A stretch of DNA of 64,000 nucleotides from an uncultured Elusimicrobia bacterium (GTDB taxonomy: Bacteria > Elusimicrobiota > Elusimicrobia > F11): contig CAYOPN010000003.1 of the NCBI GenBank assembly GCA_964405835.1, forward strand, positions 29,273 to 93,272. Direction: 5' to 3'. The notes under the pieces are model-generated. The model had not been told where the DNA came from and made no database searches. It saw nothing but the letters and a program-made list of their open reading frames with translations. The position numbers and the translations under genes were made by a program. Shown one piece after another: positions 1 through 64,000 of the stretch. Positions within the stretch are counted from its first letter, which is position 1; each line of letters begins with the position of its first letter.

Positions 1-729
1 AAGCCAGCTTTCTATCTGTTTGATGCGGGTTTCATCGGAAGGATGGGTGGAGAGAAATTCGGGTGGTTTTTGACCGCCTTGAGCGGACATGCGTTTCCAG
101 AAATTAACGGCCTCGCGCGGATCGTAGCCGGCCTTGGCCATGAGAATGAGTCCAATCTTGTCGGCCTCGGATTCGTGGTTCCGGCTAAACGGCAGGATCA
201 CGCCCACCTGGGCCCCCAGACCAAACGCTTGCAGGGCCCCGTCCCGTACCGCGGGGTCGGCCTTACCAAGGCCAACGGCCAACAATTGATAAACGATTTG
301 CGTGCCCATTCCCTGGCTCATCCGCTCGGCACCATGATGGGCCAAAGCATGCGCCACTTCATGTCCCATGACGACCGCGACACCGGCATCGCTGTCGCAA
401 ATTGGCATTATGCCGTCCCAAAAAGCTACTTTGCCGCCTGGCAAACAGAAAGCATTGACCTCTTTACCTTGCAGAACGTTGAACTCCCACTGAAAGTCGG
501 GTTTTTCGGCAGCGGCTTGGATGCGGGCGCCGATCGCTTTTAGGCGGCGTTGATAATCGGCGTTCTTGGTAAGAGGTGTTTTCTTTAGCACGTCCGCGTA
601 GGCTTGTTCCCCTAACTGAGCTTCCTCTTGTGGCGAGATTAAATTGAATTGTTTGCGACCCGTGTATTGAACCGTGGCGCAAGCGCCCAAAAGGACAGCG
701 GTAGTACAAATCAAGAATGAGTGTTTCAT
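1..729 (-). CDS. M48-family zinc metallopeptidase lipoprotein (YcaL/LoiP-like); gene runs off window start so C-terminus missing
   Basis: Reverse-strand translation from ATG at 729..727 gives MKHSFLICTTAVLLGACA (lipobox LLGAC) and HEXXH motif GHEVAHALAHH (revcomp of 321-363). Absent from ORF track because no stop inside the window. The + ORF 43..543 is its antisense shadow. Confidence 0.75.
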   Translation of the reverse strand, partial: MKHSFLICTTAVLLGACATVQYTGRKQFNLISPQEEAQLGEQAYADVLKKTPLTKNADYQRRLKAIGARIQAAAEKPDFQWEFNVLQGKEVNAFCLPGGKVAFWDGIMPICDSDAGVAVVMGHEVAHALAHHGAERMSQGMGTQIVYQLLAVGLGKADPAVRDGALQAFGLGAQVGVILPFSRNHESEADKIGLILMAKAGYDPREAVNFWKRMSAQGGQKPPEFLSTHPSDETRIKQIESWL

Positions 730-826
730 CGCCGGAGATTACCAAATCGACGTCAAAACCCATTGGCAGGACTGATGCACTATTGCTGTTGTCTGAGCAC
801 TAAACCTAACGAATGGGAGTTGACAC

Positions 827-2110
827 ATGTCACCTTTAAAATTGATTCAAAAGACGATACATAAGGCCATGCATAAATCTAATTCGATTCTGATGACAAA
901 ACAAACAATCGCCTTCTTAATTGGTGTCGTTTTGATGAATTTACCCACAAATGCCGCAGCCGATGCCGGCGTTTCCGGTGGTTTATCCCTATTAAATGAG
1001 GGAAGCGCCCGTTGGTCCTCTTTGGGACAAGCCGGTGTGGCCGCCCACGACGATATCGCTGGCATGGCCTACAATCCGGCCACCCTTGGCTCGCTTTCTT
1101 CCGGTCAAGCTTCCTTCTTATATCAGCAGGGGCTGATTGAAGACGCTTACGGTCAATTTATGATCGGCACCCCGCGCGGTGAAAAATCCGCCTTGGGCTT
1201 CTCGTTTGGTTATTACAACGGCGGAGACATTGAGCTGACCAATGAAAACGGCCAGACCGAAAGCGTGAACGCCCAGACCGATATGACCGCTGCTTTGGGT
1301 TATTCCGTCAAGATGGGCGGCATGTCCATGGGCCTTTCCGGAAAGGTTTTGAATTCGAAATTGATCGACCAATATTCGGGCACCGCCTATGCCGCCGACC
1401 TTGGTATGGTCATGCCGGTGGGTTCGCGCTTGCAACTTGGCGCCGCGGCCCTTAATTATGGAACGCAATTGAAATATGCCGAAGAAGGCGACCCGCTTCC
1501 CCGCATGCTTCAGGTCGGTGGATCGTTCGCCCTCCGTCAAAACGCCACCCTTTTATTGAGCATTCCTTATATGGTGAACGAAAAGATGACCACCCCGTCT
1601 CTGGGTCTTGAGACCTTGTTCGGCCCGCTGGCCATTCGCGCCGGCTACCGTTCGGGCAAAGATGTCCAAGAGTTCACCATGGGCGCCGGCTTTGCGCTGG
1701 GCCGTTCATCTCTCGATTACGCGTTCGGAATGGTCAACCAATTGGACGCTCAGCACAAAGTGAGCATGGCCATGAGATTCGGCGGCGCTTCGGCGACCCC
1801 GGCCTTAATCACCAAGAAACCCACTATTGAACGTACCGTGGCGGCCCCCACGAAACAACGCACCGTAGAACAGACCGCGTCGAAGACCACTACCGTCGAG
1901 CGCCGTCATAGCCTCGGCGGCCAGCAAGTGCTCCGCGCCCCGGCCCGCACCCGCCGCGTGTACATCGTGAAACAAGGCGACACCCTGGCTTCGATTGCGA
2001 AAGAAGAACTTGGCGATAAGCGCCAATGGCAGTCCATTTATTCGGCGAACAAGCACTTGATTGACGACCCGGCCTCAATTGAAAAAGGGATGCGGATCAT
2101 CATCCCGTAA
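827..2110 (+). CDS. Outer-membrane beta-barrel protein with C-terminal LysM peptidoglycan-binding domain (paralogue of 26276..27769)
   Basis: N-terminal signal-like hydrophobic stretch; beta-barrel-like alternating pattern with motif GMAYNPATLG (cf. FYNPAGL in paralogue); C-terminal YIVKQGDTLASIAKEELGD...IIIP is LysM-like. Exact start uncertain among N-terminal Met codons. Confidence 0.6.
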   Translation: MSPLKLIQKTIHKAMHKSNSILMTKQTIAFLIGVVLMNLPTNAAADAGVSGGLSLLNEGSARWSSLGQAGVAAHDDIAGMAYNPATLGSLSSGQASFLYQQGLIEDAYGQFMIGTPRGEKSALGFSFGYYNGGDIELTNENGQTESVNAQTDMTAALGYSVKMGGMSMGLSGKVLNSKLIDQYSGTAYAADLGMVMPVGSRLQLGAAALNYGTQLKYAEEGDPLPRMLQVGGSFALRQNATLLLSIPYMVNEKMTTPSLGLETLFGPLAIRAGYRSGKDVQEFTMGAGFALGRSSLDYAFGMVNQLDAQHKVSMAMRFGGASATPALITKKPTIERTVAAPTKQRTVEQTASKTTTVERRHSLGGQQVLRAPARTRRVYIVKQGDTLASIAKEELGDKRQWQSIYSANKHLIDDPASIEKGMRIIIP

Positions 2111-2131
2111 AAATACGCAGACTTACCTCCG

Positions 2132-2197
2132 CGAAACCCTCACACTACGACCTGATTAATGAATAAGGACGTAGTGTGGGGGTTTCGTATTTTTACG
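2132..2197 (+). terminator. Rho-independent terminator for gene 827..2110 (18-bp stem with one G.U, 20-nt loop, then UAUUUUUAC)
   Basis: CGAAACCCTCACACTACG (2132-2149) pairs with CGTAGTGTGGGGGTTTCG (2170-2187); followed by tatttttacg. Confidence 0.6.
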
Positions 2198-2228
2198 TCA
2201 TCCTGGAATGTCTTAATCCAGGATCCAA
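2196..2228. repeat. REP-like hairpin element, singleton copy (stem CCTGGA/TCCAGG, loop ATGTCTTAA, 5' flank CGTCAT)
   Basis: cgtcatCCTGGAatgtcttaaTCCAGGatcc. Same loop with different but still complementary stems recurs at 27781-27852, 35466-35544 and 63962-63993. Confidence 0.6.
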
Positions 2229-2229
2229 T

Positions 2230-3198
2230 TTAATAGATGGGATTTGGCTGGATGAGGTGGAGGCGGACGTAGTCCGAGACGGAGCTTTCCAATGATTGAA
2301 TCGGTTTTGTGTAGCCGGCGGCTCGGAGCTTCGACAGATCTGCTTCCGTGAAATACTGGTATTGGCCGCGCAACTTCTCAGGCATCGGGAAATAGGTGAT
2401 TTTGGGTTCTTTCTTTAACGCCGCAAACACCGCCAACATGAGATCCTTAAACGAACGGGCCTTCCCAGAGCCGATATTGAAAATTCCGTTTTTCTCCGGG
2501 TTCTCCACGAAATAAAACATCGCGTCATCGACGTCTTTTACATAGACAAAATCACGTTCCTCGGACCCGTCGCCGTAACCGGGGCGCGACGACGCGAACA
2601 ACCGCACCGCGCCGTCCTTCTTAATTTGGTCAACCGCCTTGCACACCATGCTCCGCATGTCGCCCTTGTGGTATTCGTTGGGCCCAAATACATTGAAATA
2701 ACGGAAACCCACGACCTCGTCCGTGAGCTTGTTTTCGACGAGCCAGGAATCAAACGCATGTTTGGATTCGGCATAAGGATTAAGAGGTTTGAATTTCGGT
2801 AGTTCGCGGTCGTCGTCTTTGTAGCCGTTTTTTCCGTCGCCATAGACCGACGCGCTCGAGGCGTAGTGGAACCGTTTGCCGTTGGCCAGCGCCCATTTGG
2901 CGAGCGTCTGGCTGTATTCGAGATTGTTCCGTTTGAGAAAGGCCCGGTCCATTTCGGTGGTGTCCGAGCAAGCGCCCAAATGGACAATCAGGTCGGCGGA
3001 GAGTTTGTTCTTGGACAGCGCGTCCAGCGCGGCCTCGCGCGAAAGGTAGTCGCGGTACTTCTTCCCTCCAAAATTGGCGATGCCGTCCGGCGACGCCATG
3101 GTATCGACAAGCACAATGTCGTCCAACCCCATTTCATTGAGTTTCCGAAGGTAACAACTACCGATAAACCCGGCCGCGCCAGTCAAAAGGATCTTCAT
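2230..3198 (-). CDS. hldD: ADP-L-glycero-D-manno-heptose-6-epimerase
   Basis: MKILLTGAAGFIGS Rossmann motif; VGFRYFNVFGP, FKRDFVYVKDV and YFPMPEKLRGQYQYFTEADLSKLRAAGY align well with E. coli HldD/RfaD. Confidence 0.85.
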   Translation of the reverse strand: MKILLTGAAGFIGSCYLRKLNEMGLDDIVLVDTMASPDGIANFGGKKYRDYLSREAALDALSKNKLSADLIVHLGACSDTTEMDRAFLKRNNLEYSQTLAKWALANGKRFHYASSASVYGDGKNGYKDDDRELPKFKPLNPYAESKHAFDSWLVENKLTDEVVGFRYFNVFGPNEYHKGDMRSMVCKAVDQIKKDGAVRLFASSRPGYGDGSEERDFVYVKDVDDAMFYFVENPEKNGIFNIGSGKARSFKDLMLAVFAALKKEPKITYFPMPEKLRGQYQYFTEADLSKLRAAGYTKPIQSLESSVSDYVRLHLIQPNPIY

Positions 3199-3221
3199 GA
3201 GCGGCGCATGATAACAGGTTT

Positions 3222-3260
3222 TCTTAAAAAACTTTAATTCGGCGTTAATGGGCGGTTAAT
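3222..3260 (+). promoter_or_regulatory. Four phased TTAA(T) half-sites (spacing 10/11/11 bp) upstream of arnB: PmrA/BasR-box-like response-regulator site
   Basis: cTTAAa (3224), tTTAAT (3234), gTTAAT (3245), gTTAAT (3256). OmpR/PhoB-family regulators bind direct repeats at ~11-bp periodicity; the PmrA box is CTTAAT-N5-CTTAAT. Confidence 0.45.
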
Positions 3261-3306
3261 GGTCGAATTTTATGCTGAGGGCATGAAATCAAGTGATTCG
3301 CCCAAA

Positions 3307-4464
3307 ATGCTCCGGCCGACCTTCCTCCCCTTCTCACGACCTTCCGTCGGACAGGAAGAAATCGATGAGATTGTCGACTCCATCAAATCCGGATGGATAA
3401 CAACCGGTCCGAAAGTCGAAAAGTTTGCGGCCGAATTGGCTGGATATGTTGGAGCTCCCTATGTCGCACCGGTTTCATCGGCGACCGCAGGGCTGCATTT
3501 AGCGCTGTTGGCGCACGGGATCGGGCCCGGGGACGAAGTCATTACCACGCCGATGACGTTTGCCGCGACGGCCAATGTGATCGTGTTGACCGGCGCCACG
3601 CCGGTGTTTGCCGATATCGACCGGGCCACCCTTCAAATCCGACCGGAGACCGTCGCCAAGAAAATCACTTCCAAAACGCGCGCCATCATTCCCGTGCATT
3701 ACGCCGGACAACCGGTGGATTTGGATACGTTAATGGACATCGCCAAAAAACACAAGCTGGCCGTCATTGAAGACGCCGCGCACGCCATCGGCACCGAATA
3801 TAAAGGAAAGCGGATTGGTTCGCACGGGAACACGGTTGTGTTCTCGTTTCATCCCAACAAGAACATGACCACCGGGGAAGGCGGCGCGGTCGCAACATTT
3901 GACGAGGACATCCACAAAGCTGTTTCGCTGCTGCGCTTTCACGGCATGGATAAAAACGCTTGGAAACGGTTCGACAAAGCCGGATCGCCGCGTTACGACA
4001 TCGCCTTGCCCGGCTACAAATACAACATGATGGACATTCAAGCGGCGATGGGCCTCCATCAATTAAAGAAATTGGACGGGTTCATCGAAGAACGCACCAA
4101 CCGGGCATTGAAGTACCAGGAATTTTTTAGTGGGCTCTCCGGCCTCATTATTCCGCAGGAAGTTTCCTATGCCCATCGTCACGCGTGGCATCTCTACACG
4201 CCGCTGATCAACACAGACATGCTTTCCATTTCCCGGGACCAATTCATCCAAGAACTAAAGGACCGGAACATCGGCTCCGGTCTCCACTACACCGCCGTGC
4301 ACGAGTTTTCTTTCTACGCCGAAAAATACGGTTACAAACCCGAAGATTTTCCCGAGGCCCACTTTGTATCGGAGCGGATTTTGTCCCTCCCTTTATTCCC
4401 CTCCATGACCGACCAAGACCAGGAAGACGTTGTTGAAGCCGTCATTGGGATCTGTGAACAATGA
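3307..4464 (+). CDS. arnB: UDP-4-amino-4-deoxy-L-arabinose--oxoglutarate aminotransferase (DegT/DnrJ/EryC1 family)
   Basis: MLRPTFLPFSRP...GWITTGPK...SSATAGLH...IPVHYAG aligns with E. coli ArnB (MSEFLPFSRPAMG...). Track start 3259 lies inside the TTAAT repeat; 3283 or 3307 is more plausible. Confidence 0.85.
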   Translation: MLRPTFLPFSRPSVGQEEIDEIVDSIKSGWITTGPKVEKFAAELAGYVGAPYVAPVSSATAGLHLALLAHGIGPGDEVITTPMTFAATANVIVLTGATPVFADIDRATLQIRPETVAKKITSKTRAIIPVHYAGQPVDLDTLMDIAKKHKLAVIEDAAHAIGTEYKGKRIGSHGNTVVFSFHPNKNMTTGEGGAVATFDEDIHKAVSLLRFHGMDKNAWKRFDKAGSPRYDIALPGYKYNMMDIQAAMGLHQLKKLDGFIEERTNRALKYQEFFSGLSGLIIPQEVSYAHRHAWHLYTPLINTDMLSISRDQFIQELKDRNIGSGLHYTAVHEFSFYAEKYGYKPEDFPEAHFVSERILSLPLFPSMTDQDQEDVVEAVIGICEQ

Positions 4465-5153
4465 AAGACATCTCGATCGCGATTCCGATATTTAACGAGG
4501 AAAAAAATATTCCGCTGTTGCTGCCGCGGCTGCTGACGGTCCTTGATTCAATGAAGCGGCCTTACGAAATCATTTTTGTGGACGATGGAAGCCGCGACGG
4601 CTCGTTGAGACTGCTCAAGAAAGCGGCGGAACAATATCCCGGACGCATCCACGTTATCGGTCTTTCCAGAAACATCGGCCAACATCAGGCACTTTTGATT
4701 GCCTTCAAAAGTGTGCAAGGCCGCCACATCGTGACGCTCGACGCGGACCTCCAGAACCCACCGGAAGAAATCCCGAAAATCCTCGCAAAACTGGACGCCG
4801 GCCACGACGTCGTGGGAGGGATCCGCATGAACCGCCAAGACACTTTATTCCGGAAAACGGCGTCGCGCCTCGTAAACAGGATAACGTCTTTGATCACGCA
4901 CCTGGACCTTCAAGATTGCGGATGCATGTTGCGCGGTTATTCCCATGACGTTGTCGAAAAGATTGTCGCCTGCGATAAGCGGTCGGCATTTATTCCGGCC
5001 CGCGCGCTTTTGTTCGCGCGCAACCCCATCGACATCCCCGTCGCCCACGCATCCCGCGCCGAGGGCGAGTCAAAATACTCGCTCACCAAATTGGTCCGTT
5101 TGAATTTTGACGTCATGCTCGGTTTCTCCGCGTCGGGACGGAAGGCCCTATGA
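4461..5153 (+). CDS. arnC: Undecaprenyl-phosphate 4-deoxy-4-formamido-L-arabinose transferase (GT2), short form without C-terminal TM helices
   Basis: IPIFNEE...IIFVDDGSRDGS...TLDADLQNPPEEIP...CMLRGY...ESKYS aligns with the first ~230 residues of E. coli ArnC. Ends 5153 with ATGA overlap into the next gene, so there is no room for the ~90-aa TM tail. Confidence 0.8.
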   Translation: MKDISIAIPIFNEEKNIPLLLPRLLTVLDSMKRPYEIIFVDDGSRDGSLRLLKKAAEQYPGRIHVIGLSRNIGQHQALLIAFKSVQGRHIVTLDADLQNPPEEIPKILAKLDAGHDVVGGIRMNRQDTLFRKTASRLVNRITSLITHLDLQDCGCMLRGYSHDVVEKIVACDKRSAFIPARALLFARNPIDIPVAHASRAEGESKYSLTKLVRLNFDVMLGFSASGRKAL

Positions 5154-6043
5154 GCAGCCGGCCGCGCATCGTGGTATTTGCCTATTCGGAAGTGGGCCAT
5201 GCCTGTTTAAAAGCATTACTGGACCGCGGAGAAAACGTGGTCTGCGTTTATACGCATGAAGACAACCCGGATGAATCCCTTTGGTTTCCCTCAGTCGCCA
5301 AACTGGCGGCCGAGCATTCATTGCTGGTCCGGACGGAAGAATTATCGGGAGCTGATCGTCCCCCTTTCAGTTCCCACCGCCCGGACCTTATATTCTCGTT
5401 CTATTACCGGAACCTCATACCCAAATCCATTTTGGATTTGGCGCCGCTTGGAGCGTTCAACATGCACGGATCGCTTTTACCGCGCTACCGCGGGCGGGCC
5501 CCCATAAATTGGGCCGTGTTAAACGGCGAGGAAAAAACCGGCGCCACCTTACACGCCATGGTGGAAAAAGCCGATGCCGGCGATATCGTGGATCAGGAAG
5601 CGGTCGACATCGGTCCAGACGATACGGCTGCAACAGTCCAATCCCGGGTCACAAAGGCCGCGGTGACCGTGTTGGTTCGCCAACTGGAAAATTTGAAATC
5701 AGGCCGCGCGCCGCGCATCCCGCAAGACTCCTCCAAAGCCACGGTGTTCGGACGCCGCCGGCCCGAAGATGGCTCCATCAACTGGAATTGGCCGGCCAAA
5801 CGTGTCCACGATTTGGTGCGCGCTGTTTCGCGTCCCTACCCCGGGGCTTTCGGAATGATCAACGGGGGAAAATTTCGAATCTGGAAGTCTCAGCTAACCA
5901 ACGAAACGGCGATCGTTAAAAACCCCGGCATGGTCCAGGTTCGGGAAAAACAGACCTTTGTCACTTGTGGAGACGGAAAACTTTTGGAAATTATTGAAAT
6001 GCAAAAGGAGCCAATCAATGAAAGTATTAATACTCGGCGTTAA
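5150..6043 (+). CDS. arnA: UDP-4-amino-4-deoxy-L-arabinose formyltransferase (ArnA N-terminal domain as a separate ORF)
   Basis: [19 protein letters not shown]...[10 protein letters not shown]...[22 protein letters not shown]...[13 protein letters not shown] matches the E. coli ArnA formyltransferase domain; stop TAA at 6041-6043. Confidence 0.8.
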
Positions 6044-7064
6044 CGGATTTATCGGGAACGCCCTCACCGAACGGATTTTGACCACGACGAATTGGGAGGT
6101 GTACGGCCTCGACGTCGGTTCCGACAAAATCAAACCGTTCCTAACCAACCCGCGCTTCCGTTATTTGGAAGGCGACATTTCTATTAATAAGGAATGGACC
6201 GAATACCACGTCAAAAAAGCGGATGTCGTACTCCCGCTCGTGGCCATTGCAACGCCGGCGGCCTATGTTGAGAGACCGCTCGAAGTGTTCCAGCTCGACT
6301 TCGAGGAAAACCTGCGCATCATCAAGCAGTGCGTAAAATACAAGAAGCGACTGGTATTCCCTTCCACGTCCGAAGTCTACGGCATGTGCCCCGATGAGGA
6401 GTTCGACGAAGAAGTCTCGAACATGGTCTATGGCCCCATCCACAAACAGCGCTGGATTTATTCCTGCTCGAAACAACTGCTTGACCGCGTCATTTACGCG
6501 TTCGGCCAATCCGAAGGGCTGCGGTTCACGTTATTTCGTCCATTCAACTGGATCGGCCCGAACCTGGACAACATCGACGCGCCGAAAGAAGGTTCGTCAC
6601 GGGTGCTCACGCAGTTCCTCCACAATATTCTCTATAAACAGCCGATCAAATTGGTCGACGGCGGCACGCAACGGCGTTGCTTCACTTATATTTCCGACGG
6701 CGTGGACGCGTTGATGAAAATTCTCGTGAACGAGAAGAAATGCGCGGACGGCCAGATTTTTAACATCGGCAATCCGGACAACGATTTTTCGATCAAGGAC
6801 TTGGCGGAAAAACTGATCGCGGCCGTTGCCAAATACCCGGGATACGAAGACCTGGCGGCCAAAGCGAAGATCGTCCCTATGCATTCGGACGCCTATTACG
6901 GGCTGGGATATCAAGACATCATGACGCGCAAGCCATCGCTGCGCCACATTCGCCACACGCTCGGATGGCAGCCACAGGTTTCCATGGACGAGGCCCTGGC
7001 GAAAACGCTGGACTTCTACCTCAAGAACCGGAAACCGGGCGTCCGCTCTCACGCGACCGTATGA
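6018..7064 (+). CDS. arnA: UDP-glucuronic acid decarboxylase/dehydrogenase (ArnA C-terminal domain as a separate ORF)
   Basis: [21 protein letters not shown]...[18 protein letters not shown]...[11 protein letters not shown]...[10 protein letters not shown] matches E. coli ArnA 317-660. Start ATG 6018 preceded by AAGGAG; overlaps the FT ORF by 26 nt. Confidence 0.8.
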
Positions 7065-7960
7065 CTTCCATACCGCGCATCGCGCTGAAGGTGGATTGCG
7101 ACACCTTCGCAGGAACGCGGAACGGCATTCCCGCGCTGTTGCGGACATTTGACAGGACCCATGTGCGGGCCAGCTTCTTTTTCACTCTCGGCCCCGACCG
7201 GTCCGGGCTCGCCATCAAACGCGTGTTCACGCAGAAAGGGTTCCTAAAAAAAATGTTCCGTTCAAATGCCGCTTCTCTCTACGGTCCCAAGACCGCGCTT
7301 TATGGGACGCTCCTTCCGGCGCCGCTGATTGGAAAAAATTTAAAAAATGCAATCCGTTCCGTTATGTCGGCCGGTCATGAAATCGGTGTGCACGGCTGGG
7401 ACCATGTACGCTGGCACGACCAGTTGGATTACATGACGGAAAGCGAAATAGCGCACGACTACGGAAGAGCTCACCGCATGTTTGAAGAAATTTTCGGCCG
7501 TCGTGCGCGGGCCTCAGCGGCACCCGGATGGCACGCAACCGCAACTTCATTAAAAATCCAGGACCAGTACGATATGCTCTACGCATCCGACACACGCGGC
7601 GGCCCGCCTTTCTTCCCTCATGTTGAAGGAACAACATTCAAGCTTCTTCAGATCCCCACCACGCTACCCACTTGGGACGAAGCGCTGGTTGACCCGACAT
7701 TCCGCGACCGGCACGCATTGATCGGACGTTACAACACGTCCATTCAAGGCACCGAAGTCCATACCATTCATACCGAGGTGGAAGGAGGACGGTACAATTT
7801 CGCTTTCGAAGACCAGCTTAAAGCATGGTCGTCGCTGGGATTCGCTTTTATCACGATGGAAGAAATCGCGCGCGAAACTCTTTCGGACATTGGAAACGTT
7901 CCGGTAAAAGAAATTGCGCGCGTCAGCATTCTGCACCGCGGCGGACTTGTGTCGGCATGA
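7061..7960 (+). CDS. arnD: 4-deoxy-4-formamido-L-arabinose-phosphoundecaprenol deformylase (polysaccharide deacetylase fold)
   Basis: [27 protein letters not shown]...[10 protein letters not shown]...[11 protein letters not shown] aligns with E. coli ArnD. ATG 7061 overlaps the arnA(DH) stop (ATGA). Confidence 0.8.
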
Positions 7961-9387
7961 GCAAGAAATTCTGGCTCTTCTTATTGGCGCTCGTGCCGCT
8001 TTACATGACGTGGACGTTCGACCATTCTCTTTGGAACCCGGACGAAACGCGCGACGCCGGCATTGCGAGCGAGATGTACCGGACCGGCGAATTCGCGATA
8101 CCGAAACTTAATGGCGAACCCTTCCTTGAAAAACCTCCTCTTTATTATTGGACGTGCGTTGCGGTTTACAAACTGACCGGCCGTGTCACCGCCGGCACCA
8201 CGCGACTTCCATCGGCCTTGTACGGGATCCTCGGAGTACTATTCACATTCCTCATTGGCCGGCGACTCTTCAACGAGCGCGCGGGTCTTTTTGCCGCGGC
8301 GATCCTGGCCACGACGTCGCAGTATTTCCGCATGAGTCATTTCGCGATGATGGACATCTCATTGGCCGCCATGGTGGCGGGCGCGCTGTTTTTCTATTTG
8401 AAAGGCTCGCGCGTGGGATTCGCTGTATTTACCGTGCTGGCTTTTTATGCGAAAGGATTTCTTGGAGTTGTCCTTCCCGGCATTGTCGTAACGCTCGACT
8501 TGCTTCTTGATAAAAAACCAAAAGAACTCGCCAAGACCATCGCGGTCAGCGCCCTGGTATTTCTCGCGCTAACGTTGCCATGGTTTTGGGAACTGTGGCA
8601 CAAAGGCGGCCGGAAGTTCCTCGAAGTATTTTTCATCGACAACCACTGGAAAAGGTACACCGTCGACACCGGCGACCACACCGAACACTTCTGGTTTTTT
8701 TACCTGTTGTCGTTTCCGGTCGACTTTCTGCTCTGGACCCCGATTTTTTTTGGCGCGCTAAGAAGTTTATCGCTGAATATTCCAGACCATTTCGAATCCA
8801 GGCCCAAACGGTTTCTATGGTTATGGTTTTTTGGGCTGCTGCTGTTTTTCACGGTTTCCTCCAGCAAACGAAGCCTTTATTTGTTGCCGCTTTTTCCAGC
8901 GGCCGCTTTACTGGCAGGGACGTGGCTGGATGAGGTGATCAAAAAAGAATCGTGGGCCTATTGGGCCTTTGGCGGCGTGGGCGCTGCGATTGCGTTCGCA
9001 AGTTTTCTGTTCGCGGGCCGGTTGGACAATGAAAAAACTTTTGTCCCGTTGTGCGAAGTTATTGCCGCAAACCGCACAGGAAAAGACCTGGTGGGGTTCG
9101 ATATGAACGAAATGGAGCGCGGGGTCTTCAGTTTTTATTTGGGTGGGCCCATCGCAAATGTTATTCATGCGGAAGACCTTCAAAAAATGATGGCGCAGGA
9201 ACCATCAAAAAAGTTTTTGGTGCTTTCCAGCAAAAACAAGCGGGTCTCAATGGCTCCATTGGAGCCGGACTTGAAACTTTTGTTCGAATACCGGCCGCAA
9301 AAAAAGACGCGGTCCTATCTCCTTTATGAAAGTACTGATCATCGAAGACGACAAAACGATAAGGTCCTTCATCGCCAAGGGGCTTAA
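7957..9387 (+). CDS. arnT: Undecaprenyl phosphate-alpha-4-amino-4-deoxy-L-arabinose arabinosyl transferase (GT83)
   Basis: [65 protein letters not shown] is the typical ArnT/PMT N-terminus; multi-TM. ATGA overlap with arnD; 3' end overlaps the RR gene by 62 nt. Confidence 0.8.
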   Translation: MSKKFWLFLLALVPLYMTWTFDHSLWNPDETRDAGIASEMYRTGEFAIPKLNGEPFLEKPPLYYWTCVAVYKLTGRVTAGTTRLPSALYGILGVLFTFLIGRRLFNERAGLFAAAILATTSQYFRMSHFAMMDISLAAMVAGALFFYLKGSRVGFAVFTVLAFYAKGFLGVVLPGIVVTLDLLLDKKPKELAKTIAVSALVFLALTLPWFWELWHKGGRKFLEVFFIDNHWKRYTVDTGDHTEHFWFFYLLSFPVDFLLWTPIFFGALRSLSLNIPDHFESRPKRFLWLWFFGLLLFFTVSSSKRSLYLLPLFPAAALLAGTWLDEVIKKESWAYWAFGGVGAAIAFASFLFAGRLDNEKTFVPLCEVIAANRTGKDLVGFDMNEMERGVFSFYLGGPIANVIHAEDLQKMMAQEPSKKFLVLSSKNKRVSMAPLEPDLKLLFEYRPQKKTRSYLLYESTDHRRRQNDKVLHRQGA

Positions 9388-10003
9388 AGAAGAAGGACAT
9401 ACCGTTTCCCAGGCCGCGGATGGCCAAGAAGGCCTTAAAGCCGCGCTTTCCGGCGAGAATGAGTTCATTATTCTCGACCTCATGCTCCCCAAAATGGACG
9501 GCATCGCCCTCTGCAGGAAGGTCCGCGAGAGCGGCATCGAGACCCCCATCGTGATGCTGACCGCCAAAGACGCGCTGGAAAACCGGATCGAAGGACTCGA
9601 AACCGGCGCCGATGACTACCTCGTAAAACCATTTGCTTTCGGCGAACTCCTGGCCCGCATCAAGGCCGTGGCCCGGCGAAAAAATTCCGAGCCGCAAACC
9701 ACCATTGAAATTGCCGGGCTTGCCATCGACCTGGTCCGCCACAAGGTCTCTTACGAAGACAAGAACGTGGAACTCACCAGCCGCGAGTTCGCGCTGCTGC
9801 AGCATTTCATGAAGCGGCGCGACCACGTGCTCAGCCGGACCATGATCATTGAATCGGTGTGGGGCTACGACTTCCAGGCCGGCACCAATATCATCGATGT
9901 GTACATCAATTTTCTCCGGCGAAAACTCCACAAACTGACCGGAAAAGAATGGATCCGCACCGTGCGCAACCGCGGATATGTTTTTGAAGAACCCGCCGAA
10001 TGA
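9326..10003 (+). CDS. OmpR-family two-component response regulator (PmrA/BasR-like; candidate regulator of the arn operon)
   Basis: MKVLIIEDD...ILDLMLPKMDG...LTAKDA receiver domain, then winged-helix ...IRTVRNRGYVFE. Confidence 0.8.
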   Translation: MKVLIIEDDKTIRSFIAKGLKEEGHTVSQAADGQEGLKAALSGENEFIILDLMLPKMDGIALCRKVRESGIETPIVMLTAKDALENRIEGLETGADDYLVKPFAFGELLARIKAVARRKNSEPQTTIEIAGLAIDLVRHKVSYEDKNVELTSREFALLQHFMKRRDHVLSRTMIIESVWGYDFQAGTNIIDVYINFLRRKLHKLTGKEWIRTVRNRGYVFEEPAE

Positions 10004-11373
10004 AGTTCTCCATCCGCACCAGGCTGACGTTCATTTTTGTTTTGGTCTTTGCGGCGCTCTTGGTCCTGTTCACGGGCGTGGTCTATTACATTCTCTCTTC
10101 CAACCTTCACAAGGACCTCGTCGAAGATTCCCTTCACGACATGAGCGTCATGACCACCAACATGACCAAGAAAAATTGGCGGGATGAAGTCAATGAAATG
10201 CCGGACGAAGCGGATGAATTCCGCCTTTTAATAAAAGTTTTCGATCCCGAGGGACGCCCGCTTATTCTGGCCGGAAAATTCCTTCCCGAGGATTGGCCCA
10301 CCGATTTAGGGGAATTAAAACGTTCCTTGACTGGCCCGCAATGGTCGGAGTCGGAAATAAACGAGACACCCTATCTCGTGTTGACCCAATCTTTTGTCCC
10401 TCCCGGCCAAAAACCGCATTTTGTCCAAATTGCCAACTCCGGTGTGGACGGGGAACGAATACGCAACCAATTCATCAATTGTGTGAACATTGGGACCCCC
10501 ATCATCTTGTTGGTTGCCGGATTTGCCGGTTTCTTTTTTTCCCGGCGGGCGTTATTGCCTGTTGCCCGCATCAGTGAACGCGCCCAACGAATCAACACCG
10601 ACAACCTGCACGAAAGGCTGAGTTACGACGGCCCCAACGACGAGCTTCAGCATCTGACCGATACGTTAAACGGCATGTTGGGCCGCGTTCAAAAATCCGT
10701 CGAGCAAATGCGGGGGTTTATCGCCGACGCGTCCCATGAATTGCGGATCCCTATTACGGGACTGCGGGGAACGCTGGAAGTCGCGCTGCGCAACGACCGT
10801 TCGAAGGAAGACTATAAACAGGTGGTCGAAACCGCCTACAGCGAATCGGAACGGTTAAGCGAATTGGTATGGGACCTGCTTTCCCTGGCCCGCTCGGACG
10901 CCGGAGAAATGAAGGTTGAAAAAACCAGGGTCGACCTTGGGCCCTTTATCCGCAATGTGTTTGAGGAAGCCAACATCATTAATTCCGAAAAACAAGTGGC
11001 GGTCCGCCTTGGAAATGTTCCCCAAGGGACCGGCCTCTTTGATGAAACCAAAGTCCACCAATTGCTGATCAACCTGATTGAAAACGCGATCCGTTACAAC
11101 AAGTCCGGAGGAGAAGTGGTCCTCTCCGGAGAAATAAAACCTGGAACGCTTCTTTTCTCCGTTAAAGACACCGGAATTGGAATATCCAAGGCCGACCTCC
11201 CACGCATATTCGACCGTTTTTACCGCGTGGACAAGGCCCGCTCGCGTGAAGCAGGCGGGACCGGCTTGGGCCTCTCCATTGCCAAGTCCATCGCAGAAGC
11301 GCACGGCGGATCGTTGACGGTCGCGAGCACGCTCGGCAACGGGTCTGAATTTACGCTGAAGCTACCTGTTTAG
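10000..11373 (+). CDS. Sensor histidine kinase (PmrB/BasS-like): two TM segments, HAMP, HisKA, HATPase_c
   Basis: H-box ADASHELRIPITGL; N/G boxes IENAIRYN, DTGIGI, GGTGLGLSIAK. ATGA overlap with the RR gene. Confidence 0.8.
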   Translation: MKFSIRTRLTFIFVLVFAALLVLFTGVVYYILSSNLHKDLVEDSLHDMSVMTTNMTKKNWRDEVNEMPDEADEFRLLIKVFDPEGRPLILAGKFLPEDWPTDLGELKRSLTGPQWSESEINETPYLVLTQSFVPPGQKPHFVQIANSGVDGERIRNQFINCVNIGTPIILLVAGFAGFFFSRRALLPVARISERAQRINTDNLHERLSYDGPNDELQHLTDTLNGMLGRVQKSVEQMRGFIADASHELRIPITGLRGTLEVALRNDRSKEDYKQVVETAYSESERLSELVWDLLSLARSDAGEMKVEKTRVDLGPFIRNVFEEANIINSEKQVAVRLGNVPQGTGLFDETKVHQLLINLIENAIRYNKSGGEVVLSGEIKPGTLLFSVKDTGIGISKADLPRIFDRFYRVDKARSREAGGTGLGLSIAKSIAEAHGGSLTVASTLGNGSEFTLKLPV

Positions 11374-11390
11374 TACACTCCGCGCCCGAG

Positions 11391-11455
11391 GTCGCTAAAC
11401 AGCTCAGCGACCGAGCCGGCTTGGTCGCCGCGCCGTTTGGCGACCGTGGCAAAAA
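11391..11455. repeat. Two adjacent 7-bp-stem/9-nt-loop hairpins (GGTCGCT-aaacagctc-AGCGACC and GGTCGCC-gcgccgttt-GGCGACC) within a ~45-bp sequence that is repeated at 11765-11810
   Basis: Hairpin A 11400-11422, hairpin B 11433-11455. ctccgcgcccgaggtcgctaaacagctcagcgaccgagccggc is repeated (1 indel, ~3 mismatches) as ttccgcgctcgaaggtcgctaaacagctcagcgaccaagccggc. Confidence 0.6.
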
Positions 11456-11506
11456 TCAGCAAGTCCCAATAATTCCTTCCAAAAACCACCCCTCCATGGA
11501 GTACCC

Positions 11507-11752
11507 ATGGAATATTACGTCTACATCCTTAAGAGCCTAAAGTCAGATCGCACATATGTCGGCATGACTTCGAATGTCGACCAACGTTTAGCGGAACATA
11601 ATCGCGGGAAATGCCCAACAACAAGCATTGGAATTCCGTGGAAGTTATTACGAGCTGAGAAGCATCCGAATAGCGATAGAGCTCGAAGAAGGGAAAAGTA
11701 TTTAAAAAGCGGAGATGGACGATTAACACTTAAATCGTGGGTCGGAAAATGA
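11507..11752 (+). CDS. GIY-YIG nuclease family protein (UPF0213-like), low-GC gene
   Basis: MEYYVYILKSLKSDRTYVGMTSNVDQRLAEHN matches the GIY-YIG motif (YVYIL...YVG...R..EH). GC visibly lower (~44%) than flanks; flanked by direct repeats. Confidence 0.75.
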   Translation: MEYYVYILKSLKSDRTYVGMTSNVDQRLAEHNRGKCPTTSIGIPWKLLRAEKHPNSDRARRREKYLKSGDGRLTLKSWVGK

Positions 11753-11764
11753 TTTTGATATATT

Positions 11765-11798
11765 CCGCGCTCGAAGGTCGCTAAACAGCTCAGCGACC
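11765..11798. repeat. Second copy of hairpin A (GGTCGCT-aaacagctc-AGCGACC) immediately 5' of tRNA-Leu
   Basis: 11776-11798 hairpin; direct repeat of 11391-11430. Confidence 0.6.
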
Positions 11799-11800
11799 AA

Positions 11801-11883
11801 GCCGGCGTGGCGGAATGGCAGACGCGTCAGACTCAAAATCTGATACTCGCAAGGGTGTGTAGGTTCAAGTCCTATCGCCGGTA
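11801..11883 (+). tRNA. tRNA-Leu (anticodon CAA), long variable arm, CCA not encoded
   Basis: Acceptor GCCGGCG/CGCCGGT; D-stem GCG/CGC; anticodon stem TCAGA/TCTGA with loop CTCAAAA (CAA); long variable arm TACTCGCAAGGGTGTG; T-arm GTAGG-TTCAAGT-CCTAT; discriminator A. Confidence 0.7.
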
Positions 11884-11949
11884 CTCTTAGCCCTCCTTAG
11901 TGCAATCCCGAAGTAAGCAAAAGCAGCGCCACTCTTTTGCTTAATTTGT

Positions 11950-11969
11950 ATATTCGCTTAAGCGAATAT
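11950..11969. promoter_or_regulatory. Perfect 20-bp palindrome ATATTCGCTTAAGCGAATAT overlapping the arsR start codon: candidate ArsR autoregulatory operator
   Basis: revcomp(ATATTCGCTT)=AAGCGAATAT; arsR ATG at 11968-11970 lies inside the right arm. Confidence 0.5.
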
Positions 11970-12315
11970 GTCAAACATCAAACTTGATCAATTGTTTAAG
12001 GCCTTTGCCGATGAAAGCCGGCTGCGGATCCTGAGTTTGCTTGTGCGCGGAGAGCTTTGCGTGTGCGACGTCATGGACGTTCTTAAGTTGCCTCAAGCCA
12101 AAGTTTCCCGCCATCTCGCCTACCTACGGAAGTGCGGACTGGTCGAAACGCGGAGAGACGGCCAATGGATTTATTACGCGCTCGGGAAACCCGGCGGCCC
12201 TTTCCACAAACGGCTGCTCGATTGCCTCGATGGATGTTTCGACGAAGCGCCCATTTTTAAACGCGACGCCAAGGCGCTTCAGGCGATCACCAAAAAGAAC
12301 AATGCCTGCTGCTAA
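11968..12315 (+). CDS. arsR: ArsR/SmtB-family metalloregulator
   Basis: ESRLRILSLLVRGELCVCDVMDVLKLPQAKVSRHLAYLRKCGLV: the ELCVCD metal-binding motif plus an HTH. Confidence 0.85.
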   Translation: MSNIKLDQLFKAFADESRLRILSLLVRGELCVCDVMDVLKLPQAKVSRHLAYLRKCGLVETRRDGQWIYYALGKPGGPFHKRLLDCLDGCFDEAPIFKRDAKALQAITKKNNACC

Positions 12316-12970
12316 ATTCGTGGCCGAAGCGATCGGCACTTTTTGCCTGGTTTTTGCGGGAACGGGGGCCATTGTTGTGGACCGGTTATCGGGCGGCACG
12401 GTGACACACCTCGGCGTTAGCCTGGTGTTCGGCCTGATTGTGCTCGCGATGATCTATTCCATCGGCCCCATTTCCGGGGCCCACATGAACCCGGCGGTGA
12501 CCATCGGTTTTTGGTCGGCCGGCCGCGTTTCTTTTCCGGAAATTGCCCCCTACGTTGCCGCCCAGTTGATTGGCGCGTTCGCCGCCAGCGGCTTGCTCGC
12601 CTTGATGTTTGGCCGGACAACAGCGGACCTCGGCGCCACTATTCCCTCGGGAACGTGGCAACAAAGTTTCGTTATGGAATTTGTGCTGACGTTTATCCTC
12701 ATGTTCGTCGTGATGGGCGTGGCCCACGACAACCGGGCCGAAGGCGTCATGGCCGGCGTGGCGATCGGGGCCGTTGTCGCCTTGGAAGCGGTAATAGGAG
12801 GGCCCATCTCAGGCGCGTCGATGAACCCGGCCCGCTCGTTCGCGCCCGCCGTCGTCTCGGGGAATTTGGCCCATCAATGGATTTACTGGGTCGCGCCGGT
12901 CGCGGGAAGCATCGCCGCGACGGCCGTCCAAACAAAGATGCTGTTGCCCCGGAGGAGTCCCCATGCCTAA
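12302..12970 (+). CDS. MIP-family aquaglyceroporin (AqpS-like arsenite channel in an ars operon)
   Basis: Two NPA boxes (GAHMNPAVT, GASMNPARS) and 6 TM segments. Start MPAAKFVAEAIG at 12302; track ORF 12041.. is an upstream in-frame read-through of the arsR-overlapping frame. Confidence 0.8.
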   Translation: MPAAKFVAEAIGTFCLVFAGTGAIVVDRLSGGTVTHLGVSLVFGLIVLAMIYSIGPISGAHMNPAVTIGFWSAGRVSFPEIAPYVAAQLIGAFAASGLLALMFGRTTADLGATIPSGTWQQSFVMEFVLTFILMFVVMGVAHDNRAEGVMAGVAIGAVVALEAVIGGPISGASMNPARSFAPAVVSGNLAHQWIYWVAPVAGSIAATAVQTKMLLPRRSPHA

Positions 12971-13436
12971 AACAAAAGTGTTGTTCGTGTGCATTCATAA
13001 TTCGGCCCGCAGCCAGATGGCCGAAGCGTTTTTAAAAAAATTCGGCGGGGAAAAATTTGAGGTTGAAAGCGCGGGCATTGAACCCGGGAAACTCAACCCT
13101 CTGGTTGTCGACGTGATGAAAGAAATCGGTATCGACATTTCAAACAACCAGACCAAGCAGGTCTTCGACTTCGTGAAACGGGGTGACTTATTCCATTACG
13201 TCATTACGGTCTGCGACGAAACCAGCGCCGAACGGTGCCCCGTTTTCCCCGGCGTCACCAAACGTATCCATTGGAGTTTTTCAGATCCGTCGAGCTTTCA
13301 AGGTCCCTATGAAGAGCCGCTCGAGAAAACCAGGCGGGTGCGCGAAGAAATCTCCACCAAGGTGGCCGCGTTCGCTACTTCATTAACCGCGCATCCGCCA
13401 ACCACGCGGTATACTGCAGCGCCCCCTCCTCGTTGA
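12963..13436 (+). CDS. arsC: Arsenate reductase, LMW-PTP/thioredoxin-coupled type
   Basis: VLFVCIHNSARSQMAE (CX5R P-loop), GIDIS, VITVCDETSAERCP (Cys82/Cys89 equivalents) cf. B. subtilis ArsC. 8-nt overlap with the aquaporin gene. Confidence 0.85.
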   Translation: MPKTKVLFVCIHNSARSQMAEAFLKKFGGEKFEVESAGIEPGKLNPLVVDVMKEIGIDISNNQTKQVFDFVKRGDLFHYVITVCDETSAERCPVFPGVTKRIHWSFSDPSSFQGPYEEPLEKTRRVREEISTKVAAFATSLTAHPPTTRYTAAPPPR

Positions 13437-14382
13437 TGTGGATATCGTCTGCAAAATACTCTTCCGGAAAAACCACGCTCTCTCCGATATAAAAGAACCC
13501 TTTTTTCCCTTCCACCAACGTTGAAAGGGCCGAGTCCAGTTTTCGGAGGTTTTCCCGCGAACAGGGTTCTTTGATGAGCGATTCCCGCACCGGCGGTTTC
13601 ACAATCACCACGCGCAGCGAACCATCCGATGCCAATGCCGCCAATGATTCCAACGCCTTCTCGCTCATGGGAGAAACCACGGGCGTCTCAGGACACGAAA
13701 CGCCGGAGGACGAAGGGATCTCTTCATAAACCACATAGTCCCGTGTTTGGCCGGTTTTCTTCGTTCCAATCTGGATGGATTGGAACCCCAGCGGCGACAA
13801 CTCAATGTTCTTCTTAAACTGATGCCGCTCGAAAACCAGATCGAACGGATTGATTGAATACGATGGAATCAGACGCAACAACAACCCTTTCACGAGTTGG
13901 ACCGGACGTTTCCATAAAACGGCGACAGGAGACGGTTCGAGCGCAAACCAATCGGCCCAGGAAATGGGCAGCCGGGCCCAATCGTTATTGATCTCGTTTT
14001 GCTGCCATCCTGACAATGAATTAATAATCAGGAGCGTGCGTGGAAGCCGGCCGTGCCGTTTCAAATGTCGCGGCAACCACGCCAGTTGGAGCGGGCCCGC
14101 GAGCCGGTAGGTATTGAGATTCAGGCTTGTTCCCCCTCCCAATTTTTGAAAGAGGGCGGGTTCAAACGCATCAAGTCCACTCGAATCACCGATGCTGATC
14201 ACGTCATACCGCGGGCCGTCTTTGACCAAATCCCACTTCAACTCAACAATGCCGAACTCGCGCTTGTCCCAAAACGTTTTGGCGATAGGCCTCGTCGCGA
14301 TCACAAAAATTAAAAACAAAAAAACGGCCGATGCCCACATCGCTGTGACCCGGACCACTTTTTTGTTGTCGGAATTTTGCAT
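13375..14382 (-). CDS. Membrane-anchored SGNH/AlgX-AlgJ-DltD-like partner of the MBOAT acyltransferase
   Basis: N-terminal TM (VVRVTAMWASAVFLFLIFVIA); C-terminal DDIHINEEG resembles the SGNH block V (DxxH). Gene sits immediately downstream of the MBOAT gene. Confidence 0.5.
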   Translation of the reverse strand: MQNSDNKKVVRVTAMWASAVFLFLIFVIATRPIAKTFWDKREFGIVELKWDLVKDGPRYDVISIGDSSGLDAFEPALFQKLGGGTSLNLNTYRLAGPLQLAWLPRHLKRHGRLPRTLLIINSLSGWQQNEINNDWARLPISWADWFALEPSPVAVLWKRPVQLVKGLLLRLIPSYSINPFDLVFERHQFKKNIELSPLGFQSIQIGTKKTGQTRDYVVYEEIPSSSGVSCPETPVVSPMSEKALESLAALASDGSLRVVIVKPPVRESLIKEPCSRENLRKLDSALSTLVEGKKGFFYIGESVVFPEEYFADDIHINEEGALQYTAWLADARLMK

Positions 14383-14384
14383 GG

Positions 14385-15827
14385 CTAGAAATTGAAATAA
14401 ATGAATTCGGCGGGCGCGTACGTTTTAAACACGTAGAGCACCATCAAACACAAACCGTAGACGCCGCCGCGGACCATTGCCGGCATACGGACAATGATTT
14501 CCAAATCGTTTTTGCGGTACTGAAAATACTGATAAATCAAAAGCGGGAGCGTGCAGACGAGAAATACCGTCAAGAACTCGGGCGTCCGGCGTGAGAATTC
14601 GAGCGATGTGTGGCCCAACATATAAAGCGCCGTTTTCACCGAATCCGCCCGGAAGAACATCCAACCGGCCATAACGACGAAGAGCGTTAGAAAATGACTT
14701 AGTAATGATGGAAGCTTCACGTGCCAGGGTTTGTCTTTCGAGTTGGACCAGATGCGAAAAACCACCAGCGCCATGCCGTGCATAAGCCCCCACGCCAAAA
14801 ATGTCCAATTCGCCCCGTGCCAGAAGCCGGCCAGCAGCATGGTAAAAAGCAAGTTCACGGTAGTCCGACGGAGACCGCGTTCGTTTCCGCCGAGCGGAAT
14901 ATAAACGTAGTCCCGGAACCAAAAGGACATCGTTATATGCCAACGGCGCCAAAACTCCTGAATATTTCTCGCGAAATACGGAAGATTGAAATTAAGCGCG
15001 AGTTCAAAACCCATCAACCGCGACAGACCGCGGGCCATGTCCGAATAAGCGGAGAAGTCGCAATAGATTTGAAAGCCGAAGCACACGGCCGCCAACGGAT
15101 AATCAAAACCCGCGAACGCGGCTGGCTGCGAAAAAACCGGTTCAACGACGGCCGCCAAATTGTCCGCCATCAATATCTTCTTCACGTAACCCAGCACGAT
15201 TAGCGAGAGCCCCGCATCAATATCCTCGATGCGGAGCACGCGCGGCCGTTTGATTTGCGGCAACAAGTCACCGGCGCGATCAACGGGACCGGCCACCAAC
15301 TGCGGAAAGAAAGTGACGAAAAGCGCGAAATCGATGAAGTTACGCTCGGGTCCGATTTTCCGCCGGTACACATCGATGGTGTAGGCCAGGTTTTGGAACG
15401 TGTAGAACGAAATGCCGGAAGGCAAAACAAGATTTAAAACCACAAAATCCGGCTGCATTCCGAACGACCGCAAAAGATCGGCGAAGCTCGCAACGAAAAA
15501 CCCGTAGTACTTGAACAATCCGAGCACGCCCAGATTAATGATCGCCGAATAAGCGACCAGCGCTTTCCGGGCCTTGGGGTTCTCCGTCTCCGACAACCAC
15601 TTGGTCGCGGTGAAATCGACCACCGTCGACAAGCCGATCAACAATGTAAAACGCCACTCCACGTACGAATAAATAAAAAGGCTTCCGATAAGCAGAACGA
15701 CGTTTTGAAGTTTGTGGTGTTTATGAAGGATTAAATAGGCGAGGTAGGTGTAAAGAAAGTATTCGACGAAGGTCAGGGAGTTAAACGCCATCGCGGAGCA
15801 TGATAGGAAATGGCCAAATCGATGCAA
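14385..15827 (-). CDS. MBOAT-family membrane O-acyltransferase (AlgI/DltB/PatA-like)
   Basis: Conserved His region FWRRWHITMSFWFRDYVYIPLGGNERG; multi-TM. Confidence 0.85.
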   Translation of the reverse strand: MHRFGHFLSCSAMAFNSLTFVEYFLYTYLAYLILHKHHKLQNVVLLIGSLFIYSYVEWRFTLLIGLSTVVDFTATKWLSETENPKARKALVAYSAIINLGVLGLFKYYGFFVASFADLLRSFGMQPDFVVLNLVLPSGISFYTFQNLAYTIDVYRRKIGPERNFIDFALFVTFFPQLVAGPVDRAGDLLPQIKRPRVLRIEDIDAGLSLIVLGYVKKILMADNLAAVVEPVFSQPAAFAGFDYPLAAVCFGFQIYCDFSAYSDMARGLSRLMGFELALNFNLPYFARNIQEFWRRWHITMSFWFRDYVYIPLGGNERGLRRTTVNLLFTMLLAGFWHGANWTFLAWGLMHGMALVVFRIWSNSKDKPWHVKLPSLLSHFLTLFVVMAGWMFFRADSVKTALYMLGHTSLEFSRRTPEFLTVFLVCTLPLLIYQYFQYRKNDLEIIVRMPAMVRGGVYGLCLMVLYVFKTYAPAEFIYFNF

Positions 15828-15891
15828 TACATACGCGGAGCCATGTCCGGAATCATCTTGACTTCCTACTCAATAGAGATTAAATAAACAT

Positions 15892-18800
15892 ATGCAGGAC
15901 CGAGGCAGATACATGCGAAAGACAATTTTCACGCTGATTTTTCCGTCACTTTTGGCGCCTGCCGTCGCGATGGCGCTCGACTGCGCCAATCCGGCACAGT
16001 TTATCGGCCACGGTCCGGATCCTTTCATTCCCTACGTCGCTTATCCCGGCTACGTCGCGCCCGGCCAATCGTTGATTGAATCCATCCAAGACGGCCCATG
16101 GGAATCGCCCGCCACGTGGGCAGGCAATATTGTCCCGTCCCCCAATAACGTTGTCATCATCAAGCACCGCGTCACCCTCAACTCCACCGTTCGCGTCGCC
16201 GATACCGCGGTCATTTCCACTGGCAAACTGACTTTCAATTCGACCCTTGATACGCGACTTGAACTGGGGACGCTTCAAGTGGTGTGCGGACAGCTCGAAA
16301 TCGGCACCGAAAACGCTCCGGTCGAAAGCAACCGCAAAGCCGAAATAGTTTTTCTCGATATTCCAATTAATACCACGCGCGACCCCGGCCAATACAACAA
16401 CGGCCTGGTCGTGATAGATGGCAAGGTGACGATCCATGGCGCACCGAAGATGGACACATTCCTTCGCCTGGCGGCCGAAGCGCCGGCGGGCGCCTCCATG
16501 GTGACGCTTGAAAACCCAACGACCGGGTGGAAACCGGGCGACCTGCTCATGTTTCACGATACGCGCCAATATACGAACACGACGCGGCCGGACATCCCCG
16601 AGGCGGATCACACCGTTCAAAGCGAAGTAATCCCCATCGCATCCATTTCCGGCGATGGCCGCAGCGTTACTTTGGCATCGTCACTGCAATATGCTCACAA
16701 GGGCGCCCGCGACGGAGATGACGTATTAATCTTTCGCCCCTGGGTCGGCAATCTGACGCGCAATGTCAACATCCGCTCGGCCAATCCCAATGGCACGCGC
16801 GGGCATATGTTGTTTATGCACCGCAGCCAAATCGACATTCGCTACGCTCAAATGTTTGAACTCGGCCGAACCAAAACGGATCCGCTCAACAACACCCTGT
16901 TCACTCCTTCCGGAAGTCCAACTCAGATCGGAACCAATCAGATCGGCCGCTACTCCGCGCATTTTCATCATGTTGCCGGTCCGCTTTCCACACCGGCCAA
17001 CGGCTATCAGTTCACCTTTCAAGGGAACTCGGTGTTTTCACTATTGGAAACCACCTCTTTTAAGTGGGGCATAGCTCTTCACAACAGCCATTTCGGTCTC
17101 ATCAAGGACAACGTTGTTTATAACTGGTCCGGCGCGGGCATTGTGGCAGAAGACGGCAATGAAACCGCTAACATGGTTGCTCACAATTTTGTGAATCGCC
17201 TGACCTACACGGGCACAGGCGAAGATTCGCGTAGCCGTGAGGACGTCGGCCATACAGGAGCTCCTTTTTGGTTTCGTGGCCCGAACAACATCATCCGCGA
17301 TAATGTGGCCAGCGGCGGGACCGGCGGATTCGCGATTGTTGTGGGAGCGATGGCCAATCCAACGACGCGTATCCCATTGGGACCTGGTTCAGACACAGCG
17401 GAGGCGGGTCAATACACGATGAAAGACATGATGGCCATCGCCATTCGCGAATTTGCACGCAACGAAGTCGCTGGGGCCACCATCATGGGATCGACCATCT
17501 GGAATGTCGGATCCCGGAACAATGTCACACCCGTAAATGAGATAGAAGAATCGGTCATCAAAGATTTCCGCGTGTGGCACGTTAGCTCGTATGTGTACTA
17601 CAACTATAAGACGAACCGTGTTACTTTTGATGGGGCGGTCTGCCTAGGTGACTTTCAAACCTTGAGAAACCTTACATCCGCCGCCGGCGCGTTTTTCTTC
17701 AGCGACTATGTCTCGTTCAATTTCAAAATCATCAACTCGAACATTCAAGGATTTTTGAATGGCATTTTAATCGGGCCCGTCGGTGACCAGACCATTGAAA
17801 ATACGTATATGCGTAATTACATCTCTATCATTAAGGTCCCAACATGGATGGCCAGTGGCGCGCCCGCTCCAGAACTACCGCCGCGCACCGTTACGCTGAA
17901 AAATGTGCGGTTTGTACCGACCGGAACGCCGTCACGCAACGACTGGGGAACACAGGCATTTATCCGATTGACCGGCATACCCCATGCGCGCGCGACCAAC
18001 TTGATTCAACGCGATCGCTTGTTTGTTTACAACCACAACGGCGTCGTGGGAGATAATTTCCGCGGATTTACTCCGGAACAAAAATTTGACGCGATCATGC
18101 CCAAGACACAAGTGCGCCAAGATGGCTGGATCGAGCTCCTCGCTTCTCCAGATGAAGGTTTGACCAATCAACAGAACCGCGATCTTCACGGCATCATGAC
18201 CGCGGGTGAAATTGCGCCGTGCCATGACACGCGCACCGGTATCATTGGATTTGTTTGTCCAATGGTAAACGATGCCACTCCGCCTTCAATACCACAAGGG
18301 CTTCAGGCGACCGTGGTCAGCGACAACCGGATCAATTTGACCTGGTCTGCCTCCAACGATCCGGAGTCCGATGTTGCCCAGTACAACATTTACAGGAATG
18401 GAGTCTTTATCCGGGAAACGCCCTCGACGAATTTTTCCGATACCGGTCTCAGAGAAGCGACGCAGTACCAATACGAAGTTTCAGCCGTAAATCTGGCGGA
18501 CATCGAATCGCCGAAAAGCGCACCCGCCTCCGCCACGACCCTTGTGGACAACACTCCTCCTCAACTCATGTCCGTGTTCGCCGCGGGAAATCCAAATTTC
18601 GTGAACGCGGTCTTCAACGAACCGGTCAATGAGGCCAGTGCGGAAAGCGTTTTAAATTACGTCATCAACCTCGGCGTGACAGTCCAGGCAGCGGTGCTTC
18701 AAGCCGACCTGAAAACAGTTGCTCTGACTGTTTCGGGTTTACTGGAAAATATTCAGTACCTGCTCACGGTCAATAACGTCACGGACCGTTCGCTTGCTGG

Positions 18801-19140
18801 AAATACCATTGCCTCCAACACGCAGCTTCCATTTACCTTTGACAGTCAATCGTCACCCGGACAAACCCCCAATGGAGGAACCCCCTCCGCCTCGAATCCT
18901 CGCGGGGGAAATTCCATCTATACCATCAACCCCTCCCGGGGATGGAACTCCATAGAGATGGCTTGCGAAGCGGATTTGGCCTCCATCTTCAATCGGATCG
19001 GGAAGGAAGTGGCCGTCGTGCCGACATACCAAAGACATTTGAGCTGGTACGGCAGAAATAACGAAGGGAGAGCTTGTCCTTCTGGCACCTATATTATTTC
19101 AGGCTGCGGCGGAAAAAAGAAGGTCGTCATCGTAAGATAA
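15892..19140 (+). CDS. Large secreted protein: signal peptide, G8 domain, right-handed beta-helix (CEMIP/TMEM2-like fold), FN3 and Ig-like domains
   Basis: Signal MRKTIFTLIFPSLLAPAVAMA. G8-like WESPATWAGNIVPSPNNVVII...GKLTF. Repetitive N/G-rich beta-helix turns. FN3-like PPSIPQGLQATVVSDNRINLTWSASNDPESDVAQYNIYRNG. Confidence 0.5.
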   Translation: MQDRGRYMRKTIFTLIFPSLLAPAVAMALDCANPAQFIGHGPDPFIPYVAYPGYVAPGQSLIESIQDGPWESPATWAGNIVPSPNNVVIIKHRVTLNSTVRVADTAVISTGKLTFNSTLDTRLELGTLQVVCGQLEIGTENAPVESNRKAEIVFLDIPINTTRDPGQYNNGLVVIDGKVTIHGAPKMDTFLRLAAEAPAGASMVTLENPTTGWKPGDLLMFHDTRQYTNTTRPDIPEADHTVQSEVIPIASISGDGRSVTLASSLQYAHKGARDGDDVLIFRPWVGNLTRNVNIRSANPNGTRGHMLFMHRSQIDIRYAQMFELGRTKTDPLNNTLFTPSGSPTQIGTNQIGRYSAHFHHVAGPLSTPANGYQFTFQGNSVFSLLETTSFKWGIALHNSHFGLIKDNVVYNWSGAGIVAEDGNETANMVAHNFVNRLTYTGTGEDSRSREDVGHTGAPFWFRGPNNIIRDNVASGGTGGFAIVVGAMANPTTRIPLGPGSDTAEAGQYTMKDMMAIAIREFARNEVAGATIMGSTIWNVGSRNNVTPVNEIEESVIKDFRVWHVSSYVYYNYKTNRVTFDGAVCLGDFQTLRNLTSAAGAFFFSDYVSFNFKIINSNIQGFLNGILIGPVGDQTIENTYMRNYISIIKVPTWMASGAPAPELPPRTVTLKNVRFVPTGTPSRNDWGTQAFIRLTGIPHARATNLIQRDRLFVYNHNGVVGDNFRGFTPEQKFDAIMPKTQVRQDGWIELLASPDEGLTNQQNRDLHGIMTAGEIAPCHDTRTGIIGFVCPMVNDATPPSIPQGLQATVVSDNRINLTWSASNDPESDVAQYNIYRNGVFIRETPSTNFSDTGLREATQYQYEVSAVNLADIESPKSAPASATTLVDNTPPQLMSVFAAGNPNFVNAVFNEPVNEASAESVLNYVINLGVTVQAAVLQADLKTVALTVSGLLENIQYLLTVNNVTDRSLAGNTIASNTQLPFTFDSQSSPGQTPNGGTPSASNPRGGNSIYTINPSRGWNSIEMACEADLASIFNRIGKEVAVVPTYQRHLSWYGRNNEGRACPSGTYIISGCGGKKKVVIVR

Positions 19141-19179
19141 AGAGACCCGGTTGTTCTGTTTGCTAAGATCCGCAAATCC

Positions 19180-19719
19180 ATGACGTCCAAAAATCCCAAT
19201 CCCTACATGCTGGTTCCCCCCGGAAACGATATTCCCCGTGTTGTGAACGCCATCATCGAAATCCCGAAAGGACGCCGCAACAAATTCGAAGTTGATAAAA
19301 AAACCGGGCTCATTCGTTTGGACCGGCATCTCTTTGCTTCCAGCCATTACCCGGGCGACTACGGATTTATTCCACAAACCCTGGCCGAGGATGGCGACCC
19401 GCTCGACGTGTTGGTTATGGTAAACGAGCCAACGTTCAGCGGCTGTTTGATTGAGTCTCGCGTCATTGGACTCTTCAAGATGAAAGACGGCGGGAAAAAC
19501 GATTTCAAAGTCCTGGGTGTCCCCAACACCGACCCGCTGTTCGCGGAATACCACGAGTTAAAAGACGTGCCGAGCCATTTTCTCCGGGAAGTTGAACATT
19601 TCTTTGGGACCTACAAACAACTGGAAGGTGTGCCGATTGACGTTTTGGGATGGGCGAAGGCCGCCGATGCAGTGGCCGAAGTAAAAAAGTCCGTCGAAAG
19701 ATACAAGAAGAAACGTTAG
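19180..19719 (+). CDS. ppa: Inorganic pyrophosphatase (family I)
   Basis: IEIPKGRRNKFEVD...DGDPLDVLV...KVLGV motifs. Confidence 0.9.
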   Translation: MTSKNPNPYMLVPPGNDIPRVVNAIIEIPKGRRNKFEVDKKTGLIRLDRHLFASSHYPGDYGFIPQTLAEDGDPLDVLVMVNEPTFSGCLIESRVIGLFKMKDGGKNDFKVLGVPNTDPLFAEYHELKDVPSHFLREVEHFFGTYKQLEGVPIDVLGWAKAADAVAEVKKSVERYKKKR

Positions 19720-20480
19720 ATCCCCAGCAGTTCCCCCGCCGTTACGATCGCAAATCCTTTTTCTTTGGCCGCCTTGATCACCGCTTCGGTGATTGCGAGC
19801 GATTTGTCGCTCTTGGGCCAGCCGTCGTGGAGAAGAATGACAGCACCAGGGCGAATGGCCTTAACATAACCGGGAATATCCGTCTCGGCTCCCGTCGAGT
19901 TCCAATCGGTCCCGTAGGTCCAATTGACTAGCACGAACCCGGTTTCCTTGGCGGCTTGTTTTATCCACGGTTTATCGATGCCATGCGGCATGCGCATGAT
20001 TTTTAACTTTTGACCGCCGGTTTTCTCGATGATCCGCTGTGAATCGCGGATATCTTTCACCAAATCGTCTTTGGCCAGCTCGGCCGCTTTGTCCGCGTTC
20101 CCGACCTCTTGAAGCCGCGCTTTGTACCGCTTGTTGTAGTTCATGTGCGTCATCGTGTGATTGGCGATTTCATGCCCTTGCGCGCTGATCTTTTTCAACA
20201 TCGACGGTCTAAGCCTCGACTGTTCCCCCAACACGAAAAAAGTGGCCTTCACCTGATACCGGTCGAGTAAGTCCAGAAATTTTTCGGTGTTGGGGCCGGG
20301 ACCGTCATCAAATGTCAACGCGATCTTCTTTTCTTTGGTCGGCCCCTGCGTCAGAAAATCGCCCGGCTTCGGCGCCGCCATCGCCGCGACCGTCACAAAA
20401 AATAGCAACAAGAAAGTGTTAGTACGCTTTATCATCAGGGTCCCAGAAATTGACCGAACGTTCTTCGCCGCTGACCACAC
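19716..20480 (-). CDS. Secreted polysaccharide deacetylase (CE4/NodB homology)
   Basis: ALTFDDGPGPNTEKFLDLLDRYQVKATFFVLG, HEIANHTMTH. Start may be the internal Met at 20435 (MIKRTNTFLLLFF signal). Confidence 0.8.
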   Translation of the reverse strand: MWSAAKNVRSISGTLMIKRTNTFLLLFFVTVAAMAAPKPGDFLTQGPTKEKKIALTFDDGPGPNTEKFLDLLDRYQVKATFFVLGEQSRLRPSMLKKISAQGHEIANHTMTHMNYNKRYKARLQEVGNADKAAELAKDDLVKDIRDSQRIIEKTGGQKLKIMRMPHGIDKPWIKQAAKETGFVLVNWTYGTDWNSTGAETDIPGYVKAIRPGAVILLHDGWPKSDKSLAITEAVIKAAKEKGFAIVTAGELLGI

Positions 20481-21327
20481 CGGACGACGATACGTTCAAC
20501 GACCAAAGACTTCTTACCATTCCGCGGGACGAAAAAATAATTTTCCCCCAATCCACGCGCCAACCGCCCTCTGGGAGCGGAACGGCCCGACCGACCGCCC
20601 AATGCGTCGTTTTGGAGAACCGGCGGATATTATCCGAGGTCAAACTGGCCTTGATCGGAAAAGAATCCATGTCGGTCCAGGCGGTCACTCCTTTTTTCTC
20701 TTTGCCGGTTAGCAGGTTGATGTGGCGCGAACTGTAGGCACAACAAGGCGGAATGTCGGTCACCGCCGTCCATCCGAACGGATTGATCACGCCGGCCACA
20801 ATCTCGGTCTTTTCCCCTTCGCCGTTGCGTCCGACCAAATGGTTCGCGTAAGCGCGGCTCGATATCGAAAGGACCAGGTAGAGCCCCCAACTGACCCACA
20901 TCCACCGCGTGGCGGCCCACCCCTCGGTTTTCCGACGATGAACGAACCAAAGCCCCACACCCATGAACAATAGCGGGATCACCGTCACCGCCGGGACCAG
21001 ATTCGCCCCGTATTCCTCGAATGTGAAGGGAGAAAACAGCGGCACGCCATAACTCGTCAAGTAATCGCAAACCGAATGCAAAAAGAAAGGCAGGGAATAA
21101 TGAAACCAGCGCTGCCGGAAAGGGCCCGGATCAAAACGGGACAAAACCGCCGCGAAGAAACATGATTGGACCACCGCGCCAAAAAACGAATGGCTGATAC
21201 CGCGGTGCTGCAACCAATACGACCACGGTCCGCACCAATGAAAAAAAACGTCCAGATCGGGAACGTTGGCGAGCGCGGCCATGATCCAGAACCGCCGTGG
21301 CGACGCGCGGAAGGTCTTGGCGGCCAA
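20419..21327 (-). CDS. Membrane-bound metal-dependent hydrolase (YdjM/DUF457-like) with extra C-terminal domain
   Basis: NVPDLDVFFHWCGPWSYWLQHRGISHSF resembles YdjM LPDIDH...GHRGFTHS; multiple TM segments. Confidence 0.55.
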   Translation of the reverse strand: MAAKTFRASPRRFWIMAALANVPDLDVFFHWCGPWSYWLQHRGISHSFFGAVVQSCFFAAVLSRFDPGPFRQRWFHYSLPFFLHSVCDYLTSYGVPLFSPFTFEEYGANLVPAVTVIPLLFMGVGLWFVHRRKTEGWAATRWMWVSWGLYLVLSISSRAYANHLVGRNGEGEKTEIVAGVINPFGWTAVTDIPPCCAYSSRHINLLTGKEKKGVTAWTDMDSFPIKASLTSDNIRRFSKTTHWAVGRAVPLPEGGWRVDWGKIIFSSRGMVRSLWSLNVSSSGVVSGEERSVNFWDPDDKAY

Positions 21328-21347
21328 TCCCCCCGTCAGTGTGTGTG

Positions 21348-22103
21348 TTATCGGGTCCGTACGCGCTCCTTAATGAGGCGGTAGGTGTGCTGCGCGCCTT
21401 GCCATCCCAAATCTGCTGAGAGGATCCATCCCTCCCAGGTTTCCTTGCCAACGGCCTTGGCATAAGAAGAAAAGGTGGGTGTTTTAGCGAAGAGACCGAT
21501 GCCGAGGAACCCCACGACCAGCGTATTGCCGATCAAGATCAATACGCCCGAAAGAAACAGGCCAAGTACTTTTAAATCGGGTTGGTGCTTGTGGACGGCC
21601 GAAATGGTGAGCGAGATGTGAAAGGCCAGCGCCAACCCCAGAACAAATTGGAAGACCGGCAACAATTCCGGCGGGTTCCACCAGCGCCGCGTCACCGTGT
21701 AGATGAGAACGATCGCGATCAAATAAATCGGAATGATATAGGGCGAGAGCGCAATGAACGCGTTTGACTTCGACAGCCGCACTTCGCCGCCCGTCGACCT
21801 GGCCTTGAACGAATGGACTTTCGCGCCAGACAGAATGCCGGTGAGCGCATGCGTCATTTCATGTCCGAATACATACAGCCACATGGGCTTGGTCAGGAAC
21901 CGTTCCACGAGCAGATAGGTGAGCATGCCCGCCAGGTAAAGCCACAGGGATTGAAAACCGGTTTCCAAGAGATCGGGGAGCATGAGGCCGGTTTGATGAA
22001 GGACCGCCCATAAACAGGGAATAAGCGCCAGCGCGATAAACCAGCGGCCGGCGCGGCCGAATTTAGTCGAACGTCGTGTCTTCGAAAGGTATTTTTTGCT
22101 CAC
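21348..22103 (-). CDS. Putative integral-membrane zinc metallopeptidase (HExxH in TM context, M50B-like)
   Basis: LYVFGHEMTHALTGIL; several TM helices. Confidence 0.45.
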   Translation of the reverse strand: MSKKYLSKTRRSTKFGRAGRWFIALALIPCLWAVLHQTGLMLPDLLETGFQSLWLYLAGMLTYLLVERFLTKPMWLYVFGHEMTHALTGILSGAKVHSFKARSTGGEVRLSKSNAFIALSPYIIPIYLIAIVLIYTVTRRWWNPPELLPVFQFVLGLALAFHISLTISAVHKHQPDLKVLGLFLSGVLILIGNTLVVGFLGIGLFAKTPTFSSYAKAVGKETWEGWILSADLGWQGAQHTYRLIKERVRTR

Positions 22104-22521
22104 GCAGTTCTTGTTTCCATAACTCCAGGGCCTCGGGCGCTTTCACGCGCGCCATCTTGACCCATTTGGATTCGGGCGGGCTGAACAATTCGTAGGTGTC
22201 TTTGTACCATTGGTAGGCGTATTTGAGAGAGGACTCGCTGACGGCGTAATCGCGGTCGAATTCGAGGGCGTCAAGTTTTTCGACGTATTCGGGCGACGTG
22301 GGATCTCCCAGCGCTGATTTCTCCTGCTCAAACTTTTTGTCGAAAAATTCTTTTTTCAACTGCGGAGAGCGATGCCAGGCCATGTACTTCTCGGCTTCTT
22401 CGTAGGAATGCCGCGCCCGGCTCACCACATCGCGGTAAATAAGGCCGTAAACTCCGGCCGCTCCCACCAAAAAAACCAGGCTGCCTTTGACCCACCCTTT
22501 TTTCAGCCACTCCACCATCAA
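22063..22521 (-). CDS. Hypothetical protein with N-terminal TM anchor
   Basis: LVFLVGAAGVYGLIY TM then charged soluble domain; no recognised motif. Confidence 0.35.
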   Translation of the reverse strand: MMVEWLKKGWVKGSLVFLVGAAGVYGLIYRDVVSRARHSYEEAEKYMAWHRSPQLKKEFFDKKFEQEKSALGDPTSPEYVEKLDALEFDRDYAVSESSLKYAYQWYKDTYELFSPPESKWVKMARVKAPEALELWKQELREQKIPFEDTTFD

Positions 22522-22994
22522 AACCGTTCGTTAAAACCCTGTGGTGTGTCTTGGGAATTTTGGGCCCGCTGATCGGCCATGGTCATGGTGTTCAGCATCT
22601 TGTGGACTTTAATGAGGATTGTTTCAGGACGGAAAGGTTTCTCAATGTAACCGGCCATATTGGATTCTTGTTTCAACATGGCCTTGGTCGAGTCGTTCAT
22701 GTGGGAACCGGTGATCATAAAAACGGGCACTTTGCTGGTGATCGGGTCGCTCTGGAGTGTGCGCAACACGTCGTAGCCGCCGACACCGGGCATCATCAAG
22801 TCGGAAATGATGATGTCGGGCAGGAATTCCGCAGCAACTTTGGCGATGTTGCGGCCGTCCTTGCCGACTTTGACCTGGAAACCTTCCATCTCAAACGCGG
22901 ACCTTAAAAGGGCCAGGATTGAATCATCGTCGTCCATGATGAGGACTTTTTTTGTGGAGGGATGCGCCTTGGCGGGTGTTTTTGCATCAGCCAT
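22518..22994 (-). CDS. Single-domain response regulator (CheY-like receiver)
   Basis: KKVLIMDDDDSIL...IIISDLMMPGVGGYDVL...VPVFMITG...KPF. Confidence 0.8.
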   Translation of the reverse strand: MADAKTPAKAHPSTKKVLIMDDDDSILALLRSAFEMEGFQVKVGKDGRNIAKVAAEFLPDIIISDLMMPGVGGYDVLRTLQSDPITSKVPVFMITGSHMNDSTKAMLKQESNMAGYIEKPFRPETILIKVHKMLNTMTMADQRAQNSQDTPQGFNERF

Positions 22995-23364
22995 GTTTTT
23001 TTACTCCGGCGCGGACCGCCAAAACACGGTTTCGGTTATCGACTTGCACAAATTGGGGTTTAAGTTTTTTGGCCTTGGCGTCTTCGAGCCATGCCACGGA
23101 CATGATGATCACTTTATCGCCGGGGTCGCCGAGCCTCGCGGCGGCGCCGTTCAGGCCGATAACGCCGGAATGGCGCGGGCCTTTGATGATATAGGTCTCA
23201 AAACGGTTTCCGTTGGCGAGATTGGCCACGAGGACCATTTCGTGTTCGTACATTCCGGCGGCCTCGATGAGGGCCTGGTCGACCTCAATGCTGCCTTCGT
23301 AATCAAGCCGGCTGGCGGTGATGGTGGCGCGGTGGATTTTTGCTCTGCACATGCGTCGTAACAT
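22987..23364 (-). CDS. panD: Aspartate 1-decarboxylase
   Basis: MLRRMCRAKIHRATITASRLDYEGSIEVD...NGAAARLGDPGDKVIIMS aligns with E. coli PanD incl. the Gly-Ser self-cleavage site. The track ORF's 61-aa N-terminal extension is a PST-rich read-through. Confidence 0.85.
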   Translation of the reverse strand: MLRRMCRAKIHRATITASRLDYEGSIEVDQALIEAAGMYEHEMVLVANLANGNRFETYIIKGPRHSGVIGLNGAAARLGDPGDKVIIMSVAWLEDAKAKKLKPQFVQVDNRNRVLAVRAGVKKHG

Positions 23365-23398
23365 AAGGGGCGCATCGTAGCATGAAAAACGGAGGGCG

Positions 23399-23746
23399 TT
23401 AAGAAATGGTGAAACCGCCGGCGTAGGCGAGCGCGGCGATGACGTCACGGAGGGTCTCCTGGTCCACCACGTCGTCAAACGCGATGCCGGCCAGATAGTA
23501 GCCTTCCTTGTAGGTGGAGCGGATGATGCGGGCGCGCAAGTTTTCAAGATGAGCGCCGTCTTTGAGAGAAAACGTCACGTACACAACGCCCGCGACCTTC
23601 ATCTGAAAAGCCGTTTCAATCAACAGGCCTTCCGGGCTCAAATTGAGGATCCGGCCCCACCCTTCTTTGGCGCGGCCTTCCGGAAAACGGAGCCCGACCG
23701 GGATGCTCGTCGAAAACCGTGCGGTTTGGCGGCGCACGATTTCCAT
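23399..23746 (-). CDS. PilZ-domain protein (putative c-di-GMP receptor)
   Basis: From internal Met: MEIVRRQTARFSTSIPV...ILNLSPEGLLIET, i.e. RxxxR and D/NxSxxG-like PilZ motifs. Start overlaps the upstream stop (TAATG). Confidence 0.55.
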   Translation of the reverse strand: MEIVRRQTARFSTSIPVGLRFPEGRAKEGWGRILNLSPEGLLIETAFQMKVAGVVYVTFSLKDGAHLENLRARIIRSTYKEGYYLAGIAFDDVVDQETLRDVIAALAYAGGFTIS

Positions 23747-24906
23747 TATTTCCACCCGTCCAATTGGCGTTCGATTTCTTTCAGCGGACGCGACACCATG
23801 TGCGGCGCGCCGCCCGTGACCACCCACAGGCGCTCAAAGCCGACCGCCATGCCCGATGGCGGCACGTCCGGCGCGGTGAAATCGTTTAATTTGTACGGAC
23901 CGCGCCACACCACGGCCGCCCCTTTGCGCTCCAGTTTGGCCAGGCGGAGTGGTTTGCCCCCCATCACCCACAAAGCGTTGCCGTCCCAAGCGATACCGCT
24001 CGGATCGGGCAAGAGCGACTGCACGGTATCGATTACGCGCAGGTCCGGCCCATGTTTGTAGATAAGTCCGGTCTGCGCATCGCTCGACCACAAATTGACG
24101 CCGTCCCAGGCGATGCCGGTCGGGTTTGTGCCGGGAGCGGAAGCGGTCTGAAGCGTCGGCAACCCCAAAATGCGCTGGTGGCTGCGGAACTTCAAATCAA
24201 AACCGATCGTCACGAGACTGTCCGGCGTGTCACAGACCAAAATCGGCTGGCTGTCCTGCATGCGGAAAATTTCGTCGGCGATCAACGCGCGGCCCTTTTC
24301 GGTGAGGCCTTTTTTCAAAACATAATGCGTGATGGTCGAGTCGTACCAGTTGCCGACCCACAGCGATCGGCCGTCCCATTGGATGCCAGAGAGCGTGGCC
24401 GAGGCCAGGTTCATGGTCGGCGCGGGCGCGCCGTTCCAGCGGGCGCTGAGACCTTTACCGACAACAAACGACAACAAGATCCCAAACGTGATGGCGGCCC
24501 ACGGGACCTTGTCCTCTTTCAACCGTTTGCCGAACAACGTCCGTCCGTTCGCGGAGGCGGCGCGTTTGGCCGCGGTCAGCACGCGGAAACGCGTCAGCGG
24601 TTCCGGCAAACAATCAAACGCGCCGGCGTTCATGGCGTCGAGCGCGGGCACCGCCTTGCTTTCGTTGAGAACAACCAAAAACGGCGTGGCCGGCGCGGAT
24701 TTTTTAAGCGTTTGCTGCAAATTGTGCAGCGATTCCATCGGATCGGGTTTGGGCACGATCACCAACGTCGGCGGATCGGCCGGGATTTTCTCGATCGCTG
24801 CTTCAATTCCCGGCAGCATCTCGCAGGTCACGCCCACCGTTTTGAAATAACCGTCCATGCGCAGCTGGTCTTTTTTTGAAAAACCGATGAGCATTACGCG
24901 GGGCAC
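23746..24906 (-). CDS. Degenerate receiver-like domain, TM helix, periplasmic beta-propeller-like repeats (GIxWDGxxLW x3)
   Basis: N-terminus resembles REC but the phospho-acceptor position reads LVIVPKPDP. TM WAAITFGILLSFVV. Repeats GIQWDGRSLWVG, GIAWDGVNLWSS, GIAWDGNALWVM. Confidence 0.45.
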   Translation of the reverse strand: MPRVMLIGFSKKDQLRMDGYFKTVGVTCEMLPGIEAAIEKIPADPPTLVIVPKPDPMESLHNLQQTLKKSAPATPFLVVLNESKAVPALDAMNAGAFDCLPEPLTRFRVLTAAKRAASANGRTLFGKRLKEDKVPWAAITFGILLSFVVGKGLSARWNGAPAPTMNLASATLSGIQWDGRSLWVGNWYDSTITHYVLKKGLTEKGRALIADEIFRMQDSQPILVCDTPDSLVTIGFDLKFRSHQRILGLPTLQTASAPGTNPTGIAWDGVNLWSSDAQTGLIYKHGPDLRVIDTVQSLLPDPSGIAWDGNALWVMGGKPLRLAKLERKGAAVVWRGPYKLNDFTAPDVPPSGMAVGFERLWVVTGGAPHMVSRPLKEIERQLDGWK

Positions 24907-26279
24907 ACGAGGCTCCTCTCGAGCGGCAATTCAACCTGAAACGTGGTGCCGTCCGTGCCGCTTTTCAGCAATTGCAGCGTGCCGCCGTGATATTCCACGT
25001 AACGTTTGGCCCGGCTTAAACTCAAACCCTGGCGGTGTTCCTTCGTCGAGAAAAAGGGTTGGAAGAGGCGCGGCGCCAAATGTTCCGGAACACCGCGGCC
25101 CGAATCGCGCACGAGCATTTGGATCACGCCCAAATCGCTGCGGTTCTTGATGGAAATCGTGATCTGACCGGATTCGTTCGGCAACGCCTCCAATGCGTTC
25201 CGGAGCAATTCGTGCACCACAAAACGAAGCAACGTGGGGTCGCCGGGAACGTCCGGCATTGGATCATCGGTGAGAAACTCCACGGCCAGCGTGGGCCGGC
25301 GTTCTCCAAAAATCTCAGCCATTTCGCGGTTGACCAAATCTTTAAGGGACACCGGCGCCGTCGACATCTGCCGGCGGCTGGTCAAGTGCAGGTAATCATC
25401 GAGCGCGCTGGTCACGTCCTGAAGCTGCGCCTGGATCGCGCGGAAATTTTCGCTCAACTCGCCCGCGCCTTCCACCAACAAACGGAGCCGCGCTTTCCAG
25501 AACGATTCGCTCTTGCTCTGCGGGTCGAGCAAACCCAATCGCTCCAGTGTCAACAGAAGCTGACCTTGGGCGGAAACCAGCGTCGTACGCACGCGCTGAG
25601 CGACGCCTTTCGCAAACATCTCCTCTTCGGTCCAAGAGAGTTCCTGTTTTTTGCGGATGGCCCTTTCCATTTCTTCGACAAGTTTTTTCTGCAACAGGCC
25701 GATCTCTTCCTGTTTTGCGGAAACGTACTGGTTGCTCGCGTCGGAGAACAATGTCCGCAAATTCCCAATGCGGCTTTCCAGATCTTTGAGCTGGTTTTTT
25801 AGCGTCTCATGATTTTCCGAGTAAAACCGGATGTCGTTGTCGCGCAACCGCAACTGCTGGGCGCGGAACACTTCCGACTGCTGCTCGAAATCGTGCAGCC
25901 GTTTGCGCAGTCCTTCGTTTTCCCCTTCCAGTTCGCTCGTGCGCCGCCGCAGTTCAACGGACTCTTCGGCCAAAACGGTCTTATCATCGGCAAGTCCCTT
26001 CACTTCTTGCGCCAGCTTGAGCGCCTTGGATTTCAGATCATCCTCTGAAACGCCAAGCAACGAACGCAGCAGTTCGTTTTCGTCGGTGGACACTTTTTCC
26101 TGGGACTTGATGGCGGTCGCCATGCCGTTCATGGCTTTCTCAAAATCATCGAGGTCGGAGAGATATTCACGGAAGACCATTTCTTTTTCGGTTTCGGTGA
26201 CAGTGGGCAGCGCCCAAAGACGTTTGGCCAGTTTCTCTTTAAACGCGCGCAGCTCTTTCTGCCAGTCGGGCAGCGTCAT
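24894..26279 (-). CDS. Coiled-coil-rich histidine-kinase-like ATPase (HATPase_c); H-box not canonical
   Basis: C-terminal N/G1/G2 boxes: VVHELLRNALEA, RDSGRGVP, GLSLSRAKRYVEYHGG. N-terminal ~300 aa heptad-rich. 13-nt overlap with the downstream gene. Confidence 0.55.
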   Translation of the reverse strand: MTLPDWQKELRAFKEKLAKRLWALPTVTETEKEMVFREYLSDLDDFEKAMNGMATAIKSQEKVSTDENELLRSLLGVSEDDLKSKALKLAQEVKGLADDKTVLAEESVELRRRTSELEGENEGLRKRLHDFEQQSEVFRAQQLRLRDNDIRFYSENHETLKNQLKDLESRIGNLRTLFSDASNQYVSAKQEEIGLLQKKLVEEMERAIRKKQELSWTEEEMFAKGVAQRVRTTLVSAQGQLLLTLERLGLLDPQSKSESFWKARLRLLVEGAGELSENFRAIQAQLQDVTSALDDYLHLTSRRQMSTAPVSLKDLVNREMAEIFGERRPTLAVEFLTDDPMPDVPGDPTLLRFVVHELLRNALEALPNESGQITISIKNRSDLGVIQMLVRDSGRGVPEHLAPRLFQPFFSTKEHRQGLSLSRAKRYVEYHGGTLQLLKSGTDGTTFQVELPLERSLVCPA

Positions 26280-27769
26280 GGCACGACCAGTGTCGAACCG
26301 GCCTTGGGCAACCCGCGCTCGATTTTGTCGGGGTTAGCGTTGTAGATTTTCTTCCACTGGTTCGGGTCGCCGTAATATTCCCGCGCAATCGACTGCAGCG
26401 TCTCACCGGCCTGCACTCTGTGCGTGCGCACGGTGTTTTGTTTACGGCGGATCTCGCTGAGTGTGCCGCGCTCTGCGGAAAGGTTGCCTTCCAGATCGCG
26501 GATGCGGGCCTTTAGGTCCCGGATCACGGCGTCGCGCTCCCCCAACAAATCTTTGTTTTTGAGCTGATCAATGCGGGACTTGGCGTTTTCCATCTCTTCG
26601 ACCGCCAGCCGTTTCTTCTGTTCAAGCTCGGCCAAGGACGCTTTCAGTTCCGCTTCGCGTGAGGTCATCAGCACCACATTCTGGTCGAGCTGGCTGGCCT
26701 GTTCCAACGCGCGGTCGTAATAAATTTCTGAGAACTGTGGCCGGCCGAACTTGTAGGTGAGCGACGCCCGGAACTGGCTCGCGTCGTCGTTGGCGGTCTT
26801 AAGCGGGATCAGATAGGCGATGTCGATCTGCATCGGCGAGATGTAAAGTCCGACGCCGGTGGCCAGGAAGTCGATACCGCCATCATCGCGCGAACCCCAA
26901 CCGAGCCGCGGACGCACCACCCCGCGTGCGAGCAGCCATTCCATCCCGGGATGAATGCGCCAGACACCGCCTGTTCCGAACTCCAAGTCGGCGATCATCA
27001 ACAAATAGTCCGCGTATTTAAATTGCACGCCACCGATGAGCGAGGGGCCGTCCGCGTTGGCGCCGGGATTAAAAATCTGCCGGAGCGCGAGCCCCGACTG
27101 GAGCCGGCGGTTCATGGGAAAAATGAAGCCTCCCGTAAAACCCAAACCAATATTGGACTCGCCAATGCGGGAAGATTTATCGTCGCCATTCTGGTGGCGG
27201 ATCGTGGCGGCCAGACCGACTTTGGCCGGAAATTTGAGGAAGCCTTTGGTCCAACGTTCCAATGGCGCATCGCCGGCGGTGCCCATCGTGATGTCGACCA
27301 TGTGCGCGCCCTCGGCCGGCGTCATGCCATACACGCCCAGCGCGACCGGGTAATTCTTATCGCGGAACCGGTACGGCCGCGCATACACGCCGTTGAAATC
27401 GGAACCGGCCGTTAACCCCACGCTATGAAACCGGCCGTAATCGACCGTCATTTCTTCTTGAGTGATGTCGTGAAGACCCGCCGGGTTGTAGAAAAGCGCG
27501 TAGGAATCGCCCGACACCGCCGAATAGCCGTTTCCCAGCGCCAGAGGGCGGGCGCCGCGGCCTTGCCGCGGGGAGGCATGGCTCATCGCCACCAGTGCCA
27601 CCACGAACACGAAAACAAAAACCAGCACGGGGAGCCAACGGATATAGAACGGGTCTTTACGCCAGATGGGGCGGGGAGGGCCTAACTTGAACAGGGCGGG
27701 CCGGTCACTAAGGTGCCGGTGCTTTTCAGGATTATTTTTGTGTGTTGGTTCCGAGCGCATAGAGTCCAA
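26276..27769 (-). CDS. Outer-membrane beta-barrel protein with coiled-coil segment and C-terminal LysM domain (paralogue of 827..2110)
   Basis: FYNPAGL motif shared with the 827 ORF; LysM RVQAGETLQSIAREYYGDPNQWKKIYNANPDKI...STLVVP. Confidence 0.6.
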   Translation of the reverse strand: MDSMRSEPTHKNNPEKHRHLSDRPALFKLGPPRPIWRKDPFYIRWLPVLVFVFVFVVALVAMSHASPRQGRGARPLALGNGYSAVSGDSYALFYNPAGLHDITQEEMTVDYGRFHSVGLTAGSDFNGVYARPYRFRDKNYPVALGVYGMTPAEGAHMVDITMGTAGDAPLERWTKGFLKFPAKVGLAATIRHQNGDDKSSRIGESNIGLGFTGGFIFPMNRRLQSGLALRQIFNPGANADGPSLIGGVQFKYADYLLMIADLEFGTGGVWRIHPGMEWLLARGVVRPRLGWGSRDDGGIDFLATGVGLYISPMQIDIAYLIPLKTANDDASQFRASLTYKFGRPQFSEIYYDRALEQASQLDQNVVLMTSREAELKASLAELEQKKRLAVEEMENAKSRIDQLKNKDLLGERDAVIRDLKARIRDLEGNLSAERGTLSEIRRKQNTVRTHRVQAGETLQSIAREYYGDPNQWKKIYNANPDKIERGLPKAGSTLVVP

Positions 27770-27780
27770 TTCGGCGAAGT

Positions 27781-27852
27781 CGTCATCCTGGAATGTCTCT
27801 ATCCAGGATCCACTTTAACATGGGCCCTGGATTAAGACATTCCAGGGCGACG
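27781..27852. repeat. REPIN-like inverted doublet of the ATGTCTTAA-loop hairpin element
   Basis: cgtcatCCTGGAatgtctctaTCCAGGatcc (27781-27811) and, inverted, ccCTGGAttaagacatTCCAGGgcgacg (27826-27852). Outer arms are mutually complementary. Confidence 0.6.
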
Positions 27853-27913
27853 AACTACGTCGATTTGGTTCTAAGCGTAAGGGGATTGAGGCGGAAAATC
27901 AACGCGTCTTTTA

Positions 27914-28063
27914 TTAATTGGCCGAGGAGGAAACGGGGGCGACACCCTTCTTAACTTTGCCTTCCGCGATCAATTTGGCGCGCTGGCGTTTGAGGCGGCG
28001 TTTCCAGCGTTGATCGTTCTTATGACGGGTGCGTTTTTGACCACTTTTTGTGCGATGACTCAT
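27914..28063 (-). CDS. Candidate small, highly basic protein (49 aa), not in ORF track
   Basis: ATG 28063 with GGAG 8-11 nt upstream: MSHRTKSGQKRTRHKNDQRWKRRLKRQRAKLIAEGKVKKGVAPVSSSAN. Lies between the REPIN and hemH. Confidence 0.3.
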   Translation of the reverse strand: MSHRTKSGQKRTRHKNDQRWKRRLKRQRAKLIAEGKVKKGVAPVSSSAN

Positions 28064-28174
28064 GAAATGACGGCTCCAATATTTGAATTGTGATGGGGTC
28101 AGTTACCACTTTAAGCAAAGCTAGGCAACCGCGGCCTTCCCACAACCGCTTTCAAGTTTGCTAACAGGTGAGGC

Positions 28175-29161
28175 ATGAGTCCAGCGAAACGCGCGATTTT
28201 GTTTCTCAATTTGGGCGGGCCGGAAACACAGGACGACGTGAAGCCGTTTTTGTATCGGCTGTTTGAAGACCCGGAAATCATTCGTATCCGGTTCACGCCG
28301 CTGCGGAAGTTTGTGGCGTGGGCCATCACGGCGTCGCGCTGGAAAGAATCCCAAAAAATGTACCAGATGATCGGCGGCGGCTCGCCGATCCGCCGCCTGA
28401 CCGATGAGCAGGCCGCGGCCACCCAGACGTCCCTCGAGAAAAAAGGGTATCTCGCCAAAATCCGCACCGCGTTCAACTGCTCGGCGCCGCTCGTGGAAGA
28501 CGTTGTCAAAGAACTGGCCGACGCCGGTTACGACCGGTTCCTGGCGTTCCCGCTTTACCCGCAATATTCGCTCACCACAACCAAAGGCGCGCTTGACCGC
28601 TCCCGCGCCGCCGTGAAAAAATTCGCGCCGAAAGCCTCCTTTCACGAAATCAATTCTTGGCACCTGCAACCCGACTTCATCCGGGCCCATGCGGACCTCA
28701 TCCGCGAGACCGCGCGCGGTTTTTCGGACAAAGACGACCGGAACACCCACCTCGTTTTTTCAGCCCATTCGATCCCCGAGAAACTCGTGACCGAGCTCGG
28801 CGACCCGTACAAAAAACAGATGGAAGAGACCGTCAAAGCGGTGGTTGAAAAAGCCGCCTGGAAAGGACCTTGGACGCTGGCCTGGCAATCCAAATTGGGC
28901 CCCGTCAAATGGCTGGGACCGTCGACGGAAGAAACGGTGTTACAGCTCGGGAAAAACGGGGTCAAACAAGTGCTTGTGGACCCGATTGCGTTTGTGACCG
29001 ACCACATCGAAACGCTTTACGAGCTTGATCAAGAACTGGCCGAAGAGGCCAAGGAAGCGGGCGTGTCGGAATTCCGGCGGACGCCGGGGCTCAACAGCAA
29101 CCCCGGCTTCATCGCGGGGTTGACCGATATCGCTATTCAGCAGCGATCGTTTTGGGACTAG
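28175..29161 (+). CDS. hemH: Ferrochelatase
   Basis: LFLNLGGPE, FPLYPQYSLTT, FSAHSIP, AFVTDHIETLYELD signature blocks. Confidence 0.9.
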   Translation: MSPAKRAILFLNLGGPETQDDVKPFLYRLFEDPEIIRIRFTPLRKFVAWAITASRWKESQKMYQMIGGGSPIRRLTDEQAAATQTSLEKKGYLAKIRTAFNCSAPLVEDVVKELADAGYDRFLAFPLYPQYSLTTTKGALDRSRAAVKKFAPKASFHEINSWHLQPDFIRAHADLIRETARGFSDKDDRNTHLVFSAHSIPEKLVTELGDPYKKQMEETVKAVVEKAAWKGPWTLAWQSKLGPVKWLGPSTEETVLQLGKNGVKQVLVDPIAFVTDHIETLYELDQELAEEAKEAGVSEFRRTPGLNSNPGFIAGLTDIAIQQRSFWD

Positions 29162-30149
29162 AAAAATTCCGGACGGCCTCTCCCACTTTGCGGTTTAAAT
29201 CGTAAACGACCTGGGCCATCGCGCTATCCACCCAACCCTCCACCGTCTTCTCCATCAACGCGTCCAAGAGTTGTCCTTCTTTTTCCGTTAAGGGGGTCGT
29301 ATCGGGAAATCCCGGCTCCCATTCGTACCCGCCTATGAATGTTTTCCGGTAACCGTGACGGCGGCGCCATTCGCCCATGTCGTATTTCCAGCGATAACCT
29401 CGGGGAAGAGAAATGCAGGTACCTTGCGAAGCTGGCGCAGTAGAACGGGTGACTTCAAAATCGATTTTGACCGGCATATGCCACAAATTGATTTGAAACA
29501 GCGCGGGAGTCGAACCGTAAAGTCCGTCTGCGGAATAACGCAGCTTTAGCGGCTTCTCCATTTTCCAATTGGGTTTGGCAGGCCGCGGCACCGACGACCA
29601 GTCGGCGCCTTTTTGCGTGTCGCCGGTCGCCAAATAATCCGCCAATCTTTTTTTCACCCAATACCCCCACACGTTGCGCAGAACACGGTCATAAAAAGCG
29701 CCAGCGACCGGGTCCATCATCGGCCGCTCATCGGCCAACGAGTTGTAAAAATATCCTTTTCCTGAAAAGAACTGATAGCCGTGCCGGTGCCGCCACAAAT
29801 TCCAAGGACTCTCGTTTTTGTTCCGGGTGATGGGATCGATGCGCATCGTCAGCAAGCTCTTCCGGGTTACGTCCGTCTCAAACGTGACTTCCGCTCCCAC
29901 CCCCCACATTTCGGCGCGCGACACGCCATAACTGGGAGCGATCCATTCAACGGGACTGAAATTAATTTCGTCGCCGCGGCGGTCGGTGGTCTGCTGCCAA
30001 CCGGGCTCCAAGAATTTCGCGAACAAATCGAGGGTAAAAACGTCTTCTCTGATTTCGGGGACTTCCGCGGCCGTTTCCCCAGCGGAAAGCGGGAGTGAAA
30101 GGAGGGCGGAAAAAACCAGCGCCAGCCCCAGCGGGCGGCGCAACATCAT
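29133..30149 (-). CDS. Secreted hypothetical protein (signal peptide)
   Basis: MMLRRPLGLALVFSALLSLPLSAGE signal; Trp/Tyr-rich; no recognised motif. Confidence 0.35.
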   Translation of the reverse strand: MMLRRPLGLALVFSALLSLPLSAGETAAEVPEIREDVFTLDLFAKFLEPGWQQTTDRRGDEINFSPVEWIAPSYGVSRAEMWGVGAEVTFETDVTRKSLLTMRIDPITRNKNESPWNLWRHRHGYQFFSGKGYFYNSLADERPMMDPVAGAFYDRVLRNVWGYWVKKRLADYLATGDTQKGADWSSVPRPAKPNWKMEKPLKLRYSADGLYGSTPALFQINLWHMPVKIDFEVTRSTAPASQGTCISLPRGYRWKYDMGEWRRRHGYRKTFIGGYEWEPGFPDTTPLTEKEGQLLDALMEKTVEGWVDSAMAQVVYDLNRKVGEAVRNFSSPKTIAAE

Positions 30150-30925
30150 CGAGAGGAACGGATGAGTTGGATCAACCGTGGGATCTCTTCGCGCGCGTGG
30201 CCGTGGTATTCACGCCCTTTATCGGAAGAGAGCACGTCTTCCCAGATGGCAATCGCCTCCAGGTAACGTTTTTGAAATTTGTAGGAATTGGCCAGGACCG
30301 ACTTCACGATGGTGGGGCAATTCGGATCGCGCAGCGCGTCTTCCAACATGCGGATCATGTTTTGCATCTGGTTCGTGCGCATGTACCCGATGCCCGCGGC
30401 ATAGGTCCGGAAGGCCCAATACGTCGGATTGTAATGGATCCCTTCGGCCAGGACTTCCAACGCTTCATCGGGACGGTTCGTGGAGCGCAGCCAGGCCAGC
30501 GTGGCTGCGCCAAACAAATAGGCGCGGTGGAAATAGGGATCAATGCGCGTCACGCGCAGCGTGTCATTTTTGAGATAGGGATAATTTTTCGAGCTCTTGA
30601 CCCCATCGTAACTGCCCATGTTTTGAAGCAATTGGACCCAGGCCACGTCGGCTGCCAAGCGGCGAAAGCCGAACGTGATAAAGGCCGCGTCCTGAATGCC
30701 GCTGGTTTTTGTGAGCAACGCATCAAAATGCGGGAAAGGCGGTGTGTAGCTCCGCTCCAGACGGATTTGAGAAAACAGCAAGAGGAGCAGCAGCCCGACA
30801 AATAAAATTGGTTTTTTAAGGGACGCCGCCGTCACTAAAATTCCTTTTTCGAAAACGACCAGCTGGTGAGAAAAAGCGCAATGCCGACGTACGACACGGA
30901 ATACAGGGCCAGCCAACCGAACCAT
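30146..30925 (-). CDS. TPR-like repeat protein with N-terminal TM
   Basis: N-terminal TM; helical-repeat pattern (AYLFGAATLAWL..., EALEVLAEGIHYNP...). Confidence 0.35.
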   Translation of the reverse strand: MVRLAGPVFRVVRRHCAFSHQLVVFEKGILVTAASLKKPILFVGLLLLLLFSQIRLERSYTPPFPHFDALLTKTSGIQDAAFITFGFRRLAADVAWVQLLQNMGSYDGVKSSKNYPYLKNDTLRVTRIDPYFHRAYLFGAATLAWLRSTNRPDEALEVLAEGIHYNPTYWAFRTYAAGIGYMRTNQMQNMIRMLEDALRDPNCPTIVKSVLANSYKFQKRYLEAIAIWEDVLSSDKGREYHGHAREEIPRLIQLIRSSR

Positions 30926-31602
30926 ATTGCGGGCGGGGTCACCGTGGCCTGCCAGAAATCCCGGTAATTAAAAATCCCAAAATTGGGGGCGACATAACTG
31001 AGGAACTCCGCCACCGCTTTCACGAGCGGGTTGGCCGAACGCTCGGACATGTACCGCAATTCCGAAGTAAAGTGCCCCAGCACCCACAAAAAACCGGTGA
31101 GTGTCATAGAAGAAGCGGTGGACGTTGTGATTAGGGATATCAATAGCGCCAGGGACCCAACCACGGCAATTTTGGCGATAGAACAGAGCACAGCAATCGG
31201 ATAAAAAAGTTCGAGTTTCCATCCCATGAGTTTGAGGCTGCCGACATGCAGCACGGCCATGATCAGCATTCCGCACACGAGCGCCGCCAGGGTCCCGGCA
31301 AACCGGCCGACGATGTATTGCCAGCGTTCGACCGGATGGCTGAGAATGAGATAAACACTGCGCGTTTCCATTTCCGTAAGCACCAGATTGACGGTCACGA
31401 ACAACACCGCGAGCAATGCCAGAAATTCAATGCCGCCCAACCCCAGATCGAGCATCATGCGCGTCTGTTCCTCGACGGCCAGCGCCGAAATGACCACCCC
31501 GCCGCCCATGAGAATGATCCCGAAAAGCACAACCGTAAAGTAGATCTTGTTGCGGATATGTTCTTTCAGCGTGTACTGCGCGACAGCTAAGAGGCTTTCC
31601 AT
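30835..31602 (-). CDS. ABC-2-type transporter permease
   Basis: Six predicted TM helices; partner ATPase immediately upstream. Confidence 0.55.
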   Translation of the reverse strand: MESLLAVAQYTLKEHIRNKIYFTVVLFGIILMGGGVVISALAVEEQTRMMLDLGLGGIEFLALLAVLFVTVNLVLTEMETRSVYLILSHPVERWQYIVGRFAGTLAALVCGMLIMAVLHVGSLKLMGWKLELFYPIAVLCSIAKIAVVGSLALLISLITTSTASSMTLTGFLWVLGHFTSELRYMSERSANPLVKAVAEFLSYVAPNFGIFNYRDFWQATVTPPAIWFGWLALYSVSYVGIALFLTSWSFSKKEF

Positions 31603-32375
31603 TTTCCCTCCTCAATAAATTTGAGCGGGCCGATGCTTTCGGTGCGGACCACCGAGGAAGCAAACACCTCTTCCAGCTTGCCTTCTTTTCCTTTCCAATC
31701 GGTGTTTTCCATCACGGTCGTCAGATGACCGGCCGCCAGAATGCCGATGCGGTCGCAGACCCGCTCGACTTCGGAAATGTTGTGCGAGGACAAAAGGACC
31801 GTTTTCCCCTGGGACTTGAGCCACAAGATCAATTGACGGAGCTCCTGGATCGCGAGCGGATCGAGGCCGGTCACCGGCTCGTCCATAATCAAAATGTCGG
31901 GGTTGTGCACAAGCGCCTGGCCCATACTGACGCGCTGCATCATTCCTTTGGAATAATCGGAGATGCGGCGATCGGCGCTTTTGGACAAGCCCACTTTTTC
32001 GAGGATATCGTTGATGCGCTCTTCCCGCCCCGCGCGCGGCATGCGGGACAGTTTTGCGAAGGTGCGCAGGGCCTCCCGGCCGGTGAGATATTTGTTGATA
32101 TAAGCGGCCTCCGGCAGGTAGCCGATCTTGGTCAATGCGGAGAGGTCCGGCATTCGCCGTCCCATTACTTCCACTTTGCCCTTCGTGGGGCGCAACAGAC
32201 CCAACAACAATTTGATGGTGGTGGTTTTTCCCGAACCGTTCAGGCCCAGAAGGCCGAACACTTCTCCTTGGCGGATTTCGAGCGACAGGTCCGAAAGCCC
32301 AAGGCTTTCCTTGGTCCTGCCGAGGTGGGACCGTTTGTATATCTTCGTCAATTTTTCAAACCGGATAATGCTCAT
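31587..32375 (-). CDS. ABC transporter ATP-binding protein
   Basis: Walker A GLNGSGKTTT; signature YSKGMMQRVSMG; Walker B ILIMDEPVTGLD. Confidence 0.85.
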   Translation of the reverse strand: MSIIRFEKLTKIYKRSHLGRTKESLGLSDLSLEIRQGEVFGLLGLNGSGKTTTIKLLLGLLRPTKGKVEVMGRRMPDLSALTKIGYLPEAAYINKYLTGREALRTFAKLSRMPRAGREERINDILEKVGLSKSADRRISDYSKGMMQRVSMGQALVHNPDILIMDEPVTGLDPLAIQELRQLILWLKSQGKTVLLSSHNISEVERVCDRIGILAAGHLTTVMENTDWKGKEGKLEEVFASSVVRTESIGPLKFIEEGKWKAS

Positions 32376-33073
32376 TCCTCACTCCTTCGAAAAAAACGGT
32401 AATGCACCCGGTAAAATATAAAAATCAGCGCGATCCAGAAAAAAGGACTTGAGACAACACGCAGGAGCATCGCTTTAAACCGCTCCTTTTTTTTCTGTCC
32501 CTCCGTGTATTCGCGGCCGGCCACAACAAATTCAAAATCCGGTTTTTCATAGGGAATTTCCAACTCCAGCGGCTCCTTCCCCACCACCTTTAATCTGGTC
32601 ACAAAAACGCCGTCCTCCTCGTGCCGTTGGCCCGACCGCGCGATTTCCTCGTAATACTCGCGAAAAAATTGGGCGCGCCCGGAAAGCCGCGCGCCCACCG
32701 GTGCTACCGGATACGAAATGTCGAACTCAACACGGGCCGCGGAAGGACCAAAAGGTTCCTGGATGAAACGGGGGCGGAAATCGTCAAAAGCCAGCGCGCG
32801 GCCGTCGGAAAAAATCTGGAAGGACTTGGAAATATAGTCTTTGGCGCGGGATTGATAGAGCGGGTCCCAATCACGGGCGGGAAGCGGTTTGTTGGCGGGT
32901 ACATTCATTATCTCATCGGTCCAGTATTCCGCGTGGGCGTCAATATGAACACGCACGCGGTCTGCTTCGATTTTCAATTTGACTTCCACCGGATGCATCC
33001 GGAATTCGTGGGCGGAAAGAATGGGATTGATAAGTCCTGCCAACACCAGCGCCGGCGTGAGGCGAAATTTCAT
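32372..33073 (-). CDS. Hypothetical periplasmic protein with C-terminal TM anchor
   Basis: Signal MKFRLTPALVLAGLINPILSA; C-terminal hydrophobic FFWIALIFIFY. Confidence 0.35.
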   Translation of the reverse strand: MKFRLTPALVLAGLINPILSAHEFRMHPVEVKLKIEADRVRVHIDAHAEYWTDEIMNVPANKPLPARDWDPLYQSRAKDYISKSFQIFSDGRALAFDDFRPRFIQEPFGPSAARVEFDISYPVAPVGARLSGRAQFFREYYEEIARSGQRHEEDGVFVTRLKVVGKEPLELEIPYEKPDFEFVVAGREYTEGQKKKERFKAMLLRVVSSPFFWIALIFIFYRVHYRFFRRSEE

Positions 33074-33948
33074 GCGTGGACTTTAATAAGCCGTACCTTG
33101 TTTATCAAGACGCAGATGAGCAAGACCACCGCGAAAACCGCCACATTGGTGGGTCCCAACGGAAGGTCATAGTGATACGAGACATAGAAACCAGCCAGCC
33201 CACTGAATCCTCCCACCAGCGACGAAGCCAGGAAAAAACCCGGCATCCGTCGACAAAAACGCCGCACCGCGAGCGGAGGGATCACAAAAGCCGCGAACGT
33301 CAACATGGGTCCCGCAATCAGCACCCCGAGGGAAATGGCGATACCAATGATGGAATAAAGCAGCACATCCCATGCGGCGACATTTTTACCGATGGTCCGC
33401 GCGAAATCCCGGTCAAACGACACCATCAAGAGCGACCGGTGCGCCACCAGAAGGACCCCGGTCAACAACGCGAACGCCGAAAGCAGCAACGTCAAATCGC
33501 TGGCGCCGACCGTCACGATTTCCCCCTGCAACAGACCCAGGAGTTCTATTTTTCCCGATGGATTTTTGGCCACCAGCAAAATGGCCAGCGCGGAAGCCAC
33601 CGAATAAAACGCGCCGATGCGGTTTTGAACGGCCCCGTCTCCTTTTCTTTCAAGAATCGCCAAGATCAAGAGAGCACCAAGCGTAAACAATAGCGAACCC
33701 GCCAGGGCCGCGAACCGGTCGTTCACTTCGCCCGGATGCAGCGACCAGTGGACCCCCATTCCCTGCAGGAAAAACGCGAAGGCAATGCCAGCCGCCGAGA
33801 TTTGCGGGAGCGCAACGCCCATGAGCACCATGCGGCGCAACATGAAATAAACACCGATCAACGGGCAGAAGAAACCGACCGCCACGCTGCCCCAAAGCGC
33901 ATGCCGCAAAATAAAACCATGTTCAAACAACTGGAAGAAATCACTCAT
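33070..33948 (-). CDS. znuB: Metal (Zn/Mn) ABC transporter permease, ABC-3 family
   Basis: Multi-TM permease typical of ZnuB/TroC-type; sits between the ATPase and downstream genes. Confidence 0.75.
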   Translation of the reverse strand: MSDFFQLFEHGFILRHALWGSVAVGFFCPLIGVYFMLRRMVLMGVALPQISAAGIAFAFFLQGMGVHWSLHPGEVNDRFAALAGSLLFTLGALLILAILERKGDGAVQNRIGAFYSVASALAILLVAKNPSGKIELLGLLQGEIVTVGASDLTLLLSAFALLTGVLLVAHRSLLMVSFDRDFARTIGKNVAAWDVLLYSIIGIAISLGVLIAGPMLTFAAFVIPPLAVRRFCRRMPGFFLASSLVGGFSGLAGFYVSYHYDLPLGPTNVAVFAVVLLICVLINKVRLIKVHA

Positions 33949-34550
33949 GGCTGGCCCAACGAAAGGGTCTTTTTGGCATAACGTTTGAGCAGCGGGATTT
34001 TGTGGGAGACCAGCACAATGGCGAGGTTGTCCCGGGTGTTTAACTCCGCCAGCATGTCCATGATTTCTTGCTCCGCCACCGCATCCACGCCAGACGTGGG
34101 TTCGTCCAGCACCAACACACGCGGCGCGACCGCCAGCGCGCGTGCGATCAGTACCCGTTGCTGTTGGCCGCCGGATAACGCCGCGTAGGATGCATCGATG
34201 TGCGGCGCCATTTTGACCTTCTCAAGGAACGTCAGCACGATCGCGCGTTCCGGCGCGGAACCCGTGAGACTCATGCGCACCACATCAAACACCGTGAGCG
34301 GATAAAGCGGGTCCAATTGCCCGCGCTGTGGGACATATCCGATTCGATTCGCCATCTCGGGATAACGCGTCACTTGGCCCCGCAACGGCTTGAGCAAACC
34401 CAAGATCCCTTTCATCAATGTGGTCTTGCCGGAACCGTTTTCTCCGACGATACCGAGGAAATCGCCCTCGTTGATGACCAGGTCAAAGTCCGATAGGACG
34501 ACGTTTGGCCCGTAACCGAACGAGGTTTTTTGAAGTGATAAGAGTTCTAT
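33945..34550 (-). CDS. znuC: Metal ABC transporter ATP-binding protein; canonical start codon not found
   Basis: Reading upstream of the track start (34418) in frame: (I)ELLSLQKTSFGYGPNVVLSDFDLVINEGDFLGIVGENGSGKTTL (N-terminus with Walker A). Only ATA/CTG/TTG candidates; an in-frame TGA lies a few codons upstream, inside znuA's last codons. Confidence 0.65.
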   Translation of the reverse strand: MELLSLQKTSFGYGPNVVLSDFDLVINEGDFLGIVGENGSGKTTLMKGILGLLKPLRGQVTRYPEMANRIGYVPQRGQLDPLYPLTVFDVVRMSLTGSAPERAIVLTFLEKVKMAPHIDASYAALSGGQQQRVLIARALAVAPRVLVLDEPTSGVDAVAEQEIMDMLAELNTRDNLAIVLVSHKIPLLKRYAKKTLSLGQP

Positions 34551-35449
34551 TTGAGCGCCTCCAAGACCGAATTGATGTTGTGCTCAATCATTCCCATGTA
34601 CGTGGCGGAATCCGAAAAAGCGCCGCCCATGGTGGCCACTTTTGCGACCCGGATGCCGGTTTGGTCCGCAAGCCAATGCGGCGCGCTTTCCGAATACTGA
34701 ATTTCGAACAAGAGCAGCTTGGCATTTTCCTTTTTGATCTTTTCCGCCAACTCCGCCAGATGCCGCGGCGACGGCGCAATGCCCGGCTTGGGTTCGATCT
34801 CGCCAATCAAAACAATTTTCAGATAGTCCGCGAAGTACACCATGTCGCGGTGATACGAGATGGCGCGAAGGCCTACCAGCGAAGCGGTCCGCTTCTCCCA
34901 CTCCTTTAATTTCCCGGCCAATTCCTGTTCAAAGGCCGCGCGGTTCTTCTCGTAAACGGCCTTGTTAGTCGTGTCCAACCGCGCGAATGCCTCGGCAATA
35001 GCGCGCGCGATGGCCGTGCCGTTGCGCGGGTCGGTGTTGTAATGCGGATTCCCGTCGGGATGCAGCTCCCCTTCGGCGCGGGACAGACTCACCGGGACAT
35101 TGAGCGGCTTTATGTGGACGGAACAATCAATGTCTCCGTTTTGGCCCGGTTGCAAAGCCGGGTTCGCCGCCGCCTCGATGAGCGCCGGCAAAAAAGCGTG
35201 CTCGGCCCAAAGACCCAGATGAACAATGCCTTGTGCCTGCGCGAGCTTCGGCACGAAGCTCGGGCGCTGGGGCACCGAGTGGATGTCCTCCGTGCCCTTC
35301 GCCAAGGTCTCCACGTTCACCAAGTCGCCGCCGACGCGCCGCGCGATGTCCGCCAAGTCCGGCGTGGTCGCCACAATCCGCAGCTTTGCATGGGCCGGCG
35401 TTGCCGCCCATAACAAACAAGAAAAAAACAGAAGTCTCTTTAAAACCAT
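34547..35449 (-). CDS. znuA: Periplasmic metal-binding protein (TroA/ZnuA-like, cluster 9 SBP)
   Basis: Signal MVLKRLLFFSCLLWAATPAHA; His/Asp/Glu-rich metal site region. Start M11 (35449) has GGAGG 4 nt upstream; track start 35479 lies inside a REP hairpin loop. Confidence 0.8.
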   Translation of the reverse strand: MVLKRLLFFSCLLWAATPAHAKLRIVATTPDLADIARRVGGDLVNVETLAKGTEDIHSVPQRPSFVPKLAQAQGIVHLGLWAEHAFLPALIEAAANPALQPGQNGDIDCSVHIKPLNVPVSLSRAEGELHPDGNPHYNTDPRNGTAIARAIAEAFARLDTTNKAVYEKNRAAFEQELAGKLKEWEKRTASLVGLRAISYHRDMVYFADYLKIVLIGEIEPKPGIAPSPRHLAELAEKIKKENAKLLLFEIQYSESAPHWLADQTGIRVAKVATMGGAFSDSATYMGMIEHNINSVLEALK

Positions 35450-35465
35450 AAACCCTCCATTAATT

Positions 35466-35544
35466 CGTCTCCCCGGCATGTCTTTGGCCGGGGTCTCCCG
35501 TTTTCAAAACTAGAGTTCCCGGCCAAAAGATTGCCGGGATGACG
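35466..35544. repeat. REPIN-like inverted doublet (loops ATGTCTTTG / AATCTTTTG) in the omp-znuA intergenic region and 5' UTR
   Basis: cgtctCCCCGGCatgtctttgGCCGGGGtctcc (35466-35498) and, inverted, ttCCCGGCcaaaagattGCCGGGatgacg (35516-35544; revcomp starts cgtcat). Confidence 0.6.
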
Positions 35545-36759
35545 CTAGCGGTCCTTAAACGCGTGCGCGTGTTTGCCGATCACCGCCGTCCATTGCAAAA
35601 AAACCTGATGGTCGGTTTCGGTGCCCGGCACGTTGTCTTTCACCTGCGAATACTGCGCGCGGATCCGCTGGAATTCCGACGGGATGAAATTGATGAACCC
35701 GCCAGCGCTGCGCGTCACTTCATCGGGATTATCGATGCTTTCGGAGTAATCGTAAAAACCGCCACCACTAAACAGACGGGCCAAGGCCGCTTCCACGTAG
35801 GAATAACCACCGAGCGCGCTGCGACGCTCGAACGTATCTGTGTCGCCGATGTTGTCCGCATCCGTGTCGAGCGCGAGTTCCTGGCGGCGGCGTTCGTTGT
35901 TATGAAACCCCTCCAGCCCCCAAGTAATTTTTTTGAACAGGTTTTGGCGAACGGGTTCGTAGCGATACGTGATATCCACACCAGTCAAATAGCGGCGGTT
36001 GTTCGACATGTCGTTCGCGATGCCGCCGATAAAGTTCTGCCGCGGCGTGTAGGCCTCGCTCACCCCCACATCAACGCCTTGGTTATCTCCCAGCGGAAGA
36101 TACGTGAACAGCCGCGCGTTGTAGGTCATTGCGTTCCATTTGCGGCCGGACGTGTCGCCATCGCCGCCGGTCTCTTCCAAACGCGTGTTCTCCGAACCGA
36201 TCTTGTTCGTTGCGCCGACGGTCCCTTGCAGGAAAAACGGGACGTAGAACAAGTGGGTCAATTCGACGCCATCCGATTTTGTTTCGCCGCCAACAAACGA
36301 ATCAAGCGAGGTCAAACGCTCCACGAACGGCAATTCGTGTTCGTGGAATTTCGGCAAGCGCCCAAAATTTGAGAAATAACGACCGAACCGCACGGTCATG
36401 TGGGCCGGCAACGCGGTCGTCACCACGGCCGCTTCCTCGACTTCAACCTCTTCGTCGGTGCCGTTGATGATTGCGTAGACCTTCGCGAACGGGTCCACGG
36501 TCGCCTGGAAATTTAGCTCCGCTCCGCGGAAATCAAAACCTCCTTTATCTTCTTTCGTGTCTTTGACCACGGCATCCAATACCAGGCCCATGGCCGGGTT
36601 AAACGCCGATGAATCCGCGGACGTGCGGCGCGCGTCCAACTCCTTTAATACCGCCTGTTTCACTTCTTCCACCGTGACTTCCGAATAAATGGGACGGATA
36701 AAACTCACTGCCAAAAATACGGCCGCCAATAGGCGGAACAAATGCATGTGTTGCAACAT
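35545..36759 (-). CDS. Putative outer-membrane beta-barrel protein (in znu/dps metal cluster)
   Basis: Signal MLQHMHLFRLLAAVFLAVSF; Gly/Tyr-rich alternating strands; C-terminus ...HAHAFKDR. Confidence 0.45.
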   Translation of the reverse strand: MLQHMHLFRLLAAVFLAVSFIRPIYSEVTVEEVKQAVLKELDARRTSADSSAFNPAMGLVLDAVVKDTKEDKGGFDFRGAELNFQATVDPFAKVYAIINGTDEEVEVEEAAVVTTALPAHMTVRFGRYFSNFGRLPKFHEHELPFVERLTSLDSFVGGETKSDGVELTHLFYVPFFLQGTVGATNKIGSENTRLEETGGDGDTSGRKWNAMTYNARLFTYLPLGDNQGVDVGVSEAYTPRQNFIGGIANDMSNNRRYLTGVDITYRYEPVRQNLFKKITWGLEGFHNNERRRQELALDTDADNIGDTDTFERRSALGGYSYVEAALARLFSGGGFYDYSESIDNPDEVTRSAGGFINFIPSEFQRIRAQYSQVKDNVPGTETDHQVFLQWTAVIGKHAHAFKDR

Positions 36760-36837
36760 AGAAATACCTCCAAAACAATAAGGGCCTAAATCAAAGGGCC
36801 TGATCCGCCAAGGCGGACCGGTTACGACGGATGGAGG

Positions 36838-37110
36838 TTAAGCGAGAGGTGGGGCGCGGGGAGAGGCGGTAAGAAGTGAGGCGCGAGAAACAAACGTCTC
36901 AAAAGAAAACGGGAGCAATTCCTCGACGACATGAACATTCAGTACGGCCGAACCGGCGTCAATGTCTCCGGTCGAGATGGTGTGGCAAACAACGCAACCA
37001 TGATCATTGACGGAAGCGTGCGAAGCGTCCGCGTGGGCGACGTGGAGTTGGGCGGCCAAAACCGCCACAACTCCGAGGAAAAACGCCGATCGCTTCAGAA
37101 ACTGCTTCAT
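36838..37110 (-). CDS. Small secreted His/Cys-rich protein (putative periplasmic metal-binding)
   Basis: Signal MKQFLKRSAFFLGVVAVLAAQLHVAHA then DASHASVNDHGCVVCHTISTGD. ATG 6 nt after dps stop with AAGG RBS. Confidence 0.4.
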   Translation of the reverse strand: MKQFLKRSAFFLGVVAVLAAQLHVAHADASHASVNDHGCVVCHTISTGDIDAGSAVLNVHVVEELLPFSFETFVSRASLLTASPRAPPLA

Positions 37111-37116
37111 GTGCCT

Positions 37117-37593
37117 TTATTTATCAAGGAATGAACGCAACATCCAGGCCATTTTTTCATGGCCTTCCATCAAGCCGGTAAGAAAATCGCTGGTGCCGGT
37201 GTCGTGGTGCTTCTCGTTGGTGGTATCGACATCTTGGCGCAGCGTGCGGATGACGGTCTCATGATCATTTAAGAGATTCTTGATCATGTTGGGCGCGCTC
37301 GGGAATTTCCCGGGGTGTTCATTCAACTGGGAAAGTTTCGTGAATTCCCTCAGCGTCGCCACCGATTTCCCCCCGAGGCTGCGGGAACGTTCGGCCACTT
37401 CATCGATGGACTCATTGAGGGCCTCGTATTGCGCTTCAAAGAACTTATGGAGATCGTTGAACTGCATGCCAACGACATTCCAATGGTAATTTCGCGTTTT
37501 CATGTAGAGAACATACAGGTCAGCCAGGTTTCGATTGAGAATCTTTACGACCGCTTCCCGGTCTTTATCAGCAATGGCGATACTGGCTTTCAT
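37117..37593 (-). CDS. dps: DNA protection during starvation protein (ferritin-like)
   Basis: LNRNLADLYVLYMKTRNYHWNVVGMQFNDLHKFFEAQYEAL... is the Dps ferroxidase-site region. Confidence 0.9.
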   Translation of the reverse strand: MKASIAIADKDREAVVKILNRNLADLYVLYMKTRNYHWNVVGMQFNDLHKFFEAQYEALNESIDEVAERSRSLGGKSVATLREFTKLSQLNEHPGKFPSAPNMIKNLLNDHETVIRTLRQDVDTTNEKHHDTGTSDFLTGLMEGHEKMAWMLRSFLDK

Positions 37594-37603
37594 ATGTTCC
37601 TCC

Positions 37604-38167
37604 TTAACGGCTAATTACTTTGAATTCAATCCGTCGGTTGTTCGAACGGCCATCGGCGGTCTGATTGTCGGCGATGGGTTTCGACTCACCGTAACCTTTG
37701 CTGCTGAGCCGAGTTCCCGAAACGCCTTTCTCAACCAAATAAACTTTTACGGCGTCAGCGCGACGCTGAGAAAGCGCTTGGTTCGCGTTGTCTTCTCCGA
37801 CATTGTCGGTATGGCCCTGGACTTCCACGTTAACCGACGGATTCGCATTGAGTGTCGCGGCGGCCTCATTCAACACCACCAAGCTGCTGGGTTGAAGACG
37901 ATCCGAATTGGTTTCAAAATTAACTCCCTTGAGAACCCATTCGCCTTGCGGAACGGCCATGGCCTGTTTCGCTGGCTCGGATTTTTTCACCGGAGCAGAG
38001 GCGGGAGCGGGTTGAATCTCGGTGCAATAGTTCCATCCCGATTGGTGCTGGAGCTGAACGTAGGGTGTTTTGCAATCCCAGCGAAGATCGGCTGGATAGA
38101 TTGGCGAGGCGATAACGGCGGATGTTCCCATCCCCAACAACATTGCGGCGGCGATTAATTTTTTCAT
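37604..38167 (-). CDS. OmpA-family peptidoglycan-associated protein
   Basis: C-terminal OmpA-like domain: NFETNSDRL...VQGHTDNVG...ALSQRRADAV...RRIEF. Confidence 0.8.
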   Translation of the reverse strand: MKKLIAAAMLLGMGTSAVIASPIYPADLRWDCKTPYVQLQHQSGWNYCTEIQPAPASAPVKKSEPAKQAMAVPQGEWVLKGVNFETNSDRLQPSSLVVLNEAAATLNANPSVNVEVQGHTDNVGEDNANQALSQRRADAVKVYLVEKGVSGTRLSSKGYGESKPIADNQTADGRSNNRRIEFKVISR

Positions 38168-38191
38168 TTGAGTCTCCCTGTTAATTTTGAA

Positions 38192-38917
38192 TTAGTACGT
38201 CGCAACCAGCGCGACGGTGGTGGTGGTGTCATTGCGGCCAAATCCTCTCGGCGGCTCGCCGACGTGTTTCCAAACGTACGAGAGCTTGAGTGACATGGCC
38301 GTGTTGATAGCGGCGGTGATAGCGGTCTCGGTGTTCACTCGGAAGTCGCGGCGGTTCTCAAAGTTATGGAGATATTCCGCGTCCTGGCTGAAGTTGGATG
38401 TGGGAGAAATCGTCCACACGTATTTGCTGTAGGCGCGGCCGGAGGTGAACTCTTCATCATCATCGTTGATGCGGTATTCCTCGATGTAACCGACACCGAC
38501 TTCGCCGATCAGGAAGTTCACAGGCGACTTGATGAGTTCGCGTCCCATACCGACGTTGTTGTCGTAGCGTCCGCGGATACCGGCGAAACGGTCTTTGTCC
38601 CACACGAATTTCTGATAGCCGTAGTTTTTCTCTGAGAATTTCTGAGTAAGTTTTTCGCTCGCGCTGTACTTCTCGGCCGTGGTGCTTCCCTGATTCGATG
38701 CTCCCAGGGCGCTGCCAATCAGCTCAAGCACGGTCTTGGACTTCCATTCGTAATTAAAGGTGTCTTTCACGGACCCGCTCTGCGATTTGGTGTTTCCATT
38801 AGCGCTGACGGCGGAAAGCTCGGTCGAATTCTTCCAGGGTTTCTTCGGTGCTTCTTCCGCGCCGGCGGTTGCTGCAACAGCGAACAAAACGGCCGCGGAA
38901 ATAACTTTCAACTTCAT
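38192..38917 (-). CDS. Outer-membrane beta-barrel protein, DUF481 (YdiY-like)
   Basis: Signal MKLKVISAAVLFAVAATAGA; barrel ends ...TTTTVALVATY. Confidence 0.55.
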   Translation of the reverse strand: MKLKVISAAVLFAVAATAGAEEAPKKPWKNSTELSAVSANGNTKSQSGSVKDTFNYEWKSKTVLELIGSALGASNQGSTTAEKYSASEKLTQKFSEKNYGYQKFVWDKDRFAGIRGRYDNNVGMGRELIKSPVNFLIGEVGVGYIEEYRINDDDEEFTSGRAYSKYVWTISPTSNFSQDAEYLHNFENRRDFRVNTETAITAAINTAMSLKLSYVWKHVGEPPRGFGRNDTTTTVALVATY

Positions 38918-38953
38918 GATAACTCCTTATCTATGTCTTGGTGGTTGTACGAA

Positions 38954-39373
38954 TTAGTTGGCCGGTACGTTCGAAGTGCAAAATGCGCATTTCGTGGCCT
39001 TCAACGGAATATTGGACAGACAAAGCGGGCAGGGTTTGGAGGTAGGGGTGAGCACACCGACTTCTTTCCGTTTCATCTGATTCATGACTTTCACAACGAG
39101 GAAAACACAGAAAGCAACAATGATGAAATCGAGCACGTTGTTGATGAAAACACCGTAATTAAAGGTGGCGGCTTTGGTGGTCTCGGTCGCCTCCCGCATA
39201 ACAATTTTCAAATCGCTGAAGTCAACGTTCCCAAGCAGCACGCCGACCGGAGGCATGATCAAATCATTGACGGCAGATGAGACGATCTTTCCGAAGGCCC
39301 CGCCGATAATAACGCCAACCGCCAAATCAACCACATTTCCGCGCATGGCAAACTCTTTGAATTCTTTCAGCAT
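38954..39373 (-). CDS. mscL: Large-conductance mechanosensitive channel with C-terminal Cys4 (CxxC...CxxC) tail
   Basis: [33 protein letters not shown]... aligns with E. coli MscL; tail ...[27 protein letters not shown] replaces the usual cytoplasmic helix. Confidence 0.9.
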
Positions 39374-39403
39374 GGGATCACCTCGTTATGATTTTTTTGG
39401 GAG

Positions 39404-39826
39404 TTACTTCGGACTCGAATTAACGGCGGGCAAAGGGGGTGGCGCGACAGCGTTTTCAACGGGCACAACATCGGTGGCAAAATAATCGGTCTCGGCAAAA
39501 ATCGGGAGCGGGATGAAGCGGTGCTGATCGTATTTGAGGACCACGCGCTGACCAAGCGTGCCTTTTAATTTCTCTGCAACGGCGGCGTCCACGACGCTGA
39601 AAATAAACAACTCGGGCATGGCGCCGGGCAAATTCACCATCGCCAGTTCACCTTCCCAGGTCTTGAAAATCCAACCACGCTTGGAGAATTTCTGGATGTA
39701 GCCGGCACGTTCACCCGTGGAGAACACGTATTTGAGCGTAAACCAGAACCACAGGCCAAAACCAATGGTGCCTACAAGCACCACAGTTACAAGGGATTTG
39801 ACGATCCAACGGCGAAGGGCTTCCAT
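39404..39826 (-). CDS. Hypothetical membrane protein
   Basis: N-terminal TM LVTVVLVGTIGFGLWFWF; no recognised motif. Confidence 0.35.
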   Translation of the reverse strand: MEALRRWIVKSLVTVVLVGTIGFGLWFWFTLKYVFSTGERAGYIQKFSKRGWIFKTWEGELAMVNLPGAMPELFIFSVVDAAVAEKLKGTLGQRVVLKYDQHRFIPLPIFAETDYFATDVVPVENAVAPPPLPAVNSSPK

Positions 39827-39850
39827 AAGGGCGGGGATTGTACATCAAAA

Positions 39851-40981
39851 ATGCGTGATGGATTGTCTACAATGCACGTTCTCATGAAAACGTTTTTTAA
39901 ATCCCGGTTTTTGATTTCCTGTTTTGCCGTCCTACTGTCCGGCTGCGTACTCCGCCAGGAGCAGCCGCTCAACTCGCGTTATCTTGGCGACTACACCGGA
40001 TTTCAACAAGTGGACTTCAAGGCTGAAACATTGGTGTACCGCCATCCCACCACCCGTGTCACCGACTACAACAAATTCATGATCGCGCCCGTCATAGTGT
40101 ATGAGAACGCGCCCAAAATCAAAGAATCCAACCGCCCTTTTTACGATGATCTGGCCGATGAACTGCATTCAAAACTTGTCGGCATCATTTCCAAAAACTA
40201 TTCGATTGTGAAGGATCCGGGCCCGGGCGTGTTATTGTTGGAGTACGCCATCGTCGACATCAAGCCCTACACCTGGATGACGAAAGAAGACGGGACCCGC
40301 TATTTCCGGACCGACACGACCCGCAAGGGCTCGCAGTTCGAGCTCGACTGCCGCGATTCGCAATCGGACGAGCGTATTTTCGCGATTTCGACGCGGTACG
40401 TGGGCAAGACCTACATGGCCTACGCCAACATGTCTTGCCTGCCCAACATTCAAACCGCCTTCGACCAATGGGCGCGTTTCCTCGACAGCCTGCTGGCGCG
40501 CGCGAAACAAGACCGGGCCGCGGCGCGCCAAGAAGATGCCGCTTCTTTTCGCCCCGCCACATCGTCCTACCGTTCCGATCCCAAAAATCCGGGCGCGGTC
40601 GTTTACCGGCACCCCAAGCTGCGCGTTACGAATTATGAAAAGTTTTATGTCCCGGTCCCCCGCCTCGAGGGCCGCCCCAATATGACCGCCGATGAACGCA
40701 AGGAAATCGGCCTAAAATTGCGCGACGAAGCGATCCTGATTTTCGACGACCCGTCCCTTTTCGTGAACCATCCCGGCCCCGGCATTCTCACCGTCCGGAC
40801 GCGGATTGAAGAGTCCCCGACCGGCCACAAATTTACGCTGGAATGCATCGATCCGGCCCAAGGCACACTGGTCTTCGGCATGATCCAAACTGTGCCAGGG
40901 CAGGATTTGTTTAAGGCCTATAAGAAATGGAACGAGAAACTCAAGGAGCGTTGGGAAGAAGCGCTCGAGGCCAAACCATGA
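39851..40981 (+). CDS. Lipoprotein with internally duplicated domain
   Basis: Lipobox VLLSGC. Two repeats: LVYRHPTTRVTDYNKFMIAPV... and VVYRHPKLRVTNYEKFYVPVP... Confidence 0.45.
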   Translation: MRDGLSTMHVLMKTFFKSRFLISCFAVLLSGCVLRQEQPLNSRYLGDYTGFQQVDFKAETLVYRHPTTRVTDYNKFMIAPVIVYENAPKIKESNRPFYDDLADELHSKLVGIISKNYSIVKDPGPGVLLLEYAIVDIKPYTWMTKEDGTRYFRTDTTRKGSQFELDCRDSQSDERIFAISTRYVGKTYMAYANMSCLPNIQTAFDQWARFLDSLLARAKQDRAAARQEDAASFRPATSSYRSDPKNPGAVVYRHPKLRVTNYEKFYVPVPRLEGRPNMTADERKEIGLKLRDEAILIFDDPSLFVNHPGPGILTVRTRIEESPTGHKFTLECIDPAQGTLVFGMIQTVPGQDLFKAYKKWNEKLKERWEEALEAKP

Positions 40982-41529
40982 CCCTGCTTCGCCGATGGCT
41001 ACGCAGGGCAAGCCCGCTCTTGTTGTTAACAGGAGTAGCGATGGCGGCGGACACGGACCCCATGAAGATCGATGACATTGTGAAGAACGTTGGTCCACGC
41101 TCACGGATACTGGTGCAAGGTACCATCACAAAAGCCATTAGCTTCGATACGATGGTATTAGACGATGGGACCGGGAAAATGGTGCTGGACCTTACCCAAG
41201 CCAAGAACGAACTAAAAGTCTCGGATACGGTGGTGGTATACGGGAAATACCGCGGGACTTCAACTTACCGGGCGTACAACGCGGAGATGTTGGCGTTGGA
41301 ATTGGCTTCCCCCACCGACACCGAAACCGTCAAGAAACTCGGCGAAAAATTTGCAAAGAACCACCCGATAACAAAAGAAGATCGCGCTAAGAAAAAAGAA
41401 GAGAGCGCGCCGAAAGTGGAGAAATCCGTGGAAGGACGGCTGGAAGAACTTGAAAAGCTCAAATCAAAAAACCTGGTCACTCCCGAAGAGTATCAAGAGC
41501 AGCGCAAACGCCTGCTAAACGACCTCTAA
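40978..41529 (+). CDS. Secreted OB-fold (YgiW/BOF-like) protein with C-terminal SHOCT-like segment
   Basis: Signal MTLLRRWLRRASPLLLLTGVAMAA; C-terminus LEELEKLKSKNLVTPEEYQEQRKRLLNDL. ATGA overlap with the preceding gene. Confidence 0.45.
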   Translation: MTLLRRWLRRASPLLLLTGVAMAADTDPMKIDDIVKNVGPRSRILVQGTITKAISFDTMVLDDGTGKMVLDLTQAKNELKVSDTVVVYGKYRGTSTYRAYNAEMLALELASPTDTETVKKLGEKFAKNHPITKEDRAKKKEESAPKVEKSVEGRLEELEKLKSKNLVTPEEYQEQRKRLLNDL

Positions 41530-41530
41530 C

Positions 41531-42058
41531 TCAATTCCCTTCTGATAAAAGCCGTTTGACTTCCTCACGCCATTTCGCCGGATCTTTGACGTTGTAACCC
41601 GTGTGGATAAAACGAACATTCCCCTTCCGGTCAATAATGTAGGAACTCGGCATCGCTTCGGCCTCGTATTTGGCGACGACCGCGCTTTCCGGATCGAGCA
41701 ACACCGTCAACACCAGCGGTCGATTAATTGGTTTGGCGAGAAATTTTTGCACTGCGGCCGGCTTCTTGTCCACATTGATGGCCAGTACTTTGAATTTTTC
41801 CGTTTGGTATTCCTTCGCGAGACTGTTCAGTTCGGGGAACTCCACGTTGCAAGGCGGACACCACGTCGCCCAAAAGTTGACCAAAACAACGCTGCCACGA
41901 AGCGCCTTTAACTCAACCTGGTTTCCTTCCAGGTCCTTAAGTGAAAATTCCGGAGCGGGTTTATCGGTCCCGGCAGAAAATACCGGCCCAACCATCAGCA
42001 TCAACGCGAAAAAAACTGTTTTTAGCTTCATATTCATCTCCTTGACCGCTAATAGCAC
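41531..42058 (-). CDS. TlpA/ResA-like periplasmic thiol:disulfide oxidoreductase
   Basis: WATWCPPC active site; signal peptide. Confidence 0.85.
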   Translation of the reverse strand: MLLAVKEMNMKLKTVFFALMLMVGPVFSAGTDKPAPEFSLKDLEGNQVELKALRGSVVLVNFWATWCPPCNVEFPELNSLAKEYQTEKFKVLAINVDKKPAAVQKFLAKPINRPLVLTVLLDPESAVVAKYEAEAMPSSYIIDRKGNVRFIHTGYNVKDPAKWREEVKRLLSEGN

Positions 42059-42897
42059 CAGTGGCGGACACCAGCGCTTTCCAAGAAAGCATCTGCTGTT
42101 GCGCCGTTTAAAAATCCATACGTCGAAAGGAAACCGGCTTCGGTGCAGGTGTTCGCAGCCACCGTGACCGACCGTGGCGCGTCACTTACAGGCCAGCCAT
42201 TACGCGGGTCAAGAATATGGCCGTAGCGTTTGCCGTTGATCATCAGGAATTTTTTGGAATCCCCGCTGGTGGCCAGCGCGCCCTCTTTCGCTTCGATTAT
42301 GCGAACGGCCACATGCTCTTTCTCGGCGTCTTCAATACCGACTGTCCAGGGTTTACCATCCCGGCGTTTCCCTTCCATAGCAATGTCACCGCCGTAATTC
42401 ACCAACACCGCAACACCATAGCGGTCGCGGAGGGCCCGCAAGCTGCGATCGACCGCGTATTCTTTTCCAATGCCGCCCAAATCGATTTCCATACCGGGCG
42501 CAAGTTCAATCACAGGGTTCCGCCATTTCACTTTGTTCCACCCCACCAGCGGTAGGATCGTTTTTACGTCCTCCTCTTTGGGCACGCGGTCGCTACCGTC
42601 AAACTTCCAAACCTTGCGCAAAATTCCCGACGTAATGTCGAAGAGCCCGTTGCTGATCCGGTGGCAATGATCAGCGAAATCAATCAACCGCGCCGTTTCC
42701 TCATCGACTTTTACCGGCCGTCCCGCCGAAGTGTTGATTTGATGGACAATATTGCCCTCAATATAGCGGCTGAACTTTTTTTCAATACGGAACGCTTCCG
42801 CTTTGGCGATCTCCAACATCTCTTTGCCCAACACCGCGTCATCCGTATCGATCAGGATCTCACAAGGACAGGCCATCGCTCGAAAAGACCCTTTCAT
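42049..42897 (-). CDS. apbE: FAD:protein FMN transferase (ApbE family)
   Basis: EIDLGGIGKEYAVDRS and ApbE-like overall pattern. Confidence 0.8.
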   Translation of the reverse strand: MKGSFRAMACPCEILIDTDDAVLGKEMLEIAKAEAFRIEKKFSRYIEGNIVHQINTSAGRPVKVDEETARLIDFADHCHRISNGLFDITSGILRKVWKFDGSDRVPKEEDVKTILPLVGWNKVKWRNPVIELAPGMEIDLGGIGKEYAVDRSLRALRDRYGVAVLVNYGGDIAMEGKRRDGKPWTVGIEDAEKEHVAVRIIEAKEGALATSGDSKKFLMINGKRYGHILDPRNGWPVSDAPRSVTVAANTCTEAGFLSTYGFLNGATADAFLESAGVRHWCY

Positions 42898-42907
42898 CTC
42901 AATTTCC

Positions 42908-44179
42908 CTAGAAGGTGTATTGAATCTGGGCGATGGTCGCCTTTAGATTGGGATACGCGTCCAAACCACGCTGGACACCGATCAAGGAAGAAGGACTCTG
43001 GTCTCCGAAGGTGTTGTAGTACTCGAGCCGGAGAAGGAACGCATGCCCGTTCTTCATGTCCCATCCCCATTTCAGTCCATAGGTAAAACCGTGGAACTTC
43101 GCGAGGCGGTAATCCGAGCTGGCCTCGCGCGGCAACGGATCGCCGCTGATGAGGTTCAGGTGATAAAAGTCGGCTTCCGACTGACTGTAAAACCGCAGGC
43201 GCGGCTCCAGGTAATGATGTTCGGCAAACTTCCAGTTGTAATTCATATCAAGCGTATGGGAAGTGATGCCCCAGTCATCGAAGAAGTAACGGTAGGAAGC
43301 GCTGATCACGTCGCGGTCAAAATTATAGCGGGTCAACCAATAAAGCGAATGTTTGGTTCGGCTATCGGGACGGTTCTCATAAATATTGTCGACGGTCGAA
43401 CCCGTGTTACGGTCAATACGGCTCAACATTTTATAGGGATCGTTTAAGTAACCGCTCGCGCTGCTCAACGAATAATTCAACTGCATCAACGTGCGGCGGT
43501 TGATCACCTGCGTGACGCCCAGCAGTCCATCGAGCACGTTCTTACTGTCGCCGCCGCCCAAACGGGGTTGGACCTGGCCGGCGCCGACGGTCGTGGCAAG
43601 GGGGACCGGCACGCCGCCGACGGGATCAACCTGATCAAATTCACCGGAGAGACCGGCCATCAATGTCGTGTTTTTTTCATTGAAGTCGCGGGACAAAAGC
43701 ACGCTGCCCCCCGTAGAAAAGAAGTCGTATTCCTTCGATCCGTTGAGGACCAGCGTCAAAGACGTGAGACGGTTAAGGGGTTGCTTCCAGCTGGCATTGC
43801 CCGCAAAACGCGTGTCGTGAAAAGTGGGATCGAGCGGAATTTCTCCGGGAGCGACCACGTAACTGGCGCCACCGGACGGCGTCGTGAACGTCTGCGGCAC
43901 ATTCGTCGGCGTGGCCCCATTCGGCGTGGCGCCCGTTAGCACGTCCACCGTGAATTTTAAATTTGCCTCGCGCCCTTCGCTGAAGCGTTTCCTTAAATCA
44001 AGGACCGGTTCGATCGCTTTAACGCGGTCATCGGCCTCTTGATAATTCAGGACGGAGACGTCGACATTCCAGCTTTTTTCCTGGTCCTCGGCCGCTTTGG
44101 CCATGGGAACGGTCCCGAGCAACGCACAGGTGGCTGCGGAAAGTTTCTTTTTTAACTGGTCGTTGTTAGTTGCAGCCAC
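42908..44179 (-). CDS. DUF3570-family outer-membrane beta-barrel protein
   Basis: Signal; long barrel ending ...ATIAQIQYTF; conserved neighbourhood with DUF4266/ApbE/TlpA. Confidence 0.6.
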   Translation of the reverse strand: MAATNNDQLKKKLSAATCALLGTVPMAKAAEDQEKSWNVDVSVLNYQEADDRVKAIEPVLDLRKRFSEGREANLKFTVDVLTGATPNGATPTNVPQTFTTPSGGASYVVAPGEIPLDPTFHDTRFAGNASWKQPLNRLTSLTLVLNGSKEYDFFSTGGSVLLSRDFNEKNTTLMAGLSGEFDQVDPVGGVPVPLATTVGAGQVQPRLGGGDSKNVLDGLLGVTQVINRRTLMQLNYSLSSASGYLNDPYKMLSRIDRNTGSTVDNIYENRPDSRTKHSLYWLTRYNFDRDVISASYRYFFDDWGITSHTLDMNYNWKFAEHHYLEPRLRFYSQSEADFYHLNLISGDPLPREASSDYRLAKFHGFTYGLKWGWDMKNGHAFLLRLEYYNTFGDQSPSSLIGVQRGLDAYPNLKATIAQIQYTF

Positions 44180-44378
44180 AACCGCCGCCTCCGAATCCGC
44201 GCCCGCCGCTGGATCCTTCTATGCTGAAATAAATGTGATCATCGAATGCGGATTGAATTGGGTCCGGATCAACTTGCATGGCCCGAACAGACAACAGATC
44301 ACGTTCCCACGGTTTCACGCCCAACGAGGCGCACCCCCCCAAAGTCATTAGAGCGATTGCCAGTATCACGCGGCCCAT
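44166..44378 (-). CDS. DUF4266-family small lipoprotein
   Basis: MGRVILAIALMTLGGCASLG lipobox; C-terminal GGRGFGGGGCGCN motif typical of DUF4266. Confidence 0.6.
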   Translation of the reverse strand: MGRVILAIALMTLGGCASLGVKPWERDLLSVRAMQVDPDPIQSAFDDHIYFSIEGSSGGRGFGGGGCGCN

Positions 44379-44743
44379 AGCGCCACCAAATTCCCTTCGC
44401 GGTCCCGGAACCATTGATACGACCCGCGTCCTTTCCCCAAATCCACCCGTTCGCCAACAATCATTCCGCCCAATTCCTTGACCCGGGCGGTATACCGGTC
44501 CAAATCGTCCACTGAAAAATACAGAACGGTCGTGTTCGCGTTGCGGTCAATGGAAGGGACTTTCCGAAGTCCTCCGATCAATTCCTGGCCGGACTGGATC
44601 ACCCAATAGTCGGAGATCGACGCGTCTTGCAGGAGCAAAAATTCCCATTCGAAAAGGCCTTCGTAAAACATGCGGGCGTCCATAACATTGGCGGCGGGAA
44701 GATCAAACCAATTCGTTTTGACAATGGGTTTTGTTATTAGCAT
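44366..44743 (-). CDS. VOC/glyoxalase-family protein
   Basis: ~125 aa with glyoxalase-like pattern (FYEGLFEWEF..., ...GNLVALW). Confidence 0.5.
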   Translation of the reverse strand: MLITKPIVKTNWFDLPAANVMDARMFYEGLFEWEFLLLQDASISDYWVIQSGQELIGGLRKVPSIDRNANTTVLYFSVDDLDRYTARVKELGGMIVGERVDLGKGRGSYQWFRDREGNLVALWAA

Positions 44744-44901
44744 GTCCTTAGTATATCCAATGATCTTTAAAACGATATTAATGCCGGATTAAAATCCTTT
44801 AATTTTAATCTTGTAGAATGCCGCGCCCCTCGAGCAACTTGGTCGCCAAGCATCGTGGCGACTGAACCCGGCGGAGATTAATAGGAGTACCCGGTTCATT
44901 T

Positions 44902-47900
44902 ATGGCAACACAGATACCGGGCGTAGAACGTGTCTCATTGAATGGCGCAACCCACCTTGATGACGACAGTCTCGTCCGTTACATCAACTTAAAACTGGCC
45001 GCCCTCGGCCAACCGACGTTCGGGACTACCAACGACCCTGGATTTGTCGAATTCGCCACGCCGTTCCTGCGGAACCATCAAGAGAAAAACCGGCTGCTGC
45101 TTAATTACGCGCCACCGGTCGACCGGCGCATCCAAGATTTCCTGAACGACATGCTGAAAGATATTTCCCCGGCCGTGACCATCAAATTGCCCAATGCTTT
45201 TATCCTGGACCGACCCGGCCTCGCCCGCACGATGTCACTTCCGCCGGACCGTGATATTTTCCAATCTGACATTGTCGAGACCTACCGTGTGAAACAGGGC
45301 GTCTTGCACAATCCCAAACACGATCGCCGCACCACCCAAGGCGTGTTCCATGTTGCCGAAGGCGGCCTGCCAATTCCCGAAGACAAACTGGCCGTTCCCA
45401 AAGCGACGTTTGCCAGGCTATTGCAAGCAGCCCTGCGTCCGCCGCGAGAACTTCTGCAGCTTCCGTTCACAGCCAGCCAAGAGAAGAAGGCAGAATTGTT
45501 TGTGTCGCTTCTTATGCGGCCACTCGTTTGTCCGTCCGCCGGAGCTGGCACCAAAGAAAAACGGATGGAAATTCGTTTCTTCGCGCCGGGCAACCTGGTC
45601 GGCAACCTGGATTTCGTTGAAATGATTTTTGGGAACGCGGGAGACCCGTTCCTGCCCGAAAACGATGCAGCGTTGGAAGTGGATGGATGGACCGGACACA
45701 CCGGCTGCGTTATTCTCGCGCCGCACCTGATCACGTTAACGAAAAAAGAAATGGGCCTTCCTTCCTATGACAAAGCCAACGAGCGCCAACGCCGCGACAG
45801 TATGTGCTGGAAGAAAGAAGACGAACTCTACAACAACGGCTCCGCCTTCAAGGTAACCTGCCGCGACGCGCGCGGCGTGATGGTCACCGTGATCGCCGAC
45901 AACTATTTCGGTTACTGCAAAAAAGAAGTGAAGACCCAGATCAGTTTTTCCGCCAACCTGTTTGGGCTCTGCGAGGAAGAACATTCGGGTGGCGCAGTCG
46001 CTTATCCAAGCTACATTCTCGGCCGCGATTTCTACGCGAACACCGCTTTCTCACAAAACAAGCGTGTGTTTGCCGACGCCATGGCGCTATTAAAAGACAA
46101 CGTCGAAATAAAACCGGACGGTTTCGCGGTTGATAAAAATCATCCAAGCATCCTCTACTTCCCTGAAAATACGCAATTCAATGTGCGTCAGCGCAGCATC
46201 AATTGGGAACATAACAAGGTCGCCAAGAAACGGAAGTTACTGGCGAACGAAACCTACGTTCTGCCTTCCGGATACAAAGTTCATCTGGAGCGTCAGATTG
46301 GAGGCCCCGCGTGGCGCCTAATTGGCACCGTTGCCGAGGGAACCCTCTGCCACAAACCCTGTACGGTGTCGGGCGGTGGAAAGTCGGAAATCTCCAAATC
46401 CATCTCTTACTCCATGTTACAGGGGCCGGTTTTTGTGAAGGATTTTCACAAGGATTTTGACGAGCTCGCGCAAATCCTGAAAAAGGATTTCACGCATCGC
46501 TTTAAAACACCGCCTCCGGATTACAAACACCGGCCCATCCTGAGCCCCGAACGCTCGCTGGGCTCCGTGGTCAAACTTTTTACGCCGTCACCAGAATTTA
46601 CCGATGAATATAACGCGTGGCTGGTGTCCTTGCCGCAAACTATCCGCCAACTTGTGTTCGTGGTCAAACGTTATTACAAGCCGGAGTGGGGCGATGACTG
46701 GCGCGAACATTTCAGCGTCGACCGAATTAACGGTTTTCTTGGCCACGAATTAAAATACGGCGACCAGCGCCTCATCGCAAATTATCTGCGTGTCGGCCAC
46801 GATAGGGACGGATCTTGGCGCATTTTCAAAGTCCGACCGGACTTCAACCCAGCTGAGAAAGTCCAGGTGGAAGACGATATCACGGCTTCCATCGTTGTGC
46901 CGCGCGAGGCGTTGAACGATCTATATCCCGCGGACGACAACAACAGCGTAAAGCTCGTGACCAACTGCGAATCGGTCTTGTTCCAGCGGCCCGATGACGC
47001 GAAACTTCGCGGCTATGACAAACAAGCCGAGGCCGATCTGTCCGAACCCGAGACGTTCCTTTCGAACTGGCAACCACTCAACCGCGGCGATGTCGTTGAT
47101 TTGGTTGAAAACATCGTCGACTTCGACGACTACAGCGAACCAATGAAAAAATTGTTGCTGGGATTCCTGCAGGACAACAAACCCAAATACGCGGTGTCCT
47201 CCGCGCACGCGCGCCTCGTTGATGGAAAAAGATCAAAAAATCCCCGCTATCTACAGAAGCGCCCCGACCGCGTGAACGCGCGCGCCACTTATTTGGCCGA
47301 GGTCGGCATCCGCTTGTCCCGCGGCATTCCGGTCGACCGGACAGTGCATTACCCGGTGAATTCGGTGCTCGCCGGCCGTCGCAACAACCCGCCCGACAAA
47401 GAAGCGGGGTTGCCGGCGCTCGCGGTCTACAATCCGATCCATTACCAGGAATTACCGGAGCTCTTCATGGACTTTGTGTCGAGCTTGACCGGCAAGTCCC
47501 CCTCAACGACAGGCTTTGGCTCCGAAGGCGCCCTGACGAAAGGGCCATTTAACGCGCTTTGGCCGGTCGTTGATTTGAACAACGCGCTGCTCTCCTTTAT
47601 TTTGACCGGTTACGACGGTTTCACAACGGCCGCCGGCCATGTGGGCCCTTACATTGAAGTTGAACACGACATCAGCATGTTGATCCCAGAAATTTGGTCG
47701 CGCATGAAAGTGTCCGAACGGAAACCCGACTTCATGTTCAAGAACGGTTTCTTGGAGCCGCTCGCGGACTTCGAGCACAAAGGAAAGAAAGTGCTCGCGA
47801 GCCGACTGGGCTCCCGCATCACCAACCGTTTCGTCGACCTCTTTTTGGGCCGGTTGTTTGAAAACCCGAACCTGGTTTTCTCGGAAGACATGCTCAAACC

Positions 47901-48360
47901 CGAGAAACAGGACCTGGACATGTTCGTGGAAGGCGTGAACGAGATCGTCGCAACGCAGAAACGTGTGGCTGAAAATTATTTCAAAGACGGCAGCGTGGAC
48001 GCCGCCTGCCCTCCGCTAAAAGCGGTGCTGCACATCATGGCGAAGGGAAATTACGAAGGAAAGGATTCCAAACATCCGGACGTCCGCAAACTCTTTGACC
48101 GTGAGACCGTGCTGAAGAGCGATTGGTACAAAGAACGCCTCGCCACCAAACAGAAACGGGACATTGATCTATGGAACAAACACATTTCCTACATTGACGA
48201 ATTCAACAAACGCCCCGGCAACGTTGAGACCGTGGCCACGCTAAACCTGGAAACCCGTTTAGAAACCGCCAAAACAAAACTGGCGGAAGTGAAGAACGCG
48301 TCCTACCTAAAGACCCTGATCGGCACGCTTGGCGCCGACCCGTTCCACATACAGACCTAA
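44902..48360 (+). CDS. Large (1152 aa) cytoplasmic protein of unknown function; size compatible with PPi-dependent PEP carboxykinase family (speculative)
   Basis: Uninterrupted 3.46-kb ORF; no signal peptide; no motifs I recognise with certainty. Confidence 0.5.
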   Translation: MATQIPGVERVSLNGATHLDDDSLVRYINLKLAALGQPTFGTTNDPGFVEFATPFLRNHQEKNRLLLNYAPPVDRRIQDFLNDMLKDISPAVTIKLPNAFILDRPGLARTMSLPPDRDIFQSDIVETYRVKQGVLHNPKHDRRTTQGVFHVAEGGLPIPEDKLAVPKATFARLLQAALRPPRELLQLPFTASQEKKAELFVSLLMRPLVCPSAGAGTKEKRMEIRFFAPGNLVGNLDFVEMIFGNAGDPFLPENDAALEVDGWTGHTGCVILAPHLITLTKKEMGLPSYDKANERQRRDSMCWKKEDELYNNGSAFKVTCRDARGVMVTVIADNYFGYCKKEVKTQISFSANLFGLCEEEHSGGAVAYPSYILGRDFYANTAFSQNKRVFADAMALLKDNVEIKPDGFAVDKNHPSILYFPENTQFNVRQRSINWEHNKVAKKRKLLANETYVLPSGYKVHLERQIGGPAWRLIGTVAEGTLCHKPCTVSGGGKSEISKSISYSMLQGPVFVKDFHKDFDELAQILKKDFTHRFKTPPPDYKHRPILSPERSLGSVVKLFTPSPEFTDEYNAWLVSLPQTIRQLVFVVKRYYKPEWGDDWREHFSVDRINGFLGHELKYGDQRLIANYLRVGHDRDGSWRIFKVRPDFNPAEKVQVEDDITASIVVPREALNDLYPADDNNSVKLVTNCESVLFQRPDDAKLRGYDKQAEADLSEPETFLSNWQPLNRGDVVDLVENIVDFDDYSEPMKKLLLGFLQDNKPKYAVSSAHARLVDGKRSKNPRYLQKRPDRVNARATYLAEVGIRLSRGIPVDRTVHYPVNSVLAGRRNNPPDKEAGLPALAVYNPIHYQELPELFMDFVSSLTGKSPSTTGFGSEGALTKGPFNALWPVVDLNNALLSFILTGYDGFTTAAGHVGPYIEVEHDISMLIPEIWSRMKVSERKPDFMFKNGFLEPLADFEHKGKKVLASRLGSRITNRFVDLFLGRLFENPNLVFSEDMLKPEKQDLDMFVEGVNEIVATQKRVAENYFKDGSVDAACPPLKAVLHIMAKGNYEGKDSKHPDVRKLFDRETVLKSDWYKERLATKQKRDIDLWNKHISYIDEFNKRPGNVETVATLNLETRLETAKTKLAEVKNASYLKTLIGTLGADPFHIQT

Positions 48361-49140
48361 AAGAATCAGCGCACCGCCCGCGAGCGACAGCAGCGACGGC
48401 ACTTCCTTGAGCCACAGCCATCCGATCAACGTGGCGACCACCGGAATCAAATAAAGAAACATTACCGCGCGGGACGCCGGCATCCGCTTGATCACGCTGG
48501 CCCACAGCACAAACGTGATCGCGCCGGGGAACACGCCGAGATAGACGGTCGACCAGGTCGCTTCGGCTGAGGCGGCGCGAAACGCGGCCGGAAGGCCCGA
48601 TGCAAATGGCAGCAGCATCAGCGTGCCGAACCAGATGATGTAGCAGTTGAAATTAATGGAATCGTAGTTGCCGATAAGTTTTTTTTGGATCGTCGTGTAT
48701 ATGCTGCCGCAAAGCGCCGACAACAACACGAAACCCACGTAGCTGTTTATTTGAAACCCGCCGCCTTCCCCAAAAGCGATGACGCCAGCGCCCGCGAAAC
48801 TCAAGGTCACGCCGACCCAAGCGCCAAACGAAAATTTTTCTTTCAGGAAAATACCTGCCCAGATGATCGCCCAGATCGGCAGCGTGCTCAAAATCAAGCT
48901 TGCCGCGCTTGCGGTCACGTTCTTCTCTCCGATGTTCAAACAAACGTGGTAGCCGGGAATGCTGAAGAACGCGGCAATGATCAATAGCGGCACATCGGTT
49001 TTGCGCGGAAGGCGGAAACCACGGACAAGCACCAGTGGCACCAGCGCAAGGGAAGCGACCGAGAAACGGAAGACCGCCATGGTGATGGGGTCGTAACCGT
49101 GGAGCGCCGCGCGGATGGCTGGGAAGGCAGAACCCCACAA
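48307..49140 (-). CDS. EamA/DMT-family transporter
   Basis: 10-TM pattern with duplicated EamA-like halves. Confidence 0.75.
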   Translation of the reverse strand: MWGSAFPAIRAALHGYDPITMAVFRFSVASLALVPLVLVRGFRLPRKTDVPLLIIAAFFSIPGYHVCLNIGEKNVTASAASLILSTLPIWAIIWAGIFLKEKFSFGAWVGVTLSFAGAGVIAFGEGGGFQINSYVGFVLLSALCGSIYTTIQKKLIGNYDSINFNCYIIWFGTLMLLPFASGLPAAFRAASAEATWSTVYLGVFPGAITFVLWASVIKRMPASRAVMFLYLIPVVATLIGWLWLKEVPSLLSLAGGALILLGLYVERVGAKRADQGL

Positions 49141-49172
49141 GACGATGCTGAGGACAAGTGTGGCGGTGAGGT

Positions 49173-50210
49173 TCAGAGCGGGAAGACCTGAAACGCGGTG
49201 ATGCCGATGAAGACTTCGCGGCCCACTTCAAAACCGCTGGCGAGCACGATACCTTTGGGCACGTGCGCAATGATGTGTTTCTCGGCGCCCAGGTCGAGCA
49301 AGAGCTCAATTTGTGGACCGCGGAAGCGGGTCTTGATGATTTTTCCTTTCACTTGCAGCGTCTCCGGCACGGAGCTCACGTACACATCGTGTGGCCGGAA
49401 ATAAATGCGCACGCGCTGTCCGACCTTGTGGCCGGTCACCGTGAACCGAAACGGACCCCACGTCACCAACTCCGGCCCCGTCACTTCGGATTCAATGAAG
49501 TTGGATTCCCCCACAAACTCGGCGACAAACTGGGTCGACGGCTTGTCGAAAATTTCGAGCGGCGTGCCTTCCTGTTCGACCCGGCCGTGGTTCATCACGA
49601 GCACCTTACTCGCGATCTCGAGCGCCTCGTGCTGGTCGTGCGTCACGAAAATTGTGGTCACGTGCATCTGCTCGTGCAGGCGGACGATCCATTCGCGCAG
49701 TTCGTCGCGCACCTTCGCATCTAACGCGCCAAACGGTTCGTCCAACAAAAGCACTTTCGGGTCCGGCGCGAGCGCGCGCGCGAGCGCGACGCGTTGACGC
49801 TGCCCGCCCGACAATTGTGACGGGAACCGGTGCCCCAGACCGTCGAGCGAGACCAAACCCAGCAATTCGCTCACACGCTCGTCCCGTTCTTTTTTGGAGA
49901 CATTGCGGACCAACAAACCGAACGCAATGTTCTCGGCGACCGTCATGTGGCGGAAAAGCGCGTAGTGCTGAAACACAAACCCGATGTTGCGATCGCGCGC
50001 CGATTGGGCCGATGATTCCTGGCCGATGATCTGGATTTCACCCGAATCGGGGATCTCAAGCCCCGCGATCATGCGGAGCAGCGTGCTTTTTCCGGAACCG
50101 CTCGGCCCCAAGAGCGCCACCAAAGAGCCGCCGTCAACCGCGAAACTGACATTGTCCACCGCCGCCAGCTTCCCAAAGCGCTTGTTTAAATTTTTTACCG
50201 CAATACTCAT
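49173..50210 (-). CDS. cysA: Sulfate/thiosulfate (or molybdate-type) ABC importer ATP-binding protein with C-terminal TOBE domain
   Basis: Walker A GPSGSGKST; LSGGQRQRVALARAL; LLLDEPFGALD; C-terminal TOBE-like ...VRIYFRPHDV. Confidence 0.85.
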   Translation of the reverse strand: MSIAVKNLNKRFGKLAAVDNVSFAVDGGSLVALLGPSGSGKSTLLRMIAGLEIPDSGEIQIIGQESSAQSARDRNIGFVFQHYALFRHMTVAENIAFGLLVRNVSKKERDERVSELLGLVSLDGLGHRFPSQLSGGQRQRVALARALAPDPKVLLLDEPFGALDAKVRDELREWIVRLHEQMHVTTIFVTHDQHEALEIASKVLVMNHGRVEQEGTPLEIFDKPSTQFVAEFVGESNFIESEVTGPELVTWGPFRFTVTGHKVGQRVRIYFRPHDVYVSSVPETLQVKGKIIKTRFRGPQIELLLDLGAEKHIIAHVPKGIVLASGFEVGREVFIGITAFQVFPL

Positions 50211-51088
50211 AACTCCTCCGTCTTCGATTCCTGCCTGGTCCTTGATTCCACGATGGCCTTCGCGACCAGCGTCACCACTGACAACAATGCCAGCAACGAT
50301 GCCACCGCGAACGCGCCGGCGAAATTGTATTCGTTGTAAAGAATTTCAACGTGCAATGGGATCGTGTTCGTCATGCCGCGGATGTGCCCTGACACGACCG
50401 AGACCGCGCCGAATTCGCCCATCGCGCGTGCGTTGCACAAGATCACGCCGTAGAGCAGCCCCCACTTGATGTTCGGCAGCGTCACTTTTTTAAAAATTTG
50501 CCAGCCGTTGGCGCCGAGCACCCACGCGGCCAACTCCTCATCGGGCCCCTGTGCTTGCATGAGCGGGATCAGCTCGCGCGCAACGAACGGGAACGTCACG
50601 AACCACGTGGCCAGCACAATCCCCGGCGTTGCAAAAATAATTTTGAACCCGTGGTCGATGAACCAGGGCCCGAAAAACCCATGCAGCCCGAACATCAACA
50701 CAAAAATCATGCCGGAGATGACCGGCGAAACCGAAAATGGCAAATCAATCAACGTGATCAAGAGCGCCTTGCCGCGGAAATTGAACCGCGCGATGGCCCA
50801 CGACGCCGCCAATCCGAAAATCACATTCAGCGGCAGCACGATCGCGGTCACAATGATGGTGAGTTTGATGGCCGACCACGACATCGGGTCGGCAATCGCC
50901 TGCCAGTACAACTCCACCCCTTTCTTCAATCCTTCGTAAAAAACGGCGACGAGCGGCAAGAATAAAAAGAGCGCGAGAAATACGAGCGCGACCGTGATGA
51001 GCAGCACGCGCACGGGGCGCGACTCACTCATCCCATGCGTCGGGAAACCGCCGGTCTTGGTCTGGAGTCTCGAGATCGCGCCGGCCAT
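50207..51088 (-). CDS. cysW: Sulfate ABC transporter permease
   Basis: CysW-like permease with EAA-type loop. Start taken at the Met one nt after the cysT stop (TAATATG); ATGA overlap with cysA. Confidence 0.75.
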   Translation of the reverse strand: MAGAISRLQTKTGGFPTHGMSESRPVRVLLITVALVFLALFLFLPLVAVFYEGLKKGVELYWQAIADPMSWSAIKLTIIVTAIVLPLNVIFGLAASWAIARFNFRGKALLITLIDLPFSVSPVISGMIFVLMFGLHGFFGPWFIDHGFKIIFATPGIVLATWFVTFPFVARELIPLMQAQGPDEELAAWVLGANGWQIFKKVTLPNIKWGLLYGVILCNARAMGEFGAVSVVSGHIRGMTNTIPLHVEILYNEYNFAGAFAVASLLALLSVVTLVAKAIVESRTRQESKTEEL

Positions 51089-51089
51089 A

Positions 51090-51929
51090 TTAGATGGCCC
51101 CCTGGCGACGGCGGCTCCACCACTGGATGACATTGATCATAAGGATCAGCACAAACGCCATGACGAGCATCACCACCGCGATGGCGGCCGCGCCCGCGTA
51201 ATCAAATTGCTCAAGCTTGGTCATGATCAAAAGCGGCGTGATCTCGGTCTTAAGGGGCATGTTGCCCGAAATAAAAACGACCGAGCCGTATTCGCCGAGG
51301 GCACGCGCGAACGCGAGCGTGAAACCGGTGACGATGGATGGGAATATCACGGGAAAAACGGCCCAACGGATGGTTTGCCACCGCGAAGCGCCTAGCGTCG
51401 CCGCCGCTTCTTCCATGTCGCGGTCCATGTCTTCGAGCACGGGTTGGACGGTGCGCACAACAAACGGTAATCCGATGAACGTCATCGCGAGCAGGATGCC
51501 AAGCGGCGTGTAAGCGACCTTGATGCCGATTTTCTCGAGCGGCGCGCCGATCCAGCCGTTCTGAGAATACAGCGTGGTAAGCGTGATGCCGGCGACCGCG
51601 GTGGGAAGCGCAAAAGGAAGGTCCACGATGCCATCGATGATTTTTTTACCGGGGAACGAGTAACGCACGAGCACCCAGGCCACAATCACGCCGAAAAAGG
51701 CGTTGATGAGCGCGGCTATGAGGGAGGTGGAGAATGTGAGCTTAAGGGAAGCAAGCACGCGCGGGGAGGTAACGACATCAAGGAATTCTTTCCAACTCAA
51801 GTCCGCTGCCCGGAAAAACAGCGTGGAAAGCGGGAGCAACACGACCAGCGTCAACAATAGCAGGGTCAACCCCATGCTGAGGCCGAAGCCGGGTAACACG
51901 CTCCGTTCTTTTTTAAACAGTGAAAACAT
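51090..51929 (-). CDS. cysT: Sulfate ABC transporter permease
   Basis: CysT/CysU-like permease; AAGGAG RBS 6 nt upstream of ATG. Confidence 0.75.
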   Translation of the reverse strand: MFSLFKKERSVLPGFGLSMGLTLLLLTLVVLLPLSTLFFRAADLSWKEFLDVVTSPRVLASLKLTFSTSLIAALINAFFGVIVAWVLVRYSFPGKKIIDGIVDLPFALPTAVAGITLTTLYSQNGWIGAPLEKIGIKVAYTPLGILLAMTFIGLPFVVRTVQPVLEDMDRDMEEAAATLGASRWQTIRWAVFPVIFPSIVTGFTLAFARALGEYGSVVFISGNMPLKTEITPLLIMTKLEQFDYAGAAAIAVVMLVMAFVLILMINVIQWWSRRRQGAI

Positions 51930-51938
51930 TTTTCTCCT

Positions 51939-51982
51939 TAAAAATAAAAATCCCGTGCCAACTTTTTCAAAGCTGACACGGG
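51939..51982 (-). terminator. Intrinsic-terminator-like hairpin plus U-tract in the cysTWA leader, abutting the RBS
   Basis: Minus strand: CCCGUGUCAGC-UUUGAAAAA-GUUGGCACGGG (11-bp stem, 2 G.U) then AUUUUUAUUUUUAAGGAGAAAAAUG. Confidence 0.45.
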
Positions 51983-52117
51983 TTTCGAAAAACGTTTTCC
52001 GTAACTGCGCCGCTTTAGCCCTGTTTTTGTCCGGTCGGGCAAGTTGGTATTAAATTCCACCGTGCTAGCGCGCGAACAGTAATAATTTTTTTTGAAAATG
52101 TCATCATCTGCTTCTTC

Positions 52118-52867
52118 ATGAGCAACCAGACCTTCATCGCATTTGACCACGCCGGCGTGGTCCGCGGATCAAAACACCTGGTGTTGTGGGCAGCGATGCT
52201 GTTAATGACGCCGGTGCTGGGGACCGCCGTTGATATGGAACAATTGAAGGCCGAGGTATCGGTCTCGCCGGGCCGCCTTGCCGAACAACTCAACGTGGAA
52301 ATCCGCCCGGCCACAGACCAATTGCCTCCCCATTTGCGGTACTCATTCGACGACGACAAATTGTCCGATCAAATAAATCACCGCGAACGCCAGTTGTTGA
52401 TCATTCCCATCGATGCTTACCGCGCGCAGTACAACAAACGGGAAATGAAGGCCTTCGACAAGCGTTTGTTCGGACTTAAACAGGTGATTTACCGCAACAT
52501 CGGCGAATACGTCGGCCAGATCCCAATTTTCCCTGTGATAAATGCGCGGCAGGCCTTTCATGCCGCGATCGCTCAATTGGGATTTGACGGCGGGGGCGGG
52601 GTGCGTTTCATTACGCGGTATGGAAAGGAAGGAAGCATCAGCACCAACAAAAACATTTTTTACACATTCCAAGGCGTGACCAGAAACGGCAAAGCGCTGG
52701 TCTGCCTGTTCTATCCGATTGCGGTCCGCAACTTACCTCTGACCGCAGAAGACAGCACGTGCGCCATGTACATCGACCAGCAAACACCCGAGCGCTTCAC
52801 ACCGCACCTGCACGACCTGGACAAGATTGTCCAAGCCATTCAGATAAAACAAGAAAAGAAACGCTAG
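52118..52867 (+). CDS. Hypothetical protein with N-terminal TM/signal segment
   Basis: HLVLWAAMLLMTPVLGTAV hydrophobic segment; no recognised motif. Confidence 0.35.
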   Translation: MSNQTFIAFDHAGVVRGSKHLVLWAAMLLMTPVLGTAVDMEQLKAEVSVSPGRLAEQLNVEIRPATDQLPPHLRYSFDDDKLSDQINHRERQLLIIPIDAYRAQYNKREMKAFDKRLFGLKQVIYRNIGEYVGQIPIFPVINARQAFHAAIAQLGFDGGGGVRFITRYGKEGSISTNKNIFYTFQGVTRNGKALVCLFYPIAVRNLPLTAEDSTCAMYIDQQTPERFTPHLHDLDKIVQAIQIKQEKKR

Positions 52868-53568
52868 GCCGCCATCTCCCAGACCAGCACTTCCGCGCCT
52901 GATTTTTCGTCGGCCGTGAGTTTCGGCGCGCCGGCCGCGGTCAACCGCACCGCGTCACCTTGCGCCAGTTTTCCCGCGCCTTCCAACGTAGCCGATCCTT
53001 TCGCGATGAACACATGCGCGTAGCGCGCATCGGGGACCTTCACCGACTCACCGGCTTTTAAACGCCCACCCCAAAGCACGGCGCCTTTTTGACGAATGGA
53101 GATGGCCGCGTTGTGGTTGCGACCGGACGCAATCGGCACGAGGCCGCCTTTGTCCATCTCCTTATTAATATCCAGCTGTTCGTAACTGGGGTTAATGGAC
53201 TCCTTATCCGGGAGCACCCACATCTGGACCAGGTGCACAGGGTTGTCGCCGCTCGGGTTCATTTCGGAATGCCAAATACCGCGGCCTGCGCTCATGCGCT
53301 GCGCGAGACCGGGATAAATAATCCCTTTATTCCCCACCGAGTCCTTGTGTTCAAGCTCACCCGAGAGCACCCAGGTAACGATCTCCATGTCCTGATGCGG
53401 GTGCGTCGAGAAACCGGAACCCGGGTGGATCACGTCGTCGTTGTTGACGAGCAATAACCCGTGGTTTGTGTTATCGGCATCATAATGTTGACCAAAGCTG
53501 AAGCTGTGATACGAATCCAGCCAACCGATGTTGGTCTTAAACCTCTCGTTTGCGCGTTTAATGTCCAT
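52864..53568 (-). CDS. Pirin-family (cupin) protein
   Basis: GFSTHPHQDMEIVTWVLSGELEHKDSVGN...MSAGRGIWHSEMN matches the pirin metal-binding block. Confidence 0.85.
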   Translation of the reverse strand: MDIKRANERFKTNIGWLDSYHSFSFGQHYDADNTNHGLLLVNNDDVIHPGSGFSTHPHQDMEIVTWVLSGELEHKDSVGNKGIIYPGLAQRMSAGRGIWHSEMNPSGDNPVHLVQMWVLPDKESINPSYEQLDINKEMDKGGLVPIASGRNHNAAISIRQKGAVLWGGRLKAGESVKVPDARYAHVFIAKGSATLEGAGKLAQGDAVRLTAAGAPKLTADEKSGAEVLVWEMAA

Positions 53569-54726
53569 TTATATCTCCATGAGCAGCCTTTGCATGTCTC
53601 TATCGGAAACGAAGCGCCGGGTGTCGGCGAATATTTTGAATTTCCGGAAGAACGTCTCAAAATTCTCTTGTGACATTCTATAACCGAGTTGGCGGATTTT
53701 AGTTTCCAGGGCCCTTCGTCCGCTACGGTTGGTGAGCGGCAAGGAAGTTCCCGGCGCGCCCACGTCTTCGGCACGCATGATCTCATAGGTGGAGCGATTT
53801 TTCAGCATGCCGTCTTGATGGATGCCCGATCCGTGCGAGAACGCGTTTCCGCCAACGACCGCCTTGTTGGCCGGCACGGCCATGTTCATGGCGCGCGCCA
53901 CCATTTGACTGGTCGCATAGAGTTCCGGCGTGTTCACGGTGGTGCGCCGACCGAAGAAGTCCGCGCGGGTCTTGAGCGCCATAACGACCTCCTCCAGAGA
54001 ACAGTTGCCGGCCCTCTCTCCCACGCCGTTTACGGTGCAATCGATTTGTTCCACTCCCGCCCGCACCGCAGCCAACGAATTGGCGACCGCCATGCCCAGA
54101 TCGTCATGGCAATGGACGGACAACCGCGCGTGACAGATATTCCGAACATTGGTTTGCAGATAACGGATGAGCCCCACGAATTCATCGGGCGTCGCGTAAC
54201 CGACCGTATCGGCCACGTTGATCGTGGTTGCGCCCGCGTCGATGACCGCCTCGACCATTTGCGCCAAGTAGGCGCGGTCCGCGCGTGAGGCGTCTTCCGG
54301 CGTGAATTGAACGTCGGCGACAAACGATTTGGCGAACGCCACGCCTTTCACGGCCTGTTCCAACGCTTCGTCACGCGATTTGCGGAGTTTGTGTTCCAGG
54401 TGGATGTCAGAAGAAGCAATGAATACGTGGATCCGCCGGCGGTGCGCGGGTTCGATCGCCTGCCAACAGGCCTCGATGTCTTTGTCCACACAGCGCCCAA
54501 ACGCGGTGATGACCGGCGCGTTCTCAGCGCGCCCCACCGTTTCGGCGATTTTGCGGACCGCGCCCAACTCGGCCGGCGATGAGACCGGGAACCCGGCCTC
54601 GATGGCGTCGACTCCCAGTTTGTGCAATTGCTTCGCGATCGCGAGCTTCTGCTCCGGCCTCAAATGACAACCCGGCGCCTGCTCCCCATCTCTTAACGTT
54701 GTGTCCGATACGAATACCTTCTCCAT
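53569..54726 (-). CDS. 2-isopropylmalate/homocitrate/citramalate synthase family enzyme (HMGL-like, short form without LeuA regulatory domain)
   Basis: TTLRDGEQAPG...; HCHDDLGMAVANSLAAVRAGV...; DCTVNGVGERAGN. Confidence 0.8.
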   Translation of the reverse strand: MEKVFVSDTTLRDGEQAPGCHLRPEQKLAIAKQLHKLGVDAIEAGFPVSSPAELGAVRKIAETVGRAENAPVITAFGRCVDKDIEACWQAIEPAHRRRIHVFIASSDIHLEHKLRKSRDEALEQAVKGVAFAKSFVADVQFTPEDASRADRAYLAQMVEAVIDAGATTINVADTVGYATPDEFVGLIRYLQTNVRNICHARLSVHCHDDLGMAVANSLAAVRAGVEQIDCTVNGVGERAGNCSLEEVVMALKTRADFFGRRTTVNTPELYATSQMVARAMNMAVPANKAVVGGNAFSHGSGIHQDGMLKNRSTYEIMRAEDVGAPGTSLPLTNRSGRRALETKIRQLGYRMSQENFETFFRKFKIFADTRRFVSDRDMQRLLMEI

Positions 54727-54761
54727 GATCTTTTCCTTACCATCGCCACGGAGGGGTCCCT

Positions 54762-54797
54762 AAAAATAAAAAAACCCATCCGCGTAGCGAATGGGTT
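54762..54797 (-). terminator. Intrinsic terminator in the leader of the leuA-family gene (attenuator candidate)
   Basis: Minus strand: AAACCCAUUCGC-UAC-GCGGAUGGGUUU then UUUUUAUUUUUAG, ~36 nt before the ATG. Confidence 0.5.
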
Positions 54798-54830
54798 TGT
54801 TTGATTGTTCAGCTTTGTTTTATCTGTGCT

Positions 54831-54920
54831 TTACGCAGCCACAACGAACCCATTTCCACGGCCAATAAGGGCGAGGATCGGTAGAAGGTTCGTATTAATA
54901 AGGTGGTTTACGTTAAACAT
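54831..54920 (-). CDS. Candidate 29-aa leader peptide rich in Leu/Ile/Val codons (MFNVNHLINTNLLPILALIGRGNGFVVAA)
   Basis: ATG at 54920 (weak AGGT upstream). 5 Leu (CTT x3, CTA, CTC) + 3 Ile + 3 Val. GGAAATGGGTTCG in its 3' end can pair with the terminator's 5' arm AAACCCATTCGC (antiterminator). Confidence 0.35.
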   Translation of the reverse strand: MFNVNHLINTNLLPILALIGRGNGFVVAA

Positions 54921-55055
54921 CGACGGAAACCTAGCAAAATGCGAGGAAGAGAAGCAAACCCTCTTTTTTTTCCTCCTTTAGATGTAACCTCCGGCCCGCA
55001 CCCGGCGTATTGGGAGCTGAGAGGTGTGATTTAAATCAACAAAAAGGGGCTATTA

Positions 55056-55430
55056 ATGAAAAAGCTGAATAAGTTAATGACCGCGGCCATCGCGGGCATT
55101 ATGAGCGCGTCGTTTGCGGGATCCACGCTGCAGGCCGAAGAGGCCAAAGCGAAGGACGCAAAACCGGCGGCCGAAAAACACGCCTGCAAAGGCGAACATG
55201 GTTGTAAAGGCGACCACGCCTGCAAAGGCAAAGGCGCTTGTAAAGGCGAGCACGGATGCAAAGGCAAAGACGGCTGCAAGGGCCATAAGAAAGACCACAA
55301 GTGCGAAGACATGTGCTCGAAAGAGTGCTGTGTTAAGGCCCGCGGCGCTGAGAAGAAAGGCAGCGATGCTTGCAACGGCCCAAACGGCTGCGGCGGGAAA
55401 AATAGCTGTGGTGGAAAAGAAAAGAAATAA
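55056..55430 (+). CDS. Secreted Cys/His/Lys-rich small protein with (H/G)(A/G)CKG repeats: putative RiPP precursor for the downstream MNIO enzyme (bufferin-like)
   Basis: Sec signal MKKLNKLMTAAIAGIMSASFAGSTLQA; core HACKGEHGCKGDHACKGKGACKGEHGCKGKDGCKGHKKDHKCEDMCSKECC...ACNGPNGCGGKNSCGG (13 Cys). Confidence 0.6.
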   Translation: MKKLNKLMTAAIAGIMSASFAGSTLQAEEAKAKDAKPAAEKHACKGEHGCKGDHACKGKGACKGEHGCKGKDGCKGHKKDHKCEDMCSKECCVKARGAEKKGSDACNGPNGCGGKNSCGGKEKK

Positions 55431-56292
55431 AAAAGATTCTTCACTGGGGGTCGGTTTAGGCCTCCGGACGGTGCATTACAAGCACATCCTAAAGCACCGT
55501 CCGGGGGTCCCCTGGTTTGAGATCATTTCCGAGAACTACATGGGCAACACCGCCGGTTCCGGCGGGCGCTCCGTGCAGGTTCTCGATGAAATCCGTAAAG
55601 ATTATCCCGTTGTCATGCACGGGGTTTCCCTCTCCATTGGGTCGAAAGACCCCCTCGATTTTGATTATTTGAAACGCCTGAAGCGCTTGGCCAGCCGGAT
55701 CGAGCCAATGTGGATGTCCGATCATTTGTGCTGGACCGGCGTGAACGGCCACAATTTGCACGATCTTTTGCCGCTCCCCTACACGAAAGAAACCATCGAC
55801 CATCTGGTCTCCCGCATCTCGCAAATCCAAGATTTTCTCGGCCGGCAAATCCTTATGGAAAATGTTTCCAGCTACGTTTCGTATGAACATTCGGAGATGA
55901 CCGAATGGCAATGCCTGACCGAAGTCGCCCAAAAGGCCGACTGCTTGGTGCTGTTGGACGTGAACAACATCCATGTGAGCGCCGTGAACCATAAATTTGA
56001 CGCCGTGGAATTTATAAACGGCATCCCGAAAGACCGCGTGGGTCAATTCCATCTGGCCGGTTACTCCGACATGGGCACGCACTTGATCGACACCCACGAC
56101 CATCCGGTGTCCGATCCCGTTTGGAAACTTTACGCGAAGGCCGTGGAGCGCTTCGGCGCCGTGCCGACATTGATCGAATGGGACGACAACATTCCCCCCT
56201 TCAAACGGCTCTGGCAGGAAGCACAACACGCTGAGAAAATCCAAAAGAAACACCTCTCCCATGCCGACAACCAACGCACCGTCCTTATCTGA
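55366..56292 (+). CDS. MNIO family enzyme (DUF692, MbnB/BufB-like TIM-barrel); start codon uncertain
   Basis: LGVGLGLRTVHYKHIL...VPWFEIISENYM...MHGVSLSIGS...LIEWDD pattern typical of DUF692. Only in-frame ATG is 55366 (overlaps precursor by 65 nt); otherwise non-ATG start near 55444 (CTG) or 55471 (GTG). Confidence 0.7.
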   Translation: MLATAQTAAAGKIAVVEKKRNKKDSSLGVGLGLRTVHYKHILKHRPGVPWFEIISENYMGNTAGSGGRSVQVLDEIRKDYPVVMHGVSLSIGSKDPLDFDYLKRLKRLASRIEPMWMSDHLCWTGVNGHNLHDLLPLPYTKETIDHLVSRISQIQDFLGRQILMENVSSYVSYEHSEMTEWQCLTEVAQKADCLVLLDVNNIHVSAVNHKFDAVEFINGIPKDRVGQFHLAGYSDMGTHLIDTHDHPVSDPVWKLYAKAVERFGAVPTLIEWDDNIPPFKRLWQEAQHAEKIQKKHLSHADNQRTVLI

Positions 56293-57106
56293 TCTCCAAG
56301 CCTGGATGAAGTGGGTGATCATGCACCCGCAAGGGGCCTCCTTTGCCCTGAAAAAACCGCACGCGCTCACGCGCCTGTGCGTGCCCGTGATCGGGCAAAC
56401 CGCCGAGGTGCCGCGTGAGGAACGCCTTTCCATATATGGGACCGCGTATTTTCTGCGGATACTAGGCGCGCTCGCGTCAAATTTTAGCGCTGTCAAAAAC
56501 ACAGCCGGCGAAAAGGCGTTCAACCAAGCAGCTCGCGCATATCTCGTGAAATTTCCTTCTAAATACAAAAGCATCGACGATATCGGCGCGGAACTGCCCT
56601 CTTTTTTGAGACGGCGCCCGCTTTCCAAGAAATATCCTTTTCTTTCCGACCTCGCCGCGCTGGATTGGGCTGCGCACCGCGCTTTTTTTGCGGATGACGA
56701 ACCAGCCATGGACCGCAAAAGGTTGGCGGGCCTTTCCGGACGGACCTGGGCCAACGCCGTTTTTCATTTGGACCCCTCCACGCGATTGCTGGACCTCTCT
56801 TGGCCGGTGGCGGACCTATGGAAGGACGACGGGCTATGGCCTGCACGACGGCTCCGTTCATTAAAACCGGAACGCCAATGCGCGCTTGTTTTCCGGCGGT
56901 CCGACAAAAAGGTGCGGGTCCGTATACTGGAGCCAGCGCAATATGACGTGCTGGACCAGCTCGACCGCGGCCATACTTTCCAAAAAGCGCTGCTCTTTAT
57001 TTCCAAGAAACATTTCTCAAAGGAAGCCACGCCCCCAATCGGCGCGTGGTTCGAGCAATGGACGGCCGACGGCCTCTTTTCTCGGATCGACATTCCCTCA
57101 AGATGA
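56261..57106 (+). CDS. DUF2063-family protein (MbnC/BufC-like partner of MNIO enzymes)
   Basis: ERLSIYGTAYFLRILGALA and LSDLAALDWAAHRAFFADD resemble conserved DUF2063 blocks; 32-nt overlap with the DUF692 gene. Confidence 0.7.
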   Translation: MPTTNAPSLSDLQAWMKWVIMHPQGASFALKKPHALTRLCVPVIGQTAEVPREERLSIYGTAYFLRILGALASNFSAVKNTAGEKAFNQAARAYLVKFPSKYKSIDDIGAELPSFLRRRPLSKKYPFLSDLAALDWAAHRAFFADDEPAMDRKRLAGLSGRTWANAVFHLDPSTRLLDLSWPVADLWKDDGLWPARRLRSLKPERQCALVFRRSDKKVRVRILEPAQYDVLDQLDRGHTFQKALLFISKKHFSKEATPPIGAWFEQWTADGLFSRIDIPSR

Positions 57107-58008
57107 AATACCTCATTCTCATTTCCTTGCTTATTGGCGGCATAGTTCTGTCCGGTTGCGTCACCTCGATTGGCCTCAAAGTCCTCTACCGCGAAGCGCC
57201 GCTGGCCCCTTCGCAAATAACCAAAAACATTTGTTACGAATCCGACGGCGAATGCAAAAATTCCCGCCACCATTTGGATTTGTACGCGCCGGACGGCAAA
57301 GATTGGCCGGTCATGATCTTTGTTCACGGCGGAGGGTGGAACAGCGGCGATAAAGATTTAAAAGTAAAAAAAGCCGACGTGTACGCAAATATCGGCCGGT
57401 ATTACGCGGCGCGGGGAATCGGCGTGGCCGTGATCAATTACGGACTTCAACCCGGTGTGACATGGGACCGGCAGGTGGCGGATGTGGAATCGGCCGTCGC
57501 CTGGGTTCGGGCCAATATTCAAGACCGCGGCGGAAACCCCGATCAGGTCTTTCTGATGGGCCATTCAGCGGGCGCGTACCTGGCTTCTTACGCGGCACTG
57601 CGGTTGAGCCAGAATGAAAAAACGCCCTATCTTCGCGGCGTGATTGCGGTTAGCGGGGCGGCACTCGATATGGTCGACCAGAAAACGTACGAAATGGGCG
57701 AACGCGTGGAATACTACCAGCAGCGTTTCCAGGGGTCTGACACGACCGAAAACTGGAAAAAAGACGCTTCTCCGTCCTATCAAGCCACCAAAAACGCTCC
57801 GCCTTTTCTAATCATTTATGGGGGCAAGGAAAAAGTGACTTTACAGCGTCAATCGCTGCTTTTAAACAACGCAATTAGCGAAAAAGGGGTGCCTTGCCGG
57901 GTCATAAAAGAGCCCGGGCAATATCATTCTTGGATGGTATTGGCTTTAACGCGTGAGGACCGGATGTCCGCCCCGGCCGTGGTGGAATTTATTCGCGGAT
58001 CAATTTAG
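57103..58008 (+). CDS. Lipoprotein alpha/beta-hydrolase (esterase/lipase, HGGG + GHSAG), translationally coupled to DUF2063
   Basis: Lipobox LSGC; VMIFVHGGGW; LMGHSAGAY nucleophile elbow; ATGA overlap with the upstream gene. Confidence 0.7.
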   Translation: MKYLILISLLIGGIVLSGCVTSIGLKVLYREAPLAPSQITKNICYESDGECKNSRHHLDLYAPDGKDWPVMIFVHGGGWNSGDKDLKVKKADVYANIGRYYAARGIGVAVINYGLQPGVTWDRQVADVESAVAWVRANIQDRGGNPDQVFLMGHSAGAYLASYAALRLSQNEKTPYLRGVIAVSGAALDMVDQKTYEMGERVEYYQQRFQGSDTTENWKKDASPSYQATKNAPPFLIIYGGKEKVTLQRQSLLLNNAISEKGVPCRVIKEPGQYHSWMVLALTREDRMSAPAVVEFIRGSI

Positions 58009-58323
58009 GAAGGAACAGAGATATTCGGCGAGACCGGATTCGACTTTGATGTCGAACGAAGACTTTCCCGGCACATGAAACGTCTGCCCGCCGTTGTACG
58101 TCTTCCAATCTTTTTCGCCCGCCAACAACACGCGGCACGTTCCGGAAACAACATCCATTTGCTCGGGAGCATCGGTGTTGAAGTGGTAACTGCCGGGACG
58201 GATGATGCCGATGGTCTTCTTCGTTCCGTCCGGAAAAATCACGCTGTGGCTGACCACGCCGCCGTCGAAATAGACGTTGGCCTTTAAAGTTACGCTGACC
58301 TGGTCAAGTTTTGATGGGACCAC
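58000..58323 (-). CDS. ppnP: Pyrimidine/purine nucleoside phosphorylase (DUF1255/YaiE)
   Basis: ANVYFDGGVVSHSVIFPDGTKKTIGIIRPGSYHFNTDAPEQMDVVSGTCRVLLAGEKDWKTY aligns with E. coli PpnP. Confidence 0.8.
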   Translation of the reverse strand: MVPSKLDQVSVTLKANVYFDGGVVSHSVIFPDGTKKTIGIIRPGSYHFNTDAPEQMDVVSGTCRVLLAGEKDWKTYNGGQTFHVPGKSSFDIKVESGLAEYLCSFLN

Positions 58324-59361
58324 TCAGAACTCCTCGCTGAATACCACGTCGCCCGTCACGCCCACCTGGTAGGCCGACACGCGCCGCTCAAAGAAGTTGG
58401 ACAGTTCCTGCACGTCCTGCAGTTCCATGAACGTAAATGGGTTCTTGGCTTCATAAATGGGATGAAGTCCGAGCGCGGAGAGCCGCCGGTCGGCCACGTA
58501 TTCAAGATATTGCCGCATGTCCTTGGCGGACATTCCGGCCACGCCCATCGACAACACGTCCTCGCCGAACGCCATCTCACAATCGACCGCTTCTTTCATC
58601 ATGGTGACGATCTGATCTTGAAGCTCAAAATCAAACAAACCCGGGTCTTCACGGCGCACCGTGTTGATCACTTCAAACGCAAAGTTGATGTGGCAGCTTT
58701 CATCGCGGAACACCCAGTTCGTTCCGGCCGCGAGCCCGTTCAACAAGCCTTTTGACCGCAAGAAATACACGTACGCAAACGCCGCAAAGAAGAACAGCCC
58801 TTCGATGCAACAGGCGAAGCAAATCAGGTTGAGAAGAAACTGTTTCTTATCGGCGGTCGTCCGGATTTCGGTGAGTTCTTGGATCGAAGCGATCCATTTG
58901 AAACAAAATTCGGCTTTTTTCTTGATGGCCGGGATGTTTTCGATGGCCTGAAAGGCCTTCTCGCGTTCGGCCGTGTCGGGAATGTAGGTGTCGAGCAATG
59001 TCAGGTAGAACTGCACGTGCAGCGCTTCCTCGTAAAGCTGGCGCGACAAATACATGCGCGCTTCCGGTGAATTGATGTGCGTATAGAGATTCAACACCAA
59101 GTTATTGGAGACAATCGAGTCGCCGGTCGCGAAGAACGCGACCAGACGGTGGATCAAATGCCGTTCCGCCTCGGTCAAACGCTGGGACAAGTCCGTTATG
59201 TCGGACGAAAAATCGACTTCGTCGACCGTCCAGGTGTTCTTGATGGCGGACTTGTACATCTCAAAGAAGACCGGGTACTTCATCGGCCTTAGATTGAGAT
59301 CAAAACCTCGGTCGAGAATCATTGGCAGGACTCGCAGCTCTCGGGATTTTCCAATGAGCAA
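58324..59361 (-). CDS. nrdB: Ribonucleoside-diphosphate reductase class I beta subunit
   Basis: Diiron/tyrosyl radical blocks (EEALHVQFY..., ...FFAAFAYVYFL..., ...RDESCHINFA...). Alternative start at 59322 makes an ATGA overlap with nrdA. Confidence 0.85.
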   Translation of the reverse strand: MLIGKSRELRVLPMILDRGFDLNLRPMKYPVFFEMYKSAIKNTWTVDEVDFSSDITDLSQRLTEAERHLIHRLVAFFATGDSIVSNNLVLNLYTHINSPEARMYLSRQLYEEALHVQFYLTLLDTYIPDTAEREKAFQAIENIPAIKKKAEFCFKWIASIQELTEIRTTADKKQFLLNLICFACCIEGLFFFAAFAYVYFLRSKGLLNGLAAGTNWVFRDESCHINFAFEVINTVRREDPGLFDFELQDQIVTMMKEAVDCEMAFGEDVLSMGVAGMSAKDMRQYLEYVADRRLSALGLHPIYEAKNPFTFMELQDVQELSNFFERRVSAYQVGVTGDVVFSEEF

Positions 59362-61718
59362 GCGATCTGCGCTTCCATGGTGGGTTTCGGCGCGACCGCC
59401 GCTTCAACGGTGGTGGTCGTCTTGTTGATCTTCGTCGCGGGACGCGAACGCAAATAATAGGTGGTTTTGAGTCCTTTCTTCCACGCATACATATACATCG
59501 ACGACATTTTGCCGATGGTCGGGCTCTCGATAAAAAGATTAAGCGACTGGCTTTGATCGATGTAAGCGCCGCGATCGGCCGCCATGTCAATCAACGAACG
59601 CATCGGCACTTCCCACACGGTGCGGTACACGGCGCGGATGTTTTCGGGGATCTCTTCGATTTCCTGGATCGATCCTTCGGCCATCTTGATGCGATTGCGC
59701 ACGCTTTCGTTCCAGAGCCCCAACTTCTTAAGTTCCAATACCAGATACTTGTTCACCTGCATGAATTCACCCGACATGGTCTCGCGCTTGAACACGTTCG
59801 ACACTTGCGGTTCGATCGATTCATAGGAACCGACAATGGAGGCGATGGTGGCCGTGGGCGCAATCGCGATCAGAAGCGAGTTGCGCATTCCGGTTTCGCG
59901 CATGCGCACGCGCAATTCCTGCCAGCGCGCCATGTTGTCTGGTGACACGTTCCACATCTCAAACTGAAAAACGCCCTGGGACGCGCGGGTCTGCTCGAAA
60001 GCGGCGTGCGGACCGTTCTGGGCCGCGATATCGCAGGAGGCCGACAGCGCATGGAAATAAATCTCTTCCTGGATCTTCTGGGAGAGGAGCCGGGCTTCGC
60101 GCGCGTCGAACGGCAGGCGCAATTTGAAAAACAGGTCCTGAAGCCCCATGATGCCGAGCCCCACCGGGCGCCAACGCTTATTGGATTCTGCGGCCTGGGT
60201 GGTCGGATAGAAATTCTCATCAATCACGTGGTCCAAGTATTTGACCGCGGTGCGCACATTTTTGCCGAGTTTCTCGAAATCGAACAGTCCATCGTCGCCC
60301 ACGTACATCGCCAAGTTGATCGAACCCAAGTTGCAGACGGCGGTCTCGCTGGAGGAGGTCACTTCCACGATTTCCGTGCAAAGGTTAGACGAGTGGACCA
60401 CGTTGCCGGGTTGCAGCGTCTGGTTGGACTTTTGATTGCAGGCGTCTTTAAAGTTCATCCAGCCGTTGCCGGTCTCGGCCAAGGTCTTCATCATGCGCGC
60501 ATAGAGATCACGCGCTTTCACCTGCCGGGAGTAGCTCTTCTTGAATTCTGCTTCCACGTAGGCCTTTTCAAAGGCCGCGCCGTAGAGATCGGTCAGCTGC
60601 GGCATTACTTTCGGGTCAAACAGCGACCACATACCGTCTTCCTCGACGCGTTTCATGAACAGGTCGGGGATCCAGTTGGCCAGGTTCAAATTGTAAGTGC
60701 GGCGCGCTTCTTCGCCGGTGTTGTCTTTAAGTTCGAGGAACTCTTCGATGTCGGCGTGCCAGATCTCCAGATACACGCAGCAGGCGCCTTTGCGCTTCCC
60801 GCCCTGGTTAACGGCCGCGACCGAGGAATCAAGCGTCTTGAGCCACGGCACGATGCCGTTGGAAAGGCCGTTCGTGCCTTGGATCAGCGAACCACGCGAG
60901 CGGATCCGGTGATAGGCAATCCCGATGCCGCCCGAGTACTTGGAAAGCTGGGCCACGCTCAAATAGCTCTTATAAATGGACTGGATGTCGTCTTTCGGAG
61001 AGTCCAACAGGTAGCAAGAAGACATTTGGGACCGGCGGGTGCCGGAATTGAACAACGTCGGCGTGCTCGGCATGTATTCAAACGATGAAATCAGATTGTA
61101 GAGCTCAATCGCTTCCCCAACATTCTTGGAAAGGCCGCAAGCGACCCGCATGAAGAAATATTGCGGTGATTCAATCACGTTCCGCGTGATCGGGTGCTTC
61201 AAAAGATAGCGGTCGTAGACCGTCCGGAGACCAAAATACTCAAACAGTTCGTCGCGCGAGGTGTCGATGCAGTCGTTGAGCTTGCGCATGTTCTCTTTGA
61301 CAAACAAATACGTCTTCTCAGCCACCAGGTTCTCTTCAAAACCCATGCCGATGGCTTGTGAAAAGGAATGAATGTCTTGGTTTTGGACTTCTTTTTCGAT
61401 GGTGGTGGCCAACAGGCGGGCGGCGAGCTTGGAATATTCCGGCTCTTCCATTATTAACTGGGCGGCGGTCTGGATGGAAAGGTTATCGAGCTCTTTGGTG
61501 GTGGCGCCGTCGTAGATGCCGCCAATGGTCTTGGTGGCGACCTTCATGGGGTCCACGTTGGAGAGCCCGGAGCAGTTGCGAAGCACGGCGCGGACGATTT
61601 TGTCCACATTAACGGCCTCAAACGTGCCGTTCCGTTTGCGGATGTGCATCGATTGTTCAGGGCGGATGGTGGTAGGCACCGATGGGATTAGGGTCCCGGA
61701 ACTCTCAGTCGATATCAT
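59319..61718 (-). CDS. nrdA: Ribonucleoside-diphosphate reductase class I alpha subunit with N-terminal ATP-cone
   Basis: ATP-cone HIRKRNGTFEAVNVDKI; catalytic blocks incl. C-terminal CxxC (CESCQ). Start at internal Met 61718 (GGAG upstream), not track start 61787. Confidence 0.9.
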   Translation of the reverse strand: MISTESSGTLIPSVPTTIRPEQSMHIRKRNGTFEAVNVDKIVRAVLRNCSGLSNVDPMKVATKTIGGIYDGATTKELDNLSIQTAAQLIMEEPEYSKLAARLLATTIEKEVQNQDIHSFSQAIGMGFEENLVAEKTYLFVKENMRKLNDCIDTSRDELFEYFGLRTVYDRYLLKHPITRNVIESPQYFFMRVACGLSKNVGEAIELYNLISSFEYMPSTPTLFNSGTRRSQMSSCYLLDSPKDDIQSIYKSYLSVAQLSKYSGGIGIAYHRIRSRGSLIQGTNGLSNGIVPWLKTLDSSVAAVNQGGKRKGACCVYLEIWHADIEEFLELKDNTGEEARRTYNLNLANWIPDLFMKRVEEDGMWSLFDPKVMPQLTDLYGAAFEKAYVEAEFKKSYSRQVKARDLYARMMKTLAETGNGWMNFKDACNQKSNQTLQPGNVVHSSNLCTEIVEVTSSSETAVCNLGSINLAMYVGDDGLFDFEKLGKNVRTAVKYLDHVIDENFYPTTQAAESNKRWRPVGLGIMGLQDLFFKLRLPFDAREARLLSQKIQEEIYFHALSASCDIAAQNGPHAAFEQTRASQGVFQFEMWNVSPDNMARWQELRVRMRETGMRNSLLIAIAPTATIASIVGSYESIEPQVSNVFKRETMSGEFMQVNKYLVLELKKLGLWNESVRNRIKMAEGSIQEIEEIPENIRAVYRTVWEVPMRSLIDMAADRGAYIDQSQSLNLFIESPTIGKMSSMYMYAWKKGLKTTYYLRSRPATKINKTTTTVEAAVAPKPTMEAQIACSLENPESCESCQ

Positions 61719-61764
61719 GGTGGGGTCTCCAAAAAAATTGATTTTTAAACGGACACGGATCACA

Positions 61765-61787
61765 CATCTTTGATTTTCATGTGTCAA
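61765..61787. promoter_or_regulatory. Palindrome ACACAT-N11-ATGTGT ~45-70 bp upstream of nrdA (candidate operator)
   Basis: gatcACACATctttgattttcATGTGTcaa in the nrdA/AOX divergent intergenic region; does not fit the 16-bp NrdR box spacing exactly. Confidence 0.3.
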
Positions 61788-61877
61788 ATCGAAAACCCTT
61801 TCTCGACGGTAAACAGAGTTTTTCTATTGCCCAACGGAACCGCTCGAAGTAACCTGTGTTCCCAACCAAGGAAACAC

Positions 61878-62534
61878 ATGACGCAAACAACCGCAACATT
61901 GCTAAAAGAAGAACAAGCAAAAACGCTGGACACGCCGCGGCGGCGCTACGGGTTTCTCGCAAAATGCCTGTTCGTTGGAATGGACCTCGTCTACGGCCGA
62001 AAGAGGACCCTCTCGAAATTTAAAGTCCTCGAGATCATCGCGCGCGTACCGTACCAGTCGTGGGAGCACGTGGCCTACATTGCGATGACGCACACCTACA
62101 GCAAACCCGAATTCGCGCGCCGCATTTTTGAATTCGTGAAAGAATCGCGCGACCAACAGGACAACGAGCAGTGGCACCTGTTGATTTTGCAGGAACAGAT
62201 CAAGAAGTCTGGCCGCCCGGAAAGTTTTTATCTGCACAAAGCGCTGCCCCAAATCATTGCCTTCCTTTATTACCACGTGAGCTGGCTGCTCTACGTGATC
62301 AAACCCAGCCTCAGTTATTCGTTGAACGCCGACTTCGAGGACCACGCCGAACACGAATATATGGAGTTTGTGCGCGAAAACCCGACGTTTGAATTGGACG
62401 TGTTCGAAAGCGCGTTCGAACAGGACTACGGAAGTTTCGAAAGCATGGCCGATTTCCTGCGCCAGGTCGGACTGGACGAACGGAAACACAAAGAAGAAAG
62501 TTTGCATCGCATCGAGCGCGCGCGGTTCTCATGA
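61878..62534 (+). CDS. Alternative oxidase family (AOX/PTOX-like) diiron carboxylate protein
   Basis: LEIIARVPYQSWEH (LETVA-like), DNEQWHLL (NERMHL-like), EDHAEHEY (LEEEA-H-like), DERKHKEES (RADE-H-like). Start at ATG 61878 with AAGGAA RBS. Confidence 0.65.
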   Translation: MTQTTATLLKEEQAKTLDTPRRRYGFLAKCLFVGMDLVYGRKRTLSKFKVLEIIARVPYQSWEHVAYIAMTHTYSKPEFARRIFEFVKESRDQQDNEQWHLLILQEQIKKSGRPESFYLHKALPQIIAFLYYHVSWLLYVIKPSLSYSLNADFEDHAEHEYMEFVRENPTFELDVFESAFEQDYGSFESMADFLRQVGLDERKHKEESLHRIERARFS

Positions 62535-63952
62535 TCAAACGCGCGCTGATACTCATGACGATGGCTTCACTGGCCGGCGTCATTCCCCTCCACGCCAATA
62601 ATCTCTCGCTGGAAGAATATTTGGCCCGGGTTGGGAATCTTTCTGAAGACCTGCGCGCGATCGACAAAGACATTCAATCGCTGCGCGCTGAAATCGACGC
62701 GCGCGACTTGGAATTGACCGCCACGATCGACGTCGAAGTCAACCGCTTCTGGGACGACCGTCCCACTCTGTCCGCGAATCCGCAAGACGAAGGCCGCCGC
62801 GCCAACGTGGTGTTGGCCAAACCGCTCGCGACCGGCACGCGCTTGAGCTTGTTGGGCGGCGGCGACATCCAAAATTACCGCGCCGCGCCGAACATCGACC
62901 AAAACGAAATGAACTGGGAGTTGGGCGTGTCGCAATCGCTCTGGAACAACAGCTTCGGAAGGCAAACGTCGCTGCGGCGCCGGCGCGACCGCGACGAATT
63001 GCACACGCGTTTCCTGGACCTGACATTTCAACGCCAACAAATCATTATTGATTTTGAAACGCTGTTCTGGGACCTCTCTTACGCGCAACAGGAAGTAAAG
63101 ATCCGCAACGAGAACCTGGTGCGCAGTCGCCGCATTTCCTCCTATATTAAGGACCGCGTGTCACGCTCGGCCGCCGAACGGACCGACATGCTGCAAGCCC
63201 AGTCTTTGGTCTCGGGCCGCGAACTGCAACTGCAGGCCGCGGAAGATAATTTGAGGACGCTCCAAGCCCGGCTCCACGAACTCGTCAATTGGGAAGGCGA
63301 CCTGCTGCCATTGGAAGAAGATATCCGGCGCGACCGCGCGCTGCTCTCGTTGCCGGTGCAGGCCAATTTTGCGCCGCCGGCGCCGATGTTGATTGAAGCG
63401 CTCCGCGCCGAGTCCGACGCCGCCTATCTCGAAAGCCTCGCGAAATACGAAAAGGACCAACTCAAACCCGTGCTGGAGCTTGGGTACGTGTACGGCCAGC
63501 GCGGACTCGACACCTCGTTCTCGACCGCGCGCAGCGAAGCGGGCGATCACGACAACAATTTCCATCAGGTCGGCCTCTTGTTCACGGCGCCGCTCGACTT
63601 TTCCTTGATATCACAAGCGCGCCGCGCCACCGAGGCCCGCGCCGAAGCGCAGAGTTTCCGTTCCAACCGGTCCAATCGCCAGTCTCACGTGCAATGGGCG
63701 GACCTCGAACGGACCACGCTGGAACAAAAAGAGCGCGTGAAAACGGCTGTCGAGTTCGAAAAATTTCAGCAGAGCAAAAGCGCCGAAGAGCGCTCCCGTT
63801 ATCAAAAAGGACGGACGACCGCGTTTCAAGCCATTACGTTCGAGCTTGAGGCCGCTGAAAGCGAGTTGCTCGTTTATCAATTGCTGGCGCAGCTGCGCCG
63901 CACCGAAGCGCGGGCGCGCGCTTATATCCGCAGCTCGGAGGCCGTCCGATGA
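62531..63952 (+). CDS. TolC-like outer membrane efflux protein (OMF family)
   Basis: Signal MIKRALILMTMASLAGVIPLHA; two repeats of coiled-coil-rich OEP-like sequence. Confidence 0.75.
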   Translation: MIKRALILMTMASLAGVIPLHANNLSLEEYLARVGNLSEDLRAIDKDIQSLRAEIDARDLELTATIDVEVNRFWDDRPTLSANPQDEGRRANVVLAKPLATGTRLSLLGGGDIQNYRAAPNIDQNEMNWELGVSQSLWNNSFGRQTSLRRRRDRDELHTRFLDLTFQRQQIIIDFETLFWDLSYAQQEVKIRNENLVRSRRISSYIKDRVSRSAAERTDMLQAQSLVSGRELQLQAAEDNLRTLQARLHELVNWEGDLLPLEEDIRRDRALLSLPVQANFAPPAPMLIEALRAESDAAYLESLAKYEKDQLKPVLELGYVYGQRGLDTSFSTARSEAGDHDNNFHQVGLLFTAPLDFSLISQARRATEARAEAQSFRSNRSNRQSHVQWADLERTTLEQKERVKTAVEFEKFQQSKSAEERSRYQKGRTTAFQAITFELEAAESELLVYQLLAQLRRTEARARAYIRSSEAVR

Positions 63953-63961
63953 ACCTAATGC

Positions 63962-63993
63962 CGTCATTCCCGAATGTCTTAATCGGGAATCCA
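63962..63993. repeat. REP-like hairpin element, singleton with compensatory stem (TTCCCGA/TCGGGAA) and loop ATGTCTTAA
   Basis: cgtcatTCCCGAatgtcttaaTCGGGAAtcca. Confidence 0.6.
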
Positions 63994-64000
63994 GAACATG

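Follow-up and report, generated by a model that had tools for sequence, protein, structure and literature searches.

In Proteobacteria, cysPTWA, sbp, ssu and tau are controlled by CysB and Cbl, LysR-type proteins that act on DNA. SAM-I riboswitches (S-box, RF00162) regulate at the level of RNA: they are OFF switches that use a terminator and an antiterminator before sulfur and methionine genes, with many copies per genome. Nearest in fold to the RNA described here are the SAM-II (RF00521) and SAM-V (RF01826) riboswitches. SAM-V is found in the metY and bhmT leaders of marine bacteria, and its crystal structure is available (PDB 6FZ0; PMC6061858). Its strands follow each other in the order P1, third strand, turn, descending strand of P2, descending strand of P1, P3 hairpin, A-rich joiner and ascending strand of P2 (PMC6061858). 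In the pocket, U47 pairs with the adenine of S-adenosylmethionine (SAM), the triples A48:U20.U9 and A49:U19.U10 flank the sulfonium, and A50 contacts the aminoacyl part; C46:G21.A7 belongs to the same set of contacts. The metY representative reads AGGC / GCAUUUG / AAC / UGUAUUGUAC / GCCU / P3 / AAA / GUACUAAAAAA. The binding core of SAM-II superimposes on that of SAM-V at 0.37 A (PMC6061858).

We analysed the leader of a cysTWA operon in a 64-kb stretch of DNA from an uncultured Elusimicrobia bacterium (the window). The leader carries a hairpin that is the terminator of a conserved RNA of about 55 nt lying directly upstream (52062-52010, minus strand).

The cysTWA operon and its terminator

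The operon consists of the following genes:

49173 to 50210, minus strand: cysA, ATPase with a TOBE domain (TIGR00968; Pfam ABC_tran, TOBE_2)
50207 to 51133, minus strand: cysW (TIGR02140); the listed reading frame probably starts too early, the family match beginning at residue 41
51090 to 51929, minus strand: cysT, sulfate ABC permease and first regulated gene, with its AUG at 51929 (TIGR02139)

Domain searches agree with a first-pass annotation of this DNA in finding two permeases and a TOBE-domain ATPase. The substrate, which had been left open between sulfate or thiosulfate and molybdate or tungstate, can be assigned as sulfate or thiosulfate from curated family scores and the RNA regulon. 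The NCBIfam sulfate-transporter scores exceed the curated cut-offs (418 against 246 bits for CysT, 402 against 329 for CysW, and 366 against 343 for CysA), and the molybdate and tungstate models stay below their own cut-offs on the CysTWA proteins. Because, in addition, sbp belongs to the same operon in relatives and the regulon is one of sulfur metabolism, we do not consider the substrate to be in doubt. The annotation had also set the operon against proteobacterial transporters under CysB control, a frame that does not fit, since Elusimicrobia MAGs contain the closest CysT relatives (83%, 75% and 68% identity) and every other genomic copy of the leader RNA. It was right that the upstream neighbour is divergent (52118-52867, plus strand; a conserved hypothetical protein with homologs at 36-55% identity) and that no gene for a substrate-binding protein is adjacent; tblastn found no Sbp, porin-like or MetY homolog in the whole 64-kb window. 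The closest relative, L001, likewise has no sbp next to cysT, and in L002, L004 and L030 sbp adjoins the cys genes. We predict that elsewhere in the source genome there is an orphan sbp preceded by a separate copy of the RNA; relatives keep sbp in the operon that the putative riboswitch controls.

The leader ends in these elements:

51986 to 52001, minus strand: small linker hairpin CGGAAA-ACGU-UUUUCG, predicted in all leader folds
51952 to 51982, minus strand: intrinsic terminator hairpin, whole
51982 to 51972, minus strand: 5' arm of the terminator stem, CCCGUGUCAGC
51971 to 51963, minus strand: terminator loop, UUUGAAAAA
51962 to 51952, minus strand: 3' arm of the terminator stem, GUUGGCACGGG
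51940 to 51950, minus strand: U-run UUUUUAUUUUU, with one A between stem and run
51934 to 51939, minus strand: Shine-Dalgarno (SD) sequence AAGGAG, directly after the U-run

The 11-bp stem, the 9-nt loop and the U-run leading into the SD before cysT had been read from the letters, and the computed fold agrees with them. Two of the 11 pairs are G-U, and the stem can be extended to 14 by pairs within the loop. In the cysT-sense RNA the hairpin has a folding energy of -22.1 kcal/mol (z = -5.57), which none of 200 dinucleotide shuffles equalled; on the opposite strand it reaches only -12.4 kcal/mol (z = -2.35). A stem of 11-14 bp with this stability, followed by UUUUUAUUUUU, has the properties of an intrinsic terminator. 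The 1.1-kb region holds three terminator-like sites against 1.7 +/- 1.2 expected, a count that is not significant alone; the significance is carried by the strength and conservation of the hairpin at 51952-51982. Compared with the window, the L001 stem has two differences (G-C to G-U and U-G to C-G), and pairing survives them only in the cysT-sense RNA. The loop in L001 reads UUUC, and the terminator arms in most copies of the family read CCCGAUCCGC. The fusion of terminator and ribosome binding site that had been pointed out is real in the window but not general: L001 has about 95 nt between terminator and SD, including a palindromic insertion, and the abutment is a peculiarity of the window copy.

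The conserved leader RNA and its regulon

The divergent neighbour of cysT in L001 is a different gene, an ABC ATPase. Despite this, about 120 nt before cysT are conserved, comprising GAAUUUAAU, ACCAACUUGCCC, GGGCUAAAGCGGCG, the hairpin and the U-run. The conserved blocks recur in L002, twice in tandem before sbp-cysT; in L004, where a secreted protein, sbp and cysTW follow; and in L026 and L030, ahead of metY-metX-metW. A degenerate pattern that fits all seven initial copies, and for which about one chance match is expected, picked out 90 metagenome stretches, many of which have 2-4 copies, and yielded 111 distinct copies. A covariance model, R1, was built from 98 copies, leaving out the window and L001, with P2 absent from the model structure. 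R1 has 213 matches on the 90 metagenome contigs. Its sole significant match in the 64 kb of the window is the cysT leader, and it scores the L001 leader at 38 bits. When R1 was run on 80 cysT loci from many phyla (1.45 Mb), matches appeared only in five Elusimicrobia loci. On the metagenome contigs, MetY shares 72-90% identity with its counterpart in an Elusimicrobia MAG. Where copies stand in tandem, each unit has its own terminator. The window copy is a low-scoring, minimal variant of the family, with the following parts:

52004 to 52071, minus strand: R1 match (aptamer), 34.6 bits, E = 1.8e-7, with its core at 52062-52010
52059 to 52062, minus strand: 5' strand of P1, CGGU, pairing with ACCG at 52035-52032
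52050 to 52058, minus strand: putative third (triplex) strand GGAAUUUAA; UUU at 52054-52052 corresponds to U8-U10 of SAM-V
52037 to 52047, minus strand: descending strand of P2, CCAACUUGCCC; UUG at 52042-52040 corresponds to U19, U20 and G21 of SAM-V
52032 to 52035, minus strand: 3' strand of P1, ACCG
52022 to 52031, minus strand: A-rich joiner GACAAAAACA, in the position of the family's P3 and GAACA and of A40-A42 of SAM-V
52010 to 52021, minus strand: ascending strand of P2, GGGCUAAAGCGG, also the switching sequence; its putative ligand contacts are U52017 (U47 of SAM-V) and A52016-52014 (A48-A50)

The RNA family is absent from Rfam 15. At E <= 10, stretches of 91-400 nt (the window leader, L002, L004 and a 91-nt canonical copy) gave no match to SAM-II, SAM-V or any other SAM family, and at the gathering score the conserved RNA was unmatched in the window, five genome loci and 146 kb of motif-rich contigs. 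T-box and ribosomal-leader models did not match it. Literature searches by phylum, sequence strings, topic and new SAM classes found no description of the family.

The family consensus is ACGGC / GAGG[C/A]UUUAA / nnn / YCCAACUUGCCCC / G / GCCGU / P3 / GAACA / GGGnGCUAAAGCGG. In P1, 5' ACGGY covaries with RCCGU, as in ACGGU/ACCGU, ACGGC/GCCGU, a shortened ACGC/GCGU and UCGGC/GCCGA; four of the five pairs are changed on both sides in alignment A2 and all five in alignment A4, and from the window to L001 a U-A pair becomes C-G. P2 is formed by GCCCC and GGGnGC, in which n is a bulge where all four bases occur. Here GCUCC is compensated by GnGAGC or GGAGC in 17 of 18 cases and GCCUC by GAGGC in 4 of 4, and a single copy has GGGCC with GGCUC. 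The hairpin P3, between the helices, is free in sequence and length and shows abundant covariation; it is missing from the window copy, as it is from L084, L142 and L169. In a model-based alignment 92% of cells are paired and 12 of the 18 pairs change on both sides. No shuffle out of 500 reached any of these measures, and slid controls gave 30-60%; the copies are related by descent, so that the statistics overstate independence and lend support without deciding the matter. As P1 encloses the 5' strand of P2, the fold is of the H type, and the covariation supports an H-type pseudoknot of P1 and P2 with the variable hairpin P3. The UUU of the third strand is nearly invariant in 164 copies, and in one subclass the turn accommodates one or two inserted hairpins.

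Other candidate structures were rejected. A Watson-Crick helix GCUUUA/UAAAGC ('P4') was dropped because U-to-G and C-to-A variants of its 5' block are never compensated; comparison with SAM-V accounts for the block as a parallel third strand instead. Attenuation by a leader peptide would use a 34-codon reading frame from 52119 to the UAA in GGGCUAAAG, a frame that indels destroy in L001. A helix GGAAAACGUUUUUCG/GGAGAAAAAUGUUUUC sequestering the SD is possible, but it is built from A and U runs and is missing in L001, and we do not claim it.

A hairpin of -9 kcal/mol or better with a T-run lies 15-49 nt 3' of the aptamer in 103 of the 111 copies, and a small hairpin is usual in the linker. An unusually conserved sequence (...CCGCUUU) marks the 5' arms of the terminators and is complementary to the invariant 3' end of the aptamer, AAAGCGG. 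The mean energy of the duplex of arm and aptamer is -7.6 kcal/mol, and -4.8 when the arms are shuffled. The other terminators on the same contigs differ: CCGC is present in 22% of them and in 86% of the motif-associated ones (p = 1.7e-11), and pairing with GCUAAAGCGG has -5.6 and -8.3 kcal/mol, respectively. In the minimum-energy fold of the nascent window transcript, UAAAGCGGCGC pairs with GUGUCAGCUUUG and takes up 8 bases out of the 11 that make up the 5' arm of the terminator. The corresponding family-wide test gave 87%, but a G-rich tail pairs with the C-rich arm about as often after scrambling; as evidence we therefore use, in its place, how the motif-associated terminators compare with the others on their contigs. 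The switching partner and the promoter-like boxes in the window are:

51968 to 51979, minus strand: antiterminator partner GUGUCAGCUUUG, formed by the terminator 5' arm and part of the loop, able to pair with UAAAGCGGCGC at 52017-52007
52099 to 52104, minus strand: promoter-like -35 box ATGACA, a consensus match
52076 to 52081, minus strand: promoter-like -10 box TACTGT, N17 after the -35 box, with the family-wide geometry

Of 80 non-tandem copies, 34 (42%) carry a site of the form TTGACA (at most one mismatch)-N16-18-TAnnnT whose end is 9-14 nt upstream of P1; in shuffles the figure is 1.1%. The window site has the modal 11-nt spacing to P1. Transcription is thus predicted to start near 52069, which would place both aptamer and hairpin inside the leader. 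With an aptamer, a terminator, a promoter-like site upstream and specific complementarity between aptamer and terminator, the sequence has the predicted make-up of a terminating riboswitch. The first-pass annotation had placed the hairpin in the operon's own leader and likened it to an attenuator or riboswitch expression platform. Both points are supported: directly upstream of the hairpin is a conserved structured RNA, and upstream of that RNA is the promoter-like ATGACA-N17-TACTGT at 52104-52076. Folding the leader and searching Rfam, as had been proposed, returned the stable hairpin and an antiterminator in the nascent fold, but no Rfam match.

The gene found most often downstream of the RNA encodes a secreted protein of 430-520 aa (25 distinct), followed in L004 by sbp and cysTW. 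It has no Pfam match and a 22-bit similarity to the ExtI porin, and is tentatively described as porin-like. MetY is also frequent (about 12-13), together with MetX and MetW in L026. Further targets are Sbp, CysT, cystathionine beta-synthase (CBS), NMT1-type binding proteins and ABC ATPases, then a hexapeptide-repeat transferase, 1-Cys peroxiredoxin, DsrE-like proteins, nitroreductase, an FAD flavoprotein, ExbB and an Rrf2 regulator. The uptake genes are those for sulfate and sulfonate, and no metK-like gene is among the downstream genes surveyed. From its gene content, the regulon looks like a sulfur-starvation set.

Proposed mechanism and alternative explanations

The established observations are a conserved family, a pseudoknot by covariation, terminators, a sulfur and methionine regulon, and no Rfam match. 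From these and from the SAM-V comparison we infer the ligand, the direction of switching, the triplex and the start, and propose that the RNA is probably, if not assuredly, a SAM-sensing OFF riboswitch of the SAM-II/V fold acting by termination. Transcription would begin near 52069, and the first ~55 nt (52062-52010) would fold into the H-type pseudoknot, with the U-rich strand GGAAUUUAA placed to lie in the groove of the long, irregular P2 (CCAACUUGCCC/GGGCUAAAGCGG). When ligand is bound, the 3' strand GCUAAAGCGG would be held in P2 and the terminator could form, so that transcription would end in the U-run before the cysT SD. Without ligand, UAAAGCGGCGC would pair with GUGUCAGCUUUG, no terminator would form, and cysTWA would be transcribed. 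Most likely, the cell would in this way shut off sulfur uptake when SAM is plentiful.

SAM is the most likely ligand because both the strand order and the pocket sequence are those of SAM-II and SAM-V. Counterparts of the SAM-V pocket (U, AA:UU.UU, A and C:G.[C/A]) are in register and almost invariant in 164 copies. Rare variants UUUGA...CAAAUUG restore the G11/A18 combination of SAM-V. UUUAU is found together with CCUACUU; since this linkage is not of the Watson-Crick kind, it suggests a tertiary contact. Indirect hints of a major-groove triplex, which may surround the ligand, come from the complementarity of two U-rich strands to a single A-rich one and from the linked non-Watson-Crick changes (UUUAU/CCUACUU; UUUGA/CCAAAUU).

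The same RNA might terminate transcription in response to another sulfur metabolite (SAH, methionine, homocysteine, cysteine, APS or PAPS), which is the main rival and in our view possible but unlikely. The regulon, which is mostly sulfate and sulfonate uptake with 1-Cys peroxiredoxin, nitroreductase and DsrE-like proteins and has no metK-like gene among those surveyed, would suit such a ligand; several positions next to the pocket are unlike SAM-V, and the Rfam models of SAM-II and SAM-V are unmatched. L004 also has a separate, canonical SAM-I riboswitch before thrC (67.8 bits). With SAM-I present, a second SAM sensor is not strictly needed, a point against the SAM reading, although two SAM classes in one genome have a precedent in Pelagibacter, which has SAM-II and SAM-V. 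Against another ligand, each listed nucleotide of SAM-V that contacts SAM or forms a U:A.U triple has an identical and nearly invariant counterpart, and MetY-MetX-MetW operons are classic SAM-II/V targets. A related reading, quite unlikely in our estimation, is that the SAM-II/V scaffold was re-tuned in Elusimicrobia to a non-SAM metabolite of sulfur status (SAH, homocysteine, methionine or adenylated sulfate). If so, it would be the first riboswitch to report inorganic-sulfur supply and the master regulator of a regulon resembling that of sulfate starvation.

It is very unlikely that the leader is instead bound by a protein, tRNA or small RNA that controls the terminator. The conserved unpaired blocks would serve equally well as a macromolecule binding site, and an Rrf2-type regulator is among the downstream genes. 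The pseudoknot, the near-invariant junction, complete tandem units and a broad metabolic regulon are, however, typical of metabolite riboswitches, the contact-by-contact match to the SAM pocket would be a coincidence, and no T-box or ribosomal-leader model matches. An explanation outside RNA, namely a bidirectional terminator, a DNA operator (inverted repeat) or an overlap with a real promoter (TTGAAA-18-TATTTT, or the sigma-54-like TGGCAC), is barely credible. A generic promoter scan found its only sigma-70-like match inside the hairpin and T-run, with none upstream of the aptamer, and TGGCAC is present in the 3' arm; yet this single match is within chance expectation (0.5 +/- 0.7), and the loop and arm bases that form the boxes are not conserved (UUUC in the L001 loop, arms mostly CCCGAUCCGC). 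The bidirectional terminator, which the first-pass annotation had named as a possible refutation, is contradicted by the G-U pairs and by the L001 changes, which preserve wobble and keep pairing on the cysT-sense strand only (-22.1 against -12.4 kcal/mol); no convergent plus-strand gene ends at the hairpin, and in 103 of 111 copies the aptamer is accompanied by the hairpin.

If the SAM-sensing OFF switch is confirmed, the RNA would be the third sequence family of the SAM-II/SAM-V fold and, in this survey, the first of that fold that mainly terminates transcription and is commonly in tandem. Its targets would, in addition, make up a first riboswitch regulon to be described for sulfur acquisition among the Elusimicrobiota, a poorly studied phylum. 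Peat, soil and groundwater metagenomes contain hundreds of copies that are now invisible to Rfam-based annotation, and with a model of the RNA family, sulfur metabolism in these genomes would be better annotated. The RNA ties the frequent secreted, porin-like protein and several small uncharacterised proteins to sulfur metabolism. More generally, the case would illustrate how far a ligand pocket can persist while its surroundings, including the detectable sequence signature, change.

Comparison with known sulfur-responsive systems

The CysB/Cbl regulon of Proteobacteria has similar targets, namely sulfate and sulfonate uptake and a 1-Cys peroxiredoxin; the latter target is like LsfA, a sulfate-starvation protein. 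Here, control would reside in a leader RNA, and in another phylum. SAM-I is alike in regulatory logic, but its fold is an unrelated four-way junction and its model does not match the Elusimicrobia RNA.

The likeness to SAM-V is closer. Strand order, an optional P3, a P1 of 4-5 bp and the metY target are common to both, and the SAM-V core AUUU / UUG / CUAAA has its equivalent in [C/A]UUU / CUUG / GCUAAAG. Next to the pocket, A7 of SAM-V is mostly C in the Elusimicrobia RNA, G11 is A, A18 is C and A51 is G. The lower part of P2 is UAC:GUA in SAM-V and a G-C-rich GCCCC:GGGnGC with a bulge in the Elusimicrobia RNA. That RNA also carries an additional conserved GAGG on the 5' side of its U-run, and the top of its P2 is closed by two C:G pairs. 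The expression platforms differ as well: 86% of SAM-V riboswitches have an SD at their 3' end, which indicates occlusion, whereas the Elusimicrobia RNA uses an intrinsic terminator and a putative antiterminator, the aptamer leading through a 15-49-nt linker to a terminator in 103 of 111 copies rather than to an SD. It is furthermore often tandem, its host lineage is Elusimicrobia, and its regulon includes sulfate uptake.

SAM-II (metX; PDB 2QWY) has no P3, like the window copy. Its P1 usually has 6 bp and its P2 4 bp, and its peripheral sequences and platform are unlike those of the Elusimicrobia RNA, which its Rfam model does not match. Since the Rfam models of SAM-II and SAM-V were run and did not recognise it, the RNA is not to be filed under RF00521 or RF01826; it is an RNA that would function like SAM-II and SAM-V, with a pocket common to them.

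From terminator to start codon in the cysT leader

In the full-length leader of the window (51920-52001, minus strand), GGAAAACGUUUUUCG is able to pair, around the terminator hairpin, with GGAGAAAAAUGUUUUC, which holds the SD sequence and start codon. This pairing could add translational repression. It consists of A/U runs, and its conservation does not extend to L001, the locus of the closest cysT relative. In L001 an insertion of ~90 nt (1160-1248) separates the terminator from the cysT RBS; a palindromic element within it (CAUUCCCGCGAAGGCGGGAAUCC ... CCCCCGCCUUCGCGGGGG) looks like a small repeat or MITE.

Genes and a tRNA in the window

Features of the window
11801-11884, plus strand: tRNA-Leu(CAA), by Rfam and ARAGORN
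44902-48360, plus strand: 1152-aa ORF, without a match in the Pfam search
52864-53568: pirin-family gene, following the next entry
53569-54726, minus strand: 2-isopropylmalate-synthase-like protein, 385 aa, matching LeuA models

The tRNA is the sole RNA that Rfam and ARAGORN recognised over the window. The 1152-aa ORF is convergent with an EamA transporter gene (48307-49140, minus strand) that lies downstream of cysA. The match to the LeuA models stops after the first ~380 of their ~515 positions, and the 385-aa protein thus lacks the C-terminal regulatory domain. The cysW ORF as listed (50207-51133, minus strand) overlaps cysT by 44 nt, and its CysW family match starts only at residue 41; the true start is therefore probably further downstream.

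Variants of the motif and the genes behind it

In one subclass of the leader motif, one or two inserted hairpins (~30-55 nt) separate the third strand (GGCUUUAAUUGG) from the descending strand of P2; these copies score just 37-46 bits with the covariance model. Elsewhere, two or three complete units, each an aptamer with its terminator, stand in tandem ahead of a single gene, and one contig, Ga0326728_10000427, has at least nine copies (stretches L093 and L155).

Motif copies in metagenome stretches and, for L002, an Elusimicrobia genome locus
Inserted hairpins: L139:3228-3375 (minus), L100:4045-4180, L085:215-330, L091:868-1000 (minus), L137:2180-2308
Tandem arrays: L106:8155-8541 (minus), L002:2839-3061, also L116 and L146

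The gene most often found downstream of the motif encodes a secreted protein of 430-520 aa (L094:9852-11405, minus strand; L004:7510-8847; 23 further loci), which has no Pfam or NCBIfam family and reaches just 22 bits to the ExtI porin. Since its gene precedes sbp-cysTW in L004, an Elusimicrobia genome locus, the protein may form a sulfate channel in the outer membrane. Several small or medium-sized proteins, of ~110-150, 90-120 and 261 aa, also without a match in Pfam and NCBIfam searches, recur immediately downstream of the motif and are thereby tied to sulfur metabolism (L158:569-1027, minus; L105:8744-9175; L104:1845-2210, minus; L084:7720-8502, minus).

A SAM-I riboswitch in a genome with the motif

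Features of L004
16175-16314, plus strand: canonical SAM-I (S-box) riboswitch that has a terminator of its own; score 67.8 bits
16491-17768: threonine synthase gene downstream of the riboswitch (TIGR00260, 306 bits)

The L004 MAG has both a SAM-I riboswitch and the motif, the latter upstream of its sulfate-uptake operon.

Follow-up and report, generated by a model that had tools for sequence, protein, structure and literature searches.

A putative leucine-responsive leader-peptide attenuator preceding a short 2-isopropylmalate synthase and pirin operon of an uncultured Elusimicrobia bacterium

The enterobacterial leu attenuator (leuL) consists of a leucine-rich leader ORF, the alternative hairpins 1:2, 2:3 and 3:4 and a terminator located before leuA, and it operates through stalling of the ribosome at the leucine codons. 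At the time of a survey in 2010, leader peptides were known only from Proteobacteria and Actinobacteria, to which Firmicutes were then added (PMC2965389). A leaderless precedent exists in Corynebacterium diphtheriae, where transcription of the ilvB leader ORF starts at its first base, with no transcription start being assignable for the leu leader gene of this species (PMC5784534). The LEU element of actinobacterial leuA has been described as a pseudoknot which pairs leucine codons with the leuA Shine-Dalgarno sequence, no classical terminator switch being involved (PMC1262725). In Leptospira, LeuA2 is without the regulatory domain at its C-terminus, and leucine does not inhibit it, according to the available portions of the report, in which no leader-peptide attenuator is mentioned for it (PMC12345160). 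When the full-text literature was searched for Elusimicrobia together with leader peptides and attenuation, the sole paper found was a HisR study without bearing on the subject.

The locus described here lies in a window of 64 kb (the term being used for the whole stretch of DNA analysed, 64,000 nucleotides in length), within the 329 bp intergenic gap which separates a divergent HvfA-like gene (plus strand, from 55056) from a synthase gene (minus strand, 54726..53569). Judged from its sequence, it can be regarded with good confidence as a transcription attenuator of the leader-peptide type, which would respond to leucine through the ribosome and control an operon of synthase and pirin. It resembles leuL (RF00512) in its short leucine-rich ORF, three alternative hairpins, an intrinsic terminator before a leuA-like gene and the predicted logic of stalling. 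However, sequence or covariance-model similarity to leuL is absent, the leucine codons are mixed with those for Ile, Ala and Gly where leuL has a run of four, the ORF is without a Shine-Dalgarno sequence and begins 6–7 nt after a -10 box, and the genes which would be regulated are a truncated LeuA paralogue and a pirin instead of leuABCD. The element is very probably a mechanistically classical leu-type attenuator, what is new being a leader family absent from Rfam in an uncultured lineage. As such it would extend the list of known ribosome-mediated attenuators by a family whose lineage is beyond the phyla with documented leader peptides.

The leader ORF was identified from the ORF listing and by reading of the sequence, and runs on the minus strand from 54920 to 54831, with an ATG start and 29 codons plus TAA encoding MFNVNHLINTNLLPILALIGRGNGFVVAA. 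Its composition of five Leu, three Ile and three Val, with a tandem CTT-CTA at codons 12–13, had been claimed in an earlier note on this DNA and was found again on re-reading, as was its position upstream of the synthase ATG (54726), the distance given there as ~190 nt being exactly 194 nt from the leader ATG. The proposed site of stalling when Leu-tRNA is scarce is a regulatory cluster at codons 12–19 (L L P I L A L I; 54864..54887, minus strand), which was delimited from codon counts and the alignment. As a point against the attenuator, the leucine codons are interspersed (LLPILAL) with no pure run and are overall not rare, CTT making up 17% of the leucine codons in the genes of the window and CTA, the sole rare one, 4%. 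Between the leader ORF and the terminator the window has an A-rich spacer of 33 nt.

The leader ATG is preceded at a distance of 7 nt by the end of a putative extended -10 element, TGcTAGGTT (54928..54936, minus strand), and a putative -35 hexamer, TTGCTT (54952..54957, minus strand), is located 18 nt 5' of TAGGTT, the equally spaced hexamer of relatives being TTGACA or TTGACC. In the window and 10 relatives, a hexamer of the form TAnnnT (TAGGTT, TATCTT, TATGTT, TATAAT, or TAATTT) ends 6–7 nt before the ATG, the remaining leader (L102) being outside this count as its sequence begins 16 nt before the ATG. The hexamer is usually preceded by TG, and TTGACA or TTGACC is found 17–18 nt upstream in seven of the 12 leaders, with the promoter scan calling TTGACA-17-TATGTT in L086 and TTGACC-17-TATCTT in L005. 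No Shine-Dalgarno-like motif was found before the leader ATG in any of the 12 leaders. Because the -10 element ends only 6–7 nt before the ATG and a Shine-Dalgarno sequence is missing, the mRNA from which the leader ORF is translated is probably leaderless; with such an extended -10 promoter, transcription would start at, or 1–2 nt from, the A of the ATG and translation would begin at the leaderless 5' end.

The strong intrinsic terminator which had been noted 3' of the leader ORF was found at 54798..54772 (minus strand) as AAACCCATTCGC-TAC-GCGGATGGGTTT followed by TTTTATTTTT, with 12 pairs, of which six are G-C, and a 3-nt loop. Its 5' arm, AAACCCAUUCGC (region 3; 54787..54798, minus strand), and its 3' arm, GCGGAUGGGUUU (region 4; 54772..54783, minus strand), are indicated by the terminator scan, RNAalifold and covariation, and the T-run (54762..54771, minus strand) by the sequence and the terminator scan. 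The terminator had been placed ~36 nt before the ribosome-binding site of the synthase; this figure has to be corrected, as the end of the T-run (54762) is ~23 nt before the Shine-Dalgarno sequence AAGGA (54734..54738, minus strand), which was read from the sequence.

Two mutually exclusive partners are available to region 2, AAUGGGUUCGU (54844..54854, minus strand), which can pair with region 1 via GGGUUCGU or with the 5' arm of the terminator via AAUGGGUU, the latter forming an antiterminator. Region 1, ACGAACCU (54886..54893, minus strand), provides the 5' strand for the 1:2 protector stem and was identified in minimum-free-energy (MFE) folds, by RNAalifold and by covariation (columns 34–41/82–89). 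The protector pairing of ACGAACCU (54893–54886) with GGGUUCGU (54851–54844) lies within the MFE fold, so that the ACGAACC/GGTTCGT stem proposed earlier is upheld there as well as by RNAalifold and by compensatory changes among the relatives. Likewise, the 3' part of the leader ORF can pair with the 5' arm of the terminator, as had been suggested, AAUGGGUU (54854–54847) being a contiguous 8-bp Watson-Crick complement of AACCCAUU (54797–54790). In the unconstrained MFE fold of the 234-nt leader both the 1:2 stem and the terminator are formed (z-score -2.5). When the 122 nt upstream of the terminator were dinucleotide-shuffled, a complement of at least 8 bp to the 5' arm arose in 38 of 5000 shuffles, and such a complement plus a 7-bp upstream partner in one of 5000. 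As the elements are present and rare in shuffles, the earlier observation is correct and non-random, with only its distances being slightly off.

The arrangement of these regions is that of an attenuator, with region 1 directly preceding and overlapping the first leucine codon of the cluster, region 2 following ~36 nt downstream, beyond the reach of a ribosome footprint at the cluster, and the stop codon located 10 nt past region 2. With the stop codon at this distance, a terminating ribosome would cover region 2.

The product of the synthase gene (53569..54726, minus strand) is a 2-isopropylmalate-synthase-like protein of 385 aa with HMGL-like and HCS_D2 domains. It scores 572 bits against NCBIfam NF002086 (2-isopropylmalate synthase; cutoff 532) over profile positions 5–382 of 516, and the C-terminal LeuA_dimer, the regulatory domain for leucine feedback, is missing from it. 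LeuA2 of Leptospira is alike in this respect; however, the protein of the window reaches 250.6 bits on NF042434, for which the cutoff is 500. A pirin-family gene (52864..53568, minus strand) abuts the synthase stop codon and is probably the second gene of the attenuated operon, and the synthase-pirin pair is also found in L001/L002, L003, L004, L005, and L088/L089. Just 35 nt lie between the T-run and the synthase ATG, too few to accommodate another promoter, and transcripts of the synthase must therefore pass through the terminator. No other branched-chain amino-acid genes were found in the 64-kb window. In terms of annotation, the leader suggests a leucine-related role for a gene pair which is otherwise unexplained. 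It is plausible that leader attenuation substitutes for the allosteric leucine feedback lost by the synthase; this would be an evolutionary trade, in which a leucine-sensing leader governs an isopropylmalate synthase that has lost its leucine-sensing domain.

The synthase belongs to a clade of short forms (383–428 aa as called) which are 56–75% identical to that of the window and rank above the mass of full-length LeuA. Eleven independent members were collected (L001/L002, L003, L004, L005, L086/L087, L088/L089, L090/L091, L092, L105, L106, and L102), the last of which came from a DNA pattern scan, and all of them are uncultured metagenomic contigs. The same leader was found directly 5' of the synthase in all 11, each with an ATG ORF of 27–29 codons, as examples of which the peptides MFLQNQIIANLPIQLLGLIGRRDGFVLAA, MFHQFTIIANLILALGLLIRPRGGFALV and MNFKIQLQENLALLLLLSGRGMGFCGSK may be given, and with a terminator core, ACCCATCC...GGATGGGTTTT, 3' of the ORF. 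The ORF and the alternative pairings are kept in these independent orthologous leaders, and every element of the classic 1:2/2:3/3:4 attenuator logic put forward in the earlier note is thus present and conserved.

The pattern scan of metagenome DNA gave 12 matches, nine of which consist of a tRNA T-arm, GGGTTCGAATCC, with a similar terminator sequence after it, the other three being leaders (L095, L101, which shares a contig with L086, and L102). L095 was left out, as it has two inverted, frame-shifted leader copies on a 9.3-kb contig without an ORF of more than 163 aa, indicating a poor or rearranged assembly. When related loci were profiled by their synthase, full-length LeuA appeared at 48–55% identity among the matches listed, with no short-form loci there. 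The locus P0047/L107 does not belong to the short clade, being a canonical leuA which is frame-split and lies in an ilvHC-psd-pssA-leuA-leuCD cluster. As regards the window as a whole, the nearest named relatives of its NrdA are Elusimicrobiota MAGs at ~73% identity, compared with 70–71% for Edaphobacter, a weak indication of a probably Elusimicrobiota-like lineage.

The 12 leaders served to build a covariance model, which was run against 674 kb of sequence including the window and 80 full-length leuA loci. It gave exactly one match in the window (54766–54920, minus strand, 111 bits), none elsewhere in it, and only two weak matches in the full-length leuA loci, namely L073 (20.5 bits, E 0.4) and L082 (19.4 bits, E 0.7). 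The leader was located only directly 5' of the short synthase (12/12 intact loci), and as the genes on its far side differ by locus, the element travels with the synthase. This distribution bears on the alternative which survives best, that the element is an independent small gene for a hydrophobic micropeptide and/or a ~150-nt sRNA with its own terminator, placed here by coincidence or having an extra role in trans. Such a gene would account for a conserved peptide sequence and for a terminator which is strong and, in eight relatives, doubled, and both attenuator-derived sRNAs and trans-acting leader peptides are described for Sinorhizobium (PMC7298713, PMC7968998). However, it would not account for an element confined to one side of one gene among varying neighbours, the distance from the terminator to the Shine-Dalgarno sequence is too short for the synthase to have its own promoter, and the alternative 2:3 pairing would be purposeless. 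An independent small gene is consequently considered improbable compared with a leader-peptide attenuator.

The leader ORFs bear a coding signature. Leucine is clustered in all 12 leaders, with 4–6 Leu per 8-codon window at codons 8–18, and accounts for 76 of 336 leader residues (22.6%) compared with 10.1% in 16 genes of the window. Three aligned columns of the codon alignment are Leu in 11/11, 12/12, and 12/12 leaders, their entropy being zero at the first two codon positions and 1.49, 1.65, and 0.65 bits, respectively, at the third. Ile positions interchange with Leu among the 12 leaders and Val is unconserved, on account of which the signal appears to be leucine and not branched-chain amino acids generally. 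The leu/ilv type of sensing proposed earlier would therefore concern the leucine codons, which are conserved, and not those of Ile and Val. In the ten closer leaders the gaps inside the ORF are whole codons (3 nt), except for a 1-nt gap in L092, and gaps of 1, 2 and 4 nt occur in the spacer 3' of the stop codon. The spacing of regions 1 and 2, counted by eye in five leaders, is 33, 36, or 39 nt.

The leaders were aligned with MAFFT and RNAalifold was run unguided, which recovered the 1:2 stem and the terminator from the 12 leaders. In the 1:2 helix 97.7% of the cells are paired and double changes were found at three of the eight pairs, one pair being G-C or A-U in a ratio of 5:5, another varying among GC, AU, GU, and UG, and CGAACC:GGUUCG vs. 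CAAACC:GGUUUG serving as an example of compensation. The terminator (3:4) has 96.4% of cells paired, with double changes at one pair. Jointly, the two helices have 96.9% of cells paired and 16 compensatory cells, compared with at most 61% paired in slid registers, and the observed score was reached by 0/500 shuffles, a control which overstates the significance because the twelve sequences are related. Despite this kinship, the compensatory changes in 1:2 are clear. The antiterminator 2:3 (columns 78–86 with 143–151) has 93.5% of cells paired, slid registers reaching at most 62%. Its covariation is minimal, with one compensatory event, an A-U pair in the window where the others have G-C, which fits the unusual CCCATTC arm of the window.

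Conservation of all three helices (1:2, 2:3 and 3:4) could also be expected of an RNA-only switch, whose helices would respond directly to a ligand, to a protein or to uncharged tRNA, with the ORF being incidental. Part of the peptide conservation can be read in the same manner, since R-G-G-F, which is conserved at the C-terminus, is encoded by GGN-GGG-UUY, the codons which form region 2, and is to that extent imposed by the RNA pairing. However, all 12 ORFs start with ATG and have their stop shortly 3' of region 2, the gaps described above respect codons before the stop and not after it, and the invariant leucine codons with free third positions lie in a stretch which is mostly the loop of the 1:2 hairpin. 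A conserved multi-helix junction of the kind expected of a ligand pocket is absent as well. No relevant Rfam match was found in the whole window at gathering thresholds, and at E≤10 the region 54500–55300 gave only sub-threshold noise (ohsC, mir-7445, and RUF4), with no riboswitch or T-box. A switch made of RNA alone is accordingly given a slightly lower probability than an independent small gene, and a very small one in absolute terms. A chance ORF beside an ordinary terminator (bidirectional, or left over from a neighbouring gene) hardly needs consideration: 29-codon ORFs are frequent (8 kb contain 103 ORFs with 25 aa or more) and the terminator scan gave seven sites in 2.5 kb vs. 4.0 expected, but the shuffle test speaks against it, no gene ends at the terminator, as the upstream HvfA-like neighbour is divergent and the strand antisense to the synthase is non-coding, and conservation of the element in 11 relatives effectively refutes it.

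From these features we infer the transcription start, the stalling and a physiological response to leucine for the leader-peptide attenuator. Where charged Leu-tRNA is scarce, the ribosome would stall at codons 12–18 and cover region 1, leaving region 2 free for 2:3 pairing, so that no terminator would form and RNA polymerase would enter the synthase. Where leucine is plentiful, the ribosome would reach the stop codon and occlude region 2, allowing 3:4 to form and transcription to end at the T-run. With zero translation, 1:2 would form and 3:4 would again terminate.

The predicted states were modelled by segment folds, in which a 30-nt ribosome footprint was masked at the leucine cluster and the RNA was cut before arm 4. 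The 2:3 antiterminator formed in 12 of 12 leaders, often with extra pairs, its energy being -17.6 kcal/mol for the window and between -20 and -34 kcal/mol for the relatives, with terminator energies of -15.6 to -19.3 kcal/mol. In the window the 8-bp antiterminator fold and the terminator (-17.1 kcal/mol) are about equal in energy. When the ribosome mask was applied to full-length MFE folding, the window retained the terminator, and leaders with tandem terminators nested a 3:6 pairing around 4:5. These full-length folds are not decisive, more information coming from the segment folds, which imitate the co-transcriptional order. The mutually exclusive folds anticipated in the earlier note are therefore seen in the segments and not in the masked full-length fold of the window. 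As the two states of the window are nearly equal in energy and the masked full-length fold keeps the terminator, the decision of the switch would have to be kinetic and co-transcriptional; the models would fit a kinetic order of folding, as in classical systems.

Relationships to leaders of known type were considered at the level of both RNA and peptide. The only match of RF00512 (Leu_leader) was on the wrong strand, with 14.4 bits against a gathering threshold of 50. As a control, the same model also missed genuine leu leaders of Photobacterium and Steroidobacteraceae, and its failure here excludes a narrow family, not the mechanistic class. The two weak matches of the covariance model, L073 (a Steroidobacteraceae MAG, MNTPTQHLLLIGLILLAPKRCGTTG) and L082 (Photobacterium damselae, MKTVFTLLLSLLLIALPLRG), have a Leu/Ile-rich leader and a terminator directly 5' of leuA, with an 'LLIGL' motif and CTTATTGGCC which are similar to the leader of the window. 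Unlike the leader of the window, they precede a full-length, feedback-regulated LeuA. Steroidobacteraceae LeuA is among the closest full-length relatives of the window synthase, with 54–55% identity among the matches listed. Given such weak model scores, homology of these leaders is only possible. The leu leader of Corynebacterium, MNRANLLLLRRGGSQA, has an 'ANLLL...RGG' pattern in common with the leader family of the window (ANLLLALGLLLRPRGGF) in spite of the different phylum, and this likeness may be convergence imposed by G-rich stems. The conserved alternative structures of the window family involve the terminator and not the Shine-Dalgarno sequence, in contrast to the actinobacterial LEU element.

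A second terminator is present in eight of the 12 leaders, 10–15 nt 3' of the first and mostly with the same arm sequences. In these leaders arm 4 is complementary to arm 5, and the resulting 4:5 hairpin has 98.6% of cells paired and, at -14 to -21 kcal/mol, is about as stable as the second terminator. This complementarity suggests a domino scheme, which is put forward tentatively, whereby 2:3 pairing would free arm 4 and arm 4 would then capture arm 5, disarming both terminators. Each of the three substitutions observed in arm 5 has a compensating change in arm 6 and, being a transition, can still wobble-pair with the invariant arm 4. The evidence for the domino is thin, as most of the complementarity is accounted for by common descent through duplication. 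No paper was found in the literature joining tandem terminators, an attenuator and a leader peptide. The fuller description, of a family of leaderless leucine attenuators with a domino double terminator whose tight control replaces the lost allosteric feedback, is somewhat speculative. If true, two serial terminators in the off state would give very low basal read-through, and the tandem-terminator relatives would represent a natural and compact solution for opening two gates with a single decision, of relevance to the engineering of tight RNA switches. In the window, what is probably a remnant of the second terminator, GGGACCCCTCCGTGGCGATGG (54740..54760, minus strand), was recognised by eye in comparison with L004, L086, and L105, where the second terminator is intact; of this remnant the 5' arm is still recognisable, the 3' arm and T-run being lost.

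Leu leader peptides with terminators were identified at two full-length leuA loci, both on the plus strand, in a Steroidobacteraceae MAG (L073, positions 2685–2830, peptide MNTPTQHLLLIGLILLAPKRCGTTG) and in Photobacterium damselae (L082, positions 2818–2950, peptide MKTVFTLLLSLLLIALPLRG). The gathering score of the Rfam Leu_leader model was reached on neither of these leaders. The Steroidobacteraceae leader has 'LLIGL' / CTTATTGGCC in common with the leader of the window, and this shared sequence hints that gene and leader may have a common ancestry in the two.

The E. coli leuL peptide possesses a run of Leu followed by an Arg/Gly-rich stretch. Comparison of the leader codon alignment with the actinobacterial leu leader peptide of Corynebacterium diphtheriae, MNRANLLLLRRGGSQA (PMC5784534), revealed an 'ANLLL … RGG' pattern common to the latter and the window's leader family (…ANLLLALGLLLRPRGGF…). 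This striking likeness is likely to be convergence, with Leu codons preceding a G-rich stem.

The core of the leader's terminator (ACCCATCC…GGGATGGGTTTT) was also found after a tRNA gene in freshwater contigs recovered by the metagenome scan (L094, L096, L097, L099, L100, L103, and L104); the terminator sequence is therefore not attenuator-specific. A 9.3-kb soil metagenome contig (L095) has the leader twice, in inverted orientation and with frameshifts in both copies (positions 3811–3955 on the minus strand and 5361–5501 on the plus strand). No synthase and no ORF >163 aa were detected on this entire contig, which is probably an error-rich or chimeric assembly and not genuine biology.

At a further locus (L107, positions 3001–4564), from the same sample as the short-synthase locus L005, a frameshift divides a canonical leuA into two parts, one catalytic (417 aa) and the other carrying LeuA_dimer (120 aa); the gene sits within an ilvH-ilvC-psd-pssA-leuA-leuC-leuD cluster. 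A "short LeuA" can thus also arise as an assembly or pseudogene artefact. The short-synthase clade to which the window belongs is not such an artefact.

A pirin-family gene lies downstream of the short LeuA-like synthase in the window (together 52864–54726, minus strand). The same arrangement was found at five of the eleven related loci (L001, L003, L004, L005, and L088), two further contigs stopping just beyond the synthase. Across the window and these five loci, the two genes abut or overlap in three cases, with the pirin gene lying 50–120 nt downstream in the other three, and a sulfate/ABC transporter cluster is often located near the pair. The domain-less LeuA2 of Leptospira is described as superoxide-induced along with sulfur metabolism (PMC12345160). 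Whether or not this bears on the probable co-transcription of a cupin/pirin gene with an isopropylmalate synthase, the two observations may be connected.

An HvfABC-like RiPP cluster (55056–57106, plus strand) is oriented divergently to the leader. It contains a precursor-like ORF of 124 aa, repetitive and basic, whose N-terminus resembles a signal peptide, together with genes for an MbnB/TglH/ChrH-family enzyme (PF05114, E = 3e-111) and for an RRE protein of the HvfC family. The plus strand of the window also carries a PorV/PorQ-family outer-membrane protein gene (827–2110), an Arn-like lipid A aminoarabinose-modification cluster with an ArnB-like aminotransferase and an ArnT-like transferase (3259–9387), and one tRNA gene (11801–11883).

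Follow-up and report, generated by a model that had tools for sequence, protein, structure and literature searches.

Does this locus encode a new kind of modified, secreted peptide, or a known kind in an unfamiliar form? The initial annotation proposed a bufferin-type RiPP cluster in which an MNIO (DUF692) enzyme and a DUF2063 partner would act on a Sec-exported, Cys-rich precursor. It also held that the cluster was atypical in its precursor, in the start of its MNIO gene, in having an esterase instead of DoxX, and in being embedded among metal-homeostasis genes. Within the window (the whole 64-kb stretch of DNA that we analysed), all four genes are genuine: a secreted Cys-rich open reading frame, an MNIO, a DUF2063 partner, and a lipoprotein alpha/beta-hydrolase. 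Judging from their sequences, the locus is very probably a Buf2-type bufferin operon (bufA-bufB-bufC). The bufferin family has already been described, and the locus is a recognisable and mostly ordinary member of it; its peptide has diverged, and it carries an extra esterase gene specific to its lineage. The core of the proposal is upheld by HMM matches and by the BufA2-like relatives of the precursor; the oddities were mostly overstated (the CKG motifs, the absence of DoxX, the MNIO start, and the metal genes). The coupling of the esterase is real and recurs in two related genomes. The features are as follows.

54984..55009, plus strand: ECF sigmaF-type promoter-like motif (GTAACC-N16-CGTA), whose end is 46 nt before the ATG of the precursor gene
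55056..55430, plus strand: bufA-like precursor gene, 124 amino acids, putative signal peptide at about 55056-55136, homologues BufA2-like
55177..55283, plus strand: tandem repeat in the precursor gene, with 18-nt/36-nt units encoding a regular C-K-G-x-x-x hexapeptide array
55366, plus strand: alternative MNIO start (ATG)
55408..56292, plus strand: MNIO (DUF692) gene of the BufB type (NF050167, PF05114), start uncertain, with GTG 55408 or 55411 favoured
56261..57106, plus strand: DUF2063 partner, BufC/HvfC-like (PF09836), overlapping the MNIO gene by 32 nt
57103..58008, plus strand: lipoprotein alpha/beta-hydrolase of the acetyl-esterase/lipase type (PF20434, PF07859), whose start overlaps the stop codon of the DUF2063 gene (ATGA)

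We compared the window with related loci of the Elusimicrobiota clade (L007, L085, L088, L094, and the fragment L093). The MNIO is 79-81% identical to those of L007, L085, and L088. It scores 385.6 bits against the BufB model NF050167 (cutoff 310), with the whole profile covered (1-262 of 262), and it matches PF05114 at E = 1.4e-111, which places the frame at 55366-56292 in DUF692, as first proposed. Its scores are below the NCBIfam cutoffs for HvfB (261.9 bits versus 360), MbnB (TIGR04159; 61 bits versus 325), ApyH, and ChrH. The DUF2063 call for 56261-57106 also held up (PF09836, 56.9 bits, cutoff 27.2). This protein is 46-52% identical to the partners in L007, L085, L088, and L094; its match to NGO1945_C is weak (E = 0.014), and the HvfC equivalog model gives 58 bits, below the cutoff of 142. 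The overlap of 32 nt between the MNIO and DUF2063 genes has the same length in L007 and L094.

The locus has a BufB-type MNIO, a DUF2063 gene right after it, and a Cys-rich precursor with a Sec-like signal directly upstream. This is the canonical bufABC order, which is strictly conserved according to the literature (PMC12452194), and it counts for the Buf2 reading. Homologous loci might have lacked a small Cys-rich gene at this position, but of the 80 MNIO loci in our genome collection, 76 have an open reading frame with six or more Cys whose end lies just before the MNIO gene. The absence of DoxX is not atypical, because the founding Caulobacter buf2 operon also lacks it. Clusters without DoxX are normal for Buf2, and the modification does not require DoxX (PMC11626156).

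The precursor has 13 Cys (residues 44, 50, 56, 62, 68, 74, 83, 87, 91, 92, 106, 112, and 118), and both its length and this count agree with the earlier description. By inspection, the N-terminus has the n, h, and c regions of a Sec signal: MKKLNK, the hydrophobic stretch LMTAAIAGIMSASFAG (hydropathy peak 2.1 at residues 7-15), and LQA before EE, in line with the cleavage after STLQA that had been predicted. All 13 Cys are in the 97-residue core, in which Lys makes up 24%, Gly 19%, and His 6% (six His); there are six CKG units in the precursor. The Cys spacing is 6,6,6,6,6,9,4,4,1,14,6,6, as compared to 6,6,7,6,6 in a canonical BufA2 domain. The first part is so regular because of the tandem repeat (5.9 copies of the 18-nt unit with 69% matches, or 2.6 copies of the 36-nt unit with 84%, from Tandem Repeats Finder). 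The seven-residue junction of the canonical six- or twelve-Cys pattern is missing, which counts against the Buf2 reading. Regular runs of at least four Cys also occur in 10 of the other 51 matches. The second Cys block (spacing 9,4,4,1,14) deviates from the canonical pattern as well, and canonical Buf2 peptides do not typically have the repeated EHGC and DHAC contexts seen here.

In a database of 5.8 billion sequences, the homologues of the precursor are BufA2-like (E down to 5.5e-12), and the BufA2 model matches these relatives with E from 1e-6 to 4e-15. A profile built from the homologues gives the precursor 50.6 bits, versus 17.1 bits for the best of 300 shuffled sequences. The BufA2 model itself (NCBIfam NF050166) gives the precursor 13.3 bits (E = 0.07, cutoff 60), which we counted against the Buf2 reading. 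On ten clear relatives of the precursor, the same model gives nine scores of 18.7-55.8 bits, all below the cutoff, and no match to the tenth. At the orthologous position, L007, L085, L088, and L094 have canonical Buf2 precursors that are rich in CKG and whose signal peptides are almost identical to that of the window precursor. They share the C-terminal tail (S/N)xACKGxNGC with the window, and their Cys align with the first six and last three Cys of the window precursor; however, they are longer and keep the canonical 6+6(+3) Cys domains, which the window precursor does not. Because its relatives are BufA2-like and sister loci with an MNIO of about 80% identity carry canonical 12-Cys Buf2 precursors, the precursor is, on sequence grounds, not a new kind but a diverged relative of BufA2 (BUF_6/12Cys). 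It had been called atypical; this holds for the lack of a DUF2282 match and of the 6,6,7,6,6 pattern, but its relatives are BufA2 bufferins and CKG is a bufferin hallmark.

Among characterised systems, the closest likeness is to buf2 of Caulobacter vibrioides (BufA2-BufB2-BufC2), with a Sec-signal precursor with CKG-type Cys motifs, the same gene order, no DoxX, and a sigmaF-type motif (PMC11626156; PMC3511200). The window differs from it in the spacing of its 13 Cys (6,6,6,6,6 plus an irregular block instead of 6,6,7,6,6), in a precursor below the BufA2 HMM cutoff, in the overlap of the precursor and MNIO genes, and in the coupled lipoprotein esterase. The Buf1 systems (DUF2282, bufABCD), which make up most of the 80 MNIO loci, share the MNIO mega-cluster, the DUF2063 partner, a CKG precursor with a signal peptide, and a role in copper stress (PMC11626156). 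We did not assign the locus to Buf1: a Pfam scan of the precursor gave no DUF2282 (and just a sub-threshold Collagen match), and the locus lacks both DoxX and an adjacent sigma/NrsF pair. The oxazolins (Buf_EGKCG, HvfABC) of Haemophilus influenzae likewise combine a repeat-rich secreted Cys protein with an MNIO and a DUF2063 partner (PMC11252979). Here, the precursor has no EGKCG motif, and the HvfB and HvfC scores are below their cutoffs. In methanobactin clusters (MbnABC), a copper ligand is likewise made by an MNIO-family enzyme that acts on the Cys residues of a ribosomal peptide, but the MbnB score is far below its cutoff, neither MbnA nor MbnC is present at the locus, and the precursor has a Sec signal instead of a leader peptide.

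The putative promoter also resembles Caulobacter, in which the sigmaF site GTAACC-N16-CGAA drives buf1 and buf2 (PMC3511200). GTAACC-N16-CGTA has a single match in the 64-kb window, counting both strands, with 0.09 expected. In L085, L088, and L094, a GTAAC[CT]-N16-CGTA motif is found just before the first gene of the operon, and L007 has a degenerate version (GAATCC-N16-CGTA). As background, 1.68 Mb of other loci contain nine matches, and, judging from their coordinates, four of these are also upstream of bufferin precursors. The conservation across the clade of a sigmaF-type promoter-like motif upstream of the operon is a new observation, and it points to ECF sigma control at the level of the motif. 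No ECF sigma gene related to those at the clade loci is present in the 64-kb window, which we counted against the Buf2 reading. Such genes lie downstream in L085 and L094, together with a SOD-like gene, and farther downstream in L007, in which the gene after the operon is on the opposite strand. L007 and L085 also differ from the window in having a YyaL-like thioredoxin-domain gene upstream.

The metal-homeostasis context is loose, as the genes that were named are 3-22 kb away. ZnuA and the ABC-3 genes are at 33-35.5 kb of the window (about 20 kb separate the cluster from the closest zinc genes), and position 37.1 kb has a Dps-type ferritin. What had been called a cys transporter is an ABC transporter at 49.2-51.9 kb, for which Pfam gives just ABC_tran and BPD_transp_1. 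The immediate neighbours of the cluster are a pirin, an HMGL-like synthase, PpnP, and a ribonucleotide reductase.

The lipoprotein hydrolase and its ATGA coupling to the DUF2063 gene were described correctly. The protein matches PF20434 (BD-FAE, E = 4.7e-29) and PF07859 (Abhydrolase_3, E = 7.8e-23) and has an LSGC lipobox, HGGG, and GHSAG. The 4-nt overlap between bufC and the esterase gene recurs in L088 and L093, that is, it is found in three of the six clade loci, and this linkage is a new observation. Could the esterase be a genuine fourth component of the pathway, acting in the periplasm, with a product that differs from Caulobacter Buf2? It might cleave or trim the exported multi-domain peptide, or strip it of an acyl or ester group. 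The overlap has been kept although the three esterases are just 54-69% identical to each other, the intact motifs and lipobox would put the enzyme in the same compartment as the exported peptide, and there are weak Peptidase_S9 matches. Also, of the loci with an esterase, the two in which a precursor is visible, namely the window and L088, have a His/Lys-rich C...CC segment, and L007, L085, and L094 do not. On the other hand, L007, L085, and L094 have no esterase of this kind, so half of the clade loci lack it despite having equally similar MNIOs, and it is absent from the 80 MNIO loci of the genome collection. Five other homologues of the esterase (52-57% identity) are in unrelated contexts. 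The convergent PpnP gene that follows is kept in L088 and L093 too, so shared ancestry of the gene order would explain the linkage without a shared function. Sec export and signal peptidase suffice for maturation, and in our literature search we found no esterase among the conserved bufferin cluster genes. We therefore think it unlikely that this small Elusimicrobiota-related sub-lineage (the window, L088, and L093) recruited a periplasmic lipoprotein serine hydrolase and remodelled the precursor, with His/Lys-rich CKG hexapeptide arrays and a C...CC block. If it did, the sub-lineage would represent a subclass of bufferins in which an esterase acts on the product after export, and this product may prefer a different metal. 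Most likely, the esterase is a lineage-specific accessory or hitch-hiking gene and not a core biosynthetic component.

For a Buf2-type operon, we infer the chemistry from Buf1 and Buf2 of Caulobacter, the only bufferins for which 5-thiooxazoles (-4 Da each) and Cu binding are reported; in buf2, which copper induces, the central Cys carry shifts of -4.03 Da (PMC11626156). Transcription from GTAACC-N16-CGTA would be driven by a sigmaF-type ECF factor, presumably under metal or envelope stress. The 124-residue precursor would be made in the cytoplasm, where the MNIO iron enzyme and its DUF2063 partner would oxidise a subset of its Cys to 5-thiooxazole heterocycles (-4 Da per Cys). Sec would then export the modified peptide, and signal peptidase would remove the leader after STLQA. 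In the periplasm, the mature peptide of about 97 residues, rich in Lys, His, and Cys, would chelate copper and perhaps further soft metals. In the esterase-bearing sub-lineage, the downstream esterase would be co-transcribed and translationally coupled.

The same genes could serve another metal or another chemistry. Zinc, nickel, or another metal could be bound by the regular CKG hexapeptide array, which has His at -2/-3, and by the C...CC segment, or the MNIO could install a different Cys-derived group such as an oxazolone-thioamide. The six His in the core and the atypical EHGC and DHAC repeats fit this idea, bufferin-MerC fusions imply roles beyond copper (PMC12452194), and there has been debate over whether the products are thiooxazoles or oxazolone-thioamides. 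We consider this improbable, given that the MNIO is a full-length BufB equivalog that scores below the HvfB and MbnB cutoffs, that the precursor lacks EGKCG, that many canonical Buf2 relatives also have 2-6 His, and that the nearest zinc genes are so far away.

At the junction between the precursor and MNIO genes, the precursor stop is 13 nt before the conserved LGVGLGLR strand of the MNIO, whereas the MNIOs of the clade relatives have their own ATG or GTG, with a GGAG-type Shine-Dalgarno (SD) sequence, after a spacer of 22-24 nt. The initial annotation saw no canonical start for this gene, but it overlooked two in-frame GTG codons, 55408 and 55411, which lie 33-36 nt upstream of the LGVGLGLR strand and overlap the precursor gene by 20-23 nt. 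The predicted anti-SD duplex is -5.5 kcal/mol for this pair, -3.7 for ATG 55366, -3.4 for GTG 55471, and -0.9 for CTG 55444. As called starts in the relatives have -5.4 to -9.5 kcal/mol, the MNIO start is weakly supported, which we counted against the Buf2 reading. The public gene call begins at GTG 55471 and gives a truncated protein of 273 residues. This start would delete the first strand, because the best solved-structure match (the DUF692 protein PDB 3BWW) aligns from its residue 5 at GVGLGLR. The start is thus uncertain, and we favour GTG 55408 or 55411. An assembly frameshift at the junction is unlikely because a second public contig (L001) is identical there, without indels (1 mismatch in 1157 nt, at 55653). 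That the locus is decaying, so that the MNIO has lost its ancestral ATG and the spacer before it, the precursor is degenerate in its second half, and no modified peptide is made any longer, would fit the short junction, the public call without the LGVGLGLR strand, and the irregular second Cys block, but it is very unlikely: the MNIO frame is intact, close in sequence to its relatives, and matches the entire BufB profile, the two GTG codons have a moderate SD and are positioned for translational coupling to the precursor, the DUF2063 gene with its 32-nt overlap and the promoter motif are intact, and the second contig agrees.

Overall, nothing but the coupling of the esterase could alter this view of the locus; if the coupling is functional, a bufferin pathway would for the first time include tailoring by a hydrolase. 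Failing that, the main use of the locus is to correct annotations, namely the start of the MNIO and the family of the precursor. The bufferins, secreted RiPPs that chelate metals, form a very large family that was described only recently, and the locus extends it to a poorly studied phylum. It shows that precursors diversify by intragenic tandem duplication, and its promoter motif suggests that the sigmaF-type logic of Caulobacter promoters is conserved across phyla.

Four genes on one strand make up the operon at 55056–58008 of the window:

55056–55430, + strand: precursor gene (bufA-like), 124 amino acids; begins MKKLNK, then hydrophobic LMTAAIAGIMSASFAG, with predicted cleavage between STLQA and EE
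Stop at 56292, start unsettled, + strand: MNIO gene (bufB)
56261–57106, + strand: DUF2063 partner gene (bufC)
57103–58008, + strand: lipoprotein esterase gene, encoding an alpha/beta-hydrolase

The initial annotation described these four genes correctly, as judged from ORF, Pfam, and NCBIfam evidence. The profile HMM searches that it had suggested match the MNIO to PF05114 (E = 1.4e-111) and the DUF2063 protein to PF09836 (56.9 bits versus a cutoff of 27.2). The MNIO also matches NF050167, the NCBIfam equivalog model for BufB, over the whole profile (385.6 bits versus a cutoff of 310), and each of the models for HvfB, ApyH, MbnB, and ChrH scored below its own cutoff on this protein. The DUF2063 gene and the end of the MNIO gene share 32 nt, and the 281-amino-acid DUF2063 product is present in the public protein collection (a contig look-up gave no match). 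The esterase's ATG overlaps the TGA of the DUF2063 gene (ATGA); the protein has an LSGC lipobox, HGGG and GHSAG motifs, and matches to BD-FAE, Abhydrolase_3, and COesterase. We rejected a riboswitch or other structured RNA within the leader or cluster, as an Rfam search over 54500–58400 gave no match at E ≤ 1. Overall, the locus is a predicted Buf2-type bufferin operon (Buf2 being the BufA2 or BUF_6/12Cys type).

After the signal peptide, the precursor has 97 residues (24% Lys, 19% Gly, 13% Cys, and 6% His), with six CKG units and 13 cysteines at residues 44, 50, 56, 62, 68, 74, 83, 87, 91, 92, 106, 112, and 118. A search of 5.8 billion proteins found 51 relatives at E ≤ 0.01 (best 5.5e-12), which are signal-peptide proteins made of CKGxNxCKGxGGC units. 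Nine of 10 tested relatives matched the NCBIfam BufA2 model (E = 1.5e-3 to 4e-15), none of them reaching its strict cutoff of 60 bits; the window precursor scored 13.3 bits against the same cutoff. On a profile built from the relatives, the window precursor scored 50.6 bits versus 17.1 for the best shuffle, and the core alone scored 24.0 bits versus -2.3 (300 composition-preserving shuffles of the precursor core), so the similarity depends on the order of the residues and not on composition alone. Because this family of CKG precursors is the one defined as Buf2, or BUF_6/12Cys (PMC11626156; PMC12452194), the CKG unit is a hallmark of the family, and the earlier view of it as an atypical repeat was not borne out.

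What is unusual is the spacing of the cysteines: 6,6,6,6,6 and then 9,4,4,1,14,6,6, versus 6,6,7,6,6 in the canonical domain. At the DNA level, the evenly spaced stretch corresponds to a tandem repeat of 18/36 nt at 55177–55283 (84% matches at period 36), which points to intragenic duplication of a two-cysteine, 12-residue unit. Regular runs of four to seven cysteines also occur in 10 of the other 51 relatives, so variation in the length of the array lies within the family's natural range. Elsewhere, the locus L082 encodes a stand-alone secreted protein of 114 amino acids (P0047, 6001–6345) with His-rich DAHSCKGAEG-type repeats and a tail, CNSPSGCGGK, that resembles the C-terminus of the window precursor. 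It does not match the BufA2 model; about 1 kb away lies a divergent MNIO-DUF2063-AhpC/Redoxin unit, with an ECF sigma gene nearby.

With the window MNIO as the query, we recovered 80 MNIO loci from one-genome-per-species contigs. In 76 of the 80, an ORF with at least six cysteines ends directly 5' of the MNIO. By inspection, these are mostly signal-peptide CKG proteins of the Buf1 (DUF2282) or Buf2 type. The MNIO of L007, from an Elusimicrobiota MAG, is 81% identical to that of the window, and the other recovered loci are at most 62% identical. L007 belongs to a small clade whose other members are L085 and L094, both from metagenome contigs, and L088, from an SRA assembly, with identities of 79%–81% for the MNIOs and 46%–52% for the DUF2063 proteins; the source of the window is probably an Elusimicrobiota-related genome. 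The DUF2063 protein has few relatives: just 10 proteins in the whole database at E ≤ 1e-20, no close relatives in a first scan of JGI metagenome contigs, and only L085 plus the distant L086 in a second JGI scan with a two-sequence alignment. The 32-nt bufB/bufC overlap is kept in L007 and L094. Across the clade, the signal peptides are near-identical (MKKMxRMLTAAIAGIMGA...A, cleaved after the final A), and the precursors start with (D/E)KHxCKG and end with (S/N)xACKGxNGC. Since the four sister precursors retain canonical 6+6(+3) Cys domains, that of the window is a putative orthologue of a 12-Cys Buf2 precursor that has become shorter and rearranged. A literature search for bufferins in Elusimicrobia gave no relevant match.

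The MNIO had been reported to lack a canonical start, with ATG 55366, CTG 55444, and GTG 55471 as the only candidates. Two GTG codons had been overlooked, at 55408 and 55411; both are in frame, overlap the final seven codons of the precursor and lie 33–36 nt 5' of the conserved LGVGLGLR strand; the called starts in relatives are 14–18 codons 5' of that strand. Anti-SD duplex energies were as follows:

GTG 55408 / 55411, + strand: -5.5 kcal/mol
ATG 55366, + strand: -3.7 kcal/mol
GTG 55471, + strand: -3.4 kcal/mol
CTG 55444, + strand: -0.9 kcal/mol
Called starts of relatives: -5.4 to -9.5 kcal/mol

The simplest reading of the sequence is that the MNIO would be translationally coupled to the precursor from GTG 55408 or 55411, and the exact start is unsettled. 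The only version of this MNIO in the public collection has 273 amino acids, starts at GTG 55471 (55471–56292), and is without the first LGVGLGLR strand. PDB 3BWW aligns from its residue 5 to GVGLGLR, so a start at 55471 would delete the first barrel strand, and the public start is probably mis-called. An exact-sequence look-up of the 308-amino-acid form that begins at ATG 55366 found no record. CTG 55444 has essentially no SD pairing, and recoding or a frameshift is needless given the two GTG codons. We rejected an assembly error at the precursor/MNIO junction as unlikely, since L001, a second, short public contig from ENA, is identical there without gaps (one mismatch in 1,157 nt overall). 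In the annotation of L001, the MNIO is uncalled and a minus-strand ORF is called in its place.

The 329-nt divergent intergenic region 5' of the operon contains two hairpins with T-runs and a promoter motif:

54772–54798: hairpin 1, a 12-bp stem with A-run and T-rich flanks; looks bidirectional
About 54943–54978: hairpin 2, GAGGAAGAG...CTCTTTTTTTTCCTCC, directly 5' of the promoter motif
54984–55009, + strand: sigmaF/ECF-type promoter motif GTAACC-N16-CGTA, ending 46 nt before the precursor ATG

The motif has a single match in the window, versus 0.09 expected. In Caulobacter, both buf operons are driven from a sigmaF site determined experimentally as GTAACC-N16-CGAA (PMC3511200). L085 (at 791), L088 (2066), and L094 (3560) each contain a single GTAAC[CT]-N16-CGTA, always on the operon strand and directly 5' of the first operon gene, and L007 has a degenerate GAATCC-N16-CGTA in the equivalent place (2638). 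In 1.68 Mb of other loci there are nine occurrences, and four of these, read by inspection of the coordinates, lie 5' of bufferin precursors (alphaproteobacterial L032, L042, L062, and L080). The conserved motif supports putative control of the operon by an ECF sigma factor, and its presence upstream of this operon and across the clade is new here. A sigma-70 promoter scan found nothing above the shuffle expectation.

In the sister loci, the gene bearing the motif encodes a thioredoxin-fold protein of 580–620 amino acids (YyaL/DUF255-like by eye) directly 5' of bufA (L007 2575–4431; L085 824–2572; L088 2100–2659). The L088 copy is split into two short ORFs and looks like a pseudogene. In L085 and L094, bufC is directly followed by a SOD-like gene and an ECF sigma gene. 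ECF sigma genes lie near clade loci, and tblastn (E 1e-3) found no relatives of the clade's ECF sigma, SOD-like, or YyaL-like genes in the window. Hairpin 1 is directly 5' of the start of the HMGL-like gene (54726, minus strand). The hairpins, neither of which matched Rfam, might serve as insulating terminators or as a leader/attenuator of this leuA-like gene.

The neighbors of the operon are an HMGL-like synthase and a pirin upstream and PpnP and ribonucleotide reductase downstream, all on the minus strand. The description of the locus as embedded among metal-homeostasis genes was overstated, as the distances are about 20 kb for ZnuA and the ABC-3 genes, 18 kb for the Dps-type ferritin, and 3–6 kb for the ABC transporter taken for a cys transporter. 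Between the ABC-3 permease and ZnuA, a 157-amino-acid ORF (33945–34418, minus strand) is short for a ZnuC-type ATPase and may have another start or be truncated. The proposal that an esterase replaces DoxX sets up a false contrast, because the founding Caulobacter buf2 operon has no DoxX gene, neither modification nor function requires DoxX in buf1 (PMC11626156), and no DoxX gene follows bufC in the clade loci examined.

The linkage of bufC to the esterase is genuine and conserved. The closest esterase homologue (69% identity) is in L093, a fragment, and L088 has one at 54% identity; in both, a DUF2063 gene precedes the esterase with the same 4-nt overlap, and a convergent PpnP follows, as in the window. 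This order is found in three of six clade loci. The esterase is absent from L007, L085, and L094, and tblastn found none in the 80 genome-collection MNIO loci. The family is large (369 proteins at E ≤ 1e-30), and five homologues of 52%–57% identity lie in unrelated contexts. In the window, the esterase and PpnP genes overlap by 9 nt (58000–58008), so that no terminator could fit between them; in L088, they likewise converge, with a 4-nt overlap.

Because PpnP is conserved too, inherited gene order and shared function account for this pattern equally well. A His/Lys-rich C...CC segment is common to the two loci that have both the esterase and a visible precursor (window HKKDHKCEDMCSKECC, L088 HKKGEKCDKGCC). 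Its Cys-x-Cys-Cys block is KCEDMCSKECC in the window (precursor residues 83–92, nt about 55302–55331) and KCDKGCC in L088, and it is absent from the three esterase-free sister precursors. This is a weak hint of esterase function; two loci versus three are too few to infer anything from. We found no literature linking DUF2063/MNIO clusters to esterases. In our reading, the esterase is an accessory gene, lineage-specific and probably co-transcribed, and we consider it improbable that it is a real step of the bufferin pathway.

The operon is distinguished by a diverged, tandem-repeat-remodelled precursor, a conserved sigmaF-type motif, and an attached lineage-specific esterase. By analogy with Caulobacter Buf1 and Buf2, we infer that cysteines of the precursor would be converted to 5-thiooxazoles and that the product would be exported by Sec and chelate copper. 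The question of the esterase is the only route by which this operon might offer more than a known type of bufferin.
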